From Candidatus Korobacteraceae bacterium (GTDB taxonomy: Bacteria; Acidobacteriota; Terriglobia; Terriglobales; Acidobacteriaceae): 64,000 nucleotides of DNA. Location of the stretch: NCBI GenBank assembly GCA_049521655.1, contig JBEKOO010000002.1, positions 84,502-148,501 of the forward strand, in the 5' to 3' direction. Shown here one piece after another: positions 1 to 64,000 of this stretch. The stretch's first letter is position 1. Every line of letters begins with the position of its first letter. The position numbers were made by a program, and so were the translations under genes. Under the pieces are notes generated by a model that saw only the letters and a list, made by a program, of their open reading frames with translations, was not told where the DNA came from and ran no database searches.

Positions 1-93
1 AACAATCCCCTGGCCTTCCAGCGTTCGTACGACGCCGGTGCAGGTCTGCGCTTTGAGTCCTGGGTGGTAAAACCGTAGGTCCTCCAGGAGGGC

Positions 94-564
94 CTATGGA
101 AATGCAGTCACCGAGTCCATATCCATCGATCTTTTGGTGGACGCGATAATACGGCCCAAGGCGACACAAAGAGCATGGGGATCGATCTCCGCGTTCTCCA
201 GCAAGTCGCGGTCCGTGATGAGGCCTTCGAGTGCATTGGCCCCGTTCACGACCGGCACGCGGCGTATCTTGTGAACTGCCATCGAGGCCATCACCGGTTC
301 AATCTCCTCTTGCGCCTTGCAGCACACCGGGTGGCTCGTCATACACTCCTGCACCGTCATATGCTCGGGATCACCGTTAGCGGCGAGCACCCGGATGCAA
401 AGGTCGCGATCGGTGAGAATGCCCAACACCTTGCGGCGCTCGAGATCGTCAACGATTACCAGAACTCCGGTATTGAAGTGGCGCATGAGGACGGCAGCCT
501 TCTTCGCACTCGTCCCAGGTACACAGCAAACCGGATTGCCGCTCATTACCTCTGTGACACGCAT
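94..564 (-). CDS. CBS domain pair protein
   Basis: 156-aa ORF with two CBS-like repeats (…GVLVIVDD…VLGILTDRDL… and …IRRVPVVNG…GLITDRDLL…). Confidence 0.8.
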   Translation of the reverse strand: MRVTEVMSGNPVCCVPGTSAKKAAVLMRHFNTGVLVIVDDLERRKVLGILTDRDLCIRVLAANGDPEHMTVQECMTSHPVCCKAQEEIEPVMASMAVHKIRRVPVVNGANALEGLITDRDLLENAEIDPHALCVALGRIIASTKRSMDMDSVTAFP

Positions 565-895
565 TTAATTGTCTCCCCTGCGCAAAGGATCGCGCCTACC
601 CTCGTCGTGCAAACAGCGAACCAAAATCATCAAGCCGAATGTGAGCAAGCGCGCAGGCTTCCCCCCGGACAAGATGGCGTGGAGTGTACTTCCGGACGGG
701 CTCGGAAAGCAAGGAATTACTGCGTATCGGCGGGTTTGTGGCAGCTTGCTTCTAGCATCCTGAGTTGGCCCAGCTCGGCGATCAATCAATGTAAATGGCT
801 CTGCATCAACGATTGTGGCGGGCAGCGAAGGCGGTAGGCGCTAAATGCAGGCTGCGGGACTGAGGGCGGCAGAAAAGCGGCGCAGCGGAATTTTG

Positions 896-925
896 TTGAC
901 ATCAATTATGAATTTCTCATAGAGT
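896..925 (+). promoter_or_regulatory. Sigma-70-like promoter candidate for the kdgK-eda operon, with an overlapping inverted repeat
   Basis: TTGACA (896-901), 18-nt spacer, TAGAGT (920-925). The spacer contains TATGA-ATTTC-TCATA, a 5-bp perfect inverted repeat that could be an operator. It lies about 180 nt upstream of kdgK. Confidence 0.35.
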
Positions 926-1104
926 GCGATGAGCTACCAAAGAATGGGACAATGTGTGCGCTTGATTCGACTGATTAGGCATAAGAGCGCAATTATAGGT
1001 ATGGCTGTCTCATATAGTGGTACGGAACAGAGTCGAGCGAGCAAACCAGCAGACCACTGGAGGAGCAGATCAAGCGCCGTGACAGGATTGCAGGCAGGTG
1101 ATAA

Positions 1105-2196
<1,092 letters not shown>

Positions 2197-2208
2197 GAGG
2201 CAGGGATC

Positions 2209-2889
2209 ATGACAAAGTCAGAGGCGATCAAGAGAGTTCTGGAGGTTGGGATCATTCCGGTGGTGCGGGCCGAATCGGCTGCCCAGGCGCTGGCGGCGGC
2301 CGAGGCGGTGTGTGCCGGCGGTGTGCCAATCGTGGAAGTTACGATGACCGTGCCAGGTGCGCTGGAGGTGATTGCGCAACTGAGCAAGAGCGTGGGCCAA
2401 GAGGTACTGATCGGCGCGGGGACCGTTCTGGATGCCGAGAACGCACGGAGATGTTTGGATGCGGGAGCGCAGTTCCTCGTCAGTCCCGGCCTGAATCTGG
2501 AGACCGTGAAACTCGCCCAGAAAGCGGGAGTCATGGTGATGCCCGGGGCTCTGACTCCAACCGAAGTGATCACGGCATGGCAGGCCGGAGCGGATTTCGT
2601 CAAGGTGTTTCCGTGTGGAGCGGTGGGAGGGCCCCAATACATTAAGGCGCTGAAAGGGCCATTGCCGCAGGTACCGATGATTCCGACCGGTGGAGTGAAT
2701 CTGAAGACGGCGGCGGAGTTCATCCAGGCCGGCGCGGCCGCGCTAGGCATTGGCGGAGAGTTGGTTTCGCTGGCGGCGCTTCGCTCCGGTAACACCCAGG
2801 AAATTACGGAAGCGGCGAAGCGGTATGTGGAAATTATCCATGAGGCGCGCCACCCGAAACCGGCTGCGGCCTCCGTGGCAGTTCGATGA
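2209..2889 (+). CDS. eda: KDPG / 4-hydroxy-2-oxoglutarate aldolase
   Basis: 226 aa. Typical Eda layout: IIPVVR…, EVTMTVPGA, GAGTVL, …FVKVFPC…GG…PTGGV. Confidence 0.85.
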   Translation: MTKSEAIKRVLEVGIIPVVRAESAAQALAAAEAVCAGGVPIVEVTMTVPGALEVIAQLSKSVGQEVLIGAGTVLDAENARRCLDAGAQFLVSPGLNLETVKLAQKAGVMVMPGALTPTEVITAWQAGADFVKVFPCGAVGGPQYIKALKGPLPQVPMIPTGGVNLKTAAEFIQAGAAALGIGGELVSLAALRSGNTQEITEAAKRYVEIIHEARHPKPAAASVAVR

Positions 2890-4274
2890 AAGATACAGGC
2901 AAACTTACGCCGTCTGAGCTAAAGCCCGCGCTTCAGCGGCTTTTCGAACTCGCCTCGGCGAAGACGGCCGGGTTGGAGCGTCGCTGGAAGGCTGCGGACG
3001 GAGCGCCCGTGTTTACCGTTGCAGGGAAGTACACGGCGCGTGGTTGGACGCAGTGGACGCAAGGCTTTCAATACGGCAATGCCCTTCTGTGCTTTGACCT
3101 GACCGGCGATCAAAGCCTGTTGAAGGTTGGCCGGGAGCATACGGACGCGCAGATGGCGGAACATCTGACGCATACGGGCGTTCACGACCATGGATTCAAC
3201 AATCTGTCTACCTACGGCCAGCTTCGCCGCTTGATGCTGGAAGGCAGGATTCCGCGGAATGACTGGGAGCTGCGCTATTACGAGTTGGCGCTGAAGGTGA
3301 GCGGAGCGGTGCAAGCCTCGCGCTGGACGACGCTGCCGGAGGGTCAGGGATACATATACTCATTCAACGGCCCGCACTCATTGTTTATCGATACGATGCG
3401 GACACTGCGGGTCTGCGGAGTGGCGCATATGCTTGGCCACGCGCTGCTTGGCGAACAGGATGTCAGGATCAACCTGCTGGGGCGCTTGCTGACGCATGCG
3501 GCTACCACGGCCAGATGGAATGTCTACTACGGCCAGGGACGTGACGCCTACGATACTCCTGAACTTAGCGGACGTACCGCGCATGAAGCTATCTTTAACA
3601 CCGTTAGCGGCAGCTTCAGGTGCCCATCCTCGCAGCAGGGCTATTCACCTTTCAGTACGTGGACGCGCGGGTTAGCCTGGGCGATGCTGGGATTTGCGGA
3701 GGAGTTGGAGTTTGTCAACGCTCTTCCGGAATCCGAATTTGGTCACTCGGGAGTGATGGCGAAGTCCGCGGCCGTTTCTCTTTTGGCGAAGACCGCGCAG
3801 GCGACCTGTGATTTCTATCTCAGCCAAGGCTCTGCATCCGACGGTATCTGTTACTGGGATATGGGCGCGCCGAATCTTTATCGGCTTGGAGATTGGCGCG
3901 ATTCCGCGGCTGACCCTTACAACGCCTACGAGCCGGTTGATTCCTCGGCGAGCGCCATAGCCGCGCAGGGATTAATCCGCCTTGGAGTGGCACTGGGTTC
4001 GGCAGGAGATTGCTACCTTCAGGCTGGACTTGCGCTCACACGAACCTTGTTGCAAGAGCCATACCTTTCGACCGACATCAAGCATGAAGGTATTTTGCTT
4101 CACAGCATCTACCATCGTCCGAACGGTTGGGACTATATTCCACCGACACTGAAAATCCCCGCGGGCGAATCCAGTATGTGGGGAGACTATCACCTGCTTG
4201 AACTGGGTCTTTTGGTGGAACGCATGAGCGCAGGCAGGTATTACAGTTTTTTTGATTACTCCCCCGACAAGTAA
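2886..4274 (+). CDS. Glycoside hydrolase, GH88-like (unsaturated glucuronyl hydrolase family)
   Basis: 462 aa. The ATGA start overlaps the eda stop. HDHGFNN and WTRGLAWAMLGF resemble the GH88 HDLGF and W(S/A)RGQAW motifs. The assignment is from memory of those motifs only. Confidence 0.55.
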   Translation: MKDTGKLTPSELKPALQRLFELASAKTAGLERRWKAADGAPVFTVAGKYTARGWTQWTQGFQYGNALLCFDLTGDQSLLKVGREHTDAQMAEHLTHTGVHDHGFNNLSTYGQLRRLMLEGRIPRNDWELRYYELALKVSGAVQASRWTTLPEGQGYIYSFNGPHSLFIDTMRTLRVCGVAHMLGHALLGEQDVRINLLGRLLTHAATTARWNVYYGQGRDAYDTPELSGRTAHEAIFNTVSGSFRCPSSQQGYSPFSTWTRGLAWAMLGFAEELEFVNALPESEFGHSGVMAKSAAVSLLAKTAQATCDFYLSQGSASDGICYWDMGAPNLYRLGDWRDSAADPYNAYEPVDSSASAIAAQGLIRLGVALGSAGDCYLQAGLALTRTLLQEPYLSTDIKHEGILLHSIYHRPNGWDYIPPTLKIPAGESSMWGDYHLLELGLLVERMSAGRYYSFFDYSPDK

Positions 4275-4306
4275 GGGGCAGGCGGATAGAAAGGAAGAAA
4301 TCAAAG

Positions 4307-5071
4307 ATGATTTCATTGGTCACGGGTGGACATCGCGGAATCGGACTCGGCATTGCAACTGCACTTTCACGCGAGGGATACCAGCTGGTAATCACCGGAC
4401 GGAGCGATCCGAGCAAGGCTTGCGACGCCTTGAAAATTCTGCGTCAGAATGGGGTCGATGCCGAGTACGTGCAGGCGGACGTATCCAAAGCAGCCGACCG
4501 TAAGCGATTGGTGGAGACCGTCGCAAAGCGCTTTGGGCGGCTTGATGTGCTTGTCAATAACGCCGGCATAGCGCCGCGCGTCCGCGCCGATATCCTGGAA
4601 GCTTCGGAAGAAAGTTTCGATGAGTTGATGTCGATAAATTTGAAGGGGCCTTACTTTCTGACGCAACTGGTTGCCGGGTGGATGATCCGCCAGAAGCAGG
4701 CCGATAACTCCTATCGTGGGTGCATTATCAACGTTAGTTCGTGTTCGGCTACGGTCGCAAGCGTGAACCGCGGTGATTACTGCATCTCCAAAGCGGGCAT
4801 TGCCATGGCTACGAAGCTGTGGGTAGTCCGTCTGGCCGAATTTGGGATCGATGTTTATGAAATTCGTCCGGGAATCATCCAGACCGACATGACCAAAGTT
4901 GTGCAGGAAAAATACAATGCGCTGATACAAGGCAATCTGTTGCTGGAAAAGCGATGGGGAACGCCGTCGGACATCGGCAAGGCGGCAGCCATGCTGGCGC
5001 GTGGCGATCTTCCTTATGCCAGCGGGTCGGTACTGTCGCTTGATGGAGGCCTGACGGTTGATAGGTTGTGA
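4307..5071 (+). CDS. Short-chain dehydrogenase/reductase (KduD/DhuD-like by context)
   Basis: 254 aa. TGGHRGIGLG cofactor motif, NNAG, and the catalytic YCISK (YxxxK). Confidence 0.8.
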   Translation: MISLVTGGHRGIGLGIATALSREGYQLVITGRSDPSKACDALKILRQNGVDAEYVQADVSKAADRKRLVETVAKRFGRLDVLVNNAGIAPRVRADILEASEESFDELMSINLKGPYFLTQLVAGWMIRQKQADNSYRGCIINVSSCSATVASVNRGDYCISKAGIAMATKLWVVRLAEFGIDVYEIRPGIIQTDMTKVVQEKYNALIQGNLLLEKRWGTPSDIGKAAAMLARGDLPYASGSVLSLDGGLTVDRL

Positions 5072-5131
5072 GTAAGTTGCTATAAGAAGGTTTTATTAAT
5101 AGATAAGTTCGTGACGAAAAGAGGTTCATCA

Positions 5132-5986
5132 ATGTCGCCGGGACAAGGAGCTAATCCTTCGCTGTACAAGGTGCAGGTGCTGGACCGCGCACTGGCGATT
5201 CTAGATGCTTTGGCGCTTCTGCGGGAAAGTGCCAGCTTGGCGGAGATTGCCGCCGAAGTGAAGCTGCACAAGAGTTCCGTGCATCGCCTGCTGATGAGTC
5301 TGGTGCGGCATCGTTTGGTCGATCGCGATTCGGAGGACGGTCGTTTCAGCCTGGGAGTACGACTCTTCGAACTAGGCACGATTGCAATTGCAAGATTCAA
5401 CATTCGCGATCGTGCCCGGCCTTACCTCGAACGGCTTATGTATAACTCTCACGAGACCGTACACCTTTGCGTACTTGATAATGGCGAATCCCTATATGTG
5501 GACAAGATCGAACCTGACCGGACCGTTCGGCTCTCTTCAACGATCGGACATCGCAATGGGGTTCACTGCACGGCGGCGGGAAAGGTGATGTTGGCGTGGC
5601 TGCCTGAATCAGAAGTTGATGCGATCCTTCAACAGCATGGCATGCGATGTTACACGGCGAATACATTGACCACCCCCGCCGAGTTGAAAGCCGAGCTGAA
5701 GATCATTCGCGAACGAGGCTATGCCATCGATAACGAGGAACACGAAGAAGGAGTTCGCTGCGTGGCCGCCGCCGTACGAGATCACTCCGAGCGTCCGATC
5801 GCTGCGATGAGTGTATCGGCGCCGTCGTTCCGATTGCCCATGGAGAAGATTCCGGCGGTGGCAACTCTAGTGGTCGAGACGGTTTTGGCGCTGTCGGCCG
5901 ACTGCGGACACCGCGCGCAAGAAAATTCGATTGAAGACGTGCGAGCTTTGCACGTCAGAGGGCAAGCTGGGCGTGAAGGCTTATGA
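5132..5986 (+). CDS. IclR-family transcriptional regulator (KdgR-like by context)
   Basis: N-terminal wHTH (LAEIAAEVKLHKSSVHRLLMSL) plus an IclR effector domain. I prefer the ATG at 5132, which has AGAGG upstream. The ORF track starts at a GTG at 5111. Confidence 0.8.
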   Translation: MSPGQGANPSLYKVQVLDRALAILDALALLRESASLAEIAAEVKLHKSSVHRLLMSLVRHRLVDRDSEDGRFSLGVRLFELGTIAIARFNIRDRARPYLERLMYNSHETVHLCVLDNGESLYVDKIEPDRTVRLSSTIGHRNGVHCTAAGKVMLAWLPESEVDAILQQHGMRCYTANTLTTPAELKAELKIIRERGYAIDNEEHEEGVRCVAAAVRDHSERPIAAMSVSAPSFRLPMEKIPAVATLVVETVLALSADCGHRAQENSIEDVRALHVRGQAGREGL

Positions 5987-6190
5987 GTTACCGAGGACCT
6001 GCTTCTCCGGGTTTTAGGAGGCGAGGTTGAATGAAAGGAATGCGGTTATGGAGAGGATGGACGGGCGGCGGCAAATCGCTGATTTATAACGTCCACCCAG
6101 GGGCGCACCGACTTTCCGGTAACTGGCTCAGTTCGTTGTAACAAGTGCATCGCACTCACGAGAGTATTCAAATAGATTTGGAGGGTTGGC

Positions 6191-7552
6191 ATGACACAGC
6201 ACGCTAGATTTCATTACAAGAAATTGGATGAGTTAAAAGAGGACATCGCGAGGCTGGGACTCGATCTTCCTGTTTCTTCCGACTTAAGTGTTCTCAGTAA
6301 ACCCGTAAGTATTGGAGCCAAAATAGTACCGAACCGGCTAGGCATCAGCCCGATGGAAGGATGCGATGGTGATACTGGCGGTAGACCGAGTGAACTTACT
6401 CGGCGGCGATATAAACGTTTTGGGGCAGGTGGCGCAGGTCTTGTGTGGTTTGAAGCTGCCGCCGTAGTGAACGAGGGACGGGCGAATCCCCGGCAGTTAT
6501 TTATAAACGATGCTACTAAACATGACTTTGCTACCTGTTTGGAAGAATTACATAAGGCGGCGAGCGACGCAGGGCATAGTCGTCCGTATTCGGTTCTCCA
6601 GCTTACCCATTCGGGGCGTTATAGCAAGCCGGGCAGCACCATGGCGCCAATCGTTGCCGAGAGCAATCTCTACCTTGATAAAGACCCATCTCGGATGCAC
6701 ATAATTACCGACGAGGAACTGGAGCAACTGGAAGAGAAGTTCGTCGCCGCAGCCGAGATGGCAGTGGAAGCTGGTTTTGATGCGATAGATATTAAGGCAT
6801 GTCATATCTACCTTTTATCGGAACTGCTGTCGGCTCGCACAAGGGAGGGCCGCTATGGAGGTAGTTTTGAAAATCGCATACGCGCGCTCTGCAATATCGT
6901 TGACAAGGTAAGAAATAAGGTTGGCGACAGAATAACGTTGGCAGTGCGGTTGGGAACTTACAATCAGCTGCCTTATCCCTATTCGTGGGGTGCCGAGCGG
7001 GAGGATTATCACAAGACGGACTATACCGAACCGATCCAACTGATCAAGATATTGTGGCAGAAGGGTGTGAAACTCTTCGGTATAAGTCTCGGGAATCCCT
7101 ATTACGCCCCGCATCTAACACGGCCATACAACCAGGGCAGCTACATTCCTCCAGTGCATCCTCTGGAGGGAGTTCAACTGCTATTGAGCTCGGCAAAGGC
7201 GATGCAGGAAGCGGTTCCGGAGGCGGTGATCATGAATGCTGGAATTAGCTGGCTCCGCCAATATGCGCCGAATGTAGCGGCCGGCTGCATAGAGCAGGGT
7301 TGGATGAAAGTGGCCGGCTTTGGCCGCCAGGCAATTGCTTATCCCTCCTTTGCAAACGATATTTTGAAAACGGGGGTGCTCGATCCGGCTAATACATGTG
7401 AAAGCTGCGGCAACTGCACGACAATCATGCGCGACGGCGGATGCACTGGCTGTGTAATTCGGGATAAAGAGGTGTATGCCCCAATTTACAAAAAAGGTCG
7501 GGAAGGCAAGCCGCCGATAACGCATAACAAGGTTGTGGCGGAACACCTTTAA
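6191..7552 (+). CDS. NADH:flavin oxidoreductase (Old Yellow Enzyme family) with a C-terminal Cys cluster
   Basis: 453 aa. TIM-barrel OYE motifs (…LQLTHSGRYSK…). C-terminal CESCGNCTTIMRDGGCTGC. GGAGGG SD. Confidence 0.75.
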   Translation: MTQHARFHYKKLDELKEDIARLGLDLPVSSDLSVLSKPVSIGAKIVPNRLGISPMEGCDGDTGGRPSELTRRRYKRFGAGGAGLVWFEAAAVVNEGRANPRQLFINDATKHDFATCLEELHKAASDAGHSRPYSVLQLTHSGRYSKPGSTMAPIVAESNLYLDKDPSRMHIITDEELEQLEEKFVAAAEMAVEAGFDAIDIKACHIYLLSELLSARTREGRYGGSFENRIRALCNIVDKVRNKVGDRITLAVRLGTYNQLPYPYSWGAEREDYHKTDYTEPIQLIKILWQKGVKLFGISLGNPYYAPHLTRPYNQGSYIPPVHPLEGVQLLLSSAKAMQEAVPEAVIMNAGISWLRQYAPNVAAGCIEQGWMKVAGFGRQAIAYPSFANDILKTGVLDPANTCESCGNCTTIMRDGGCTGCVIRDKEVYAPIYKKGREGKPPITHNKVVAEHL

Positions 7553-7630
7553 GGGTCCAGCGAACGACGCATTGTCAGGCTATCGAAAAAGTTATGGCGA
7601 TTCTGGCTGCTTGGTATTGCTTATAGGAGG

Positions 7631-8659
7631 ATGGAAATTGTGAAGTATCGAATGGCAGTTCTTCAGACGCCCGGCCTGGCGCAGATTGTTGAGCGCGATC
7701 TGGCAGAGCCAGGTGCAACGCAGGTGGTGATTGCGATCAAAGCCAGCAGTATTTGCGGCGGCGATCTTCATCTTTATAAGGGAAAACACCCGTCGGCGCC
7801 GTTGCCCGCAGCCCTGGGTCACGAATTATCCGGTGACATCATCAGCATTGGCTCACAGGTAACTTCGGTATGCATCGGCGATCGAGTAACCGTCGAACCA
7901 GTTATCGCCTGTGGTGTGTGTCCTCCCTGTCTGAGGGGAGAGTACGGGTACTGTGACAATCTCAGCTACCATTACCGCCAGGGCCAGGGAGCCATGGCTG
8001 AGTACTTTGTGGTTGACCAGCGCTATGTGTACAAACTGCCGGAAAGTATGTCCTACGAGGCGGGGGCGCTGATCGAGCCGCTGGCGGTCGCAGTGCATGC
8101 CGTGAAGAGGGCAAAAATCGGTTTACGCGATGACGTTGTGATTATCGGCGCAGGCCCTATCGGCATCCTGGTGAGCGCGGTGTGTAAGGCGGCAGGCGCG
8201 AGAGAGATCATTGTCGCTGACATCGCGGAGGTACGGCTGGAGATGGCTTTGGCCATGGGTGCGACAAGGACAATCAATTCATTGCAGGAATCGGTGGTGG
8301 ATGTAGTGCGCCAGGTAACTGGCGGTCGCGGGATCGGCAGATCTTTTGAATGTGCCGGCAACGAGAAGACCTTTGAACAGGCCATGAGATGTCTCTGCAA
8401 AGGCGGCATCGCCACCATGGTGGCTATTTTTGAACAACCTACCATTCAGATTCCGGTGACCCTAATTGTTTCTCAAGAGATTACGGTGCAGGGGGCACAA
8501 GGGTATTGCTGGGATTTCGAAACCGCTTTGGCGCTGACGAATGTGATCGACTTAGGCAGGCTTGTCTCGCATGTGTTTCCACTGTCTGAGGTAGACAAGG
8601 CGCTGAACGTAGCGTTGAACCGGGAAGAAAAGCCGGTGAAAGTAGTGCTGAAACCGTAA
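7631..8659 (+). CDS. Zinc-dependent medium-chain alcohol/polyol dehydrogenase
   Basis: 342 aa. GHELSG, structural zinc CGVCPPCLRGEYGYC, Rossmann GAGPIG. A GTG at 7640 is an alternative start. Confidence 0.8.
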   Translation: MEIVKYRMAVLQTPGLAQIVERDLAEPGATQVVIAIKASSICGGDLHLYKGKHPSAPLPAALGHELSGDIISIGSQVTSVCIGDRVTVEPVIACGVCPPCLRGEYGYCDNLSYHYRQGQGAMAEYFVVDQRYVYKLPESMSYEAGALIEPLAVAVHAVKRAKIGLRDDVVIIGAGPIGILVSAVCKAAGAREIIVADIAEVRLEMALAMGATRTINSLQESVVDVVRQVTGGRGIGRSFECAGNEKTFEQAMRCLCKGGIATMVAIFEQPTIQIPVTLIVSQEITVQGAQGYCWDFETALALTNVIDLGRLVSHVFPLSEVDKALNVALNREEKPVKVVLKP

Positions 8660-8735
8660 CGAGTAGTTAGTAATAAGTGGCAACGGAGCAGTGCGCATTG
8701 CAACGTGTGGCGCACAAAGAAGACAAGAGCTGAAA

Positions 8736-9164
8736 ATGGCAGGATACAGCGGCCAAAATGACGGCGAGATGTTTACAGGCTTTGAGCATGCGGCGATTGC
8801 TGCCAATGACAGTAAAGGGCTGGCCGATTGGTACAGGAAAATATTTGGCTTGCAGGTTGTTTACGATAACGGAAAAACCCCTCCGACCTACCTTTTGCAA
8901 GCTCCGGATGGGACCGTGCTTGAAATTCTTCCTGCCGATTGTGGAGAGATGGCGCAGTATGGACAACGACAGATGGGATTGCGCCACCTCGCGTTAACTG
9001 TAACTGATTTCGACGAGGCTCTAGGTTATTTGCGGAAGCAGGGAATTAATAAGTTTTTTGATTTGCGACAATCAGAAGAGAGTAGATTGATTTTTTTCCG
9101 AGATCCCGAAGGCAATATTCTTCACCTGATGTGGCGGATAACTTCGCTCAGGCGGCGTAAATAA
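8736..9164 (+). CDS. VOC / glyoxalase-family protein
   Basis: About 142 aa counted from the MAGYS start. Paired beta-alpha-beta-beta-beta modules (FEHAAIAANDS…, LRHLALTVTDFDEAL…FFRDPEGNILHL). Confidence 0.7.
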   Translation: MAGYSGQNDGEMFTGFEHAAIAANDSKGLADWYRKIFGLQVVYDNGKTPPTYLLQAPDGTVLEILPADCGEMAQYGQRQMGLRHLALTVTDFDEALGYLRKQGINKFFDLRQSEESRLIFFRDPEGNILHLMWRITSLRRRK

Positions 9165-9199
9165 CCGAGGTTGAACTGTGATGTTAGAAGGAGTTACCA

Positions 9200-10855
9200 A
9201 TGGCGCGTGAATGGGCTGAGGAAGCCAAAGATCATAGAAATACGCTGCTTTATGCAATGGGTATCACTGAAAAAGAGGCTGAGCGCCCAGTAATAGGAAT
9301 CGTCAACTCGTGGAATGAGATGAATCCCGGGCACTACCCTTTCAAGAAGGTCATCGATCTGATCAAGGATGAGATCTATCAGTGCGGCGCTCTGCCGCTG
9401 GAGCTTCCGGTGATCGGCATCTGCGATGGGATGTGCAGCAATACCGCCGGAGATAGGTACACCCTCCCAGCACGGGATCTTGTGGCCTCCGAAGTGGAAA
9501 CCGTAGCCGAAGTGAATATGCTTGACGGCATGGTGATGCTGGCCAGCTGTGACAAGGTAGTGCCGGGCATGCTGATGGGCGCTCTTCGAGTAAACATACC
9601 AGCGGTGATGTTTACAGGCGGATACATGGAACCTGGACATTCCCACGGGAAGATGATTACCCTGACACATCAAAAGCAGGCCTATGCCGCTCATATTGCC
9701 AATCTGATTACTCGCGAAGAATACAAGGACGTTGTGAGACATGCGTGTCCGACACCGGGGGTATGTCCCTTCATGGGAACGGCTAACACGATGTGCGCAA
9801 CAGCGGAGATCCTGGGTTTTTCTCCGGATGGAAATGCTAGTGTCAAGTCCGGCAGTGAAGAGTGGAGGAATATGGCTGCGCTTTGCGCCCGCAAGGTGGT
9901 AGAGCTGACTTCCAAAGACACCAAGCCGCGTGAGTTTGTAACCAAAGAGTCGTTTGAAAATGTCATAAGTTACGTCATGGCTACAGGCGGATCTACCAAC
10001 ACGCTGCTGCATCTGCCAGCCATAGCCAAACAGGCCGGAATTGAGATTACCCCGGAACGATTCGGCGAACTCAGCATGAAAGTACCGGTTATCAGTACCA
10101 TCTACCCCAATCACAAGACGAACACGATGGTGGAGTTTTCAAAGGCGGGGGGCGTCTCGGCGGTAATGAAGGAGTTAGCCGCGGCAGATCTTATTAACCT
10201 GGATGTCCAGGGAGCTTATGGCTCTATTGCCGATAAGGTCAAGAGCGCCAGGAACAGAGATACATCGATCATTAGGCCGGTGAGCGACCCAATCCATGAA
10301 CATGGCGGACTCGCGGTGCTCAAAGGCAACCTGGCTACCAAGAGTTCCATAGTTAAGTTTTCCGCGGTGGACAAGGCCGCCTGGGTATTCAAGGGTCCGG
10401 CCCGGGTTTACGAATCCCAGGACGACAGTTGGGCAGCTTTGTTGCGGGATGAGGTAAAGCCTGGAGACGTAGTAGTGATCAGGTATGAAGGGCCGAAGGG
10501 ATCGCCTGGAATGCCTCACTTAGAGACGTTTATGGCTGCGGTGCTGGGAAAAGAAATGGGAACGACGATCGCGCTGGTGACAGATGGAAGATTCTCAGGC
10601 GCGACGGGAGGCCTGGCCGTCGGACATGTTGTTCCAGAGGCTTACGATGGTGGTAACATCGCGCTTCTCAAAAACGGGGACATTATTTCAATCGACATAG
10701 AACAACGAAAGCTTACGGTTGATGTGACGGATGAAGAATTTGCCAGGCGGCGTACCAAGTGGCAGCGTGTTGATAAACCCGCAAGCGGATGGCTCAACCT
10801 ATACAAGAAAATGACTACATCCGCCCATCAGGGAGCCACAGTGTACTGGGAGTAG
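9200..10855 (+). CDS. IlvD/Edd-family dehydratase, sugar-acid dehydratase type
   Basis: 551 aa. IVNSWNE…, [18 protein letters not shown], …FSGATGG… It is a second family member, distinct from ilvD at 16251. AAGGAG SD. Confidence 0.8.
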
Positions 10856-10989
10856 TCGCCTGTCATCGATGGGACTTTGATGTGAATTGCAGGTTACTGG
10901 GTACTGAAATGCAGGTCCGAGGTGTAAAGCTGTTACGGAAAAGAGGCTAGTAACTTAGGCACAATAGAAGGAACTTCGAGAGGAAACCC

Positions 10990-12225
10990 ATGCTCACACT
11001 CGCGCAACAAAGACGAACAATTATTACTTGCTTTCTTGGTTGGACGCTGGACGCATTCGACTTCTTTGTAATGATCTTTCTCATTACGGATTTGGCCGGG
11101 GCATTCCACGTTGGTGTTACTTCCGTTACCTGGGCAGTGACCGCGACACTTGTGCTGCGTGTTGTCGGCGCGGCGCTCTTTGGCCGTTTGGCCGACCGGT
11201 TAGGCCGTAAGCTGATCCTGATCATAAACATTTTGGCGTTTTCTGCCGTCGAACTCGCCACTGGTTTCTCGCCGACCTTGACGGTGTTCCTGATCTTGCG
11301 GGCCTTATTCGGCATTGCAATGGGAGGACAATGGGGAGTTGCGGCATCGTTGACGATGGAGAGCATCCCAGCTCACTGGCGTGGCTGGGCCTCTGGCCTG
11401 TTGCAGTCCGGCTATTCTGTCGGCTATATGCTGGCTGCAGTTTATTATGGCTTTGCCCATGACCTCCTGGGTTGGCGCGGCATGTTCATCGTAGCGGTTG
11501 TACCCGCTTTGCTTGTCGTTCTTCTCGCCTCCACCGTTCCGGAAAGCCCAGTGTGGCAACAACAGCGGCTAAAGAAACAAGCCAGCCTGGCGACGGTCGT
11601 CCGTACCAACTGGAAGCTGTTCCTCTACGCCATGATCCTGATGTTCGCCGCCGCCACCATGAGTCACGGCACCCAGGATCTATACCCCGTCATGCTTAAG
11701 GTTCAGCATAGGCTGTCAATCCACCAGGTGGCGACAATCGCGACTATCTACAACATTGGCGGTTTGCTCGGCTGCCTGTGCGGCGGGATACTCTCCCAGA
11801 AAATTGGCCGCCGATGGGAGCTGGTAATAGCTTCCGCCGCTATGTTGGTCTTGATGCCGTTCTGGGGTCTCTGCTCCAGTGTTATCGCGGTCACGGTGAC
11901 GGCCTTCTTCATGCAGTTTCTGGTGCAATGTAATTTCGGTGTCATGCCGGCCCATCTCAACGAGATGTCGCCACCGGCCGTTCGCGGCACCTTTCCGGGT
12001 TTTGCCTTGCAGTTCGGCAATATGTTGGCCGCGGGTAATGCCACGGTCCAGTCGATGCTCGCCGACAGTCTCCATAAGAATTATGGTGTAGCGCTGTCGC
12101 TCGTCGCCGGACTTGGCGCCATCGCGTTCTGTCTACTAGCGTATTTCGGCCCCGACGCACGCGATGTCAAAATGAGTGATGAGTCAGTTCCTGTATCCGC
12201 CACCGCTGGGGCGGCGCGCGGCTGA
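10990..12225 (+). CDS. MFS transporter (sugar-acid / organic-anion type by context)
   Basis: 411 aa with about 12 hydrophobic segments and the MFS loop motif GRLADRLGRK. Confidence 0.8.
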   Translation: MLTLAQQRRTIITCFLGWTLDAFDFFVMIFLITDLAGAFHVGVTSVTWAVTATLVLRVVGAALFGRLADRLGRKLILIINILAFSAVELATGFSPTLTVFLILRALFGIAMGGQWGVAASLTMESIPAHWRGWASGLLQSGYSVGYMLAAVYYGFAHDLLGWRGMFIVAVVPALLVVLLASTVPESPVWQQQRLKKQASLATVVRTNWKLFLYAMILMFAAATMSHGTQDLYPVMLKVQHRLSIHQVATIATIYNIGGLLGCLCGGILSQKIGRRWELVIASAAMLVLMPFWGLCSSVIAVTVTAFFMQFLVQCNFGVMPAHLNEMSPPAVRGTFPGFALQFGNMLAAGNATVQSMLADSLHKNYGVALSLVAGLGAIAFCLLAYFGPDARDVKMSDESVPVSATAGAARG

Positions 12226-12416
12226 GGCGGTGGGTGTGGCTTGCTGGTACCGCTCCTAGAACCTCCGAGGGGTGAGTCTTGCTCGGCGCGGTACTGGCAG
12301 GGGTTTCCTGGCTTTTGGTTTTAATCTTGAGCTGTTTGCGAGTGGGTGGATGCTGATGTGCTTCCCGGCGTGAAGCCGCCGGAGCCTGCACAATCGCGTC
12401 GCTCTGGCAGCATCGC

Positions 12417-13853
12417 TTATTCGAGCTCCGGGCGTTTGGAGACGGAGATGACCTGGGGCTCGGATAGAGGGCGGCCCATGCTGTAGTAGTGGAAGCCAGC
12501 CTCGGCCATTTTTTTCAGGCTAAAAAGGTTACGTCCGTCGATGACGACGGGATAGCGCATGAGCTGGCGCAGGCGGTCGAGATCGAGCGCGGCAAATTGC
12601 GGCCACTCGGTCACTACCAGCAACGCATGAGCGTCACGAGCCGCGTCGAACTCGTCGCCGGCATAGCGCAGAGTGTCATGCGGCGGCAAAGCGATCCGTG
12701 CCTTCTCCATCGCGGCCGGATCGTAAGCGGAAACCACGCATCCCTCGGCAAGCAGATTCTTGATCATGCTGATCGAGGGTGATTCGCGAATATCGTCAGT
12801 GCCTCCCTTGAAGGCCAGGCCGAGAACGCCGATGTGCTTGCCCTTGAGGGTCCAGAGAGCGCTGCGAAGCTTACGGAGAAAGCAAAGCTGCTGTTTTTCG
12901 TTGATTTTTTCGACGACTTTGAGCAGATCGAAATCGTAGCCGACGGATTCGGCAATCTTGTAGAAAGCACGCACATCCTTGGGAAAACAGGAGCCTCCAT
13001 ACCCGATTCCCGCACTCAGGAAGCGCGGGCCGATGCGCGAGTCGGTGCCAATGCCGTTGGCCACCTCTTCCACATCCGTGCCGACCAGTTCGCAGATGTT
13101 GGATACGGCATTGATGAAGGAAATCTTCAGCGCCAGGAAGGCATTGGAGGCGTGCTTGATCAGTTCGGCGCTCTTAGCGCTGGTCTCCAGGTAGCAAACT
13201 CCGCCGCTAAGATCCCGCGGACCGGGAACGTGATCGTGGCGGGCGAAGTAACTGCCGTCGATGAGCGGCTGATAGACCCGGCGCAGCAGGGCGCGCGCGC
13301 GCTCGGTTTCCGCCCCGACGACGATCCGGTCGGGATAGAGGAAGTCCTCGATGGCCGTGCCCTCGCGCAGAAACTCCGGATTGGAAACCACGTCGAAGTT
13401 CGCGTCGCTGGCGCCGTTGAAGCGGAGAGTGCGGCTGATCCACTGGCTGGTAAGCACGGGAACCGTGCTCTTCTCAACCACTACCTTGTAATCGTGGAGT
13501 TCGGTGGCGATTTCACGAACCGATGCCTCGACGTAGGAAAGATCGGCTTCTCCGGTTGCGGACTGCGGCGTGCCGACGGCGATAAAGATCACCTGCGCCT
13601 GGCGCACCGCGGAGAGAAGATCGGAGGTAAAGACCAGGCGATGGTCGCGGTGGCGGGCCAGCAACTCAGGCAACCGCTCCTCATAGATCGGAACACCGCC
13701 CGAGTGCAGTTCTTCTACCTTGGTCCGGTCATTGTCCACGCAGATTACCGAGTGACCGATCTCTGCAAAGCAGACGGCGGCGATCAACCCGACATAGCCG
13801 GAGCCGACGACCGCGATGGTTAACGAGGGACTGAGTTGAGGCAGAGACTCCAC
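12417..13853 (-). CDS. ugd: UDP-glucose 6-dehydrogenase
   Basis: IAVVGSGYVGL Rossmann fold and catalytic GGSCFPKD. Start moved to the GTG at 13853, which is preceded by AAGGA. The ORF track extends to 13898. Confidence 0.85.
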   Translation of the reverse strand: MESLPQLSPSLTIAVVGSGYVGLIAAVCFAEIGHSVICVDNDRTKVEELHSGGVPIYEERLPELLARHRDHRLVFTSDLLSAVRQAQVIFIAVGTPQSATGEADLSYVEASVREIATELHDYKVVVEKSTVPVLTSQWISRTLRFNGASDANFDVVSNPEFLREGTAIEDFLYPDRIVVGAETERARALLRRVYQPLIDGSYFARHDHVPGPRDLSGGVCYLETSAKSAELIKHASNAFLALKISFINAVSNICELVGTDVEEVANGIGTDSRIGPRFLSAGIGYGGSCFPKDVRAFYKIAESVGYDFDLLKVVEKINEKQQLCFLRKLRSALWTLKGKHIGVLGLAFKGGTDDIRESPSISMIKNLLAEGCVVSAYDPAAMEKARIALPPHDTLRYAGDEFDAARDAHALLVVTEWPQFAALDLDRLRQLMRYPVVIDGRNLFSLKKMAEAGFHYYSMGRPLSEPQVISVSKRPELE

Positions 13854-13953
13854 ACATTTCCTTGTATACGAAAAGTGGTACGCCCGCAAGCCTCGCACCG
13901 CCGCCTGCGGGCCTGGAGTTCAATCTTGCGAGCGCAATATAAGCTACTCGCAA

Positions 13954-13993
13954 AGAAAAACGGCGCCTCATCGGATGCGATGGCGGCGCCGCT
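13954..13993 (-). terminator. Intrinsic terminator candidate for the 14018-15013 gene
   Basis: Minus-strand hairpin CGGCGCC…GGCGCCG (13961-13991) followed by UUUUU (13956-13960). Confidence 0.5.
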
Positions 13994-14017
13994 TCTGGTC
14001 TTGCCTCGAATGCTTGG

Positions 14018-15013
14018 CTACTTCTCCAACACAATCAGCTCAAATGCGCCGGGCTTGCCGGAGGCGTCGGCTGCGGCGTTGGCCACCGTGTACAGCACAT
14101 GCCGGCCAGGGTCGAGCGCCATGGTGCGTGCGCCCTTCTGGGTGGGAACATTGGCCAGGCTGGTGTACTTGTCCGGACCTTGCTGCCGAATGACGGAGAT
14201 GTTGCCTTCGCCGTTGGAGGTAAAGACCAGCCCTGCCTGTTGGTCGTAGGCGGCGGCATCCACGCCATTGCCGATGGCAAGCGTCTGCACCACCCGGCCT
14301 GAGTCTGTGTCCATCACCACCAGGGTAGCGTTGTGGCAGCCGGAGAAGAGACGGTGGTTGACGAGGTCCACGGCGAGCCCGGTCGGCTCCTCGCAGCCGG
14401 TCAGCGGCCAGCTCGCCAGCACCTTGCGCGCCGCCACGTCGATGACGGCAATCTCGCTCTTGTCTTCCAGGTTGACGAAGACTTTGCCCTTGCCGTCGGA
14501 GATGCCGGTCTCCGGCTTGCCCGCCAGCGCGATAGTGGCGACGGTCGCGGCCTTTGCAGGATCGATCAGGGTTGCGTCGTTGCTATTTCCGTTGAAGGTG
14601 AGGACCAGGCCGCTGAAGGGGTCGAAGAGGATGGCGTCGGGTTTGCCGCCGGTCTTCACTTTGGCGATAAGCGCCAGCGTCTTCAGGTCGAAGACGGTCG
14701 CCGTGTCCTCCTTGCCGTTGCTGGTGACGCCGCGTCCCAGCTTTTGGACCAGCGCCACGCCATGCACGCCGGCCGTGTTCGGAATCTCGCCCACCTGCTT
14801 GCCGCTGTCGGCGTCAATCACCATCACCCGCGTCGCCCGCGCGATGTAGATGTGGCGCGCCTGGCTGTCAAAGGTGAGGTAATCCCATCCACCCTCACCG
14901 CCCAGCGTGATGCGGCGGAAGACCTTGTAGCCCGAAGGATTTTGCGCCTGGGCTAGCGCGCCAACCAACGCCAGCAAGAGAAGTGTAAGGCAGAAATTTC
15001 GCAAGAAACGCAT
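14018..15013 (-). CDS. Secreted YncE/YVTN-type beta-propeller repeat protein
   Basis: 331 aa. Signal peptide MRFLRNFCLTLLLLALVGALAQA. Repeated …G…P.G.A.D… blades. Confidence 0.7.
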   Translation of the reverse strand: MRFLRNFCLTLLLLALVGALAQAQNPSGYKVFRRITLGGEGGWDYLTFDSQARHIYIARATRVMVIDADSGKQVGEIPNTAGVHGVALVQKLGRGVTSNGKEDTATVFDLKTLALIAKVKTGGKPDAILFDPFSGLVLTFNGNSNDATLIDPAKAATVATIALAGKPETGISDGKGKVFVNLEDKSEIAVIDVAARKVLASWPLTGCEEPTGLAVDLVNHRLFSGCHNATLVVMDTDSGRVVQTLAIGNGVDAAAYDQQAGLVFTSNGEGNISVIRQQGPDKYTSLANVPTQKGARTMALDPGRHVLYTVANAAADASGKPGAFELIVLEK

Positions 15014-15315
15014 GCATTCTCCTAATGAAATGATTCAGACTCTAGTTTGCCACATCGCCTGAACATGCAAGTTCAATCCCTCTGCAATTCATCATAGATT
15101 GATAAGACTGGCGTACGATATACGATTGAAGCTGCGTAGAAATTTCATTTCATCCGCCGCCTTTCTGCCGCTGGTGCGGATCGCACTCCGGCATGGCGAT
15201 GCCGGCAGGGAATCGTTTCACTAGTTTAGAAGCGGAGAGATGCGTAATTCTGATGGCTGCTACTTTTTTTGTCGGGAAAGAAGTTTCTATTCACCCAGCT
15301 TTGTGTTTTCGCCGA

Positions 15316-16143
15316 ATGAGCGTGGCGGCACGTTTCTTGCTGATGGCGGCGCTCCTCCTGGCTCCACTCTCGTTGCTCGCCCAGGGCGGACCACCGCTGC
15401 TGACCGACGATCCGGGGACGCCGGGGCGCAACAACTGGGAGATCAATCTCGGCTACACCATCGACCGCCAGCCCGGCGACAACTATTACGAGACTCCCAT
15501 TCTCGATATGAATTACGGATGGGGCGATCGCGTCCAGCTCAAGTATGAGATGCCGTACATCTACAACAGCACGGGTGGCGGAGCGCTTGCCTCCGGCCCA
15601 GGCGACTCGAAGTTCGGGGTCAAGATCCGCTTTTTCGAAGACAAGAAGCTTGACCTGAACATCGGCACCTATCCGCAGATCGAAATAAACAACACCAACA
15701 ATTCGGTGCACCGCGGTCTGGTCTACAAGGGACCGCTCTTCCTGCTTCCGCTTGAGGTCACCAAGAAAGTCGGGCCTGTCGATGTTGATCTGGAGGTGGG
15801 ACACTGGTTCACGCAGCAGCAGGGATACTGGATCAGCGGTCTGGCCCTCGGCCATCAGGCAACCCGGCGGCTGGAGCTTCTGGGCGAGGTTTACAGCAAC
15901 GGCACTCCCCAGGGCGAGCGCGATAATACCTTCGACTTCGGCGGCCGCTACCGTTTGAACCGGAAAGCGCTCTTCATCTTCATGGCCGGGCGCAGCTTCA
16001 GCCCGCCAAGCAGCGGCCAATCGCAGCTCATCGGGTACTTCGGAATGCAGTTCCAGCTTGGACGACACCTGCGCGACGACCCTGAAGTAGAGCAGCACAA
16101 TGCAGCGCCTTCCGCGGGAACCCTGCAAAGAAAACTTCCCTGA
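15316..16143 (+). CDS. Outer-membrane beta-barrel protein (MetA-pathway/phenol-degradation-like transporter family)
   Basis: Signal peptide MSVAARFLLMAALLLAPLSLLAQ, then LLTDDPGTPG… and alternating beta-strand patterns. Start moved from 15193 to the ATG at 15316. Confidence 0.5.
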   Translation: MSVAARFLLMAALLLAPLSLLAQGGPPLLTDDPGTPGRNNWEINLGYTIDRQPGDNYYETPILDMNYGWGDRVQLKYEMPYIYNSTGGGALASGPGDSKFGVKIRFFEDKKLDLNIGTYPQIEINNTNNSVHRGLVYKGPLFLLPLEVTKKVGPVDVDLEVGHWFTQQQGYWISGLALGHQATRRLELLGEVYSNGTPQGERDNTFDFGGRYRLNRKALFIFMAGRSFSPPSSGQSQLIGYFGMQFQLGRHLRDDPEVEQHNAAPSAGTLQRKLP

Positions 16144-16250
16144 TCAATCCGCTTACCATGGGCTGAGCCGGATTGCAGCCAGAGTAGCAGCTCCAATCTT
16201 TTGGCTGGGAAGCATGCCATCGATGGGCTGCGTCAAGTAAACTGGAGTGT

Positions 16251-17978
16251 ATGAATACAGGAATCGAGAACATTCGCAAACGCGGCAGCCGCATTATTGC
16301 CGAAGGCGCTCACATGCTGCCGGCGGCATCGCTGTTGATGGCCGAAGGCACAATCAGCTCGTTCGACGATCTGAAGAAGCCCTTCGTCACCGTCATCAAC
16401 TCCTATACCACCCAGATTCCGGGACACGCGCATCTGGACAAGATCGGCGCGATTGTGCGCGACGAGCTGAAGGCGCTCGGCTTCAACGTCTGGTACGCCA
16501 ACGTGGGCGGCGCCGTATGCGACGGCATCGCCATGGGGCACTTCGGCATGAAGTATTCGCTGGCCTCGCGTGAGCTTATTGCAGATGAGATCGAGACCAT
16601 TATCGGAGCCCATCCGTGCGATGCGTGGATCGGAATCGCCAACTGCGACAAGATCGTTCCGGCGATGTACAACGCAATGGCGCGGATCAATATTCCCGCG
16701 GTTTACCTGAGCGGCGGCCCAATGCTGGCAGGCGAAGGCGGCACCGACCTCATCACGGTCTTTGAAGGCGTGGGCAAACATAGCGTGGGCAAAATGAGCG
16801 ACGCGCAATTGCGCCACCTGGCTGAAAAAGCCTGCCCCGGATGCGGAAGCTGCGCCGGAATGTTTACCGCGAATTCGATGAACTGCCTCGGCGAGGCCAT
16901 CGGACTGTCGGTGCCGGGAACGGGGACGATTCCCGCCGAGCGCTGGGCTGACGCTGCACACAGCCGCACCGAGCCGAATCCGGAGCGCATTGCGCTGACC
17001 AAGCAGGCGGCACATGCGCTGAAGCGCTGCCTGGAGCAGAATGTGCGGCCGCTGGACATCATCACCGAGCAGTCGCTCACCAATGCCTTCGTGCTTGACA
17101 TGGCGATGGGCGGCTCCACCAACACAATTCTGCACACCCTGGCGCTGGCCTACTCGGCGGAAATTCCCTTCAAGCTCGACCGGCTGAACGCGATCTCGGC
17201 AAAGACGCCGAATATCTGCAAGGTCTCGCCGAGCCGTCCCGAGATTCACATCGAGGACGTGCATCGCGTGGGCGGGATTCCGGCGATTCTGAAGGAGTTG
17301 AATCGCGGCGGCAAAACCGAACTGAAGCTCGATGTGCCGACCGTGACCGGGCAACTGGCCGACGCCGTAATGCGCGCGCCCGATGCCGATGGCAACGTCA
17401 TACGTACGGTGGAGAATGCGTTCTCGCCGACCGGCGGACTGGTTGTGCTCTTTGGAAACCTGGCGCCGAAGGGCGCGGTGGTGAAGGTAGCGGGCGTGGC
17501 GCCGGAGATGATGGAGTACGAGGGACCGGCGCGGATTTATGAGTCGCAGGAAGATGCGTTGCAGGGGATTCTGGCGGGCGAAGTAAAGGACGGCGATGTG
17601 GTGGTGATCCGCTTCGAAGGACCGCGCGGCGGCCCGGGAATGCAGGAGATGCTCTCGCCGACGGCGGCGCTGGTGGGCTCGGGTGTTCGTGCCGCGCTGA
17701 TCACCGATGGCCGCTTCTCGGGCGGCACGCGCGGCCTCTGTATCGGCCACGTTTCGCCGGAGGCCGCGGCGGGCGGCCCGATTGCGGCGGTACACGAGGG
17801 TGACCGCATCTACATCAACGCCAAGAGCTGCCGGATTGAGTTGAAGGTGAGCGACGAGGAGTTGGAAAAGCGGCTGAAGGCTCTGCCCAAGTTCGAGCCC
17901 AAGGTGAAGCGCGGTTGGCTGGCGCGCTACCTGCACTTCGTAACCAGCGCCGACACCGGAGCGGTATTCGAGATATAG
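16251..17978 (+). CDS. ilvD: Dihydroxy-acid dehydratase
   Basis: 575 aa. VINSYT…, [26 protein letters not shown]. Confidence 0.9.
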
Positions 17979-18323
17979 AGCGCTTGCCGGGTTGGTCTAT
18001 CCGGCTATCGCTGCAAGCCCGCACTTGCCAGAAGCTGTTTCATAACCCGGTTTTGAAAGGGCATGGCTTCAGCCATGCCGCCAGGGAGCAGGAAGATCGC
18101 GGGCTTTAGCCCCTGAGGTAGTGCGGCGCGGAGTTCCAAGCCGGTTAGGAAATAGCTTCTAGCTGACGACGGCAAGTGTGGGGTACCCGCGCTGAATTCC
18201 AAACATCTATGGCGTGCGCTGGGTCACTGCCATACGGCGGCGTGGGCGTGTATCGTTTTGCAGTCTCCCCGGTTGGCAGGCCAGTGAATGATTGGGCCGC
18301 CTGTTCCGTGGCGCAGCCTTACG

Positions 18324-20336
18324 ATGAAAGGTTCGTTGATGGCCGCAGAAGCCGATACAAATTCACTTCCACCCAATGCCTACAAACCTCTCGGCGAGAA
18401 TGAAGTTTACTGTCCGATCATTCCCGCCGCGTCCCGCGAAGCGGAGCTGACCTGGCGCTCGATTCTGTGGGGCACCTTCCTGTGCGTCGTCTTTACGGTC
18501 GCGTCGGCATATTCGGGATTGAAGGTGGGACAGGTGATGGAGGCGGCGATCCCGATCTCGATTCTGGCGATCGGACTGGCGCGGGTCTATGCGCGGCGCT
18601 CCACCCTGCTGGAAAACGTGATTATCACCGCCATCGGCGGCTGCGCTGGCGCGGTAGTGGCGGGAGCCATCTTCACCCTGCCCGCGCTCTACATCCTCAA
18701 GCTCGATCCCAGACCGGTGCAGACCATCTTCATCTGCGTGGCGGGCGGATGCCTGGGCGTGCTCTTCCTGATTCCGCTGCGGCGCTACTTTGTACGCCAG
18801 ATGCACGGCGTCCTTCCTTATCCGGAGGCCACGGCAATCACCGAGGTTCTGGTGACCGGCGAACGTGGCGGCTCACAGGCCAAGCTGCTGCTGCAAGCAA
18901 CGCTGATCTCGGGGATCTACGATTTTTTCGTCACCACTTTTCAGGTCTGGAAGGAGTTCCTGGATTTCCAGTGGATTCCGCTGGTGAAGACCCTGGGGGT
19001 GAAGGCGCGCATCGTCGTCAGCTTTGACGCCGTCAGCTTTATCCTCGGCCTTGGCTACGTAATGGGGCTGCGCAGCTCAATGATTCTCTGCGCCGGCGGC
19101 GTGCTGGCGAACTTCGTGCTGGTTCCGCTGATATTTTTTGCCGGACAGCATGTGCTTGGCAGCGTCTATCCGGGAACGGTGCCGATTGGCGCAATGTCAG
19201 CCGTGCAGATCTATCGCAGCTACGTGCGTTTTATGGGGGTGGGCGCCATTGCGACGGCGGGAATCTTCGGCATCTTCAAGAGCCTCAAAATTGTCGCCGC
19301 CTCATTCACGATTGCCTTCAAGGCGTTTACCCGCGGCGAGGATAAGGACGTGCAGCGAACCGACCGCGACCTGCCGCTGATCTCGATTCTTTTGGGCGTT
19401 GTGGTAAGCGCAATTGCCGTGGCTGTGCTGCTGGGAAGTTTGAAGGTTAGCTGGGCGGTGCTGGGACTGGGGCTGCTGTTGACGGTGGTGTTCTCGTTTT
19501 TCTTTACGTCGGTTGCGGCCAACGCAATTGCCACCACGGCTCGCAATCCGGTCAGCGGCATGACCATGCTGACGATTATCATCTCCGCGGTTGTGCTCCT
19601 TCGCTTTGGACTCTCGGGCACCACGGGAATGTTCTTCGTGATGGCGATTGCGGGCATGGTCTGCACGGCGCTCTCGGTGAGCGGACAGACGATCACCGAC
19701 CTCAAGGCGGGCTACTGGATCGGCTCGACTCCGGCGGCGCAGGAGAAGGTGAAGTTCCTGGGCGTGATCGCGGCGGCCATCGCCGCCGGATTGACCATCG
19801 TCATGCTGGCGCGGACATTCCAGTTCGGTGAAGCGGCGATGGGCGACTTGAGGCCGGTGCTGGCTTCTCCTCAGGCTTCCATCATGAAGGCGCTGGTCGA
19901 GGGATTCATGAGCCGCCAGCCGGTGGCGTACATGCTCTTCGGCGTCGGCGCCATGATTACGATTGTGCTCGAGATGCTGGGCCAGCCATCGCTGATCTTT
20001 GCCCTGGGAATGTATCTCCCGCTGGAGCTGAACACTCCGGCGCTGGTCGGCGGCTTCCTCTCGCATCTGCTGAACAAGAAGGCAGAGAAGCGGGATGGCG
20101 AGGCCGGACGCACGATCCGCGAGCGCGGCGTGATCATTGCCTCAGGGCTGATGGCCGGAGGCGCGCTGGGCGGAGTATTCGGCGCTGCACTGCGCTTGTT
20201 CCCGTGGTTTCGCGAAGACCTTGTGAAGCTGCCGTGGTATGACACCATATCAGTCTCCGAATCGGTCTCGGCGCTGATGTTCGTCGCGCTTTGCGCGTAT
20301 GTCTGGTTTGGTTCGCTGAAGAAGATTCAGGAGTAG
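18324..20336 (+). CDS. OPT-family oligopeptide transporter
   Basis: About 670 aa and highly polytopic. N-terminus …NEVYCPIIPA…ELTWRSILWG… is typical of OPT. Start moved to the ATG at 18324. Confidence 0.85.
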   Translation: MKGSLMAAEADTNSLPPNAYKPLGENEVYCPIIPAASREAELTWRSILWGTFLCVVFTVASAYSGLKVGQVMEAAIPISILAIGLARVYARRSTLLENVIITAIGGCAGAVVAGAIFTLPALYILKLDPRPVQTIFICVAGGCLGVLFLIPLRRYFVRQMHGVLPYPEATAITEVLVTGERGGSQAKLLLQATLISGIYDFFVTTFQVWKEFLDFQWIPLVKTLGVKARIVVSFDAVSFILGLGYVMGLRSSMILCAGGVLANFVLVPLIFFAGQHVLGSVYPGTVPIGAMSAVQIYRSYVRFMGVGAIATAGIFGIFKSLKIVAASFTIAFKAFTRGEDKDVQRTDRDLPLISILLGVVVSAIAVAVLLGSLKVSWAVLGLGLLLTVVFSFFFTSVAANAIATTARNPVSGMTMLTIIISAVVLLRFGLSGTTGMFFVMAIAGMVCTALSVSGQTITDLKAGYWIGSTPAAQEKVKFLGVIAAAIAAGLTIVMLARTFQFGEAAMGDLRPVLASPQASIMKALVEGFMSRQPVAYMLFGVGAMITIVLEMLGQPSLIFALGMYLPLELNTPALVGGFLSHLLNKKAEKRDGEAGRTIRERGVIIASGLMAGGALGGVFGAALRLFPWFREDLVKLPWYDTISVSESVSALMFVALCAYVWFGSLKKIQE

Positions 20337-20342
20337 GAAATC

Positions 20343-21689
20343 ATGGATGCAGCAGGGCGTTATTGCGCGGATGCGGTGCTTGGAATTGACACCCTGTGGG
20401 GCGGCGATGTGATGTGCGCCTCAGGTACGGGACGCTTCATCGCCGACTCCTGGTTCAGCGATGATCCGCTGCCGCTGGCTTACACGGCTGCAGTGGCAAA
20501 GCGGGTGCGGGAGTCGGGAGGCGTAGGGGCAAAGCTGATTGACCGCAAGGCCATCGATGTTTACTTGAACGTGGTCGATCTTCAGGAGGCCATTGAAGGA
20601 CTGAAGGCCGAGGCGCTCAGGGTCGGAGCCCTGCGCGGCCGCTATCTGGCGGGTCTCGCCGTCTCCATCCAGGTCATGTTCGATCTGGCGCTGGAGATGC
20701 TTGGCCGTGGCCCGGCGGTGCCTTACGAGCGCTGCGTGCTGGCTTCGGCGGGGCGCGCGCCGGAGCCTTCACAGCCGCAGGCCAAGCGCGAGCGGGTTGC
20801 GGAGCTGCTGGCTCGCGCCGGGCACACCTCGCACGACGGCGCTTCGCTGCTGTTGGCGGTGGACGCGTGGCGCAGGGATCGGGTCACGCCGATGGCCAGC
20901 GTGCGCACCCTCAGTTCGGCGGTGATCGCCTACTTTGACCAGCTCAGCGCGAAGCATCTGTCGCCCTATCTTCCAAAAGAACTGGCCGGCGTTCCGCGCG
21001 CCAACATCGACTTCCTGGCGATCAAGGATGCGTGGTTTTCAGGCTCGATGAACTATGTGGGCCGCGCCCGTAACGCCGACGGCTCGCCGCACTACGAGGC
21101 GACCTATGAGATCAACGCCTCGCTGCAAATCTCCGTGCCGGAGTTCTATCAACTCATCAGCCACGAAGTTGTGCCCGGTCATGTGACTACCTTTGCCTAT
21201 CTGCAAAACCTTTATGTGCGCGGGCTGGCGGGCTTTGAGGCGACGGTGCTGACCATGAACACCAGGGCCGCCGCGCTCTTTGAAGGCATCGCCAACAACG
21301 CCATCCTCATCGCCCACGGCGCAACCGAGCTGGAGCAACTCCCCGACGAAGATATGCAGATCGGAGCGCTGCTGGCGCTGCTACAGGACGACGCGAAGAA
21401 TCAGTCCAGCTTTTTGACCTGGGGTGAAGGCCGTCCGCAGCCCGAGGTCGCCGGTGTGCTGCGCAATGACTTTCTGGTCAGCGAGGAGCGCGCCGACAAG
21501 CTGAGCGGCGCATGGGGAAGCCATCCGCTGCTGGGGCGCATGTACCTTCCTGCCTATCGTGCGGGCACGGAGAAGGTGGCGGAGTGGCGCAGGAAATATC
21601 CGGCGGAAAAAGTGCTGCCGGTCATCTACGGCTGCGCCGGCATTGTGGATGTGTGTACGGCGGAGGAAGTGCTTGAGGGCAGGATATAG
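20343..21689 (+). CDS. Hypothetical protein, DUF885-like (putative metallopeptidase-like fold)
   Basis: 448 aa, starting 6 nt after the OPT stop. LISHEVVPGHVTTF…ALFEGIANNA resembles the DUF885 HE..PGHH … EGWA motifs. The assignment is from memory only. Confidence 0.5.
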   Translation: MDAAGRYCADAVLGIDTLWGGDVMCASGTGRFIADSWFSDDPLPLAYTAAVAKRVRESGGVGAKLIDRKAIDVYLNVVDLQEAIEGLKAEALRVGALRGRYLAGLAVSIQVMFDLALEMLGRGPAVPYERCVLASAGRAPEPSQPQAKRERVAELLARAGHTSHDGASLLLAVDAWRRDRVTPMASVRTLSSAVIAYFDQLSAKHLSPYLPKELAGVPRANIDFLAIKDAWFSGSMNYVGRARNADGSPHYEATYEINASLQISVPEFYQLISHEVVPGHVTTFAYLQNLYVRGLAGFEATVLTMNTRAAALFEGIANNAILIAHGATELEQLPDEDMQIGALLALLQDDAKNQSSFLTWGEGRPQPEVAGVLRNDFLVSEERADKLSGAWGSHPLLGRMYLPAYRAGTEKVAEWRRKYPAEKVLPVIYGCAGIVDVCTAEEVLEGRI

Positions 21690-21725
21690 TTCGGGAAGCA
21701 GAGGAAAGCATCTAGGGGGAAGACA

Positions 21726-22868
21726 ATGCAATATCGCAATTTTGGAAAGCTTGATTGGAAGATTTCGGCCTTGGGATTTGGCGCCATGCGTCTGCCAACC
21801 ACCGACGGAGGGCGGCTCAGCCCCAACATTGTGGAAGACGAAGCGGTGCCGATGATTCGTCACGCCATCGATAACGGTGTGAACTACGTGGATACGGCCT
21901 ATCCCTATCACGGAGGGCGGAGCGAAATTGTCGTGGGCAATGCTCTGCTGGATGGCTACCGGGAAAAGGTGAAGCTCGCGACCAAGCTTCCGATGTGGAC
22001 GCTTGAGAGCGCGGCGGACTTTGACCGGCTGCTCGGCGAGCAACTGCAAAAGCTGCAAACCGATCATATCGATTGCTACCTCTTCCACGCGCTGAACCAG
22101 AGCCGCTGGCGCGACCTTGTCCTCAAGTTCAATCTGCTGGAGCGGGCCGAGGCGGCGCTCGCCGATGGACGCATCCGGCATCTCGGTTTCTCCTTCCACG
22201 ACGAGTACGAGAGCTTCGAGGAGATCGTCAAGGGAAGCGACCTGTGGAGTTTCTGCCAGATTCAGTACAACTACATGGACACAAAAAATCAGGCGGGAAC
22301 GCGCGGCTTGAAGCTGGCGGCAGACAAAGGACTGGCCGTGGTGGTGATGGAGCCGCTGCTGGGCGGCAGGCTGGTGGATCCGCCGAAGGACGTGCGCGAA
22401 ACCATGGAGCGCTCGCCGATCCGGCGCTCAGCCGCCGAGTGGGCGCTGCAGTGGCTGTGGGATCAGCCCGAGGTTTCCGTGGTGCTGAGCGGCATGACCA
22501 CGATGGCGCAGGTGGAAGAAAATCTCCTTTCTGCCGATCGCTCGCGCATCCACGGCTTCGGCGAGGCGGAGCAGGCGCTGATCGCGCGGGTGACGGAGCA
22601 GTACCGCGCGCGCACCGTGATTCCATGTAACCGCTGCAACTATTGCATGCCCTGTCCGAACGGCGTGGACATTCCCGGCAACTTCGACCAGTTCAACTAC
22701 GCGCATCTCTTCGACGACCTGGCGGGAGCGCGCTTCAAGTACCAAGCCTTTCTAAAAGAGGCGGAACGTTCGAGCGCCTGCATCGCCTGCGGCACCTGCG
22801 AAGAACTTTGTCCGCAGAAGATTGCGATCAGCGAGTGGATGCCCAAGGTGACGGCGTTGCTCGGGTAA
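21726..22868 (+). CDS. Aldo/keto reductase with a C-terminal 4Fe-4S ferredoxin-like domain
   Basis: 380 aa. AKR core (GFGAMRLP…, DTAYPYHGG) and C-terminal CNRCNYCMPCP … CIACGTCEELCP. Confidence 0.8.
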   Translation: MQYRNFGKLDWKISALGFGAMRLPTTDGGRLSPNIVEDEAVPMIRHAIDNGVNYVDTAYPYHGGRSEIVVGNALLDGYREKVKLATKLPMWTLESAADFDRLLGEQLQKLQTDHIDCYLFHALNQSRWRDLVLKFNLLERAEAALADGRIRHLGFSFHDEYESFEEIVKGSDLWSFCQIQYNYMDTKNQAGTRGLKLAADKGLAVVVMEPLLGGRLVDPPKDVRETMERSPIRRSAAEWALQWLWDQPEVSVVLSGMTTMAQVEENLLSADRSRIHGFGEAEQALIARVTEQYRARTVIPCNRCNYCMPCPNGVDIPGNFDQFNYAHLFDDLAGARFKYQAFLKEAERSSACIACGTCEELCPQKIAISEWMPKVTALLG

Positions 22869-22888
22869 TGCACGAACGGAAGCACGTC

Positions 22889-22937
22889 GCTGGTGTCCCA
22901 CATCTGCCGCCGTTGGCAGATGTGGGACACCAGCTTT
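22889..22937 (+). terminator. Very long perfect hairpin (20-bp stem), probable terminator
   Basis: GCTGGTGTCCCACATCTGCC (22889-22908), loop GCCGTT, GGCAGATGTGGGACACCAGC (22915-22934), then TTT. It starts 21 nt after the AKR stop. Confidence 0.6.
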
Positions 22938-23131
22938 AGCGATTGACCATCGAGTTACCGGACGCCAAAATTTAGTGGCGGGGAAGTCAATCCTTTCAAA
23001 TTCGAAAAAGGATTTACCATTCAGCCACTCCCACCCCAGAAACCATTATCAGATTAGTCAATCGTTAGCTGGCCGGCTGGCGGTCCACATTTGGCAACAG
23101 CTGGCTGCCAAAACGGCCGGAGCCCTGCGTT

Positions 23132-23878
23132 TTAGCCTCCCAGACACGCGATGATCGCCTCCACCACGCGCTTGGTCTCATGCGTGTCGCGAACGCAGAT
23201 GGAGGGCACGCCGATTTCTTTCGGCGGATAGTCATTGCCACCGGGGAAGATTGCGTCGCCAATAAAGATCATCTCTTCGATGGAGATGCCGAGGATGTCG
23301 CGGAGTTTGCGGATTCCGTAGGCTTTGTCGATGCCGGGCTTGGTCACGTCGATGGAAGTTGTGCCGCCCATGCGCACCGAAAACTCCGGGATATAGCCTT
23401 CGAGGATGGCCTTGATCTTGGTGCGCTTGGCGTAATCCGGATCCCACTTTTCCTTGGCTGCCAGCGGCGCCTGCTGGCCGAGGGCGGAGAATGTGATCTG
23501 GCTGCCGCGGTCCTCGATGATCTCTCCCCAGGTTTGCTCCGGCTTGAAGCCTGCAACTTCGAGAGCGCGATGCAGTGACGAGATGATCTTCTTTTTCTCG
23601 GCATCGGTGAAGTCTTCGGCGTAAAGTTTTTTCCACTCGCCGGTGAACTGGAAGAACTTGGTTCCGCAGGTGGGCAGAAGCAGAAGGTTTTCCATGCGCT
23701 GGCCTTGGGGAAGATTCGAGACCAGTTGCTTTTCAAATTGCGGCCAGTCGCCGCCGGAGATCACGGCGACCTTGGCGACTTGGAGAAGAGCGGCCAGCAG
23801 TGCGGACATCTCGGCATCCAGAGCGGATTTACTCTCGGCGAGCGTGCCATCCAGATCGAAGACGATGAGCTTCTTCAA
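23132..23878 (-). CDS. HAD-superfamily hydrolase (IIB / phosphomannomutase-like)
   Basis: 248 aa. MKKLIVFDLDGTL motif I and late GDAIFPGGNDYP motif IV. Confidence 0.75.
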   Translation of the reverse strand: MKKLIVFDLDGTLAESKSALDAEMSALLAALLQVAKVAVISGGDWPQFEKQLVSNLPQGQRMENLLLLPTCGTKFFQFTGEWKKLYAEDFTDAEKKKIISSLHRALEVAGFKPEQTWGEIIEDRGSQITFSALGQQAPLAAKEKWDPDYAKRTKIKAILEGYIPEFSVRMGGTTSIDVTKPGIDKAYGIRKLRDILGISIEEMIFIGDAIFPGGNDYPPKEIGVPSICVRDTHETKRVVEAIIACLGG

Positions 23879-23976
23879 AGTTTTTCCCCTTGCGTCTTTG
23901 ATCTTAAATCAAAGTTTCAGGTTTACCGCGGGATTCACTCGGCAGGCGAGAGCTTCTGCGGTACACTTTTTCGGCA

Positions 23977-24453
23977 ATGTCCATCGGAAAAATTCCCGAG
24001 CTGATTACGGCGCTCCTGGAGCGCATGACGCGGTTGTTCCGGCGCGAGCGTGGCGGCCCGGCACACCTGCGCACGGGGCGCAAGGGCGAGGAGATGGCCT
24101 ATTACTTTCTCCGCCGCCAAGGCTACACGATGATTGCACGCAACTGGCGCTGCCGGGGACAGAAGGGCGAAATCGACCTGATCGGCTGGGAGGGTAATAC
24201 GCTCTGCTTTATCGAGGTGAAAACGCGGAGCAGCCATGCAGTGAAGCCGGCCGAAGCTGCCGTTGATCATGCCAAGCAGGCTGAATTACGGCGGATGGCG
24301 TCCGAATTTTTGCGCGGGCGAAGGCCGCGGCCGCTCTCCCGTTTTGATGTGGTCAGCATCTATGTGATTCCGGGAATGGCGCCGCAAATTGATCTATTCA
24401 AGGAGGCGTTTTCTTGGCGTAGTATGAGTGGAAAGCGCCGCCCGTGGTTTTAA
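23977..24453 (+). CDS. YraN-family (UPF0102) endonuclease-like protein
   Basis: GEEMAYYFLRRQGYTMIARNWR…GEIDLIGWEGNTLCFIEVKTR is the YraN core. The N-terminus may be shorter than called. Confidence 0.75.
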   Translation: MSIGKIPELITALLERMTRLFRRERGGPAHLRTGRKGEEMAYYFLRRQGYTMIARNWRCRGQKGEIDLIGWEGNTLCFIEVKTRSSHAVKPAEAAVDHAKQAELRRMASEFLRGRRPRPLSRFDVVSIYVIPGMAPQIDLFKEAFSWRSMSGKRRPWF

Positions 24454-24466
24454 CGGCGCAAGGGGT

Positions 24467-25504
24467 ATGCATGTGCCTGAACTGAGAAAAGATCCAGTGG
24501 TTGGACGGTGGGTCATCATCTCCACGGACCGCGCCAAGCGGCCCAGCGATTTTCTCCATAATAAAGTGGTGCAGAAGGGCGGCTTCTGTCCCTTCTGCCC
24601 AGGAAACGAAGCGAAAACGCCTTCGGAGGTGCTAGCCTACCGTCCGAACTCAAACGGCAACGGGCAGAAGAACGGCCCAGGGTGGACGGTGCGGGTTGTG
24701 CCCAATAAGTTTCCAGCCCTTGGAATTGAAGGCACCCTTAATCGGCAGGCCGAGGGCATGTTCGACAAGATGAATGGCCTGGGCGCGCACGAGGTGATCG
24801 TCGAGACGCCGGACCATGCCTCTCATCTGGGACTGCTGCTGCCGAAACACATCGAGAGCGTGCTGTGGGCATGGCGCGACCGCATCGTCGATCTGAAGCA
24901 GGACCGCCGCTTCAAGTACATCATGATTTTCAAAAACCATGGCGAGGCAGCAGGAGCTACACTCGAGCATCCGCACGCGCAGTTGATTGCGCTGCCGATC
25001 GTGCCCAAGCACGTGATTGAGGAGTTGGACGGCGGCAGGCAGTACTTCACCGTCAAGGAGCGCTGCATCTTCTGCGACATCATGCGGCAGGAGATGGAAA
25101 ACCCGATGCGCGTGGTCATCGAGAATGATGATTTTCTTGTTTTTGCTCCATTCGCGCCGCGCTTCCCGTTTGAGACCTGGATTATGCCCAAGCGCCACGA
25201 ATCGGCCTTTGAGAATCTTTCGTTGCATCAGATGATCAACCTGGCGGCCGCGCTGAAGCAGTTGCTGATGAAGTGCGAGGTTGCGTTGGACAGTCCCGCC
25301 TACAACCTGGCTCTGCATACGGCGCCGTTGCAGGAGGCCGCGCTTGACTATTACCACTGGCACATCGAGTTCATACCCAAGCTGACCAACACAGCCGGCT
25401 TCGAGTGGGGTTCGGGCTTTTACATCAATCCAACGCCGCCAGAGGAGAGCGCGAAGTTTCTACGCGAGGCCGAGGTGCCGGCTGGATTCCAGTACATAAA
25501 GTAA
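24467..25504 (+). CDS. galT: Galactose-1-phosphate uridylyltransferase family (HIT superfamily)
   Basis: CPFCPGNE zinc motif and HPHAQLIALP (HxHxQ). Start moved to the ATG at 24467. Confidence 0.8.
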   Translation: MHVPELRKDPVVGRWVIISTDRAKRPSDFLHNKVVQKGGFCPFCPGNEAKTPSEVLAYRPNSNGNGQKNGPGWTVRVVPNKFPALGIEGTLNRQAEGMFDKMNGLGAHEVIVETPDHASHLGLLLPKHIESVLWAWRDRIVDLKQDRRFKYIMIFKNHGEAAGATLEHPHAQLIALPIVPKHVIEELDGGRQYFTVKERCIFCDIMRQEMENPMRVVIENDDFLVFAPFAPRFPFETWIMPKRHESAFENLSLHQMINLAAALKQLLMKCEVALDSPAYNLALHTAPLQEAALDYYHWHIEFIPKLTNTAGFEWGSGFYINPTPPEESAKFLREAEVPAGFQYIK

Positions 25505-25505
25505 G

Positions 25506-25538
25506 AAAAAGCCCCTATCGAAACCGATAGGGGCTTTT
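25506..25538. terminator. Bidirectional intrinsic terminator between the convergent galT-like and cfa genes
   Basis: AAAAA-GCCCCTATCG-AAAC-CGATAGGGGC-TTTT: a perfect 10-bp stem flanked by an A-run and a T-run. Confidence 0.7.
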
Positions 25539-25636
25539 CCGCCATTTGCCTTGATGGGTAAGTTCGTCTGGCACCAGGGCAAAACAGGAGCAGTCCCCTA
25601 AAACCGCACCCCATAGCTATGCCACAGTGAAGTTGG

Positions 25637-26923
25637 CTAGGAGTACCAGTCCTCACGGGTAAGCGGCAACTGGCAATCGCCATGATCAGGCTTGCTAAGA
25701 AGTACCTGGTACACGCTGATCCGCCCGGTCTTGAATCCATGAACCGAACCAGACATATATAGCCGCCATATCCGGTAAGCCACCTCGCCAGCTATTTTTC
25801 TTGCCTCGTCAGCTTTCTCTTCAAGTCTGTGGACCCAGTGACGCAGGGTAAGCGCGTAGTGTTCGCGAAGGCTCTCAACGTCCCGCACTTCGAAGCCGCA
25901 GGTTTCAGCTGCTCGCAATGTGCTGCTCACAGGAACCAATTCGCCATCAGGAAATACATATTTTTCTGTGAAGGATGGTCCCCTGCCTTGCACAGTCGCC
26001 GAAGACGCAATGCCATGATTAAGGAAGACTCCGCCGGGACGCAGAGCTTCCCAGGCACGCCGGAAATACTCTGGCAGTAATTTTTCTCCGACGTGCTCGA
26101 ACATCCCGACGCTGACGATCTTGTCGTACCGCTGCGATGGATCGAGGTCGCGATAGTCGCGCACCTCTACCTTGCAGCGATCCTCCAACCCTGCCAGATG
26201 GATGCGTTCACGCGCCAGTTTCGCCTGCGCAGTACTTAAGGTAATGCCGAACGCTTCCACGCCGTAGTTCTTGACAGCGTGCATCAGCAGGCCACCCCAT
26301 CCACAGCCGAGGTCGAGCATTCTCTCACCTGGCCGGAGTCTCAGCTTCTTGCAGATATAATCCAGCTTCCGTGCTTGTGCGGTGTCGAGGTCATCTTCCG
26401 CAGACTTGAAATATGCGCAGGAGTACACCATCGAACTGTCGAGCCAGAGCGCGTAGAAGTCATTGGAGATGTCGTAGTGATATGAAACTGCGTTCCGGTC
26501 GCGTTCCTTGGAGTGTACTTTCCCTTTGAGGTCCGCCCCTTGCGCACGACTGCTACGGTTGTCAGCGGTAGGAAGTGTCGCGATCATGCCGCCAAGCTTC
26601 AGCTTCTCGATGATCGAGTAATCTCGATCCAGCAGAAAGTCCGCGAAACCAAACGCAGCCTCGATATCGCCTTCGATGTCAAAGTCGTCGTAAATAAACG
26701 CCTCGCCCAATGTCAGTTCATTGGGAGACATAAGCATACTTCGCAGTGCGCCCGGATGTTTGAGGACGAGCGTAAAACGCGGCCCATGGATATCCCCCCA
26801 CAAAGTTCCGTCCCAAAATCTCACGGCAAAATCTTTTTGCCGATAGGTAGCAGTCAGGGCCTCCAAGAACTGGATACTGCTACGGCAGCTTCGATCGCTT
26901 ATGATTGCTGGTTGTGCGTTCAT
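25637..26923 (-). CDS. cfa: Cyclopropane-fatty-acyl-phospholipid synthase
   Basis: 428 aa. SAM motif LDLGCGWGGL, HYDISNDFY, FEHVG. Confidence 0.85.
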   Translation of the reverse strand: MNAQPAIISDRSCRSSIQFLEALTATYRQKDFAVRFWDGTLWGDIHGPRFTLVLKHPGALRSMLMSPNELTLGEAFIYDDFDIEGDIEAAFGFADFLLDRDYSIIEKLKLGGMIATLPTADNRSSRAQGADLKGKVHSKERDRNAVSYHYDISNDFYALWLDSSMVYSCAYFKSAEDDLDTAQARKLDYICKKLRLRPGERMLDLGCGWGGLLMHAVKNYGVEAFGITLSTAQAKLARERIHLAGLEDRCKVEVRDYRDLDPSQRYDKIVSVGMFEHVGEKLLPEYFRRAWEALRPGGVFLNHGIASSATVQGRGPSFTEKYVFPDGELVPVSSTLRAAETCGFEVRDVESLREHYALTLRHWVHRLEEKADEARKIAGEVAYRIWRLYMSGSVHGFKTGRISVYQVLLSKPDHGDCQLPLTREDWYS

Positions 26924-27382
26924 TTGTTTTTTCCTCGCTCAAATGGACTTGCGTTTCAATGACTGCCATTGAGCCCAGTCAGGCCATTCCTTCTTTTATG
27001 GACTTAGGTGGCAGTAAAACAGCTTACTCGATTTGGTCGCCAAGGATTAAAAGAAAATTCTTATAGGCTAGCTACGGATTTGTTATGGGTTTCACGCCAC
27101 AGCTCCCCAACCCGCCTAGGATGCATTAGAAACTCCAGAAGCTGTCTCCTGCCCACTTTCAATGAAACAGCTTCCAGAGCTTCTGCGGCCTTTCAATCGG
27201 ACCTCCGGATATCAACGATCAGCTCCCTTTGCGCGCGGGAGTCACATTGAAAATAAAGGAGATGCTTAATAGAAAATGGCTGTCGCAGGTGTCGTCGAGT
27301 CTCCCGTTTGCCGAGGCAAGACGGTCATTCGTCACATCCAGCATTGCCGCTCCGGTAGTACCCTGCCAGCAGGAGGATATTC

Positions 27383-27943
27383 ATGAGCAACGCCGCCGCC
27401 CCTGCACTCCAGAGCTTAACAAACCTGCAAGCCGCCTATGAAGGCGAGAGCAACGCCAGCATCCGGTATATTGCATTCTCAATCAAGGCCCAAGTTGAGG
27501 GCTTCGCTCGCGCCGCCGCGCTGTTTCGTGCCGCCGCCCGAGCTGAAGAGGTCCATGCCGCGCATCACGCCCGTGTTATTGCCAAACTGGGAGGTGCTGC
27601 CCACGCCACCTTTCACCCGCCCGAGGTGAGGAGTACCCGCGAAAACCTTGCAGCGGCCAAAGCAGGAGAAGAATACGAGCGCGATGTGATGTATCCGACG
27701 TTCATCAAGGAGGCCGAAGCCAGTGGCCACGAGGATGCGGTTCGCAGCTTCAGCATGGCCATGAAAGCCGAAGCCGTTCACGCGCAGCTCTACGGCGAGG
27801 CGCTGGCAAATCTGGAAGCGCAGCGCGCCCAGACAACCTTCTATGTCTGCCTGATTTGCGGTGAGGTCACTGACAACCCTGAGGAAACAGAGCACTGCCC
27901 AATATGCAACGCCCCGAAGGAAAAGTTCGACGCCATTCGCTGA
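27383..27943 (+). CDS. Rubrerythrin
   Basis: 186 aa. Ferritin-like four-helix region (EGESNASIRY…, EEYE) plus a C-terminal rubredoxin motif CLICG…CPICN. Confidence 0.85.
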   Translation: MSNAAAPALQSLTNLQAAYEGESNASIRYIAFSIKAQVEGFARAAALFRAAARAEEVHAAHHARVIAKLGGAAHATFHPPEVRSTRENLAAAKAGEEYERDVMYPTFIKEAEASGHEDAVRSFSMAMKAEAVHAQLYGEALANLEAQRAQTTFYVCLICGEVTDNPEETEHCPICNAPKEKFDAIR

Positions 27944-27973
27944 GCTTTCGGGATGACCGAATCCCCTAACGGA

Positions 27974-27998
27974 AAGGCCAGCTCCGCGCTGGCCTTTT
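27974..27998 (+). terminator. Intrinsic terminator after rubrerythrin
   Basis: GGCCAGC-TCCGC-GCTGGCC followed by TTTT. Confidence 0.6.
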
Positions 27999-28157
27999 GC
28001 ACGGGGCGGGGATGAACTCCGTCGCGCTCAGCACCTGGCAGGGAATCACTTGTGCTCTGCCTGGTCCAGTCGTAAACGGATCCCATCGGCTGAGTTAAAA
28101 TGAGCGTTGGAATCGAAGCAGGCAGCATAGTCCGCGCCGTCTGTCTGGAGCAACAAA

Positions 28158-28589
28158 ATGGCAATTGCCGACTTTCGATCCGTGCTGCGCTTCCGAGTGC
28201 CGTTCTGTGATGTGGACATGTTGCAGCATGTGAACCACGCCTCCTATGTGATATGGGCGGAAACCGTTCGCTCTAATTATTTCGAAGAGGTGCTCAAGGA
28301 AAAGCTAACCGGGGCAAGCGGCGTCATTCTGGCGCGATTGGAATTTGACTATGAACAGCCCCTCGACTATCGCGAGGATGTTGTGGTCGGGTGCCGGATT
28401 TCGCGGGTGGGGCGCAAATCCTTCGACTTCGCATATGAGATCTGGAGTGAGACTCATGGGAAACGCGCTGCACGCGGACTCTCGGTGATGGTCGCTTTCG
28501 ACTATCATGCCAAAGCGTCCATCGTGATCCCGGAACGATGGTGCAAGCTCATCGCCGCTTACGAGATAGTTGCACCGACCGTGGGGTAG
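28158..28589 (+). CDS. Acyl-CoA thioesterase, 4HBT/YbgC-like hot-dog fold
   Basis: 143 aa. …VPFCDVDMLQHVNHASY… is typical of the 4HBT family. Confidence 0.75.
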   Translation: MAIADFRSVLRFRVPFCDVDMLQHVNHASYVIWAETVRSNYFEEVLKEKLTGASGVILARLEFDYEQPLDYREDVVVGCRISRVGRKSFDFAYEIWSETHGKRAARGLSVMVAFDYHAKASIVIPERWCKLIAAYEIVAPTVG

Positions 28590-28620
28590 CAGAAGTCTAT
28601 TCTCGTGCATCAACTACTTT

Positions 28621-28643
28621 GGACAGGATACATCTGCCTTTTT
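28621..28643 (+). terminator. Intrinsic terminator candidate after the thioesterase gene
   Basis: GGACAG-GATACAT-CTGCC (one bulge) followed by TTTTT. Confidence 0.45.
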
Positions 28644-28746
28644 CGCATTGACGTTGGCGGATCTCAAAGCGCAACAGAGTCTTGGACGAAATCCATGAGC
28701 AGGCAGTCGGGAATCGCGTAATCACGGACAACAACCCGCCTTAATC

Positions 28747-28908
28747 AAAAAAGCGGCCCGGTTGAGGGTCGCTTTCTGAAAGAGGCAAGGGAGGGTGGGA
28801 TCGCTAGGCAGGAAAAGTTAGGCGCTGCTCCCCTGAACCAGAGCGGCTTTGAGAAGTCGGTACTTCATGAGAGGGAATTGCATCTTGAATGTCACGGCCT
28901 CTTTGTTA
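28747..28908 (-). ncRNA. Candidate sigma-54-dependent small RNA (about 160 nt)
   Basis: It lies between the sigma-54 promoter (28919-28934) and a hairpin plus U6 terminator (28753-28772 / 28747-28752). 5' AAAGAGGC (28904->28897) is perfectly complementary to GCCUCUUU (28786->28779). A C/U-rich stretch UCCCACCCUCCCUUGCCUCUUUC is present. The only ORFs are 21 and 16 codons and have no well-placed SD. Confidence 0.45.
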
Positions 28909-28918
28909 CTTTCTTTGA

Positions 28919-28934
28919 TGCACGTTCCGTGCCA
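28919..28934 (-). promoter_or_regulatory. Sigma-54 (-24/-12) promoter
   Basis: The minus strand reads TGGCACG-GAAC-GTGCA against the consensus TGGCACG-N4-TTGC(A/T). GG and GC are in the canonical register with one mismatch. It lies 148 bp downstream of the stop of a GAFTGA-containing activator. Confidence 0.6.
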
Positions 28935-29081
28935 AGCGGAGCAGAATTTCTAGGCGTAATCAAGAAAATGTCTAACTTATTCACCTTAGAGGAATTCGGC
29001 GAAGTCGAGAGTTTCTAATTCAGAACCGTCGAGCTGGAAACAGAGAAAAAAATCGTCGCTAGTGGAATTCATCTACTACTA

Positions 29082-30575
29082 TTAAGTAATTGTAGTCTTC
29101 TTGTTGCTACGATCCTGCCGCTCCATCAACTTCATTTTATTGAGCAGCGCCTTGTAACTCACCTTCAAAATCTTAGCCGCCTGTCGACGGTTCCAGCGCG
29201 TCTCGGTGAGCACTCGCTCAATCGCCACGCGTTCAGCCTCCATGGCAGCGCGCCGACCGATTTCCAGAAGCGAGAGCGAAGCCGATTCAGGTGAGGCTGG
29301 ACGAGCGCCCGGCAGAGTTGAATCTGCTGAGGAGATGCCGGAGGTGCTGTTTTCTTGTGGCTCCAAAACAATGCTGGCACTGCCAATGATGGACGAATTC
29401 GGCGGCTTATGGGAGGAGAGTTCACGAATGATCTGCGGTTCATTGCCCACGATGACGTATCGCTTCACCAGGTTTTCCAACTCGCGAATGTTGCCTGGCC
29501 AGCTATACTCCAGCATGCGGCTCACCGCATAATCGGTAAACGGAGGAGGCTGCTTTCCATAGTACTCGCTGTATTTGCGCAGCATAAAATCTAGGAAGAT
29601 GGGAATTTCTTCCTTGCGCTCGCGCAGCGGCGGAATGTGAATGGTCACAACGTTCAGCCGGTAGAACAGGTCTTCGCGGAATGTGCCTTCCTCCACCGCG
29701 CGCTCTAAGTGCTTGTTGGTGGCCGCCAGGACTCGGACATCGACCGCGATATCGCGCTTTCCGCCAAGGCGGGAGAATTCTCCATCCTGCAGAACGTGCA
29801 GGAGTTTTGCCTGCAGCGCCGGATGCATCTCGCTGATTTCATCGAGGAAGATCGTTCCCCCGTGGGCGAGGTCAAATTTGCCCAGCTTCTGCCGGTTCGC
29901 TCCGGTAAATGCGCCCGGTTCATAGCCGAACAGTTCGCTCTCCAGCAGTTCATGGGGAATGGCTGCACAGTTTACCTTGACAAATGGTTTCTCGCGCCGT
30001 GACGAATGGGAGAACACCATGCGCGCCACTACTTCCTTGCCGGTGCCGCTCTCTCCCCGGACGAGCACCGTGACATTGGTGTCTGCCACCTGCTCGATGG
30101 TGTTCTTTACGTCCTCCATTTTTGGGCTGGTGCCGAACAACATGCTGAAGTCGTTTTGCCGCCGCATCTGGTCGCGTAGCTGCGTTACCTCGCTGGTCAG
30201 CCGCTGTCCGTCCAACAGGCGGGTCATCCGCTGGTCCAGGGCAGTCAAGTCAAGCGGTTTGGCGATGAAGTCATCGGCTCCCAGCTTGGAGGCGCGAAAG
30301 ACCAGCTCGGGTGCGCCGCTGCTGGCGGTCATGATCACCGAGACCTCTGGCTTCATCTGCTTCAGCCTCTCCAGCGTTTCCATCCCGTCCATGCCCCGCG
30401 CATCCGCATCCAGCAGCACCAGGGCGGGATCAAAGACCCGGAACATCCGAATCGCTTCATCCCCGGTTGAAGCCAAACTTACGTCATAGCCGCGTCGGGT
30501 CAAGTGCGTGCTCAGGAAGCTCGATTGGGCGCGATCATCCTCCACAATCAATACCCTCGTCCTGCCAGTCTGCAT
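29082..30575 (-). CDS. Sigma-54-dependent response regulator (NtrC family enhancer-binding protein)
   Basis: REC domain (VLIVEDD…LLDADARGMDG), AAA+ domain (GESGTGKE, GAFTGA, RxDLFYRL) and a Fis-type HTH (RWNRRQAAKILKVSYKALLNKMK). Start moved to MQTGRTRVLIVEDD at 30575. The ORF track extends to 30887. Confidence 0.85.
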   Translation of the reverse strand: MQTGRTRVLIVEDDRAQSSFLSTHLTRRGYDVSLASTGDEAIRMFRVFDPALVLLDADARGMDGMETLERLKQMKPEVSVIMTASSGAPELVFRASKLGADDFIAKPLDLTALDQRMTRLLDGQRLTSEVTQLRDQMRRQNDFSMLFGTSPKMEDVKNTIEQVADTNVTVLVRGESGTGKEVVARMVFSHSSRREKPFVKVNCAAIPHELLESELFGYEPGAFTGANRQKLGKFDLAHGGTIFLDEISEMHPALQAKLLHVLQDGEFSRLGGKRDIAVDVRVLAATNKHLERAVEEGTFREDLFYRLNVVTIHIPPLRERKEEIPIFLDFMLRKYSEYYGKQPPPFTDYAVSRMLEYSWPGNIRELENLVKRYVIVGNEPQIIRELSSHKPPNSSIIGSASIVLEPQENSTSGISSADSTLPGARPASPESASLSLLEIGRRAAMEAERVAIERVLTETRWNRRQAAKILKVSYKALLNKMKLMERQDRSNKKTTIT

Positions 30576-31165
30576 GATGGCGCCCTTATCGGAGTTCAGT
30601 TTCACATTTTTCCCCGGCCCAAAAGAATCCCGGACAATCAGATTTGCAACGCTTATGAGGACTGCCGAACTCGGCGCTCCGAAATACACGCTCTTTCTAA
30701 AGAGCGGGCGAGAAGGAAAACAGTTGCCTGCAGAGTTGCTGCGATCGATGCTTTTTCTAGGTCCCTTACGCCATGAAAGTGGTGTACCTATGCAAACATC
30801 ACCTGGAGTATGGTAGCGTGAATTCCTAGAGTTAGCACAATTATATACACGATATGTACATAGATTCCACTTTTGCCAGCTCTGCATCTACCCATGGATG
30901 CCCCGCCAGAATGGCGTTAGCGGTAACACGACCGGAAGGCTATTGCTCTCTCATCCCGCAGGAACGGCTTTGGCAAACGCCAGATGACGCTTCGTGACCT
31001 CGGTGCGAGAGACGCGCCGGAGGGCAAGAACGGGGTGGAAACCGCACAGAAACTTATGCTACCAGTTGCGCTATTCAGTCTGGCGAGCCTAAGCTGGGCA
31101 GAATCACATGGCTGCAGGACGTCGTGAGCATTCCTGTCTGACTTCGGGAACGTAAGGAGTTAAAG

Positions 31166-32368
31166 ATGCTCGAGGCAACCTCGGAAAACACACTGGGCCT
31201 GGTGATGACAGGCGGGGGTGCCCGCGGCGCATATCAAGCGGGTGTCCTTAAGCGCATCGGCGAGATAAAACGGGTTCGGGCACGCGGCAATCCCTTTCCT
31301 ATCATCGGAGCTGCTTCGGCTGGAGCAATCAATGGTGTCGCCCTGGCCGCCGGGAGCAACAATTTCTCGTTGACAACCGCAATACTCGCGCGGCTTTGGT
31401 CGAATCTCCGGCCTTCGGATATTTTTCGCTGCGATGTTTTTTCCCAGGCCGCCAACTCCGTCGCCTGGATTCTGGATCTTTCTTTTGGGGCCATTCTTGG
31501 AGGAGGCAGTGCACATTCACTGCTCGATGCGAAACCATTACGCCGCTTCCTGAATCGTCATCTGCACTGCGAGCAGATAGAAGTCAACATTAAGCAAGGG
31601 CACCTTTACGCGCTCGCGATTTCTGCGACGAACTATACCTCGGGGAAATCCTACATCTTCATTCAAGGCAAAAAAGGTCACCCGATGTGGAGCAGAAGCC
31701 GGCGAGTGACTCTGGCAATGCCGATTACCGTTGACCACGTGTGTGCATCCGCTGCGATTCCGCTGGTCTTTCAGCCAATACGGCTTAAGACTTCGGAAGG
31801 GACGGCTTTCTATGGCGACGGTTGCGTGCGACTTCAGCAACCGCTCAGCCCGGCTATCCGCTTAGGCGCAAATAAAATTGTGGCGATCGGTGTCAGATGT
31901 GAAAATCTTGAACATCAGGAGGATACTGGGGGGCGGGAATATCCTTCAATTGCGCAGGTCATAGGCGTTCTTTTGAATGCGATGTTCCTGGATCATCTGC
32001 CCACGGATGTCGAGCATCTGGAGCGGTTGAATCAACTGCTCACCGCTGGCGATATAAGTCAGTCCGGAATAGAAGGTTATGAAAGGATGCGCCCTCTCAG
32101 GTCGCTGATCATCACGCCGTCGGTCAATTTATCGGAACTGGCCAAACAACATGCCAAGGACATGCCTTATCTCATCCAATATTTCGTTAAGAGTTTAGGA
32201 CGAGACGTAGCTTCATGTTCGGACTTGATCAGTTACCTGCTGTTCACATCGCAATATACGAATGCTCTCATCGAGATTGGCTACAGTGACGCCAGCCAGC
32301 GCATCGAAGAAATTGAGCAGTTTCTCTATGCTTCCGATCAGGGAGCCCCGGCAGCGGCGGGAGCTTAG
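31166..32368 (+). CDS. Patatin-like phospholipase
   Basis: 400 aa. Oxyanion GGGARGAYQAGVL, nucleophile GASAGA (GxSxG), YGDGC (DG dyad). GGAG SD. Confidence 0.8.
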   Translation: MLEATSENTLGLVMTGGGARGAYQAGVLKRIGEIKRVRARGNPFPIIGAASAGAINGVALAAGSNNFSLTTAILARLWSNLRPSDIFRCDVFSQAANSVAWILDLSFGAILGGGSAHSLLDAKPLRRFLNRHLHCEQIEVNIKQGHLYALAISATNYTSGKSYIFIQGKKGHPMWSRSRRVTLAMPITVDHVCASAAIPLVFQPIRLKTSEGTAFYGDGCVRLQQPLSPAIRLGANKIVAIGVRCENLEHQEDTGGREYPSIAQVIGVLLNAMFLDHLPTDVEHLERLNQLLTAGDISQSGIEGYERMRPLRSLIITPSVNLSELAKQHAKDMPYLIQYFVKSLGRDVASCSDLISYLLFTSQYTNALIEIGYSDASQRIEEIEQFLYASDQGAPAAAGA

Positions 32369-32375
32369 CTCACAC

Positions 32376-32969
32376 CTAACGTCCGAAGTGCTTCGCCTCG
32401 TAGGCAGCGATTTGCGGCTCGTATTGCAATGTAATTCCGATGTCGTCCAGACCTTCCAGAAAGCAATGCCGGCGAAATGGGTCCACCGAGAAAGAGGCTT
32501 TGAACCCGGAATCATCCCGTACTTCGCACTTCTCAAGGTCAACCGTCAATTTGTAGCCTTTGACTTCCTTGGCCCGACTGAGCAACAAGTCAATCTTTTC
32601 CTGGTCGAGCGCAACCAGCAGGATTCCATTCTGCGCGCAATTGCCCGCAAAGATGTCGGCAAAATATGGTGCGATGACCGCGCGGAACCCGAAGTCGCCC
32701 AGCGCCCAGGCAGCGTGCTCACGCGAGGAACCGCAGCCAAAATTCTTGCCGCCGATCAGAATAGACGCTCCCGCGTAGCGCGGATCGTTCAAAACAAACT
32801 CCGGATTTGGCGATCCGTCGGGACGAAGCCGCCAGTCAAAAAACAGGTACTGGCCAAAGCCAGTGCGCTCGATCCGCTTCAGGAATTGCTTGGGAATGAT
32901 CTGGTCCGTATCGACGTTGACAAGATCCAGAGGTGCGGCGATGCCAGTATGTAAACGAAAGGGCTGCAT
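32376..32969 (-). CDS. leuD: 3-isopropylmalate dehydratase small subunit
   Basis: MQPFRLHTGIAAPLDLVNVDTDQIIPKQFL… Start moved to the ATG at 32969. Confidence 0.9.
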   Translation of the reverse strand: MQPFRLHTGIAAPLDLVNVDTDQIIPKQFLKRIERTGFGQYLFFDWRLRPDGSPNPEFVLNDPRYAGASILIGGKNFGCGSSREHAAWALGDFGFRAVIAPYFADIFAGNCAQNGILLVALDQEKIDLLLSRAKEVKGYKLTVDLEKCEVRDDSGFKASFSVDPFRRHCFLEGLDDIGITLQYEPQIAAYEAKHFGR

Positions 32970-33047
32970 GGTTTCCTCGTACAGGGCGTTACCCTGGAAT
33001 AGAATCAGCACTTGCCGACGAAAAGACAGTCGAGTTACTCAACGAGC

Positions 33048-34475
33048 TTAGTTTCCGCTCACCGTAGTGCCTTTGAACTCCCATTTCCTGATATCGGTGA
33101 AGTGACCCGCAATCGCAGCGGCTGCGGCCATGGCCGGGCTCACCAGATGGGTGCGGCCGCCGCGTCCCTGGCGACCTTCGAAATTGCGATTGCTGGTGGA
33201 AGCACAACGCTCGCCGGGGCTGAGTACGTCGGCATTCATCGCAAGACACATCGAACAGCCTGCCTCGCGCCATTCAAATCCGGCGTTGAGAAATATCTTA
33301 TCGAGCCCTTCGCGCTCCGCCATTCGCTTGATTTCCTGCGATCCCGGAACAACCAAAGCTCGCACATTGGGCGCCACATGGTATCCTTCTGCGACCCTTG
33401 CGGCTTCGCGAAGATCCTCAATGCGGGAATTTGTGCAGGAACCGATGAAGGCCACGTTGATCGTGATGTCCTCAATGGGAGTGCCTGGCTGCAGGCCCAT
33501 GTATTCCAATGCGCGCGCGATGGACTTGCCATCGGCCGCCGTTTTTGCCGTCGCGGGATCAGGAACGGAGCCGCTTACCGCCGTTACCATGCCGGGGTTT
33601 GTACCCCAGGTAACCTGTGGAGCAATTCTACTGGCATCGATCTCAACCACCTTGTCGAAAGCGGCATCGGCATCGCTGTTCAGGGTGCGCCAGTGTGCCA
33701 GTGCCTTGTCCCACTCCGCACCTTCGGGGGCAAAGCGACGCCCCTTCACATAGGCGAAGGTCGTTTCATCGGGTGCTACCATTCCGGTGCGCGCGCCTGC
33801 CTCGATGGTCAGGTTGCACAGCGTCATGCGACCATCCATGGACAAGCCTCGTACGGCTTCGCCCACATACTCGACCGCACAGCCGGTAGCGCCGCCACTG
33901 CCCATCTGTCCGACGAATGCCAGGGCAAGATCCTTTGCGCCTGTTCCTATCGGCAGTTGGCCATTGACGCGGACCTGCATCGAAAGTGGCTTGCGTTGCG
34001 GGAGGGTCTGAGTCGCCAGCACGTGTTCCACTTCTGACGTTCCAACGCCGATAGCCAGCGCACCAAAGGCACCATGGGTGCTGGTATGGCTGTCTCCGCA
34101 GATGATTGTCTTGCCCGGCTGCGTAGCTCCGGATTCCGGACCGATGACGTGGCAGATTCCCTGGTCTGGAGAATCGATATCGAAGAGTGTTATGCCGAAT
34201 TCCGCGCAGTTGTTGCGCAGTGTTTCAAGCTGTTTGGCCGCAACGGGGTCGGTGATGGGCCGATGGTTCAACGTGGTCGGCACGTTGTGATCCGCCGTCG
34301 CCAGCGTGCGCTCAGGTCTGCGCAACCGGCGGCCAGCCGCGCGCAGACTCTCGAACGCCTGCGGAGAGGTCACCTCATGCACGATATGCAGATCGATATA
34401 AAGGAGCGGCTGCTGCCCTTCAGGCTCGCAGACAACGTGTTCTTCCCAGAGCTTTTCAAACAGACTCTTGCCCAT
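33048..34475 (-). CDS. leuC: 3-isopropylmalate dehydratase large subunit
   Basis: 475 aa. [35 protein letters not shown]. Confidence 0.9.
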
Positions 34476-34532
34476 AATCTCATCTTCCCTGAACGCCGTG
34501 CGTTATTGAATTCAGAACTACTCAGGTTGAAC

Positions 34533-35630
34533 CTATACGCCTGCCGGACACGTACTACCTGTGCTGATTGCTTCCAGCACAAGTCTGCCCATCTCTTCCG
34601 TGCCTGTCAATCGCTCGCTCGACCCACGCTTCAGGTCTGCTGTTCTATATCCAGCTCCTAGCACTTGCGTGATGGCCTGTTCGATGGCTCGCGCTTCCTT
34701 CTCGCGCTGCATGCTATGGCGAAGCAACATGGCCGCAGTCGCAATTGCTCCCAGAGGATTGGCGATTCCTTTGCCTGCAATGTCTGGAGCGGAGCCGTGA
34801 ATGGGCTCATACAAATTGACCTTGCCGCCTACCGTCGCCGAGGGCAACATGCCGAGCGAGCCGGTCAAAGCGGCAGCCTCATCGGAAAGAATGTCACCGA
34901 AGAGGTTCTCCGCCAGCACGACGTCGAAGCTGTTGGGCGCGGTTACAAGGCGCATGGCGCAGGAGTCGACGAGCTGGTGTTCGAGCTTTACGTCGGGATA
35001 CTGCTTGGAGACTTCGACTACGACCTGGCGCCATAGCTGCGAAACTTCAAGTACATTGGCCTTGTCGACCGAGGTCACCTTCTTGCGGCGATCCCGCGCC
35101 ACTTTGAAGGCGACGTGCGCCACGCGTTCAACCTCCGACGCCGAATAAATCATCGTATTGAAGCCGGTGCGTGAAGCGCCTTCGCCGGCAAATCCGCGGG
35201 GCTGGCCAAAGTATGCCCCACCCAGCAATTCGCGTACGAACAAAATATCAGAGCCCTTGAGCACCTCGGGCCGCAGCGGCGAACACTCGGTCAGCATCTC
35301 GTATGCAATCGCCGGCCGGAGATTCGCAAAACCTCCAAGGGCTTTCCGTATGCCCAGCAGTCCCGTTTCCGGCTTCAGCGCGGGCGGCAGTGAGTCAAAA
35401 TCCGGTCCACCGACTGCGCCCAGCAGCACGGCGTTGGAAGCAAGACACCTTTCCAGTGTCCTCTCCGGCAGCGGTGAGCCGAATTGCTTGACGGCATTTC
35501 CGCCGATGGGAAGCTCCTCGAACTTAAGCTCGAATCGGCCGTCACTTACGGCGCGCAAAACTCGCACCGCCTCACGCGTAACTTCGGGACCAATGCCGTC
35601 ACCAGGCAGCACTGCAATTGTGAATGTCAT
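34533..35630 (-). CDS. leuB: 3-isopropylmalate dehydrogenase
   Basis: 365 aa. [39 protein letters not shown]. Confidence 0.9.
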
Positions 35631-35704
35631 GATTCTCTCTTATAGCACATTTGGCTCAATCGCCAGAAGCAAGGTTTGCTCTGCAGTTTAGTGTTTGTGG
35701 GCGC

Positions 35705-37255
35705 CTATGTATGCGGGCCCCCTGCAACTTGACCCCATGTTTGTTCCCCGTTGTGGAGCTGCCGCCTGAGCTCCACATAATTGAGCATGCGTACGGCCGC
35801 ATTCATTGCCGCAACAAGCTGATCCGGAGCCACGGCGCGGGTTGTGAAAAGCCTCTCACCGCTCCGCCAGGTAATCGTTGCCTCAGTGAGCGCTCCGCTC
35901 GTCCCCTTGCGAGAGATCCCGATACGATAGTCCACCAGCTCAGGCATATCCTTCCAGACGGTGCGCAGCGCCCGAATGAATGCGTCAAACTGTCCGTCGC
36001 CCTCGCCTTGCGCCGTAAGAATCCGGTCATTGCAGCTCAGCTCAAGCATGACCCTTGGAGGAGCCCCTTTTTTCAAGGCAAATTCGTAGTTGACCAGCTT
36101 CACCCCGTTCTCCTCTGCCCCGAAGATCTCGTGCAGCAGGAGAATGATGTCGGCCTGTGTGACCGTGACCTTGTCGTCGCCCAGTTCTTTTACCTTGGCG
36201 AGCAGCATGCGCTGTTGTTCCGGACTGATCTCGATTCCAAGCTCCTTGCAGTTGTGCTCGATCGATGCGATTCCGGCAGTCTTGCCGAGATCGTAACTGC
36301 GCTTCAATCCAAAGCGTTTTGGATCGAGCCTGTTCTGATATAGCTTTCCCTTCTTGTCTCCATCGGCATGCACGCCGCAGCCTTGGATGGCACTGATTTG
36401 GCCGACAACCGGAGCGTTGGGGGCTGGAGCAATACCGCTGATTCCGGCCACAAGATCGCTGAGCATGGCAAGGGTTCGCTCTTTCACGTTGCTGTTCATG
36501 TCAAACAGATCACGGGCAGCCACGACAAAAGTCGCCAGGTTGGTGTTGCCCGCCCGCTCGCCGATTCCGTTCACCGTAACATGCACGCGCCCAGCTCCAG
36601 AGCGCAACGCGGCTATTGAATTCGCCACCGCAAGACCGTAATCGTTATGGCCGTGAAAATCGAACTGCATGTCGCTGCAATCGCGCATCATGCGCACATA
36701 GGTTTCGGTTTGCTCAGGGGTCAGGACGCCTAGCGTGTCGCACAGCATGACGCGTTTGACGGGCATCTTGGAGAGATCACCGGCAAGCGTCATCACGTAA
36801 GCCCTGGAATCGCGAATCCCTTGCGACCAGTCCTCCAGGTACACGTTCACGCTCAGATTCTTCCCGATCGCATATTCAACTGTGCGCTGTATGTCGCCGA
36901 GATGCTCTTCGACTGCCTTCCCTAGCTGCACCGAACAATGGTGTTCCGATCCCTTTACGAGCAGGTTCAGAACCCTTCCCCCGTGCTGCACCAGCCAATC
37001 CACCGACTTGGTTCCATCCACAAAGCCCAAGACTTCGACCTTTTCCGCAAGTCCATGGGCGCCCGCCCAATCGGTTATGTTTCGAACTGCTAGTGCCTCT
37101 CCATGAGATACTCCGGCCGATCCAACTTCGATAGCATCGACACCCGATTTGAGCAGAGCTTCAGCGATGACCAGTTTTTCATCAGCCGTATAGCTGATAC
37201 CCGGCGTTTGCTCCCCATCCCGGAGCGTCGTATCCATGACTTCGATATTTTGCAC
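35705..37255 (-). CDS. 2-isopropylmalate synthase / (R)-citramalate synthase family enzyme
   Basis: 516 aa. DTTLRDGEQ, HGHNDYGLAVAN, and a C-terminal LeuA-dimerisation-type regulatory domain. YLEDWS and the overall length recall CimA-type enzymes. GTG start. Confidence 0.85.
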   Translation of the reverse strand: MQNIEVMDTTLRDGEQTPGISYTADEKLVIAEALLKSGVDAIEVGSAGVSHGEALAVRNITDWAGAHGLAEKVEVLGFVDGTKSVDWLVQHGGRVLNLLVKGSEHHCSVQLGKAVEEHLGDIQRTVEYAIGKNLSVNVYLEDWSQGIRDSRAYVMTLAGDLSKMPVKRVMLCDTLGVLTPEQTETYVRMMRDCSDMQFDFHGHNDYGLAVANSIAALRSGAGRVHVTVNGIGERAGNTNLATFVVAARDLFDMNSNVKERTLAMLSDLVAGISGIAPAPNAPVVGQISAIQGCGVHADGDKKGKLYQNRLDPKRFGLKRSYDLGKTAGIASIEHNCKELGIEISPEQQRMLLAKVKELGDDKVTVTQADIILLLHEIFGAEENGVKLVNYEFALKKGAPPRVMLELSCNDRILTAQGEGDGQFDAFIRALRTVWKDMPELVDYRIGISRKGTSGALTEATITWRSGERLFTTRAVAPDQLVAAMNAAVRMLNYVELRRQLHNGEQTWGQVAGGPHT

Positions 37256-37390
37256 TCTGTTCCCCTGCTCACATTCCCAAAGGCACTAACCAATATTATG
37301 CAACAACGCATCTCCCAACTGAACAGAATTGACCGCCAAGTCAGGTTCTGCTCTTGGTCGTTGCCATTAGCCAGGTGATGCGTGCTGTCC

Positions 37391-37417
37391 AAAACTCCCA
37401 CACGGAAAGATGCGTGG
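37391..37417 (-). terminator. Intrinsic terminator candidate after lexA
   Basis: Minus strand CCACGC-AUCUUUCC-GUGUGG then GAGUUUU. It separates lexA from the leu operon. Confidence 0.4.
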
Positions 37418-37462
37418 TCGAGTGAAGGATGGAATTTCAGCGAAAGTTCTTCTTTGGCGTCC

Positions 37463-38089
37463 TCAATATTTTCGCAGTACGGCCACTACGCGTCCCTGCA
37501 CCCGCACTGCATCGGCAGGAACCATGATCGGTTGCATGGCGGCGTTCGAGGGTTGCAGGCGAATCCTCTCGCCGGCGTGGTAGAGGCGTTTCAGCGTGGT
37601 CTCTGAGCCGTTCACCAATGCCACCACGATTTCACCTTCGCGGGCGCTTTCGGTTTTCTCCACCAGTACGTAGTCACCGTTCATGATGTGTTCGTCCTGC
37701 ATGCTCTCGCCCACCACCTGGAGTACAAAGACGTCTTTGGCGCGGGTGAAATCGGTAAGCGAGATTGTTTCCGGAGTCTCCACCTGTTCAATCGGTTTGC
37801 CGGCGGCGATTCGTCCCACCAGCGGCAGGTCAAAGGAGCGGGTATCCGCCGCGCGGTCGCGCTCCGGAATTCGGTCGGGAAGCGGCAGTAAGTCAATCGA
37901 GCGGCTGCGGTTATAGTCGCGGCGCAGCATTTTTTTTGCTTCAAGGTTGTTAATGTGCTTATGTACGGTCGCAAGCGAACTAAGACCTAGCGCCGCGCCG
38001 ATCTCCTCAAAGGAGGGAGAGTAGCCGTTGCTCTGCACGAATTCAGCGATGAAGTCGTATATCTGCCGCTGCCGCCTTGTCAAAGCCAT
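37463..38089 (-). CDS. lexA: LexA repressor
   Basis: MALTRRQRQIYDFIAEFVQSNGYSPSFEEIG… wHTH; cleavage and peptidase region VGRIAAGKPI…GESM…VALV…TLKRL. Start moved to 38089. The ORF track extends to 38233. Confidence 0.85.
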   Translation of the reverse strand: MALTRRQRQIYDFIAEFVQSNGYSPSFEEIGAALGLSSLATVHKHINNLEAKKMLRRDYNRSRSIDLLPLPDRIPERDRAADTRSFDLPLVGRIAAGKPIEQVETPETISLTDFTRAKDVFVLQVVGESMQDEHIMNGDYVLVEKTESAREGEIVVALVNGSETTLKRLYHAGERIRLQPSNAAMQPIMVPADAVRVQGRVVAVLRKY

Positions 38090-38258
38090 GGCCGACCTTT
38101 CATCAACCCGTGAACTTCTCACCAGTTTGGCGAATAAAAAGCGAAGTGTCAACCTGCCTTTCTGGGGGTGGGCTCTGGGTCGATACTCATCGAGCGCATT
38201 TTCCCGGCCAGCCGCATGTGCGCCGCTCTGCATTGCGGCTTAGAATCGCTAAATAACC

Positions 38259-40715
38259 ATGAGTGATCCCGCCAAGCATATCGAGCGAGCCGAGAAGTTC
38301 CTGGAAAAGGGCAAACCGGAACTTGCTCTGGAGGAGCTCCGTTCAGCGGTTGAGTTGCAGCCGCGCAACGAACGGCTCCTTCAGAAAATCGCCGACCTGA
38401 GTCTGTCGATTGGCCAGCTTGGGTTGGCGACGGATATGCTGCGCCGCCTCTTTGCCATTTTTATTGAGAGCAAGCAGATCAGCAATGCTGGTGTGGTCTT
38501 CCGCAAACTGCAGCGGATCAAAGCTCTGGATCCGGAGATGGTGAGCCACTACGCCGAACTTTGCGTAAGCACCAACCGAAAGGACGCTGCCGAGGCCTAT
38601 CGAATCGCCTTCCAGGATTTTCAACGCCTCGGCGACCCGCTCCGAGCCCTGCAATGCATCACAGCGGCGCTTGAGCTTGACCCACGAATCGAGGATTTCC
38701 GCGAGCAGGCCCGCATCGCGGAAGCTCTGCACCAGCCGTCGCTAGCCGCCGTCGCGCTGGTGAATCTCGGCGTTATTCTGGAGCGGATTGGCCAGGATGC
38801 CTCCGAGGAATATGCGCGCGCTCATGCCAACGATCCTTCCAACATGGCGGCTCGTCTTGGGCATGGCCGTGCGCTGATCGCGAAAGGCCATCCGGCCGAG
38901 GCCATTGAATTATTGCAACCGCTCGCCACTTATCCCTCCAGTCCGGAAGAGGCGCGCGAACCTTATGCGCTGGCCCTGATGGCCGTGGGGCGCGTCGAAG
39001 AGGCGGAGCCCTTCGCGTGGGGGCTGTTCGAGCGCAACCCCGCGGGAAATCTCGCAACCCTTCACTCTGTAATTAGCGGTTTGATGGACCGGGACCGTCC
39101 TGACCGTGCGCTGGGGCTGGCACGCCGTCTCGAGGAGTTCTATCGCAAGGCCGGACGCCGCAATGAATTCATGCAAAACATGGCCCAGCTTGCCGAGAAG
39201 AGCAAGCCGAGCATCGCGTTCTTCGAGTATCTCGCGGAACTTTACAACAGCGCCAACCGCGAGTCCGAATATGCGCAGCAGCTCTCCCGCCTCTTCCAAC
39301 TGTATTTTGCGGCAGGCAACTTCCCCAAGGCGCTCGATGCGCTGGACCGCGCCGTCGATATCGACCCTTACGAGGCCGAGCACAAGGAGCGAATGCAGCA
39401 GCTTGTGGGCCATGCTCCAGAAGACCGATTGCAGGCTTTGGCCAGGCGCCTTGGAATTGATACCCCAGTACCCGCTGCGGATACGCCTAGGGAAGTGGGA
39501 GCGCCGGAGACAGTCGAACCAAGCCTCTTCGAAGATCTAATTCTTCAGGCTGAAATATTTCTGCAGTATGGAATGCGGGAAAAATCGCTGGAGAAGATCG
39601 ATCAGCTCAAACAATCCTTCGCCGCTGATCTTGAAGACAATCCGCGGATGCGGCAGCTATTCATTAATGCCGGGCTGCCAATTCCAGCTGCGCAGGAAGA
39701 GCCCGTCCTTCAAAAGCGCGCCTCTGACGGAGTGGAGCGTGCCGCCGAAGTCAGCCGACTCATCGCGCGCCAGGGAGACATTCGCTCGGTGCTGGTGACG
39801 GCGGTCAACCAGATTGGCACGCGCTGGCATTACAGCCGCTGCATCGCCGCGCTGGCCACGCCCGGTAAGCCGCCTTCGATGGTGGTCGAGTACTGCTCGA
39901 AAGAGGTGCCCAAGTCAGAGCGCGTTGCCATGGTGCGTCTGCTCGCACTCAGCCAGCGCCTTACATCCACAGAGCCCGTTTTTCACGCCCCTGACGTGCA
40001 ACTCTCCGAAGCGCTTTCGCCGATTCGCCACGAGCTTGCCAGCCTCAACGTACACTCGCTGGCCATCCTCGCTCTGGTCAGTCAGGATCAGCCCATCGGA
40101 TTGTTCATCGTGCAGCAGTGCGGAGTGCGCCGCCGTTGGTCCTCCGACGACATTGCTCTGTTGCGCTCGTTGGCGGACCAGGTTGCGCTGGCCGTTCACG
40201 GAGCGCGCTTGCGGTCATTGGTTTCAACCCTCGGTGTGGCCGAAGAGAATACAGGTCTTTTGAAGCGCTCATCTTACATCGATGCAGTGCTGGCCGAACT
40301 CAACCGCCATCGCGCAGGAGCAGAGTTCCACAGCACACTGGCCCTGCTCCAGGTTACCTCGCTCACCTCGGAGTTGCAGACTGAGTTCGCGGTTGCCGAA
40401 CTGGTGCGCACTCTGCGCCCTATGGCCCAGGATCAGGCAATGTGCTTCCGCTATGATCGCGACACGATCGGGCTGTTGTTTCCACAGCTGGGGGACGCCG
40501 AGACCGAGGCTCTGGTGGATAAGTTGCGCGAAGCCCTTGAGCCTGTTGCCCTCACCATCACCGCCGGAATCGCTCAGGCTGGCCACATTGACGGCTTTGA
40601 AGCTGAAGACGCTGCCACCGAATGGATCAACCGCGTGGCACGCGCCCTCATTGTGGCCGGAACCCTTCCCGATCGCCTCTGCATTTTGCCACCGGCTTCT
40701 GCGTCCATCTCATAG
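38259..40715 (+). CDS. TPR-repeat protein with a GAF-like domain and a degenerate GGDEF-like C-terminal domain
   Basis: 818 aa. The N-terminal ~450 aa are TPR-like helical repeats. The C-terminus aligns by eye to GGDEF (…TGLLKRSSY…LALLQV…RYDRDTIGLLFP…ITAGIAQA…), but RYDRDT replaces RxGGDEF. Confidence 0.6.
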   Translation: MSDPAKHIERAEKFLEKGKPELALEELRSAVELQPRNERLLQKIADLSLSIGQLGLATDMLRRLFAIFIESKQISNAGVVFRKLQRIKALDPEMVSHYAELCVSTNRKDAAEAYRIAFQDFQRLGDPLRALQCITAALELDPRIEDFREQARIAEALHQPSLAAVALVNLGVILERIGQDASEEYARAHANDPSNMAARLGHGRALIAKGHPAEAIELLQPLATYPSSPEEAREPYALALMAVGRVEEAEPFAWGLFERNPAGNLATLHSVISGLMDRDRPDRALGLARRLEEFYRKAGRRNEFMQNMAQLAEKSKPSIAFFEYLAELYNSANRESEYAQQLSRLFQLYFAAGNFPKALDALDRAVDIDPYEAEHKERMQQLVGHAPEDRLQALARRLGIDTPVPAADTPREVGAPETVEPSLFEDLILQAEIFLQYGMREKSLEKIDQLKQSFAADLEDNPRMRQLFINAGLPIPAAQEEPVLQKRASDGVERAAEVSRLIARQGDIRSVLVTAVNQIGTRWHYSRCIAALATPGKPPSMVVEYCSKEVPKSERVAMVRLLALSQRLTSTEPVFHAPDVQLSEALSPIRHELASLNVHSLAILALVSQDQPIGLFIVQQCGVRRRWSSDDIALLRSLADQVALAVHGARLRSLVSTLGVAEENTGLLKRSSYIDAVLAELNRHRAGAEFHSTLALLQVTSLTSELQTEFAVAELVRTLRPMAQDQAMCFRYDRDTIGLLFPQLGDAETEALVDKLREALEPVALTITAGIAQAGHIDGFEAEDAATEWINRVARALIVAGTLPDRLCILPPASASIS

Positions 40716-40787
40716 TGCGGCCCCTGTCTGCGTGCTAAACTTACTCGGCATCGATTCACCAATCTATGAGCATAATGAGTATACGGA

Positions 40788-42242
40788 ATGCAGACTAGCG
40801 CCATCCTCCAGCGCTTCCAGGTCGCCGTCAGCCGCTATCCGGATCGTCCGGCGATTATCGGCACGGACTATTCAATTTCCTATTCCGAGTTGGAACGGCG
40901 TGCCGCCAGCGTCGCCCACCGCATTGCAGAGCGCGTGCCGGGACCAACCGTCGCCTTGCTCTATTCGAACACACCGGAGTTTGCTCCGCTCTTCCTTGGG
41001 GCTATGTGGGCGGGCAAGACGGTTGCCGTGCTGCCCACTCTGGCACCGCCGCCGCTGCTCAAGCTCATGGCGATGGAAACCGGAGTTGAACTGGTCATCA
41101 CCAGCGAGGAGTTTGCGCCCTCCCTGCTGAGTGTAGGAATGAAATGCTGGATTGGCGACGCCTCCGCTGAATTTGAGCCTGGCGAGATTCCCCAGCAGCC
41201 GAATCAATCTGGCGTTGCGGCCCTGCTCTATACCTCAGGCACCACGGGACGCCCCAAGGCCGTCGCGCTCAGCGAGGCGAATATCATCGCCAATATCGAC
41301 GGACTCAAGCAGGCTACTGGTTACGACCAGTCCCAAGTCATGATCGCCGCGTTGCCGCTCTTCCACGCCTATGGGCTCACCGTGACCACCCTGCTTCCAG
41401 TCACAACGGGAGCCCAGGTGGTTGTGCCCGACCGCTTCGTTCCGCGCCAGATCCTGCAACTCATCGAAAAGCATCGCGTCACCTGTCTGATTGCCGTGCC
41501 GGGCCAGTACCGCGTTCTGACCAAGGACAGCACCGTGATTGACGCCACTTCGCTATGGCTGTGTATCGCAGGAGCCGAGCGTCTGCCCGAGCACATAGCC
41601 CAGCAATTCCAGCAGCGCTTCGGACACCCCCTGCTCCAGGGTTATGGCACCACCGAGCTTTCGCCGGTGGTCGCCTTCAGCCCACCGGAGGACTATTGTC
41701 CCGGTTCGGTCGGCAGACCGCTGCCGAATATCCAGCTCACGATTCTTGGCGAAGACGGCCAGATCCTTCCAGTGGGAGAGATCGGCGAGGTCTGCGTCTC
41801 CGGTCCCACGGTCATGCTCGGCTATGTGAACGATCCCCAGGGCACCGCGCAAAAGATTCGCAACGGCGTTCTCCACACCAGCGATAAAGGTTATCTCAAC
41901 GCAGACGGCTTTCTCTTTCTGCTTGGCCGCGCCGATGATCTGGTGAAGGTCTCCGGAGAACGGGTTTATCCCTCTGAAGTCGAAAACGCTCTGGAGACCA
42001 TTGACGGCGTCGAAGAATGCGCCGTGATTGCCATTCCGGACGAGAAGCACGGGGTGCGCCTCCATGCCTTCGTCCAGCTTCGCCCCGGCGTCGAACTCAC
42101 GGATGTTGCTCTGCGTACCCTTTGCCGGGATATGCTGGAGCACTACAAAATTCCGCGTACGATTTCGTTTGTCCCGCAGATGCCGCGCACCCTCTCCGGC
42201 AAGACCGATAAACGGGCGCTGGCCACCGCAGCAGCGGGGTAG
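40788..42242 (+). CDS. AMP-dependent acyl-CoA synthetase/ligase
   Basis: 484 aa. LLYTSGTTGRPKAV, GYGTTE, …SGKTDKRAL. Confidence 0.8.
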   Translation: MQTSAILQRFQVAVSRYPDRPAIIGTDYSISYSELERRAASVAHRIAERVPGPTVALLYSNTPEFAPLFLGAMWAGKTVAVLPTLAPPPLLKLMAMETGVELVITSEEFAPSLLSVGMKCWIGDASAEFEPGEIPQQPNQSGVAALLYTSGTTGRPKAVALSEANIIANIDGLKQATGYDQSQVMIAALPLFHAYGLTVTTLLPVTTGAQVVVPDRFVPRQILQLIEKHRVTCLIAVPGQYRVLTKDSTVIDATSLWLCIAGAERLPEHIAQQFQQRFGHPLLQGYGTTELSPVVAFSPPEDYCPGSVGRPLPNIQLTILGEDGQILPVGEIGEVCVSGPTVMLGYVNDPQGTAQKIRNGVLHTSDKGYLNADGFLFLLGRADDLVKVSGERVYPSEVENALETIDGVEECAVIAIPDEKHGVRLHAFVQLRPGVELTDVALRTLCRDMLEHYKIPRTISFVPQMPRTLSGKTDKRALATAAAG

Positions 42243-42260
42243 CGCGTTCATTCCTATCGC

Positions 42261-42289
42261 AAGGGCGCGGAGATCTGCTCCGCGCCCTT
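42261..42289 (+). terminator. Hairpin / terminator candidate after the acyl-CoA ligase gene
   Basis: AAGGGCGCGGAG-ATCTG-CTCCGCGCCCTT, a 12-bp perfect stem with a weak T tract. Confidence 0.5.
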
Positions 42290-42379
42290 GTTCGCTCCTG
42301 AGAAGCGCTGAAACCTTGAAACTCGCCTGATGGAACCAACCGCTGCGCCGCTGCGTACCATCCAAAGAGGCGGCTCATA

Positions 42380-42580
42380 ATGACTTTCTTTCTCTGGCTG
42401 ATCGTGTTGTTCTTCTGCTGGCCGCTGGCTCTGGTCGCTATTCTGCTTTATCCCATCGTGTGGCTTCTTCTGCTGCCCTTCCGCATCATCGGAATCGCCG
42501 TCGAGGGTGCGCTCGAACTGGTGCGAGCCGTGATCTTCCTGCCCGCGCGAATGCTCGGCGGCGGACAGAGGCGGTGTTAG
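42380..42580 (+). CDS. Small hydrophobic membrane protein (hypothetical)
   Basis: 66 aa. Two hydrophobic helices (FLWLIVLFFCWPLALVAILLYPIVWLLLLPF). AGAGG lies 9 nt upstream of the ATG. Confidence 0.45.
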   Translation: MTFFLWLIVLFFCWPLALVAILLYPIVWLLLLPFRIIGIAVEGALELVRAVIFLPARMLGGGQRRC

Positions 42581-42617
42581 AGCGTTATCGCGTCATCGGG
42601 AGGCCCGGCGGAGTTGA

Positions 42618-43736
42618 TCAGCCGCCGACGCGTTCAAGGAATCGCTCCCGATGCTCCTTGGACCATCGTCCACAGAAGGCTGGCTTCTGCAACATGACCC
42701 GTTTCTGGCAGATTGCGCAAGTGGGCAAGCACGGATTGATCGGTTCTTTGTTCTCGCCGCGCACTTTCCGCGGCCACAGCGTATCGGCGAAGAGAACCCT
42801 GGCCAGGCCCACGAGGTCGGCCATCCCGTTTTGGAGAATGGTTTCTGCCTTCTCTGTGCTCTGGATACGCCCCGCCGCAATGACGGGAACGTTCGGCACA
42901 GCCTGCTTGATGGCATGGGCAAACGGCGCCATGAACGCTTCCTTCGCGTCATCCTCGATGTAGCGCGGGAGCGGGAAGGCGTCGTAGCAACCCGTCATAA
43001 CCGATAGGTAAGCAACTCCGGCACGGGCGAGTTCCTTGGCGAACGGGACGGTATCATCCAGGGTCAGCCCGCCGGGCACATATTCGTCGGCGATGAAGCG
43101 GTAACCGACCGTGTAATCCTCGCCCACTTCTTTGCGCACCGCGCTTAAGACTTCAAGCGGGAAGCGCATTCGCCGCTGCGCGTCGCCGCCGTAATCGTCA
43201 TCGCGGAGATTCGTGCGCGGCGACAGGAACTGCGAGAGCAGGTAACCGGTACCGCCGTGCAACTCTATTCCGTCGAAGCCAGCCTCGCGTGCGCGTCGAG
43301 CGCCGGCAGCGAAGGCGCTGACGACCCGCTCGATGCAAGCCTGATCCATGGCTTCCGGCCGCACGCCCCAGGTTTCGATCACCGATGGCGCGATCCGATC
43401 GGGGCGCTTCGCGTAGCGTCCTGCGTGGTGGATCTGCACCACGGCGGGTACGCCGTGCTGTTTGATGGCGCTCGCAAGCCGGGAGAGCCCAGCGACGAAG
43501 CGGTCTTCGGAGACCAGCATGGTCCGGGGATTTCCCAGCCCGCACGGCTCGACGGTCACGTTCTCGACCACAACGAGCCCCGCACCCGAGACCGCAATCT
43601 CATTGTAGTAATCGAGCACGAGGTCGTTTACCTCATGGTCCTCGTCGGGATAGGCGAGATACAGCGGAAGACTGACGATCCGGTTTGCAAGCGCAATACT
43701 GCCGATGTGGAACGGAGTGAAAAGCAGTTCATTCAT
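42618..43736 (-). CDS. NADH:flavin oxidoreductase (OYE / 2,4-dienoyl-CoA reductase N-terminal type)
   Basis: 372 aa. …VVQIHHAGRY…, GFDGIELHGGTGYLLSQFLSPRTN, C-terminal CLPTCAICQ. Confidence 0.8.
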   Translation of the reverse strand: MNELLFTPFHIGSIALANRIVSLPLYLAYPDEDHEVNDLVLDYYNEIAVSGAGLVVVENVTVEPCGLGNPRTMLVSEDRFVAGLSRLASAIKQHGVPAVVQIHHAGRYAKRPDRIAPSVIETWGVRPEAMDQACIERVVSAFAAGARRAREAGFDGIELHGGTGYLLSQFLSPRTNLRDDDYGGDAQRRMRFPLEVLSAVRKEVGEDYTVGYRFIADEYVPGGLTLDDTVPFAKELARAGVAYLSVMTGCYDAFPLPRYIEDDAKEAFMAPFAHAIKQAVPNVPVIAAGRIQSTEKAETILQNGMADLVGLARVLFADTLWPRKVRGENKEPINPCLPTCAICQKRVMLQKPAFCGRWSKEHRERFLERVGG

Positions 43737-43917
43737 CTTGTTTGTCCTGGCGAGGCTATGCAGAGATGTTATTCAGCCAATAGGAGAGTGTCAACGAGTT
43801 TGGAAGAGGCGATCGCAAGGAATGGAGCGCATTCAATAGGAAATACGCTTTCTTCCGCACCGTTCAGTGGCTGAACGCCAGCGAATCATCAGAGCGGCAG
43901 CAGGGACTGTTACCGCG

Positions 43918-46725
43918 TCAGTCGGCGGAAGGTAATCGATTGGTGCGGGCGCTCAGCGCCTGTCCGGTGTAGCTCTTCTTCACCTTGGCGATTTGCTCCG
44001 GAGTTCCCTGCGCCACAATTCTTCCCCCCTCTTCTCCGCCCTCGGGACCAAGGTCGATAATCCAATCCGCGTTGCGAATCACGTCGAGGTTGTGCTCGAT
44101 AATGATGACGCTGTTGCCCAGATCGGTGAGCCGGTGCAGTACTTCCAGCAACCGGTTCACGTCTTCAAAGTGCAGGCCCGTGGTCGGCTCATCCAGCAGG
44201 TAGAGGGTGCGTCCGGTCTGCCGTTTACTCAGCTCACGCGCCAACTTGATGCGCTGCGCCTCGCCGCCGCTCAGGGTCACTGAAGATTGACCGAGGTGAA
44301 TATATCCCAGCCCCACGTCCACCAGTGTCTGCAGCTTCTGGCGCGCCTGCGGAAAGTTTTCCAGCACGGCGAGGGCTTCGCTGATGGGCGTATCCAGCAG
44401 ATCTGCGATGGTGTATCCCTTGTAGTGTACGGCCAGCGTTTCGCGATTGTAACGCTTGCCGCCGCAGACCTCGCACAGCACGTATACATCCGGCAGAAAA
44501 TTCATCTCTATGCGCCGCTCGCCCTCGCCCTGGCAGGCTTCGCAGCGCCCGCCGGAGACATTGAAGGAAAAGCGCCCCGCCTTGTAGCCGCGTTCGCGCG
44601 ATTCCGGCAACATGGCGTACAACTCGCGAATCTGGGTAAACACGCCGGTGTAGGTAGCGGGATTCGAACGTGGAGTGCGGCCAATCGGCGACTGGTCAAT
44701 GCGGATCACCTTGTCGATTTCTCCGGCTCCGCTGATCGACCGGTGCGCGCCCGGCTCCTCCCGCGATTTATATATTTTCTGCGCCAGCGCGGCGTACAGA
44801 ATGTCATTCACAAGTGTCGATTTACCCGACCCTGAAACGCCGGTCACCACCGTCATCACCCCCAGCGGAAAGCTCACGTCAAAGTTCTTGAGATTGTTGG
44901 CATGAGCGCCCAGCACAGCGATGGAGTGACCGTTGACCTTACGCCGCTGCTCGCGCACCGGAATCGTTTTGCGTCCGGAGATATACTGCCCGGTCAGCGA
45001 ACCGGCGATCTCCGCGACTTCGGCGGGAGTTCCGGCGCCCACCAACTCTCCGCCCAGTTTGCCCGCGCCCGGTCCCAGGTCGATTACGTAATCGGCGCGG
45101 CGGATCGTCTCTTCGTCGTGCTCCACCACCAGCACGGTGTTGCCCAGATCGCGCAGCGATTCGAGCGACTGCAACAGCTTCTCGTTGTCACGCGCGTGGA
45201 GTCCGATGGAAGGCTCGTCGAGCACGTACAACACGCCGCGCAGCTTGGAGCCAATCTGCGTTGCCAGCCGGATGCGCTGGCCTTCGCCGCCGCTCAAGGT
45301 TGCCGCCGAGCGATCCAGCGACAGGTACCCGAGCCCGACGTGGTTCAAAAAGCCGAGCCGCTCCTGGATTTCGCCCACAACGCGTCCCGCGATTTTTTCG
45401 TCGCGCCCGGTCAACCGGAGCTTCGCCGCCGCTTCCACCGCGCGGGAGATAGCAAGCGAGGTGAACTCCGCGATGCTCATGCCATTGACCTTTACCGCAA
45501 GGCTCTCGGGGCGCAGCCTGCGTCCCTGGCACACCGGGCAGGGAGTGGCCGACATGTACTGCATCAGGTACTCGCGATAACCCTCGGTGGTCACCTCCTC
45601 CAGTGTTTGCTTATGGAAGGCGAGAATGCCTTTGAAGCCAGAGCGCGCGCGCCGCGACGGATCGCCGTTGAGCAAAAATTTCTGCTGCTCATCCGGGAGT
45701 TGCTCGAATGGCGTGGCCAGGCTGATGCCCTTTTCCTCAGCGGCGCGCTTGATCATGGCCTGCAGCGAGGCCGAGCCGGCGCCGGGTCCAAGTCCGCCGT
45801 CCAACAGCGGCTTGGACCAGTCGACGATCACCTTCGCCGGGTCAAAGTCATATTTTGAGCCAAGCCCGTTGCACTCCGGGCAAGCACCGTACATGCTGTT
45901 GAAGCTGAAAGATCGCGGCTCAAGTTGGGCCACGTTGACGCCGCACTCCGGGCAAGCCATGCGTGAGGAGTACATGTGCTCCTCGCCCCCCACAACGCTG
46001 ACAACCAGCAGTCCGGAACCCAGCTTCATCGCAACCTCAATTGAGTTCACCAACCGCTTCTCAATCCCCTCTTTCACAAGCAGGCGATCCACCACAACCT
46101 CAATGGTGTGATTGCGCCGCTTGTCCAGCTTGATCTCCTCGTCGATCGGGCGCAGTTCGCCATCGATCCGCGCCCGGGTAAATCCGTGGCCCGCCAGCTT
46201 CTCCAGTTCCTTGGTGAACTCACCCTTGCGGCCGCGCACGATCGGCGCAAGCAGCATGACACGAGGCTCGGCTCCCGCCTCAGCAGCTCCGGTCAGTTCC
46301 ATCACTCGCGCCGCAATCTGCTCCACCGACTGGCGTGTGATCTCCTTGCCACAGTTTGGGCAGTGGGGAATGCCCACGGAGCTATAGAGCAGACGCAAAT
46401 AGTCGTAAATCTCGGTGATCGTCCCGACTGTGGAGCGAGGGCTGCGCGAGGTAGTCTTTTGCTCGATGGAGATCGCTGGGCTTAGTCCATCGATGGAGTC
46501 CACGTCGGGCCGCTCCATCTGGTCGAGAAACTGCCTGGCGTAAGCCGAGAGCGTCTCGACATAGCGCCGCTGTCCCTCCGCATAGATCGTATCGAAGGCC
46601 AACGACGATTTGCCCGACCCGCTCAACCCGGTAATCACCGTCAGCGTGTTGCGCGGAATTTCAACGTCGATGTTTTTCAGGTTGTGCTGGCGCGCGCCGC
46701 GCACCGTAATGTTGCGGATACCCAT
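43918..46725 (-). CDS. uvrA: Excinuclease ABC subunit A
   Basis: [15 protein letters not shown], two ABC modules ([23 protein letters not shown]) and Zn-finger CxxC pairs. Start moved to the ATG at 46725 ([11 protein letters not shown]…). The ORF track starts at a TTG at 46869. Confidence 0.9.
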
Positions 46726-47109
46726 GTTGATCGGTTCCAGGTGAACCACGCTACTGCCCGGACCGCCAGCGCCACGTCTGGTGCCTGGCCGCTCGTAATT
46801 TGCTGCAGCGCCCACGGACGGGTTAAGAACGGCAGGAAGATAGTTCGACTCAGGTATCTTATTTGCCAATAGCGGTAGCGGTCAAACCGCATCATATTCG
46901 TTCTGGGCTCGCCAAATGGCATGCCGGAGCGCCTGTGCGGTGAGTTCAGCGCCATGAAGTTCATGAATTTGCGGTATTTCCGTGTGCAGAATCACAACTT
47001 CGCAACTGTTTCCGAGGTACCATAAAGACATTCCCCGGCATGGTTGCCGGCGCAACCTGGGCACTGAGCCCAGTATCAGAGTAGAAGGTATAAAGTGATA
47101 TCGCTTTTC

Positions 47110-47271
47110 ATGATGCTTGCTTTGTTTGCCGTAGTTGCTTTGTCTCTAGCTGCCGGGGTCGGGCTCGGCTATGCCATTATTTTTGGCATTCTCCATGCGT
47201 TTGATCGCAGCCGACAGTCGGTCAAATCCGCTTCTACACGTGCTCTCACCACATCCGCAGGCAACGATTAG
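47110..47271 (+). CDS. Possible small single-pass membrane protein (53 aa, below the ORF-track cut-off)
   Basis: MMLALFAVVALSLAAGVGLGYAIIFGILHAFDRSRQSVKSASTRALTTSAGND, translated by hand. There is no clear SD. The antisense 60-aa ORF (47146-47328) looks less protein-like. Confidence 0.3.
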   Translation: MMLALFAVVALSLAAGVGLGYAIIFGILHAFDRSRQSVKSASTRALTTSAGND

Positions 47272-47318
47272 GCGCGGCACCGGTGGCTGCTCGCCGTGGA
47301 AGGTTCCGTCCCGCAAAC

Positions 47319-47352
47319 TAAAAAGCAAAAGCCCCGCCGTTTCTCCCGGTGG
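47319..47352 (-). terminator. Intrinsic terminator candidate for the 47392-48138 gene
   Basis: Minus strand CCACCGGGAGAAACGGCGGGG followed by CUUUUGCUUUUU. Confidence 0.45.
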
Positions 47353-47391
47353 AGCTTCCCATTTTGAAGTTTCATCCCCCTGCTTCCTGAG

Positions 47392-48138
47392 CTATTTCTG
47401 CTGTTTCTGCTGTTCCAGTTGTTGCAACTCCTTTAAGAGCTGATCTGGAGATTTTGCCGGGCTCTGTTGCGGCTGCGGCGCCGGCTCTGGTTCGCTTTCC
47501 ACGCCCGGTTGCGCCTCCACGTCTTCGGAAGCCGGGTGGTCTGGCGGATTATTCCCCAACTGTCGCGGACGGAATCCCCGCTGCGGGTGGTGTGCGGAGA
47601 CGCCCGATGACTCCTGCGCTGGTTGGCCGTCTCCCGAGGCAGATTGCGTCAGCAGCACACGCGTCACCACATCCTGGCTGCCGAGCGAACCGAGAATTAC
47701 ATAATCATATGGCGTGCCGTGCAGCAAAGCAGCGATCACCTGTTCTGGATCGCCCGGGCCCAGCTTTACCGCGACGCGCTCGGTGGGCGACTCTCCTTCA
47801 ATCGCCGCGCCGGTCGCCTTCTGAACCTCATCCAATACATCGCTCAGCGTGCAGTTCGGCGCATCGATTGTGAGCAGCCCGCTCGCCATCGTCACAGTTG
47901 GCTTTACCGGGTTGCTGTTCATCAGGGTAGCCGGAACTGGCGGCATGGTTTGCGCGGGGAGCCGCATGGCCGGAGCTGCAACCGTAGTCTTCGTTCTTAG
48001 GGACGCTCTTTTCTTTTTCCCAGGCTTCTTTGCCACCGCCGCCTTTTGCTGCGGAGGCGCCTGTGGGCTGGGCTGCTGTGCCCACACACCACTCGTCAGC
48101 ATTGCCAGCACACATATTGTTGTGATCGCTCGTCTCAT
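47392..48138 (-). CDS. Secreted hypothetical protein: signal peptide, P/Q/K-rich linker, STN-like small domain, acidic/Q-rich tail
   Basis: Signal peptide MRRAITTICVLAMLTSGVWAQ. The central LTIDAPNCTLSDVLDEVQKATGAAIEG…AALLHGTPYDYVI resembles secretin/TonB short N-terminal (STN) domains. The C-terminus is …LLKELQQLEQQKQQK. Start moved to 48138. Confidence 0.6.
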   Translation of the reverse strand: MRRAITTICVLAMLTSGVWAQQPSPQAPPQQKAAVAKKPGKKKRASLRTKTTVAAPAMRLPAQTMPPVPATLMNSNPVKPTVTMASGLLTIDAPNCTLSDVLDEVQKATGAAIEGESPTERVAVKLGPGDPEQVIAALLHGTPYDYVILGSLGSQDVVTRVLLTQSASGDGQPAQESSGVSAHHPQRGFRPRQLGNNPPDHPASEDVEAQPGVESEPEPAPQPQQSPAKSPDQLLKELQQLEQQKQQK

Positions 48139-48442
48139 TGCAGGCTCCGCTTTGCAGGCCAACTCATTGCCGATTCTAACGCGTTCCCCCGTCTTGATGC
48201 ATCCTGCGGGCTCTTCCCGCTTGCGGATATACATTTCCGTCTCCGCAATCGGTGGCCATGCTCCTCTGAGAGAGCATCCCAGCCAGCATCATCGCTTGCT
48301 GGCCCAGGATGGCGCATTCCGCCTCGCTCTGTGCACGCATCTGTCCATGCACAACGGACGTCTGTTCTGCATGGGCTTAGTTGCAGCGAGGATGTATTCT
48401 GTTGGCGTAGCCCAGCATTCGATGCTTATCACCGGAGAGACC

Positions 48443-49459
48443 ATGTCTCGCAATTCCTGCTTCGCACACTTGTTTTGGAGGATTGTCTTCCCGGCCTGCC
48501 TGCTATTTTCTGCCACAGCCTTTGCGCAGGAGTGTTCCCAGGCCGGTGAGATTGAGTCTGCCACACGTGCTGCCATCGATGACGCCGCCACGCACTTCAT
48601 TCAGTCTGCAGCTCATGGCGATGTGCAGAGTCTCCGCCAGGCGGCGATTCCCGAGCTTGCCTCCGCCTTTGACGGCATTCAACGGGCGCTCGCCCACGAC
48701 AAGGGTCTGATCGGAGACCAGGTTACAATCCGCCGCGACTACTTCCTGGACGCTTCAAAAGCCACTGTGCGTCAACCCCAGGCTGAGTTCTTCTGCGGTG
48801 TCTATGGAGCAAGCGGACACACGCCCTCGACCGCCAGCTTTACCATTCCCGATCTCGATCCGGGCCTGTACGCCCTCGTGCTGGCCAACGCCACCGGTGG
48901 CAAGGTTCCCTACATGGTCACCGTTGTTTTGCAGAAACTGCAGAGCCAGTGGAAATTGGCGGGCTACTATCCCAAACCCAGCGAGGTCGCGGGCCACGAT
49001 GCGGCCTGGTATCGGCAGCAGGCGCGCAAGTTCAAGCAACAGGGCGAGTTACACAATGCTTGGCTCTACTATGTACTTACCTGGGAGATTTATTCTCCGG
49101 TGGACTTCATGAGCAGCCTGCAATTGGATAAGCTCTCGAACGAGATTCAAGAAGCGCGCCCGGCCGACTTTCCCGTTGGCGCGCCGGTGCCTCTGGTGGC
49201 GGCCAACGGGCGCACCTACAGCCTGACGCAGGTATTTGCCGTCCCCGACGAGAAGGGTCAGCTTTCGCTGGTGGTCAAGTATGCGGCCGCCGACGTAAGC
49301 AATACGGCGCAGTCATTTCAAGATAATACTGCGGTGATGAAAGCGCTGGTCGCCAAGTTTCCGGAGTTGCATCGGGCCTTCAGCGGAATTGTGGCTCGTG
49401 CCACCACGGCCAGCGGCCAGGATTACGGAACCCTGCTATTGATGAAGAACATTCGGTAA
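48443..49459 (+). CDS. Secreted hypothetical protein
   Basis: 338 aa counted from MSRNSCFAHLFWRIVFPACLLFSATAFAQ (signal peptide). I recognise no motif. The ORF-track 5' extension to 47849 overlaps the divergent gene and is rejected. Confidence 0.6.
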   Translation: MSRNSCFAHLFWRIVFPACLLFSATAFAQECSQAGEIESATRAAIDDAATHFIQSAAHGDVQSLRQAAIPELASAFDGIQRALAHDKGLIGDQVTIRRDYFLDASKATVRQPQAEFFCGVYGASGHTPSTASFTIPDLDPGLYALVLANATGGKVPYMVTVVLQKLQSQWKLAGYYPKPSEVAGHDAAWYRQQARKFKQQGELHNAWLYYVLTWEIYSPVDFMSSLQLDKLSNEIQEARPADFPVGAPVPLVAANGRTYSLTQVFAVPDEKGQLSLVVKYAAADVSNTAQSFQDNTAVMKALVAKFPELHRAFSGIVARATTASGQDYGTLLLMKNIR

Positions 49460-49550
49460 ATTAGGAAGGAAAATCAAGGATTTGTGGTTGAAGCCAAATT
49501 ACCTCAGCCGATGCGTCCCTTCAAATCCCGGCACAGTTCGTCATTCCCTC

Positions 49551-49578
49551 TTGACTTTCGGGACGCCCAAGTTAAAAT
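49551..49578 (+). promoter_or_regulatory. Sigma-70-like promoter candidate
   Basis: TTGACT (49551-49556), 16-nt spacer, TAAAAT (49573-49578). It lies upstream of the small Zn-ribbon ORF and the CheY-like gene. Confidence 0.4.
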
Positions 49579-49662
49579 ACCCGCACCTACCGCTTCGGCG
49601 GATAGTCCCCTATGCCTTCACCGCAACCTCAGCGCAACGCCGTGCAGTCAGTGAGTCGTCCC

Positions 49663-49812
49663 ATGAATCAGAAGTGCCGCCACCCCCGCGTGCAGATCGT
49701 TGCCCGCGAAGAGGATTCGGAATTCGTAGAGTGCCTGGAATGCCGGGAGGTATTCGAAAGCAGCGAGTTCAAGGACATGGCTATCGAGGATTCCGCCTTC
49801 GGCGAAGTTTGA
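49663..49812 (+). CDS. Small zinc-ribbon-like acidic protein (hypothetical)
   Basis: MNQKCRHPRVQIVAREEDSEFVECLECREVFESSEFKDMAIEDSAFGEV has CxH … CxxC spacing. The ORF track starts at 49612. There is no clear SD for either start. Confidence 0.35.
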   Translation: MNQKCRHPRVQIVAREEDSEFVECLECREVFESSEFKDMAIEDSAFGEV

Positions 49813-49948
49813 CCGCGGCGGGAAACCGGTTACTTTTGGAACTGCGTCGTGGTGTGTCATCTGGCAGAAGCGCTCCCCGCTTGAGGCGCAACCGGTCAGG
49901 AAGTGCTATACATAGAACTCGGAGCATGCCGAACCCTCCGGCACATCA

Positions 49949-50335
49949 ATGTCTATCCAGCCCTCCATTCCGAAGACCGCTCTGGTTGTGGACGACTCCA
50001 TGCTTATACGCCATAGTATCTGTCGTTTCCTCGAGGAGCGCAGCTTCATCGTGGAGTCGGCAACCAACGGCGTAGAAGCGCTGGAGGTCCTGAACAATTT
50101 TGTCCCGGACATCATTATCACTGACCTTTCCATGCCGCGCATGGGCGGGGCTGAGCTGGTTTCCAGAATAAGGCAGATAGATGTCTTTTCTGATACTCCC
50201 ATCATCGTCTTGGCGGCGCGCCGCAGCGCCACTGAGATGATCGCGGAACGGCCTGCCGGAGCCGCAGCCGTTATATTCAAGGACATCGACATCGAAGTGC
50301 AGCTTGGCCATGCTCTCGACGCTACCCTGGTTTAA
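49949..50335 (+). CDS. Single-domain response regulator (CheY-like receiver)
   Basis: 128 aa. VVDDS…, IIITDLSMPRMGG (phospho-acceptor Asp), later conserved K. Confidence 0.85.
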   Translation: MSIQPSIPKTALVVDDSMLIRHSICRFLEERSFIVESATNGVEALEVLNNFVPDIIITDLSMPRMGGAELVSRIRQIDVFSDTPIIVLAARRSATEMIAERPAGAAAVIFKDIDIEVQLGHALDATLV

Positions 50336-50474
50336 GGATGCATCCTCCCTGTTTTTCCTTTTTCCCGGTCACGATTCTGGCATCTGCTTTGCATCCCGCT
50401 CCCTTTGCCTTAGCTACATTCGTGAAATGGTCGTAATCTTGCTATTCTGCTGAAAATAGTTCTAGGACAAGAGA

Positions 50475-51611
50475 GTGGAACCAAGACATTCGGGCAACCT
50501 CCCGGCGCTGCTGGACCCGCTTTATGACGCGGCGCTACAGCCTGAACTATGGAAGGTCTTCCTGCAGAAGGTTTCCGAGGCGCTGCGCGCCGACAAGGTG
50601 GCGATTCTAGTTGTTTCTCCCGGACGCCAGCGGACCGACATTCATGCTGATCTTGGATTCAGCAATGAGATGCGCCACGACGTGGAAGAGCTGGCGACCA
50701 TTAGTCCATGGCTCGTAGAGATTGAGAAGCACAGGAGTGTTGGTTGGTACGTCGGTCGCACACAAGACGAGCTATCCATGGAGAGCTTCCGTAAGTCGAA
50801 GTTCTATCTTGAAGCGCTTCACAAGCACAATGTCGAGTGGAGCGCCGCAGCGGTTCTCTTCATGCCTGGGGGCGCAATGCACGGCCTGGTGACGTCGCGC
50901 CCGAAGACAGGGCGACCGTTCAGCGCCATTGACAAGGAACTGCTGAAGCAATTGGTGCCGCACCTGCGCCGGGCCTTCAATATTCACGGGACGACGGCGG
51001 CGCTGCGCCATTGCAATGCCGCCAGCCAGAGCGCCCTGGATCTGGTTGGCGCCGCATGTATCTTCCTCGATGCCAATGGTCGGGTTCTGTCTACGAGCCG
51101 GCGCGCCGAGGCCTTGATTGCAGATGCTGCAACCCTGCGCATTAGAAATCACCGTCTGCTGACTTCGCTCTCCGTGGAGCAGAATGCGTTGGAGGCATGC
51201 GTCCTTCCTGCCTGTGCCTGCGGCGCAGGCAAGTCTTCGGATCCCGGCGCGGGCGCTATTGTGTTGCATACCAGCCACGGAACTCCGCTCTACATATCGG
51301 TCCTGCCCTGCCATTCGAGCCGCGCCTTCCTGGGGAACAATCCGGCGGCGCTGCTTTTCATCACCACCCCGGAGCAGCAGGGGCGCGGTGAGCATAGGCT
51401 TTGGCAGTCAATGTTCGGATTGTCTCCTGCCGAGTGCCGCGTGGCGGAGATGATGAAGCAGGGAATGGAGGTCGCTGAGATCTCCGAAGCGATAAGAATC
51501 AAGGTGGACACCGTCCGCTACTATCAGAAATGCATCTATCGCAAGACCAGCGTGCGCGGACAGGGACAACTCATGCGGCTGCTGACCAGGCTGCCTTCCA
51601 GCCTCCCATAA
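50475..51611 (+). CDS. LuxR-family transcriptional regulator with a large N-terminal sensory region
   Basis: 378 aa. C-terminal HTH LSPAECRVAEMMKQGMEVAEISEAIRIKVDTVRYYQKCIYRKTSV. GTG start. Confidence 0.75.
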   Translation: MEPRHSGNLPALLDPLYDAALQPELWKVFLQKVSEALRADKVAILVVSPGRQRTDIHADLGFSNEMRHDVEELATISPWLVEIEKHRSVGWYVGRTQDELSMESFRKSKFYLEALHKHNVEWSAAAVLFMPGGAMHGLVTSRPKTGRPFSAIDKELLKQLVPHLRRAFNIHGTTAALRHCNAASQSALDLVGAACIFLDANGRVLSTSRRAEALIADAATLRIRNHRLLTSLSVEQNALEACVLPACACGAGKSSDPGAGAIVLHTSHGTPLYISVLPCHSSRAFLGNNPAALLFITTPEQQGRGEHRLWQSMFGLSPAECRVAEMMKQGMEVAEISEAIRIKVDTVRYYQKCIYRKTSVRGQGQLMRLLTRLPSSLP

Positions 51612-51744
51612 CAAAAGTTCCTCCCGTTTGGGAGGTATCCTTCTGTCCAGAGTAGCCCTATATTGCTAATCAAGGCTTACACGGCGGCTTGCCTCCGGGG
51701 GGAGGAGTCTCAAGCTTAAAGGTGGCCCCATTCTAGATCCCGAG

Positions 51745-51777
51745 GCGGAGGCGGTCTAAGAACCGCCTCCGCTTTTT
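51745..51777 (+). terminator. Strong intrinsic terminator
   Basis: GCGGAGGCGGT-CTAAGA-ACCGCCTCCGC, an 11-bp perfect stem followed by TTTTT. It starts 134 nt after the luxR stop. Confidence 0.65.
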
Positions 51778-51812
51778 GCCGCCAGACCCTTTCCTGCAAT
51801 TCAGGACTCCCC

Positions 51813-52970
51813 TTACCGCAATTCCAGATTTGCCTGTGCAGAGAGCTCCAGTCCGGCGAATTCCCCAGACATCCACTTTGAATACGCCGCGGCGGCGATC
51901 ATGGCGGCGTTGTCGGTGGACATCAGGCGCGAAGGGAACTGAACCCGCACGCCGCTGTGCGGGCCGCACCGCTCAAAGCGGCTACGCAAGGCGCTGTTGG
52001 CGGCAACGCCGCCGGTGACCAGCAGGGTTTGCACTCCATACTCTTCGCAGGCAGCCATCGTCCTTTGCGTCAGGTCTCCGACCACTGCCGCCTGGAAGCT
52101 GGCAACCAGGTCAAGGGTCCGGCGATCGCAATGGCTCTTGTAATCCTCGTCGGTCGGCGCTGTGATTTGCAGCAGGGCGCGGCGGCGCGCTTCGATGGCA
52201 GGGAACATCCCGTGGGTTTCCACGTAGCGCAGCACCGCCGTTTTGATTCCGCTGTAGCTGAAGTCAAAGCGTTTGTGGTCCGGCTCGATTCTCCCCCCGC
52301 GCTTGGATCCATGGCGCGCTTCATGCTTGAACTGCGCGAAGGTGAACTTGACCGCCTGCGGGTCGCCGAATTTTGAGATGCGGTCGATAATCGGTCCGCC
52401 GGGATAGCCAAGGCCAAGCAGCTTTGCCGTCTTGTCGAACGCTTCCCCTGCGGCGTCGTCCCGGGTGTGCCCGACGTTTTCATAGTGCCAGCCGTCGCCT
52501 CGCAGCTCGGCCAGGAACAAGTGGGTGTGTCCACCGCTAACCACCAGCGCAAGCACCGGAAATTCGAGAACTCCCGCTCCCTTCTGGCGCTCTTCGAGCA
52601 GTACGGCGTGAATGTGCCCTTCAATATGATTGACGGCGATCAGCGGTTTTTCCAGCGCCCAGGCGAGCGACTTCGCAAAACTGACCCCGGTCAGCAGCGC
52701 GCCCGCCAGTCCGGGGCCATTGGTCACGGCGATTGCGTCCACCACCGCATAGCTCAGCCCCGCTTTGGCCAATGCAGCGCGGGTCACGGGCACCAGATTC
52801 CGCAGATGTTCGCGGCTGGCCAGCTCCGGCACCACGCCGCCGTACGGAGAGTGAGTTGCGATCTGCGATGCGACTACGCTCGACAGCAGCTCTTCGCCGC
52901 CGCGCACAATGGCCGCAGCCGTTTCGTCGCAGGAGCTTTCAATTCCAAGAATCAAAACACGCTTGTCCAC
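51813..52970 (-). CDS. tsaD: tRNA N6-adenosine threonylcarbamoyltransferase
   Basis: [14 protein letters not shown], …VNHIEGH…, SGGHTH. Start moved to the GTG at 52970, because the ORF-track start (53075) overlaps the divergent cca gene. Confidence 0.85.
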
Positions 52971-53006
52971 CCTTAAAGAATACCGCCTCCGATCTACAAT
53001 GTCCCT

Positions 53007-54377
53007 ATGCACTTCGTCCCTGAACCCCGCGACGCCGCGCTGCAAGCGCTTCGCCTTCTCCGGGAGCAAGGCCATCAGGCCCTGTGGGTGGGCGGCTGTG
53101 TACGTGACCTGTTGCTGGGCCGCGCTCCCGCCGATTACGACGTTGCCACCTCGGCCACTCCCGGCGAGGTGATGCGCATTTTTCCCCAGAGCTCCGCCGT
53201 TGGCGCAAAGTTCGGAGTCGTGCTTGTTCCCGTGAAGGTTTTGGGCGATGCCGCCGCTTCAGGCCACATCGAGGTCGCCACCTTCCGCTCTGACGGCGCA
53301 TATCTGGACGGACGCCACCCTGACTCTGTGCGCTACACCACCTCGGCGCGGCATGACGTCGAGCGCCGCGACTTCACCATCAACGGATTGCTGCTTGATC
53401 CGCTCTCCTCGCGCCCCAACACTCCGCACGGAGAGCTGTTGGACTACGTTGAAGGCAGACGCGATCTGGAACTCGGAATCGTCCGCGCCATCGGCCTTCC
53501 CAGGCAGCGTTTCGCCGAGGATAAACTCCGCATGTTGCGCGCGGTTCGCTTCGCCGCGCGCTTCGGATACGTGATCGAAGCAGCCACCGCGGAAGCGATC
53601 CGCAAACTCTGCGCGCAGATCCACCAGGTATCGTGCGAGCGAATCCGCGATGAGCTTTCCAAGATGCTGACCGAAGGCCGTGCGCAACAGGCCTTCCAGC
53701 TACTGGACGAAACCGGTCTGCTGCGCCAGCTCCTGCCGGAGATCGAACGCATGAAGGGTGTGGAACAGCCTCCGCAATATCATCCCGAGGGCGATGTCTT
53801 CGTTCATACTCTATTGCTCCTGCGAGACTTGCCGCCGGGCTGCTCGCTGACCCTGGCTTGGGGCGCTTTGCTGCACGATGTGGGCAAGCCCGCTACCTTC
53901 CGCCGCGCCCCCGACCGAATCCGCTTTGACGGCCATGTGGAGATTGGCGCACGCATCGCCGACGATCTGCTCCTGCGGCTTCGCTTCAGCAATCGCGAGC
54001 GCCTGCAGATCCTCGCCTTGATTGACAATCACATGCGCTTTGCCGACGTGCGCAAGATGAAAGACTCCACCTTCAAGCGCTTCGTGCGCCTGCCGGAGTT
54101 TGATGAGCACCTGGCACTGCACCGGCTGGACTGCCTGGCCAGCCACGCCAATCTCGATCTCTATGACTACACTCGCGAGCGGCTGGCATCGCTCCCAGCC
54201 GGAGCCGTACGTCCCGTGCATCTCATCAGCGGCCACGATCTCATCGCCGCCGGATACACGCCGGGGCCGCGTTTTGCCGAGATCCTCGCGGCGGTCGAAG
54301 ACGCACAGCTCGAGGGTACGATTGCGACTCGCGACCAGGCCATGGGATTTGCCGAGAGCAACTTTCCCCGGCCATAA
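53007..54377 (+). CDS. cca: CCA-adding tRNA nucleotidyltransferase (PolyA-polymerase head plus HD domain)
   Basis: 456 aa. [28 protein letters not shown] motif LLHDVGKP. Confidence 0.85.
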
Positions 54378-54538
54378 CAAGCGCCGAGGACGTCAGCCTT
54401 CGGTAGCGAATGAGTATCAGAGTGGCCTACCCCTCATTCAGAATTTCTCGCTTCTTTCGCTGTCGTTTCTGCGGTGCGACTCACGCCTGTGGAGGAGTAT
54501 TCTGACGGCAAGTCACAATGGAAATGACTCGCGCCGGC

Positions 54539-56887
54539 TCAAACCGCTGCTGATTGTGTGCGCTCTGCTGGCAAGGCAGGCTCGATCGGAAGAACAACCG
54601 AGAAGACCGCTCCCGTGTGCGATCCGCTTGTAGTGGAGCGCATCCGGATGGTTCCGCCGTGGTTACCGACAATTCGTTTGCTCACCCAGAGGCCAAGGCC
54701 GGTGCCGATTGTGCCCTTGGTGGTAAAGAACGGCTCGAAGATATGTTTCTGCAAGCTGACGGGGATGCCCTTGCCGTTGTCGGCGATCGTGACTCTGACA
54801 CAGCGGTATCCCGTCTTGGGCGCTGTGCTTGCAGACACTCGCAACCTAATCGTGCCGCCTTCGTCTATAGCGTCCAGACTGTTGGCCAGGAGATTGGAAA
54901 AGACCTGTCGCAATTCCCCTGCCACGGCGGTGATCTCCACGTCCCCATCCCATTCTTTCTCGATTACCGCTCGCTTCGCTTCGATCTTGTTCTTCAACAA
55001 GTCAACCGCAGATTCCAGTACCGCATTGACCGAGGTGAGCGCCGGTGCATTGCCCTCGCGATAGAAACCCAGCGATTGTCGTGTGATATGCGCCACCCGC
55101 TTCAACTCCCCGTCCGCAATCTCCAGATACCGGCGCGCCGATTCAGGCAGATCCTTGATTTCCTGGACCAGGAACAGCAGGTTCGTCACCGCTCCCAGCG
55201 GGTTGTTGATTTCATGCGCGATGGATGCTGCCATGCGGCCGACTGATGCCAGTTTCTCGCTGCGCAGAAGCGCCTGTTCAACCTGCTTGCGCTTTGTGAT
55301 ATCGCGGAGAATGACCGTGTAAAGCATCTCTCCGCCCGTTTGTACTCGAGAAATGGTGGCTTCAATCGGAAATTCCTCCCCATTGGAACGAACGGCTGCC
55401 AATATGCCAGGGGAGTTCATGGAACGAGCGGTTATGCCCTCTCTTCCAAACCGCCGAATGTGCTCGCGATGGCCCTCACGCAGCGACGCCGGGATAAAGC
55501 GGTCAAGAGCAGAACCGACCGCCTCGGATGCCGCACACCGGAAGACTGCTTCCGCGGCTCGATTGAAGGCCACAATACGCTGCCGCTCATCAACCGAGAT
55601 AATCGCGTCCATTGCTGAACCGATGACAGCCTGCAGTTTTGCCTCGCTGGCGCGCAGCGCGTCTTCAATCCTTCTGCGTTCGCTGATGTCGATGTGCTCG
55701 ACGGCAACTCTGGGAACTCCCTGGTTGAGGAATCGTGTGACCTTGCATAAAAACCAGCGTTGTTCCCCGGGGGAATGACACGCATACTCCGTCGAAAACA
55801 ACTCGCGCACGCCTTGCAGAACCGCCCTGATCCCGGCAGCGACCTCGGCGGCATCGGCGCTCTCCGGGCCCTGTACCCCATCGCACACAGCCAGGTAATT
55901 GACAGGATTGTATAAGTCCCCACCGCTCTGCGAGCCAAGCCCAGGCTCATCGCACTCCACCCGCTGGTTCGCTTTTCCAAAGTCAACCCAGGCCCGGTTC
56001 ACCGCAACGATATTGCCTGCCTCGTCCAACACGCAGATGTGTGATGAGAGTGCATCAAACGTGGATTGGGCAAACGACCGGGTTTCGCGTAGTGCCCCCT
56101 CCGCTCGCTTCTGTGCGCTGATATCGGTGTTCGTGCCGAACCAGCGGATTACCTTTCCCTGCTCGTCTTTTATCGGCACAACGCGCATCAGGAATGGACG
56201 ATAGACGCCATCGGCTCCGCGCATTCGTAACACCATCTCCATCGGTTCGCCCTCCCGGATGGAGACTTGCCATCGTGCCAGCGCCTCGGATTGCTCCGCC
56301 GGGTCATAAACCGACTTCCACCCCGAGTTCTTCATCTGCTCCGGGGTTGTCCCCGTATATTGATACCAGCGCTGGTTCCACCAGACTCCCTGGCCTTCAG
56401 CGTCGGCTATGAAAACCATATGCGGAAACGAATTGGCCAGGATTTCAAACTGCGATTCACTCCGCCGGAGCTTCTCCCCGCTTTCGTTCAGCGCTACTTC
56501 TTGCTGGCAAACTTTCAGCTTGCGGCAGTGCTCGGCCATCAAGCTCATGAAAACACCCATGGCGAAAAAGATACCTAGAGCAACGGCCCGCGAAGTGTTC
56601 GCGATTGCATATGTTCCGATTGGCGGCGAAGTCCAATAACCTGCCAGCGCCGCGGCCAGTGCAGTGGCCAACAATCCGGGCCAGAGCCCGAAGAGCAGCG
56701 CGACGACCAGAACGGCAGGATAGAACGTGATGAACGCAGGAAGATCGAGGGCAAAATGCAGCACCAGTGTCTGCCGAAGCAGAAATGCTACTAAAACAAC
56801 GGCTGCCGCAAGAGCGAAGCCAACGTAAGGCCGCTCAAGCATGCGTTTTTCGGCTCCTGGCATAGCACCAACCCGCGATAGGCTCAT
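54539..56887 (-). CDS. Membrane-anchored multi-PAS sensor histidine kinase
   Basis: 782 aa. N-terminal TM helices, at least three PAS-like modules, H-box SIAHEINNPL, and an ATPase region with N (NLLANSLDA) and G (GTGLGL) boxes. Confidence 0.85.
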   Translation of the reverse strand: MSLSRVGAMPGAEKRMLERPYVGFALAAAVVLVAFLLRQTLVLHFALDLPAFITFYPAVLVVALLFGLWPGLLATALAAALAGYWTSPPIGTYAIANTSRAVALGIFFAMGVFMSLMAEHCRKLKVCQQEVALNESGEKLRRSESQFEILANSFPHMVFIADAEGQGVWWNQRWYQYTGTTPEQMKNSGWKSVYDPAEQSEALARWQVSIREGEPMEMVLRMRGADGVYRPFLMRVVPIKDEQGKVIRWFGTNTDISAQKRAEGALRETRSFAQSTFDALSSHICVLDEAGNIVAVNRAWVDFGKANQRVECDEPGLGSQSGGDLYNPVNYLAVCDGVQGPESADAAEVAAGIRAVLQGVRELFSTEYACHSPGEQRWFLCKVTRFLNQGVPRVAVEHIDISERRRIEDALRASEAKLQAVIGSAMDAIISVDERQRIVAFNRAAEAVFRCAASEAVGSALDRFIPASLREGHREHIRRFGREGITARSMNSPGILAAVRSNGEEFPIEATISRVQTGGEMLYTVILRDITKRKQVEQALLRSEKLASVGRMAASIAHEINNPLGAVTNLLFLVQEIKDLPESARRYLEIADGELKRVAHITRQSLGFYREGNAPALTSVNAVLESAVDLLKNKIEAKRAVIEKEWDGDVEITAVAGELRQVFSNLLANSLDAIDEGGTIRLRVSASTAPKTGYRCVRVTIADNGKGIPVSLQKHIFEPFFTTKGTIGTGLGLWVSKRIVGNHGGTIRMRSTTSGSHTGAVFSVVLPIEPALPAERTQSAAV

Positions 56888-57118
56888 TCTTAATGCTAAG
56901 CAAAAGGAAGTGGAAGAACTACAACCCCACGATCATGTACTGCTAGAGTACCATCCAAAGGGTCAACCGGACAGCGATCAATTTCCTGATGCGATATGAG
57001 ATGTCCCTTCTCGAAAGGCGGAAGTTTCGTTCGCATACCAGCGAAGAAGGGACAGGCAACCCGATGAAGTACCCGCTACCCAGTCCCGGAGGGAATTGCT
57101 CTCCGTTATAATCGATCG

Positions 57119-57430
57119 ATGGAGCGGGTTTCCAACACATTGCAGCGCATCATGGCCGAGCTCTTGCAGCGTTTGCCTGCCGAACAGTTGCCCGAGGCCG
57201 CATGGGACTTTGCCGCCGGAAAAGCGGTCGCCGAAAAGACGCGCGTCCTCAGTTGCGAAAAGGAAATACTCGTGGTCGAGGTTCCCGACCCCAACTGGCG
57301 CGCGCAGCTTTACGCCATGTCTCCGCAGTTTCTCGCGCGCCTAAACCAATTCATCCGGATTGAGCGCATCGAATTCAAACTCGCAGCTCCGCAGGACGCG
57401 AGAAACTCAAAGTCAACTACCCCACTCTAA
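57119..57430 (+). CDS. DUF721 (DciA-like) protein
   Basis: 103 aa. …AWDFAAGKAVAEKTRVLSCEKEILVVEVPDPNWRAQL… matches my memory of the DUF721 pattern. TATAAT lies at 57106-57111, immediately upstream. Confidence 0.65.
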   Translation: MERVSNTLQRIMAELLQRLPAEQLPEAAWDFAAGKAVAEKTRVLSCEKEILVVEVPDPNWRAQLYAMSPQFLARLNQFIRIERIEFKLAAPQDARNSKSTTPL

Positions 57431-57481
57431 AACTCGCAAAGAAAGTGAGTTTTAGAGGGCACCCGCGAGGTTTTGCTTTTC

Positions 57482-57520
57482 AACCTTGAAACCTTGAAAC
57501 TTTGAAACCTTGAAACCTCG
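57482..57520. repeat. Octamer tandem repeat (AACCTTGA)n
   Basis: AACCTTGA AACCTTGA AACTTTGA AACCTTGA AACCTCG read directly from the sequence. It ends 16 nt before the gatC ATG. Confidence 0.9.
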
Positions 57521-57536
57521 TAGGAAAAAGGAACTC

Positions 57537-57863
57537 ATGAAGGTCACCGAGAAAGACGTAGCCTACGTCGCCGATCTGGCTAATCTCGAACTCACGCCCG
57601 GCGAGAGCGCCCGCATGGTCGCCGATCTGAACTCCATTCTGGACCACATCGACAAGCTGAACGAACTGGATACGAGAAACGTGGAACCCCTCGCCGAAGT
57701 GGTTTCTGCGTTCGCCTCCTCCAGTAGCATGGGCAGTGAGAAGTTTGCCTACGCGCAGCGTCCCGATGAGGTGAAACCAGGATTGAACCGCGAGATTGCG
57801 CTCTCCAACGCACCGGACACCGACGGAACCTGCTTCAGGGTTCCCAAGGTAATCGAGCGCTAA
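57537..57863 (+). CDS. gatC: Asp/Glu-tRNA amidotransferase subunit C
   Basis: MKVTEKDVAYVADLANLELTPGE…LDHIDKLNELDT. Start moved to the ATG at 57537. Confidence 0.85.
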   Translation: MKVTEKDVAYVADLANLELTPGESARMVADLNSILDHIDKLNELDTRNVEPLAEVVSAFASSSSMGSEKFAYAQRPDEVKPGLNREIALSNAPDTDGTCFRVPKVIER

Positions 57864-57981
57864 GGCCAGCGCCTGTAGCCGGAGCGGCCCGGCGTCAGCG
57901 ACCGGAGGGCCATCCGTTGGCCCATACCCGTCGTTAACCCGTCGCCGCCTACCCGGCTGCGAAGCTGAGGGAGAAAGATTG

Positions 57982-59433
57982 ATGGATATCGATACGAACA
58001 CAATTGCCGCTCTCACAATTGCCGCCGCTCGCTCGCTGGTCGCAAGCCGGGAGACCTCCGCCGTCGCGCTGGCCGAGGCGCACTACGCACAGATCGAAAA
58101 CCGCGACGCGGCCATTGGCTCCTTTCTCACGCTGACCCGAGAGCGCGCCCTGGCGCAAGCCGGCCGCATCGATCGGCTGGCCGAAAAAGGCGATCCACTG
58201 CCCCCGCTTGCCGGTGTTCCCGTCGCTATCAAGGACGTGCTGATGACGCGCGGCGAGCGCACCACCGCAGGTTCGCGTTTCCTTGAGCATTTCGTCGCGC
58301 CCTACGATGCAACCGCCGTCGAAAAGCTGGAAGCCGCAGGCGCCGTCTGCCTGGGAAAACTCAATTGCGATGAGTTCGCCATGGGCTCGTCGAACGAGAA
58401 TTCGGCTTTTCATCCAGTGCATAATCCGCGTGACCTTACGCGCGTTCCCGGAGGTTCTTCGGGCGGCTCCGCTGCGGCCGTTGCCGCAGGTTTTGCGGTT
58501 GCAACCCTGGGCTCAGACACCGGAGGCTCGATCCGCCAACCCGCCGCCTTCTGTGGTGTCGTGGGACTGTTGCCCACCTACGGACGGGTCTCGCGCTATG
58601 GATTGATCGCCTTCGCCAGCTCGCTCGATCACGTGGGGCCGTTTGCGCGCACGGTCGAGGATTCCGCAACCCTGCTCGAGGTAATCGCCGGACGCGACCC
58701 GCACGATTCCACATCGGCCGACGTGCCAGTGGGCAAATACTCACTGGAGTGCGGGCGCGATGTGAGGGGCCTGCGCATCGGCATTCCAAAAGAATATTTC
58801 GGCGAAGGGCTGGACCCGGAGATTCGCCAGGCCATCGAGCGCCGCATTGACGGCCTGCGCCAGGCTGGCTGCGAAATCGTCAGTGTTTCGCTGCCCCACA
58901 CCGAATATGCCATTCCGGTTTACTACCTCGTCGCCACCGCCGAGGCCTCGGCCAACCTGGCGCGCTTTGACGGCGTGCGCTACACCACGCGCTCGCCGCA
59001 GGCCAAGACGCTCTCGGATATGTACCGGCGCAGCCGTGACGAGGGTTTTGGCGCCGAGGTCAAGCGCCGCATCATCCTCGGCACCTACGCGCTCAGCGCC
59101 GGTTACTACGACGCGTACTATCTCAAGGCCCAGCAGGTTCGCACCCTGCTTACGCGCGACTTTCAGAACGCATTTACAAGTGTCGATGCGCTCGTGACTC
59201 CCGTTACGCCGACCGTCGCCTTCAAACTCGGCGAGAAGGCCGATGATCCCGTGGCGATGTACCTCAGCGACATCTACACCGTAACGGCAAACCTGGTCGG
59301 CGTGCCGGGCATCTCGCTGCCATGTGGAAATAATCACGAAGGCCTGCCAATCGGGATTCAGATTCTGGGCAGGCACTTCGATGAAGCCACGGTGATCCGC
59401 CTGGCGCACGCCATGGAGCAGGAGCAACGCTAA
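57982..59433 (+). CDS. gatA: Asp/Glu-tRNA amidotransferase subunit A
   Basis: Amidase signature GGSSGGSAAAVAAG…GSDTGGSIRQPA. The ATG at 57982 is one codon inside the ORF-track TTG. Confidence 0.9.
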   Translation: MDIDTNTIAALTIAAARSLVASRETSAVALAEAHYAQIENRDAAIGSFLTLTRERALAQAGRIDRLAEKGDPLPPLAGVPVAIKDVLMTRGERTTAGSRFLEHFVAPYDATAVEKLEAAGAVCLGKLNCDEFAMGSSNENSAFHPVHNPRDLTRVPGGSSGGSAAAVAAGFAVATLGSDTGGSIRQPAAFCGVVGLLPTYGRVSRYGLIAFASSLDHVGPFARTVEDSATLLEVIAGRDPHDSTSADVPVGKYSLECGRDVRGLRIGIPKEYFGEGLDPEIRQAIERRIDGLRQAGCEIVSVSLPHTEYAIPVYYLVATAEASANLARFDGVRYTTRSPQAKTLSDMYRRSRDEGFGAEVKRRIILGTYALSAGYYDAYYLKAQQVRTLLTRDFQNAFTSVDALVTPVTPTVAFKLGEKADDPVAMYLSDIYTVTANLVGVPGISLPCGNNHEGLPIGIQILGRHFDEATVIRLAHAMEQEQR

Positions 59434-59915
59434 TGAAAGAGAGTGCGATGAGCGCGGAGAAAGGCGCAAACAACGGCGATCACTCCCACATTCATCAACC
59501 GCCGGCAGAGGCGGGCCGCAGCGGGATGCGGGGCACCGTTCTCGGCTGCTCTTCTTTTTTCCTCGCCCTCGTCGAATCCCTCTGTGCGGCGGCGGTTGCG
59601 CTCAGTGGAGTCCGCGTGCTGCTGGGCATGAGTTCGCTGATTGCGGCCAGCGCCGCGGGTCCGGCGCAAGGCTTCCACCGCGAGGCGTTGCGCGTGCCTA
59701 TCCTGTGGGCTTCCGGAGTGCTGGCGCTGCTCACCCTTCTGCTGCTCTGGAATGAAAACCGGATCCGGCAGAACCCCTCCGCGCAGTGGCGTCTGCAGCC
59801 GCTAACGCCCAAGCAGCGCCGTCAACGCTGGATACAGCTTGCAACCTCGATTGCCGCGCTTCTGCTGATCCTCGCCGAAGTCGTCACCCATCCCTGGTTC
59901 CATCACGAGCTGTAG
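59433..59915 (+). CDS. Hypothetical membrane protein, translationally coupled to gatA
   Basis: 160 aa. The start overlaps the gatA stop (TAATG). Polar His-rich N-terminus, then about four hydrophobic helices. Confidence 0.5.
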   Translation: MKESAMSAEKGANNGDHSHIHQPPAEAGRSGMRGTVLGCSSFFLALVESLCAAAVALSGVRVLLGMSSLIAASAAGPAQGFHREALRVPILWASGVLALLTLLLLWNENRIRQNPSAQWRLQPLTPKQRRQRWIQLATSIAALLLILAEVVTHPWFHHEL

Positions 59916-59978
59916 AGCCTTTGCCGCCGGATTGCATCGATCCTGGCTCACCCTCGGCCTTCCGCTTATTTTCTCTCG

Positions 59979-61553
59979 TTAGTGCGCCGCGCTCACTGCG
60001 CCTTTCCGCGCAATCACCCTGCGCAGCAGGAAGACGATCGGGATGCAAAGGAAGCAGACGGCGGCGAGGTACTGGAAGTCATCGACATAGGCGCGGAGCC
60101 GCGCTTGCTGGGAGAGAATTCCGTTGATGAGCCCGTATGCCTGCAACGGTGAGCCGCCGGTGCGCGCAGTCAGCGCCGTGGCCCCGCTCAGCATCTGCTG
60201 GAAGGCGGTGCTGGCGGCGTTGATGTGACCGGACATCTCCACCCGGTGGAGCTGCTCGTGGCGGGAGATGATAGTGTTCACAATGGAGATTCCGATCGAG
60301 CCTCCGATGTTGCGCAGCAAGTTGAACAGGCCGGCCGCGTTGCCGATCTCCTCGTTGGGCAGGCTCGCCATCGTGGTAGTCGCCAGGGGGACGAAGACCA
60401 TGCCTGCGCCAAAGCCGCTCAGGACAACCGGCCAGAGCATACTCCATTGCGACAGATCGAGATTGACCCGCGCAAACCACAGGCCGCAGCCGCCGAAGAG
60501 CGCAAAACCGAAGGCCATCGGGTACCGGTTGTCGACGCGGCTGCTGATGATTCCGATCAGTGGCATGGCCACCAGTGAGCCAATCCCGCGCGGACTGACC
60601 GCCATGCCGGCGGTGAGCGCATTGTAGCCAAGCAATTCCTGATAGAACAGTGGCAGCAAGGTGATCAATCCATAAATGACGCCGCCGAACAGCCCAATCA
60701 GCAGGCAGCCGAGGGTGAAGTTGCGGTTGAGGAAGACGCGCAGTTTCACCAGTGGGTCGCGCTGCTTCAGCTCCCATGCCAGGAAGGCGATAAAAGACAC
60801 CACCAGCAGCGCGACCGCCCAGCGAATCCAGGTTGCGCCGAACCAGTCGTCCTCCTGCCCCTTGTCGAGTACGATTTGCAAGGTTCCCAGCCAGATGGCC
60901 AGCAAGCCAAAGCCGATTCCGTCAAAGCGCCCCGGCTTCGCCTCACGGATGTAGATGGGATCATGCACGTAACGCATGATCATGAAGATGGCAAGGATAC
61001 CGATTGGAATATTGATGTAAAACGCCCAGCGCCAGGAGTAAGTCTCGGTAAGCCAGCCTCCGACGGTGGGCCCAAGAACCGGGGCAACCACCACTCCCAG
61101 TCCAAACAGGGCCATGGCCTGGCCGCGCTTCTGCGGCGGAAAGCTCTCCAGCAGAATGGACTGCGAGAGCGGTTGCAAAGCTCCTCCGCCTGCCCCCTGC
61201 ACGGCGCGCGCGATCAGGATCATCGCCAGGCTGTCGGCGGCGCCGCAGGCAAAGGAAGAAACCGTGAAGATAACGATGCAGATCAGCAGAAAGCGCTTGC
61301 GTCCAAAGCGTTGCGAGAACCACGAGCTAGTCGGAAGGATGATGGCGTTGGCCACCAGGTAGCTGGTGAGTACCCAGGTGGCTTCGCTGTCTGTGGCGGC
61401 GACCGAACCGGCGATATAGGGCAGGGCGACCGACGCAATCGAGGTATCCAGCACCTCCATGAAGGTCGCCAGCATCACCGAGGTCGCAACCAGCCAGGGA
61501 TTGGAAACGGCGACGGGCGCTGCTGCCTGGGGCGTTGCCGGAGAATCACTCAT
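59979..61553 (-). CDS. MFS transporter, DHA2 (EmrB/QacA) drug-efflux family
   Basis: 524 aa with about 14 TM segments. LATFMEVLDTSIASVALPYIAGS is typical of EmrB. Confidence 0.85.
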   Translation of the reverse strand: MSDSPATPQAAAPVAVSNPWLVATSVMLATFMEVLDTSIASVALPYIAGSVAATDSEATWVLTSYLVANAIILPTSSWFSQRFGRKRFLLICIVIFTVSSFACGAADSLAMILIARAVQGAGGGALQPLSQSILLESFPPQKRGQAMALFGLGVVVAPVLGPTVGGWLTETYSWRWAFYINIPIGILAIFMIMRYVHDPIYIREAKPGRFDGIGFGLLAIWLGTLQIVLDKGQEDDWFGATWIRWAVALLVVSFIAFLAWELKQRDPLVKLRVFLNRNFTLGCLLIGLFGGVIYGLITLLPLFYQELLGYNALTAGMAVSPRGIGSLVAMPLIGIISSRVDNRYPMAFGFALFGGCGLWFARVNLDLSQWSMLWPVVLSGFGAGMVFVPLATTTMASLPNEEIGNAAGLFNLLRNIGGSIGISIVNTIISRHEQLHRVEMSGHINAASTAFQQMLSGATALTARTGGSPLQAYGLINGILSQQARLRAYVDDFQYLAAVCFLCIPIVFLLRRVIARKGAVSAAH

Positions 61554-61751
61554 CAGTCGGATACTTACCTCTGCTTCTCATGAATGCCGCGCGATACTCG
61601 CAGGGTTGGCGCACACGAGCTCGAATTTCATAAGTATATCAGTCGATTTAATCCCTGCCGGGCCCGTCAGCTTCGCGGCCCGCAATTCTGTGACGCGGAT
61701 CATAGCCTCCGGGCAGGGCGCGCGTAAACTAGAAGTAGGTAATCTCGATTC

Positions 61752-62156
61752 ATGAATTACTTCGTCATCACGAACAGGAAGCGGGCCATCGTGGCGCTGG
61801 CGCATTCGATTGCCTTTCTGGCCTTGGCGATTGCCATGTACAAGCCTCCGAAGGCAATCGGCTTTGCCACCACGGCGAGCACGATCGTGACCGTGATCTA
61901 CTTCATCGTGACTTCGATTCTGCTCTGGCTCACGCTGGCCTCCAAGGCGCCAAAGGAGAAGCTCTATTTTGGACTATGCACCACCAGTGCCTGCTTCGGG
62001 TTGCTGCGCATGGTGATCGCAAGTCCGCTGCTGGCGGTGCTCGCGGTGTATGTGCGGGTTTCCATGCTGGGAATGGCCGTCGTTGTGGGTGTTGGATTGC
62101 TCCGTACCCACGGACGCCCGGAAACGGCAGCAAAGGTCGAGCCTCTGGGCGAATAA
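61752..62156 (+). CDS. Hypothetical membrane protein
   Basis: 134 aa with four hydrophobic helices. I recognise no motif. Confidence 0.5.
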   Translation: MNYFVITNRKRAIVALAHSIAFLALAIAMYKPPKAIGFATTASTIVTVIYFIVTSILLWLTLASKAPKEKLYFGLCTTSACFGLLRMVIASPLLAVLAVYVRVSMLGMAVVVGVGLLRTHGRPETAAKVEPLGE

Positions 62157-62270
62157 GGCTCTCGCATCGAGATCCAAAGCCAGTGTGCTTCCGGCAATAC
62201 TCTGCGCGCAACCCTCTTCTCCATTAAGATAGTTCCATAGCCGGCGAATACCGTTAGACGAGGCGAGAGC

Positions 62271-63023
62271 GTGCTGCGAACGATTCGAGAAGACATTCAA
62301 TCCGTCCTGGAGCGTGATCCCGCCGCAACCGGCAAGTTCTCAGTATTGCTGAATTACCCGGGACTCCATGCGGTGTGGATGCATCACCTCAATCACTGGC
62401 TCTGGCAGCATGGATGCCATTTGCTGGCGCGCCATCTTTCGCAGGTGACCCGCTTCTGGACGGGAATCGAGATTCATCCCGGCGCAACCATCGGGCGCAG
62501 ACTATTTATCGACCACGGCATGGCAGTGGTGATCGGCGAGACGGCGGTCGTTGGCGACGATGTGACCATCTACCATGGCGTGACCCTGGGAGGAACCAGC
62601 CTGCAGAAGAGGAAACGCCACCCCACTCTCGGCAATGGCGTCGTCATTGGCAACAGCTCAAGCGTGCTGGGAGACATCGTCGTGGGAGACAACTCGCGCG
62701 TGGGTGCCGGCTCCGTGGTGCTCCAGGATGTGCCCTCGAACTCCACCGTCGTCGGAGTACCGGCGCACATTATTTATCGCGATGGTAAGCGCGTGCTCAT
62801 CACAGATCCGCACGAGATCAAAGACCCGCTGAGCGATGCGCTCATCGCGCTCTCCAGGGATGTGAATGGGCTGCGTCTGCGTCTGGACAAGTTGGCTCAT
62901 CTGGAGGTAAGCGTGTCACCGGACGCCTCGGTGGCCGGGTTGGCCAATGAGGACGAAGAGCGCCGTGATTACCGCAGTGAATTTGATAAGAGCGGATTTG
63001 CCGATTACGGCGCAGGAATTTAG
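62271..63023 (+). CDS. cysE: Serine O-acetyltransferase
   Basis: [19 protein letters not shown]…, [11 protein letters not shown] and hexapeptide repeats. GTG start. Confidence 0.85.
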
Positions 63024-63098
63024 ACGGAGCTTGCGCCCAATCCCTGCTCACGATAGCATCGAACTGTCGAACTCTCCGGCATGACTGCGGTGCAGTGA

Positions 63099-63172
<74 letters not shown>

Positions 63173-63361
63173 GATTCTCCATTCCGTCAAAACTCCGCTC
63201 CAGGGTCTTTCTTCCGGCTTGCTCTTCCAGCTCACTGCCGCTCTGTCCGTGCCTCGGCCACAGCCGAATCCGCCGGTCAAGCAAACGTCAGGGCTAAGTG
63301 AAAATCTAAGAATGAAATGCTGCAGTCTGCGTGCCCTCGATGATATACATTCATCTTGGCT

Positions 63362-64000
63362 ATGGAACGATTGAACTATCATCACCTTCTGTACTTTTTC
63401 ACCGTCGTACGCGAGGGATCAGTGGCAAGGGCAAGCGCGCGGCTGGGACTCAAGCAGCCCACCGTCAGCGCGCAGATCCACGCGCTGGAAGAAAAACTCG
63501 GGCGCAAGCTGCTCGAGCGCAGCGGCCGCGGCCTGAAGGTGACCCCCGCCGGTGAGATTGTGTTGCGCTACGCGTCCAGTATCTTCACCCTGGGTGGGGA
63601 AATGGTATCCGCCCTCAATGGCCACGCCCTCGATGGCCACGCAGAAGCAGCGCAAGCGCTCTCTGTGGGCGTCACTTCGTCGCTGCCACCGGCGCTGCTG
63701 GCAGCCCTGCTGCAAGCAATCTTCAACATGAAGCCCCAGCCTCTGCTGACCGTCGCTGAAGCCGAAGCCGAGTCGCTCGCCGCACAGTTGGCTTCGCGCT
63801 CGTTGCACTTTGTTCTCTCCGATGTTCGTCTTGCAAACTTAAAGCTCGAGCGCGCGGCGGATGCTCTCCACAGCCGTGTGCTGCTGGAGAGTGCAGTTGA
63901 GGTCTTTGCGCCCCCGCTGCTGGCTTGTAAACTGCGCAGGAATTTTCCGGCGAGGCTGGCCGATCTCCCCTTCATGCTTCCCAGCGCCGGGGCGTTGCAC
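63362..64000 (+). CDS. LysR-family transcriptional regulator (NhaR-like N-terminus), 3' end beyond the window
   Basis: Absent from the ORF track because it has no stop inside the window. Hand translation gives MERLNYHHLLYFFTVVREGSVARASARLGLKQPTVSAQIHALEEKLGRKLLERSGRGLKVTPAGE…, open to position 64000. Confidence 0.8.
   Translation, partial: MERLNYHHLLYFFTVVREGSVARASARLGLKQPTVSAQIHALEEKLGRKLLERSGRGLKVTPAGEIVLRYASSIFTLGGEMVSALNGHALDGHAEAAQALSVGVTSSLPPALLAALLQAIFNMKPQPLLTVAEAEAESLAAQLASRSLHFVLSDVRLANLKLERAADALHSRVLLESAVEVFAPPLLACKLRRNFPARLADLPFMLPSAGALH

Follow-up and report, generated by a model that had tools for sequence, protein, structure and literature searches.

A conserved activator-linked transcription unit of Terriglobales with a predicted sigma-54 promoter, most likely encoding a regulatory small RNA with a short reading frame

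The locus and its activator gene

The window (the whole 64-kb stretch of DNA analysed) carries on its minus strand the gene of an NtrC-family sigma-54 activator (bEBP) of 497 amino acids (29082..30575). The protein is composed of REC, AAA+ and Fis-type HTH domains; the Pfam matches are REC, Sigma54_activat (E 3.9e-72) and HTH_8, and the GAFTGA motif is present in the translation. It scores below the cutoff of every NCBIfam equivalog. Orthologues of the activator occur in 80 Terriglobales genomes with 68–87% identity. The first-pass annotation of this DNA described the activator as an orphan, and within the window there is no histidine kinase next to it. The description does not hold for the whole group, as a hybrid histidine kinase is encoded directly upstream of the activator in about one quarter of the relatives.

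The stop codon of the activator gene occupies positions 29082–29084, and the −24 element of a putative sigma-54 promoter lies 148 nt downstream of the stop. The spacer between them (28935..29081, minus strand) would hold any enhancer (UAS) sites. It is not conserved and cannot be aligned even with the closest loci. A k-mer search of this region in 77 loci yielded weak TGTGSAA/TTSCACA 7-mers, present in no more than 18 of the 77, and no convincing enhancer site for the activator. The element that follows the promoter is faced by a convergent thioesterase gene (28158–28589, plus strand). All sequence features listed in the first-pass annotation were recovered in place by direct reading of the minus strand.

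The sigma-54 promoter

The promoter TGGCACGGAACGTGCA (28934..28919, minus strand; −24 TGG at 28934–28932 and −12 TGC at 28922–28920) had been called near-consensus, and it indeed has a single mismatch to TGGCACG-N4-TTGCW and the GG-N10-GC register. Taken in the window alone, the motif is not significant: two −24/−12 matches with at most one mismatch are observed per window (64 kb) versus 0.96 expected. The accompanying statement that the window has no other good sigma-54 promoter turned out to be wrong. A second site, TGGCATCTGCTTTGCA (50378–50393, plus strand), is intergenic and located 82 nt upstream of a GerE/LuxR-type gene.

Comparison of 74 distinct orthologous promoters demonstrates conservation of TGG-N9-TGC, with the first T retained in 73 of the 74, the other positions invariant and the intervening bases variable. 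The spacing is fixed as well, the motif being placed 32–36 nt upstream of the GAGG core of a conserved AAAGAGG. Because these promoters do not share the CAC of the −24 box, a strict sigma-54 regular expression misses them. Conservation of the −24/−12 element in related genomes had been proposed as a check, and the element is found in register at 77 of 77 orthologous loci. Since there are 74 distinct promoter sequences, the related loci are not assembly artefacts of one sequence. Another sigma-54-like sequence, TGGTACGCATATTGCA, which five related loci (L001, L002, L004, L023 and L071) carry ~1.1 kb upstream of the activator gene, was discarded because it is the coding start (MAWYAYC) of a GvpL/F-like gene.

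Judging from the −12 spacing, transcription should start at about 28908–28910, giving a predicted transcript of ~160 nt (28747..28910, minus strand) that extends to the terminator U-run. The transcript is expected to depend on sigma-54 and on the activator.

Conservation of the element and its linkage to the activator

A covariance model derived from a different clade detects the window element at 28747–28910 (minus strand) with 50.5 bits and E 3.6e-8. Such a model was a further check suggested at the first pass; it also finds exactly one copy per related locus, and two helices show compensatory changes. All 79 usable Terriglobales genome loci contain one full-length element, which immediately follows the orthologous activator gene. 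The same linkage is seen in 88 of 90 testable metagenome contigs, which were retrieved independently by a DNA pattern. Altogether, the pair of element and activator is conserved in over 190 genomes and metagenome contigs of relatives, most of them from soil and peat metagenomes.

The conserved block spans the region from −24 to the terminator U-run, while the flanking genes and the spacer differ between loci; none of the related genome loci is syntenic with the other neighbours in the window. With the closest genome loci, similarity begins ~10 nt (L001) to ~60 nt (L006, L007) before −24 and stops just past the terminator. Given its conserved internal promoter and the lack of conservation in the spacer, the element is unlikely to be a 3′ UTR of the activator.

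It could be argued that the −24/−12 match is fortuitous and that the hairpin serves only as a terminator for the activator gene or, acting bidirectionally, for the convergent thioesterase gene. A 64-kb sequence should contain about one match of such quality, and the single sequence folds no more stably than shuffled sequences do (z = −0.68). The probability of a coincidence is nevertheless negligible: the block from promoter to terminator is conserved in register, with covariation, at more than 190 loci with differing flanks, and this comparison already refutes it. It is only due to conservation that the observation exceeds chance, as neither the promoter match nor the fold stands out from chance in the window alone.

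Predicted structure of the RNA

The 5′ part of the predicted RNA contains AAAGAGGC (28904..28897, minus strand), and GCCTCTTT at 28786..28779 of the same strand is its exact complement. Within the RNA the latter corresponds to GCCUCUUU (28779..28786), the 3′ arm of a closing helix, which has an anti-Shine-Dalgarno character and an invariant CCUCUU. AAGAGG and CCUCUU are invariant in 80 sequences, and no other hexamer is. Their pairing is present in 80 of 80 minimum-free-energy folds, with a base-pair probability of the 3′ arm of ~1. The closing helix AAAGAGGC/GCCUCUUU of the first-pass annotation is therefore invariant and predicted in every fold; it receives no support from covariation in the 80 sequences because its sequence never varies. 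Folding of the first ~60 nt predicts that in 74 of 80 RNAs AAGAGG pairs with an internal CCCUCUC (28869..28875, minus strand), which would be its alternative partner in the nascent RNA. This internal sequence is conserved less than the 3′ arm of the closing helix.

The inner hairpin SL2 (GC.CGCUC / GGGAG.GC; 28824..28847, minus strand) is situated inside a short reading frame described below. Every locus has a hairpin at this position, built from at least 10 different stem sequences, with compensatory changes in 6 of 6 modelled pairs and 93% pairing. The intrinsic terminator (28747..28775, minus strand) consists of AAA, the hairpin GCGACCC-loop-GGGCCGC (28772..28753) with one A-C mismatch, and a run of six T (28752..28747; UUUUUU in the RNA). 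The mismatch is the reason why the hairpin is absent from a simple terminator scan. In the 80 sequences all 7 terminator pairs show covariation, with pairing in 99.8% of cells, and all loci have a strong U-run, so that covariation confirms the hairpin noticed at the first pass.

Overall, compensatory changes are found in 13 of 21 pairs. The number of compensatory cells is 149, versus 36 in shuffles and 12–48 in slid controls. These counts are based on a covariance-model alignment, which resolves the variable hairpins; RNAalifold applied to a plain MAFFT alignment, in which the variable hairpins are misaligned, recovered the invariant helix alone.

The region between SL2 and the 3′ arm is pyrimidine-rich (CUUUUCCUGCC...UCCCACCCUCCCUU; 28787..28817, minus strand), with TCCCACCCTCCCTTGCC directly 5′ of the arm. 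It is predicted to be single-stranded (mean unpaired probability 0.6–0.8), its C/U richness is common to all loci, and it is a candidate seed or binding tract. Each RNA has 3–4 C/U-rich tracts predicted to be unpaired, and the central ones conserve composition more than exact sequence across clades. Such repeated motifs might sequester an RNA-binding protein instead of pairing with mRNA, as does CrcZ, which is likewise sigma-54 dependent and activator-linked. Searches for an mRNA target are compatible with this possibility. At all loci, RNAduplex energies for the translation-initiation regions of three conserved neighbours (dksA-like, GvpL/F-like and activator) are no better than those of shuffles (z ~0), and a scan of the 53 ORFs of the window gave loopy, non-discriminating duplexes and no target. 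Still, protein titration seems improbable. Nothing linked to the locus is a candidate for the binding protein, the RNA is short and has few motif copies compared with known sponges, and the motifs resemble the 16S anti-Shine-Dalgarno sequence (CCUCC), so that pairing to Shine-Dalgarno sequences fits at least equally well.

The short reading frame

The predicted transcript contains an ORF of 21 codons followed by TAA, MQFPLMKYRLLKAALVQGSSA (28883..28818, minus strand). A 16-codon ORF reported separately at the first pass starts at an internal ATG of the same frame. The Shine-Dalgarno-like AAAGAGG is located 14 nt before the ATG here and 7–15 nt before a conserved ATG, GTG or TTG in relatives (18 nt in one locus). 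Hence the 5′ arm of the closing helix is an arm, as had been suggested, but not an arm alone, since it doubles as the Shine-Dalgarno-like element of the ORF.

The ORF has 21 codons here and 25–31 elsewhere, and its start, frame and stop are kept in about 80% of lineages. The 21-codon frame is retained in ~25 of 31 window-type elements, with TAA, TAG or TGA used interchangeably at one place. Of 72 main-clade loci, 62 keep the frame open as far as the shared aligned stop, with lengths of 75–129 nt and despite at least 19 independent in-frame length changes. This pattern points clearly to selection on the start, the frame and the stop and renders a purely non-coding reading incomplete. The ORF is probably translated, at least during RNA synthesis.

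These features, together with recurrent N-terminal (xxPL..RLL / TSTLFQ..RLL) and C-terminal (HRLP) motifs, raise the question whether the peptide of 21 (elsewhere 25–31) residues is itself the product, with the RNA features serving only to control its translation tightly. Substitutions in the ORF do not follow the pattern of purifying selection on a peptide and accumulate without amino-acid constraint. The synonymous fraction is 0.25–0.31 in the true frame versus 0.22–0.31 in the +1 and −1 frames, third positions show no relaxation and are not the most variable ones. The middle of the peptide varies freely together with the covarying hairpin, which is even read in different frames in L054 and L057. 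In L148, the closest relative of the window (90–92% nucleotide identity), the ORF is frameshifted; a whole clade (L008–12, L017 and L018) and several other single loci have lost the frame as well, and the RNA blocks are kept in all of these. The best-conserved bases are outside the ORF or at its edges, and the best-conserved unpaired sequence is found in the 3′ untranslated part. Ten of the short peptides were looked up as exact sequences in a collection of 15 billion proteins and all were absent, and one main-clade peptide compared with Pfam and NCBIfam matched no family. A micropeptide gene, the alternative already named at the first pass, is consequently a rather unlikely explanation, albeit one to be taken seriously. 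The former description of the transcript as ORF-poor was too strong in view of the conserved start, frame and stop, although the peptide sequence lacks coding-type constraint.

Two more specific peptide functions were rejected. The peptides are polar or charged throughout (R, K, Q, S, D, H), and a type I toxin mRNA is dismissed because they are not hydrophobic. No modifying enzymes are linked to the locus, which dismisses a RiPP precursor.

The downstream gene

At least 72 of 80 genome loci, and 84 of the 107 metagenome contigs that could be tested, have a co-oriented dksA/traR-like gene ~110–480 nt (mostly below 300 nt) behind the element. The element could hence be a 5′ leader of this gene, in which the short ORF and the terminator constitute a translation-coupled attenuator. 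The combination of ORF and terminator and the conserved Pro-stop ending recall leader peptides; the TnaC leader peptide ends with ..HRP-UGA. Such an arrangement is very unlikely and was rejected because the gene has its own conserved sigma-70-type promoter, TTGACG-N17-TATGAT, between the terminator and the coding region, and because it is missing from the window. In the window no co-oriented gene is found downstream of the element, and 23 of 107 contigs also have the element intact and the dksA-like gene missing. Furthermore, no alternative antiterminator pairing is evident, and the near-complete pairing of the terminator and its U-run at all loci also argue against attenuation.

Proposed function and significance

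Most likely, the transcription unit encodes an undescribed regulatory small RNA that carries a tiny reading frame. Comparison of related loci establishes the unit, its promoter, terminator and hairpin, the activator linkage and the conservation of the frame; expression of the element is predicted from the same sequences. We regard the activator-coupled sigma-54 small-RNA family as real and new. The first-pass proposal of an activator and sigma-54 small-transcript module is supported, having passed every comparative test suggested with it. The same can be said of its remark that no equivalent has been described. Rfam gave no match, with the whole window at gathering scores returning only a tRNA elsewhere and the region 28650–29000 searched at E up to 10 returning one meaningless 10-bit hit and none with E below 8.9. 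Literature searches gave no match for Acidobacteria, and no described regulatory RNA for Terriglobales was found in Rfam or in the literature searched.

As to its mode of action, we lean, with confidence slightly above even, towards an autonomous small gene that is accompanied by its own activator and produces a small RNA acting through the C/U tracts, the ORF being leader-like. When the REC-domain activator is switched on, presumably by phosphorylation and by a kinase encoded elsewhere in the genome, the sigma-54 RNA polymerase would fire from the TGG-N9-TGC promoter and produce the ~160-nt RNA ending at the conserved intrinsic terminator. The RNA would adopt a panhandle in which AAAGAGGC pairs first, in the nascent chain, with the internal CCCUCU and then with GCCUCUUU near the 3′ end. 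The panhandle would surround the one covarying hairpin and leave two pyrimidine-rich tracts unpaired. These tracts, the putative working surface, may pair in trans with the purine-rich Shine-Dalgarno regions of mRNAs, resulting in repression of the anti-Shine-Dalgarno type, or, less likely, bind a protein. In the leader-like ORF the act of translation, and not a specific peptide, would be what matters, e.g. for folding, stability or exposure of the seed.

A bolder version of the small-RNA reading, offered tentatively as doubtful, is a translation-gated riboregulator. Here the anti-Shine-Dalgarno seed (GCCUCUUU and the C/U tracts) would be locked in the panhandle by the RNA's own ribosome-binding site, and ribosome loading on the sequence-unconstrained ORF would decide on seed release. 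If this is true, the element would couple a two-component signal to the translational state of the cell and would do so widely in soil Acidobacteriota. It would also represent a new design of dual-function small RNA, as well as the phylum's first defined regulatory RNA circuit.

Terriglobales rank among the most abundant bacteria of soil and peat. The locus offers a testable circuit in which a single response-regulator activator, a single sigma-54 promoter and a single small RNA would be connected, and the element is a candidate output for an uncharacterised activator. The covariance model is ready for annotation of the RNA family. A frame apparently selected without selection on the peptide sequence bears on how translated regulatory ORFs are to be separated from micropeptide genes. 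The case also calls for caution with evidence from a single sequence: the promoter match and the fold energy were at chance level, and comparison alone revealed the element.

Comparison with known systems

The predicted masking of the Shine-Dalgarno sequence, by an internal anti-Shine-Dalgarno sequence in the nascent RNA and then by one at the 3′ end, resembles the 5′-3′ long-distance sequestration of this sequence in the type I toxin mRNAs hok and aapA1; successive masking has been described for aapA1. In contrast to these mRNAs, the peptide of the element is not hydrophobic or membrane-like, and predicted sigma-54 control and activator linkage are features of the element and not of the hok/aapA1 systems. 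Like the dual-function small RNAs SgrS/SgrT, RNAIII/hld and SR1/SR1P, the element combines a short transcript and conserved RNA elements with a conserved short frame. The peptides of those RNAs are conserved in sequence and functional, whereas the element keeps its frame with substitutions free of amino-acid constraint. We know of no sigma-54-dependent dual-function small RNA.

Small RNAs that have sigma-54 promoters and depend on NtrC-family activators, often encoded beside the activator, include CrcZ/CbrB (Pseudomonas, Azotobacter), NrsZ/NtrC, Qrr/LuxO and GlmY/GlrR. CrcZ titrates a protein (Hfq/Crc) via A-rich motifs, and Qrr acts by Hfq-dependent pairing. To our knowledge, a conserved short ORF is present in none of CrcZ, NrsZ, Qrr and GlmY. 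All four families are proteobacterial and have Rfam models of their own, none of which matches the element. For crcZ, the sigma-54 promoter and the transcription start have been mapped (PMC6292655).

The layout had initially been likened to NrsZ and Qrr. Pxr/nla19 and Dv_sRNA2/DVU0679 are closer analogues. Dv_sRNA2 is encoded directly downstream of the response regulator DVU0679 and is the mapped target of this regulator, and the layout is conserved in related species (PMC3333781). The element shares with it both the position directly downstream of the regulator gene and the conservation of the arrangement. Binding of the regulator to DNA is experimental for DVU0679 and deduced for the activator and the element, and no similarity between the two RNAs was detected.

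In Myxococcus xanthus and other myxobacteria, the pxr gene is intergenic, immediately downstream of nla19, which encodes a sigma-54-dependent response regulator, and is preceded by a predicted sigma-54 promoter of its own; the Pxr RNA folds into multiple stem-loops, and the gene keeps its position throughout the order while other neighbours vary (PMC5568312). The frame-conserved short ORF and the panhandle of Shine-Dalgarno and anti-Shine-Dalgarno sequences are features of the element that go unmentioned for Pxr in the excerpted text of that account (PMC5568312). Pxr belongs to a different phylum, and Rfam scans reveal no sequence or structure similarity to it. As with Pxr/nla19, the element is placed directly downstream of a sigma-54 activator and has its own predicted promoter, and the linkage is conserved while the neighbours vary. 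On the evidence of its sequence, the element would work like these activator-adjacent small-RNA modules and belongs to none of the described families.

The element and its promoter in the window

The ~160-nt element on the minus strand (28747–28910) very probably represents a real sigma-54 transcript coupled to the neighbouring activator, as judged from sequence comparison. The features on which the first-pass annotation had based its proposal of a sigma-54-dependent small RNA were each confirmed at their coordinates in the minus-strand reading. The promoter TGGCACGGAACGTGCA (28934..28919) in the GG-N10-GC register is followed by the helix 5′ arm AAAGAGGC (28904..28897), a short ORF of 21 codons (28883 to 28818), the tract TCCCACCCTCCCTTGCC located directly 5′ of the helix 3′ arm GCCTCTTT (28786..28779, an exact complement of AAAGAGGC), the hairpin GCGACCC/GGGCCGC (28772..28753) and a TTTTTT run (28752..28747). 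The hairpin is absent from the list produced by a simple terminator scan of the window because of its A-C mismatch. Without relatives, the evidence from the window is weak: the pattern TGGCACG-N4-TTGCW with at most one mismatch is matched twice against 0.96 matches expected, and the fold of the 164-nt RNA does not stand out from its shuffles (z = -0.68, window sequence alone). Both figures speak for a coincidence of motifs, a reading to which we assign a negligible probability.

Of the two matches counted, the one outside the element, CGGCACGTTTCTTGCT at 15326–15341 (+), lies inside the ORF 15193–16143 and is probably due to chance. The claim that the window holds no other good sigma-54 promoter does not stand: a near-canonical -24/-12 site TGGCATCTGCTTTGCA (CTGGCATCTGCTTTGCATCC) is located in an intergenic region at 50378–50393 (+), and a GerE/LuxR-HTH gene (50475–51611) has its GTG 82 nt downstream. 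Here a sigma-54 activator may have a second target in the window.

Conservation among related loci

The activator protein was scanned against one genome per species, resulting in 80 loci with 68–87% amino-acid identity, nearly all labelled Acidobacteriota/Terriglobales. No synteny of the other window neighbours was found in these 80 loci. The intergenic region of the window matches most of them in BLASTN; in the closest loci the similarity begins ~10 nt (L001) to ~60 nt (L006, L007) before the -24 box and stops just past the terminator, and in the distant ones the 3′ C/U tract and the terminator are still alignable. From activator stop to promoter, the 147-bp spacer gives no alignment between the window and the related loci. 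The regions read share one order of blocks. It opens with TTTGG-N9-TGC, has AACAAAGAGGCC 15–19 nt further on, and then the start codon and CCCTCTTCC. A sequence-variable hairpin comes next, and after it a stretch rich in pyrimidines that closes with the invariant GCCTCTTT; the last blocks are a GC-rich hairpin and a run of T.

In 77/77 loci the GG-N10-GC register precedes the conserved AAAGAGG, at 32–36 nt (mode 34) from its GAGG core. Among 74 distinct promoter sequences T-G-G and T-G-C are invariant (with the first T in 73/74), the base following T-G-C is A or T in 71, and the intervening bases vary freely. Judged from the alignment, a working -24/-12 promoter would show just such a pattern. 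The predicted +1 would lie ~6 nt before AAAGAGG, i.e. at 28908–28910 in the window. A strict sigma-54 pattern overlooks the orthologous promoters, since conservation of the -24 box does not extend to its CAC. Motif scans also have a trap in TGGTACGCATATTGCA (L001 2860; also in L002, L004, L023 and L071), which is sigma-54-like yet is the coding start of a GvpL/F-like gene (ATG GCG TGG TAC GCA TAT TGC, MAWYAYC). No enhancer site for the activator was established in the spacer upstream of -24 among the 77 loci. The 7-mers TGTG(C/G)AA and TT(C/G)CACA recur there near -26, -90 and -120 to -136 from the -24 GG in at most 18/77 loci, with ATTCCAC near -136 (29062–29068, minus strand) as the window counterpart; either the activator or IHF may bind there.

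For a retrieval independent of the protein, metagenomes were scanned for AAAGAGGC-N92-122-CCTCCCTTGCCTCTTT. At least 120 contigs match, the chance expectation being <1 by our estimate from the 24 specified bases; among them, contigs of bog metagenomes are well represented. Genome loci and contigs together give more than 190 elements, with ~180 distinct sequences. Among the matches listed, an activator orthologue ends 173–222 nt upstream of the element in 88 of the 90 contigs that reach far enough upstream, and a DksA/TraR-type gene is located downstream in 84/107. The comparison supports a near-obligate linkage of the element to one activator. One of the listed matches is a false positive as judged by the covariance model. 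The only true element (98 bits) among them without an upstream activator is at 1571–1734 of contig L086, where a GvpL/F-like gene convergent to the element takes the activator's place; this may be a rearrangement or mis-assembly. A partial second copy (model positions 60–136, 25 bits) consisting of the hairpin, CATCGCCTTCCCTGA and the C/U tract was observed at 6094–6165 of locus L032, ~220 nt downstream of the complete one.

RNA structure

A single clade, to which the window's clade does not belong, supplied the 17 sequences for a covariance model. The model finds exactly one full-length match per locus in 79 loci. The window element is recovered by this check, proposed in the first-pass annotation, at 28747–28910 of the minus strand (50.5 bits, E 3.6e-8), and no further copy turns up in the 64 kb. 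Covariation was scored on the model-based alignment of 80 sequences. All 6 pairs of the inner hairpin SL2 (28824..28847, minus strand, inside the short ORF) and all 7 pairs of the terminator exhibit compensatory changes, with 93% and 99.8% of cells paired, respectively. Overall there are 149 compensatory cells vs 36 in shuffles and 12–48 when the partners are slid by 1–3 columns, and the covariation score is 0.292 vs 0.05–0.07 in the slid controls.

The compensatory changes sought in the closing helix AAAGAGGC/GCCUCUUU were not found in the 80 sequences: of its 8 pairs 6 never vary and 2 vary on one side, with 99.1% of cells paired. Covariation is thus uninformative on this helix. No hexamers of the family other than AAGAGG and CCUCUU are fully invariant; all 80 MFE folds pair the two, with a probability of ~1. 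When only the first ~60 nt of the RNA are folded, to represent the nascent chain, AAGAGG has a different predicted partner in 74/80 cases, an internal CCUCU(U). The two pyrimidine-rich tracts are predicted to be largely exposed (mean unpaired probability 0.6–0.8).

Short open reading frame

The description of the transcript as ORF-poor has to be amended, as a short frame is conserved across most loci; the peptide sequence itself shows no sign of constraint. An ORF of 25–31 codons is present in 60/77 loci and starts 7–15 nt after GAGG (18 in one locus) with ATG (38), TTG (15) or GTG (7). The stops (TGA 55, TAA 4, TAG 1) fall at one aligned position 15–27 nt before GCCUCUUU. In 62 of the 72 loci outside the window's clade, start and stop are separated in the model alignment by a multiple of three nucleotides without internal stop, with lengths of 75, 78, 81, 84, 87, 90 and 129 nt. 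Parsimony on the activator tree gives at least 19 in-frame length changes vs ~8 others, far from the one-third share expected without selection on the frame. The window's clade has a different, 21-codon version (M.VPLKKYRLL...S[SG][VAI]), which is kept by ~25/31 distinct members, metagenome sequences included, with TAA, TAG or TGA as stop in the same place. In locus L036 (2670–2884) the ORF/hairpin region carries a 42–45-nt insertion, and the frame is still open (43 codons, usual stop).

The codon-position entropies are 1.02, 1.28 and 1.07, so that position 3 is not the most variable one. The synonymous fraction of single-base variants in the real, +1 and -1 frames is 0.25, 0.25 and 0.31 for the window-type ORF, 0.30, 0.23 and 0.29 for the N-terminal 12 codons of the main clade, and 0.31, 0.22 and 0.25 for its C-terminal 6 codons plus stop; the real frame was judged the same as the others. 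The mid-peptide sequence simply tracks the covarying hairpin. Ten of the peptides, looked up by exact sequence, are absent from a large protein collection, and one main-clade peptide scanned against Pfam and NCBIfam gave no match. The frame is lost with every RNA block kept in the clade L008–12, L017, L018 and in several single loci, among them L148, a syntenic metagenome relative 90–92% identical to the window, in which a 1-nt insertion follows codon 9.

Judged from these patterns, the frame appears to be under selection and the ORF is probably translated. A micropeptide as the only functional product agrees with the kept frame and the in-frame length changes; it is rather unlikely, because the peptide looks unconstrained and the RNA blocks outlast the frame. 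We read the ORF as leader-like rather than as encoding a specific peptide.

Gene neighbourhood

The activator protein contains REC, Sigma54_activat and HTH_8 domains and a GAFTGA motif. Its score lies below all NCBIfam equivalog cutoffs (AtoC, 391 of 714 bits; PEP-CTERM regulator, 386 of 503 bits). The usual gene order in the genome loci is a GvpL/GvpF-family gene, a hybrid kinase in part of them, the activator, the element and a dksA/traR-like gene. The GvpL/GvpF-family gene (PF06386, E 1.8e-47) is present in most of L001–L080 (e.g. L001 2854–3597; L008 2145–3788), and the ~9 kb examined per locus showed no structural genes for gas vesicles. The REC-GAF-HisKA-HATPase kinase is linked to the activator-element pair in ~21 loci. 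In the window the activator has as neighbours a patatin-like gene, which is divergent, and a thioesterase gene, which is convergent; both the GvpL/GvpF-family gene and the kinase are absent. The observation that no histidine kinase stands next to the activator was borne out by these neighbours. The flanking members were lost from the window or were never there, so its activator is an orphan in the local context only; the cognate kinase may be an orthologue of the REC-GAF-HisKA-HATPase protein encoded elsewhere in the genome. The 590 nt (30576–31165) separating the activator start from the patatin-like gene hold no convincing gene; the closest relative, L148, diverges just beyond this region, with window 30880–32362 unaligned.

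A conserved sigma-70-type promoter TTGACG-N17-TATGAT/TATCAT is located between the terminator and the dksA/traR-like gene (L001–L080; e.g. L009 5865–6043). The element thus forms a unit of its own and is more than the leader of that gene; a role as leader or attenuator there is highly unlikely. A motif GCATC(C/T)AA was observed 30–60 nt upstream of the -35 of this gene. A degenerate TCGTCCAAGAC is kept in the window at 28679–28689 (minus strand), yet there is no dksA-like gene.

Putative mechanism and comparison with known systems

The comparison supports a sigma-54 promoter, a ~160-nt terminated unit, two covarying hairpins, linkage to the activator and a frame-conserved short ORF as the predicted parts of the element. 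The activator would drive the promoter, and the RNA would close into a panhandle in which its ribosome-binding site is masked. The C/U tracts left exposed, resembling CCUCC of the 16S 3′ end, could bind Shine-Dalgarno regions of target mRNAs, and translation of the short ORF could modulate folding, stability or seed exposure. This explanation as a whole, including action in trans through the tracts, is slightly favoured. The partner of the tracts may alternatively be a protein; that the RNA is a sponge titrating such a protein is improbable. Duplex energies against initiation regions of the conserved neighbours equal those of shuffled controls, and the duplex scan of the whole window was non-informative. 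The start region (2170–2211, plus strand) of a KDPG/KHG-aldolase gene (2209–2889) contains the ribosome-binding region UAAGAGGCAGGGAUCAUG, complementary to UCCCUUGCCUCUU of the small RNA with one bulge, a single post hoc match.

Literature searches found nothing matching reported for Acidobacteria. The element resembles type I toxin mRNAs in its SD/anti-SD panhandle, but its peptide is not hydrophobic; it resembles dual-function sRNAs in its short ORF, but its peptide is not constrained. It is possible that an ORF with selected frame and unconstrained peptide marks a new variant, a translation-gated sRNA. The Rfam search suggested at the outset gave no model matching the element, which therefore belongs to none of the families named below, although by analogy it appears to work like their modules. 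The functionally closest systems include Pxr, downstream of nla19 (PMC5568312), and Dv_sRNA2, downstream of DVU0679 (PMC3333781), followed by CrcZ/CbrB, NrsZ/NtrC, Qrr/LuxO and GlmY/GlrR.
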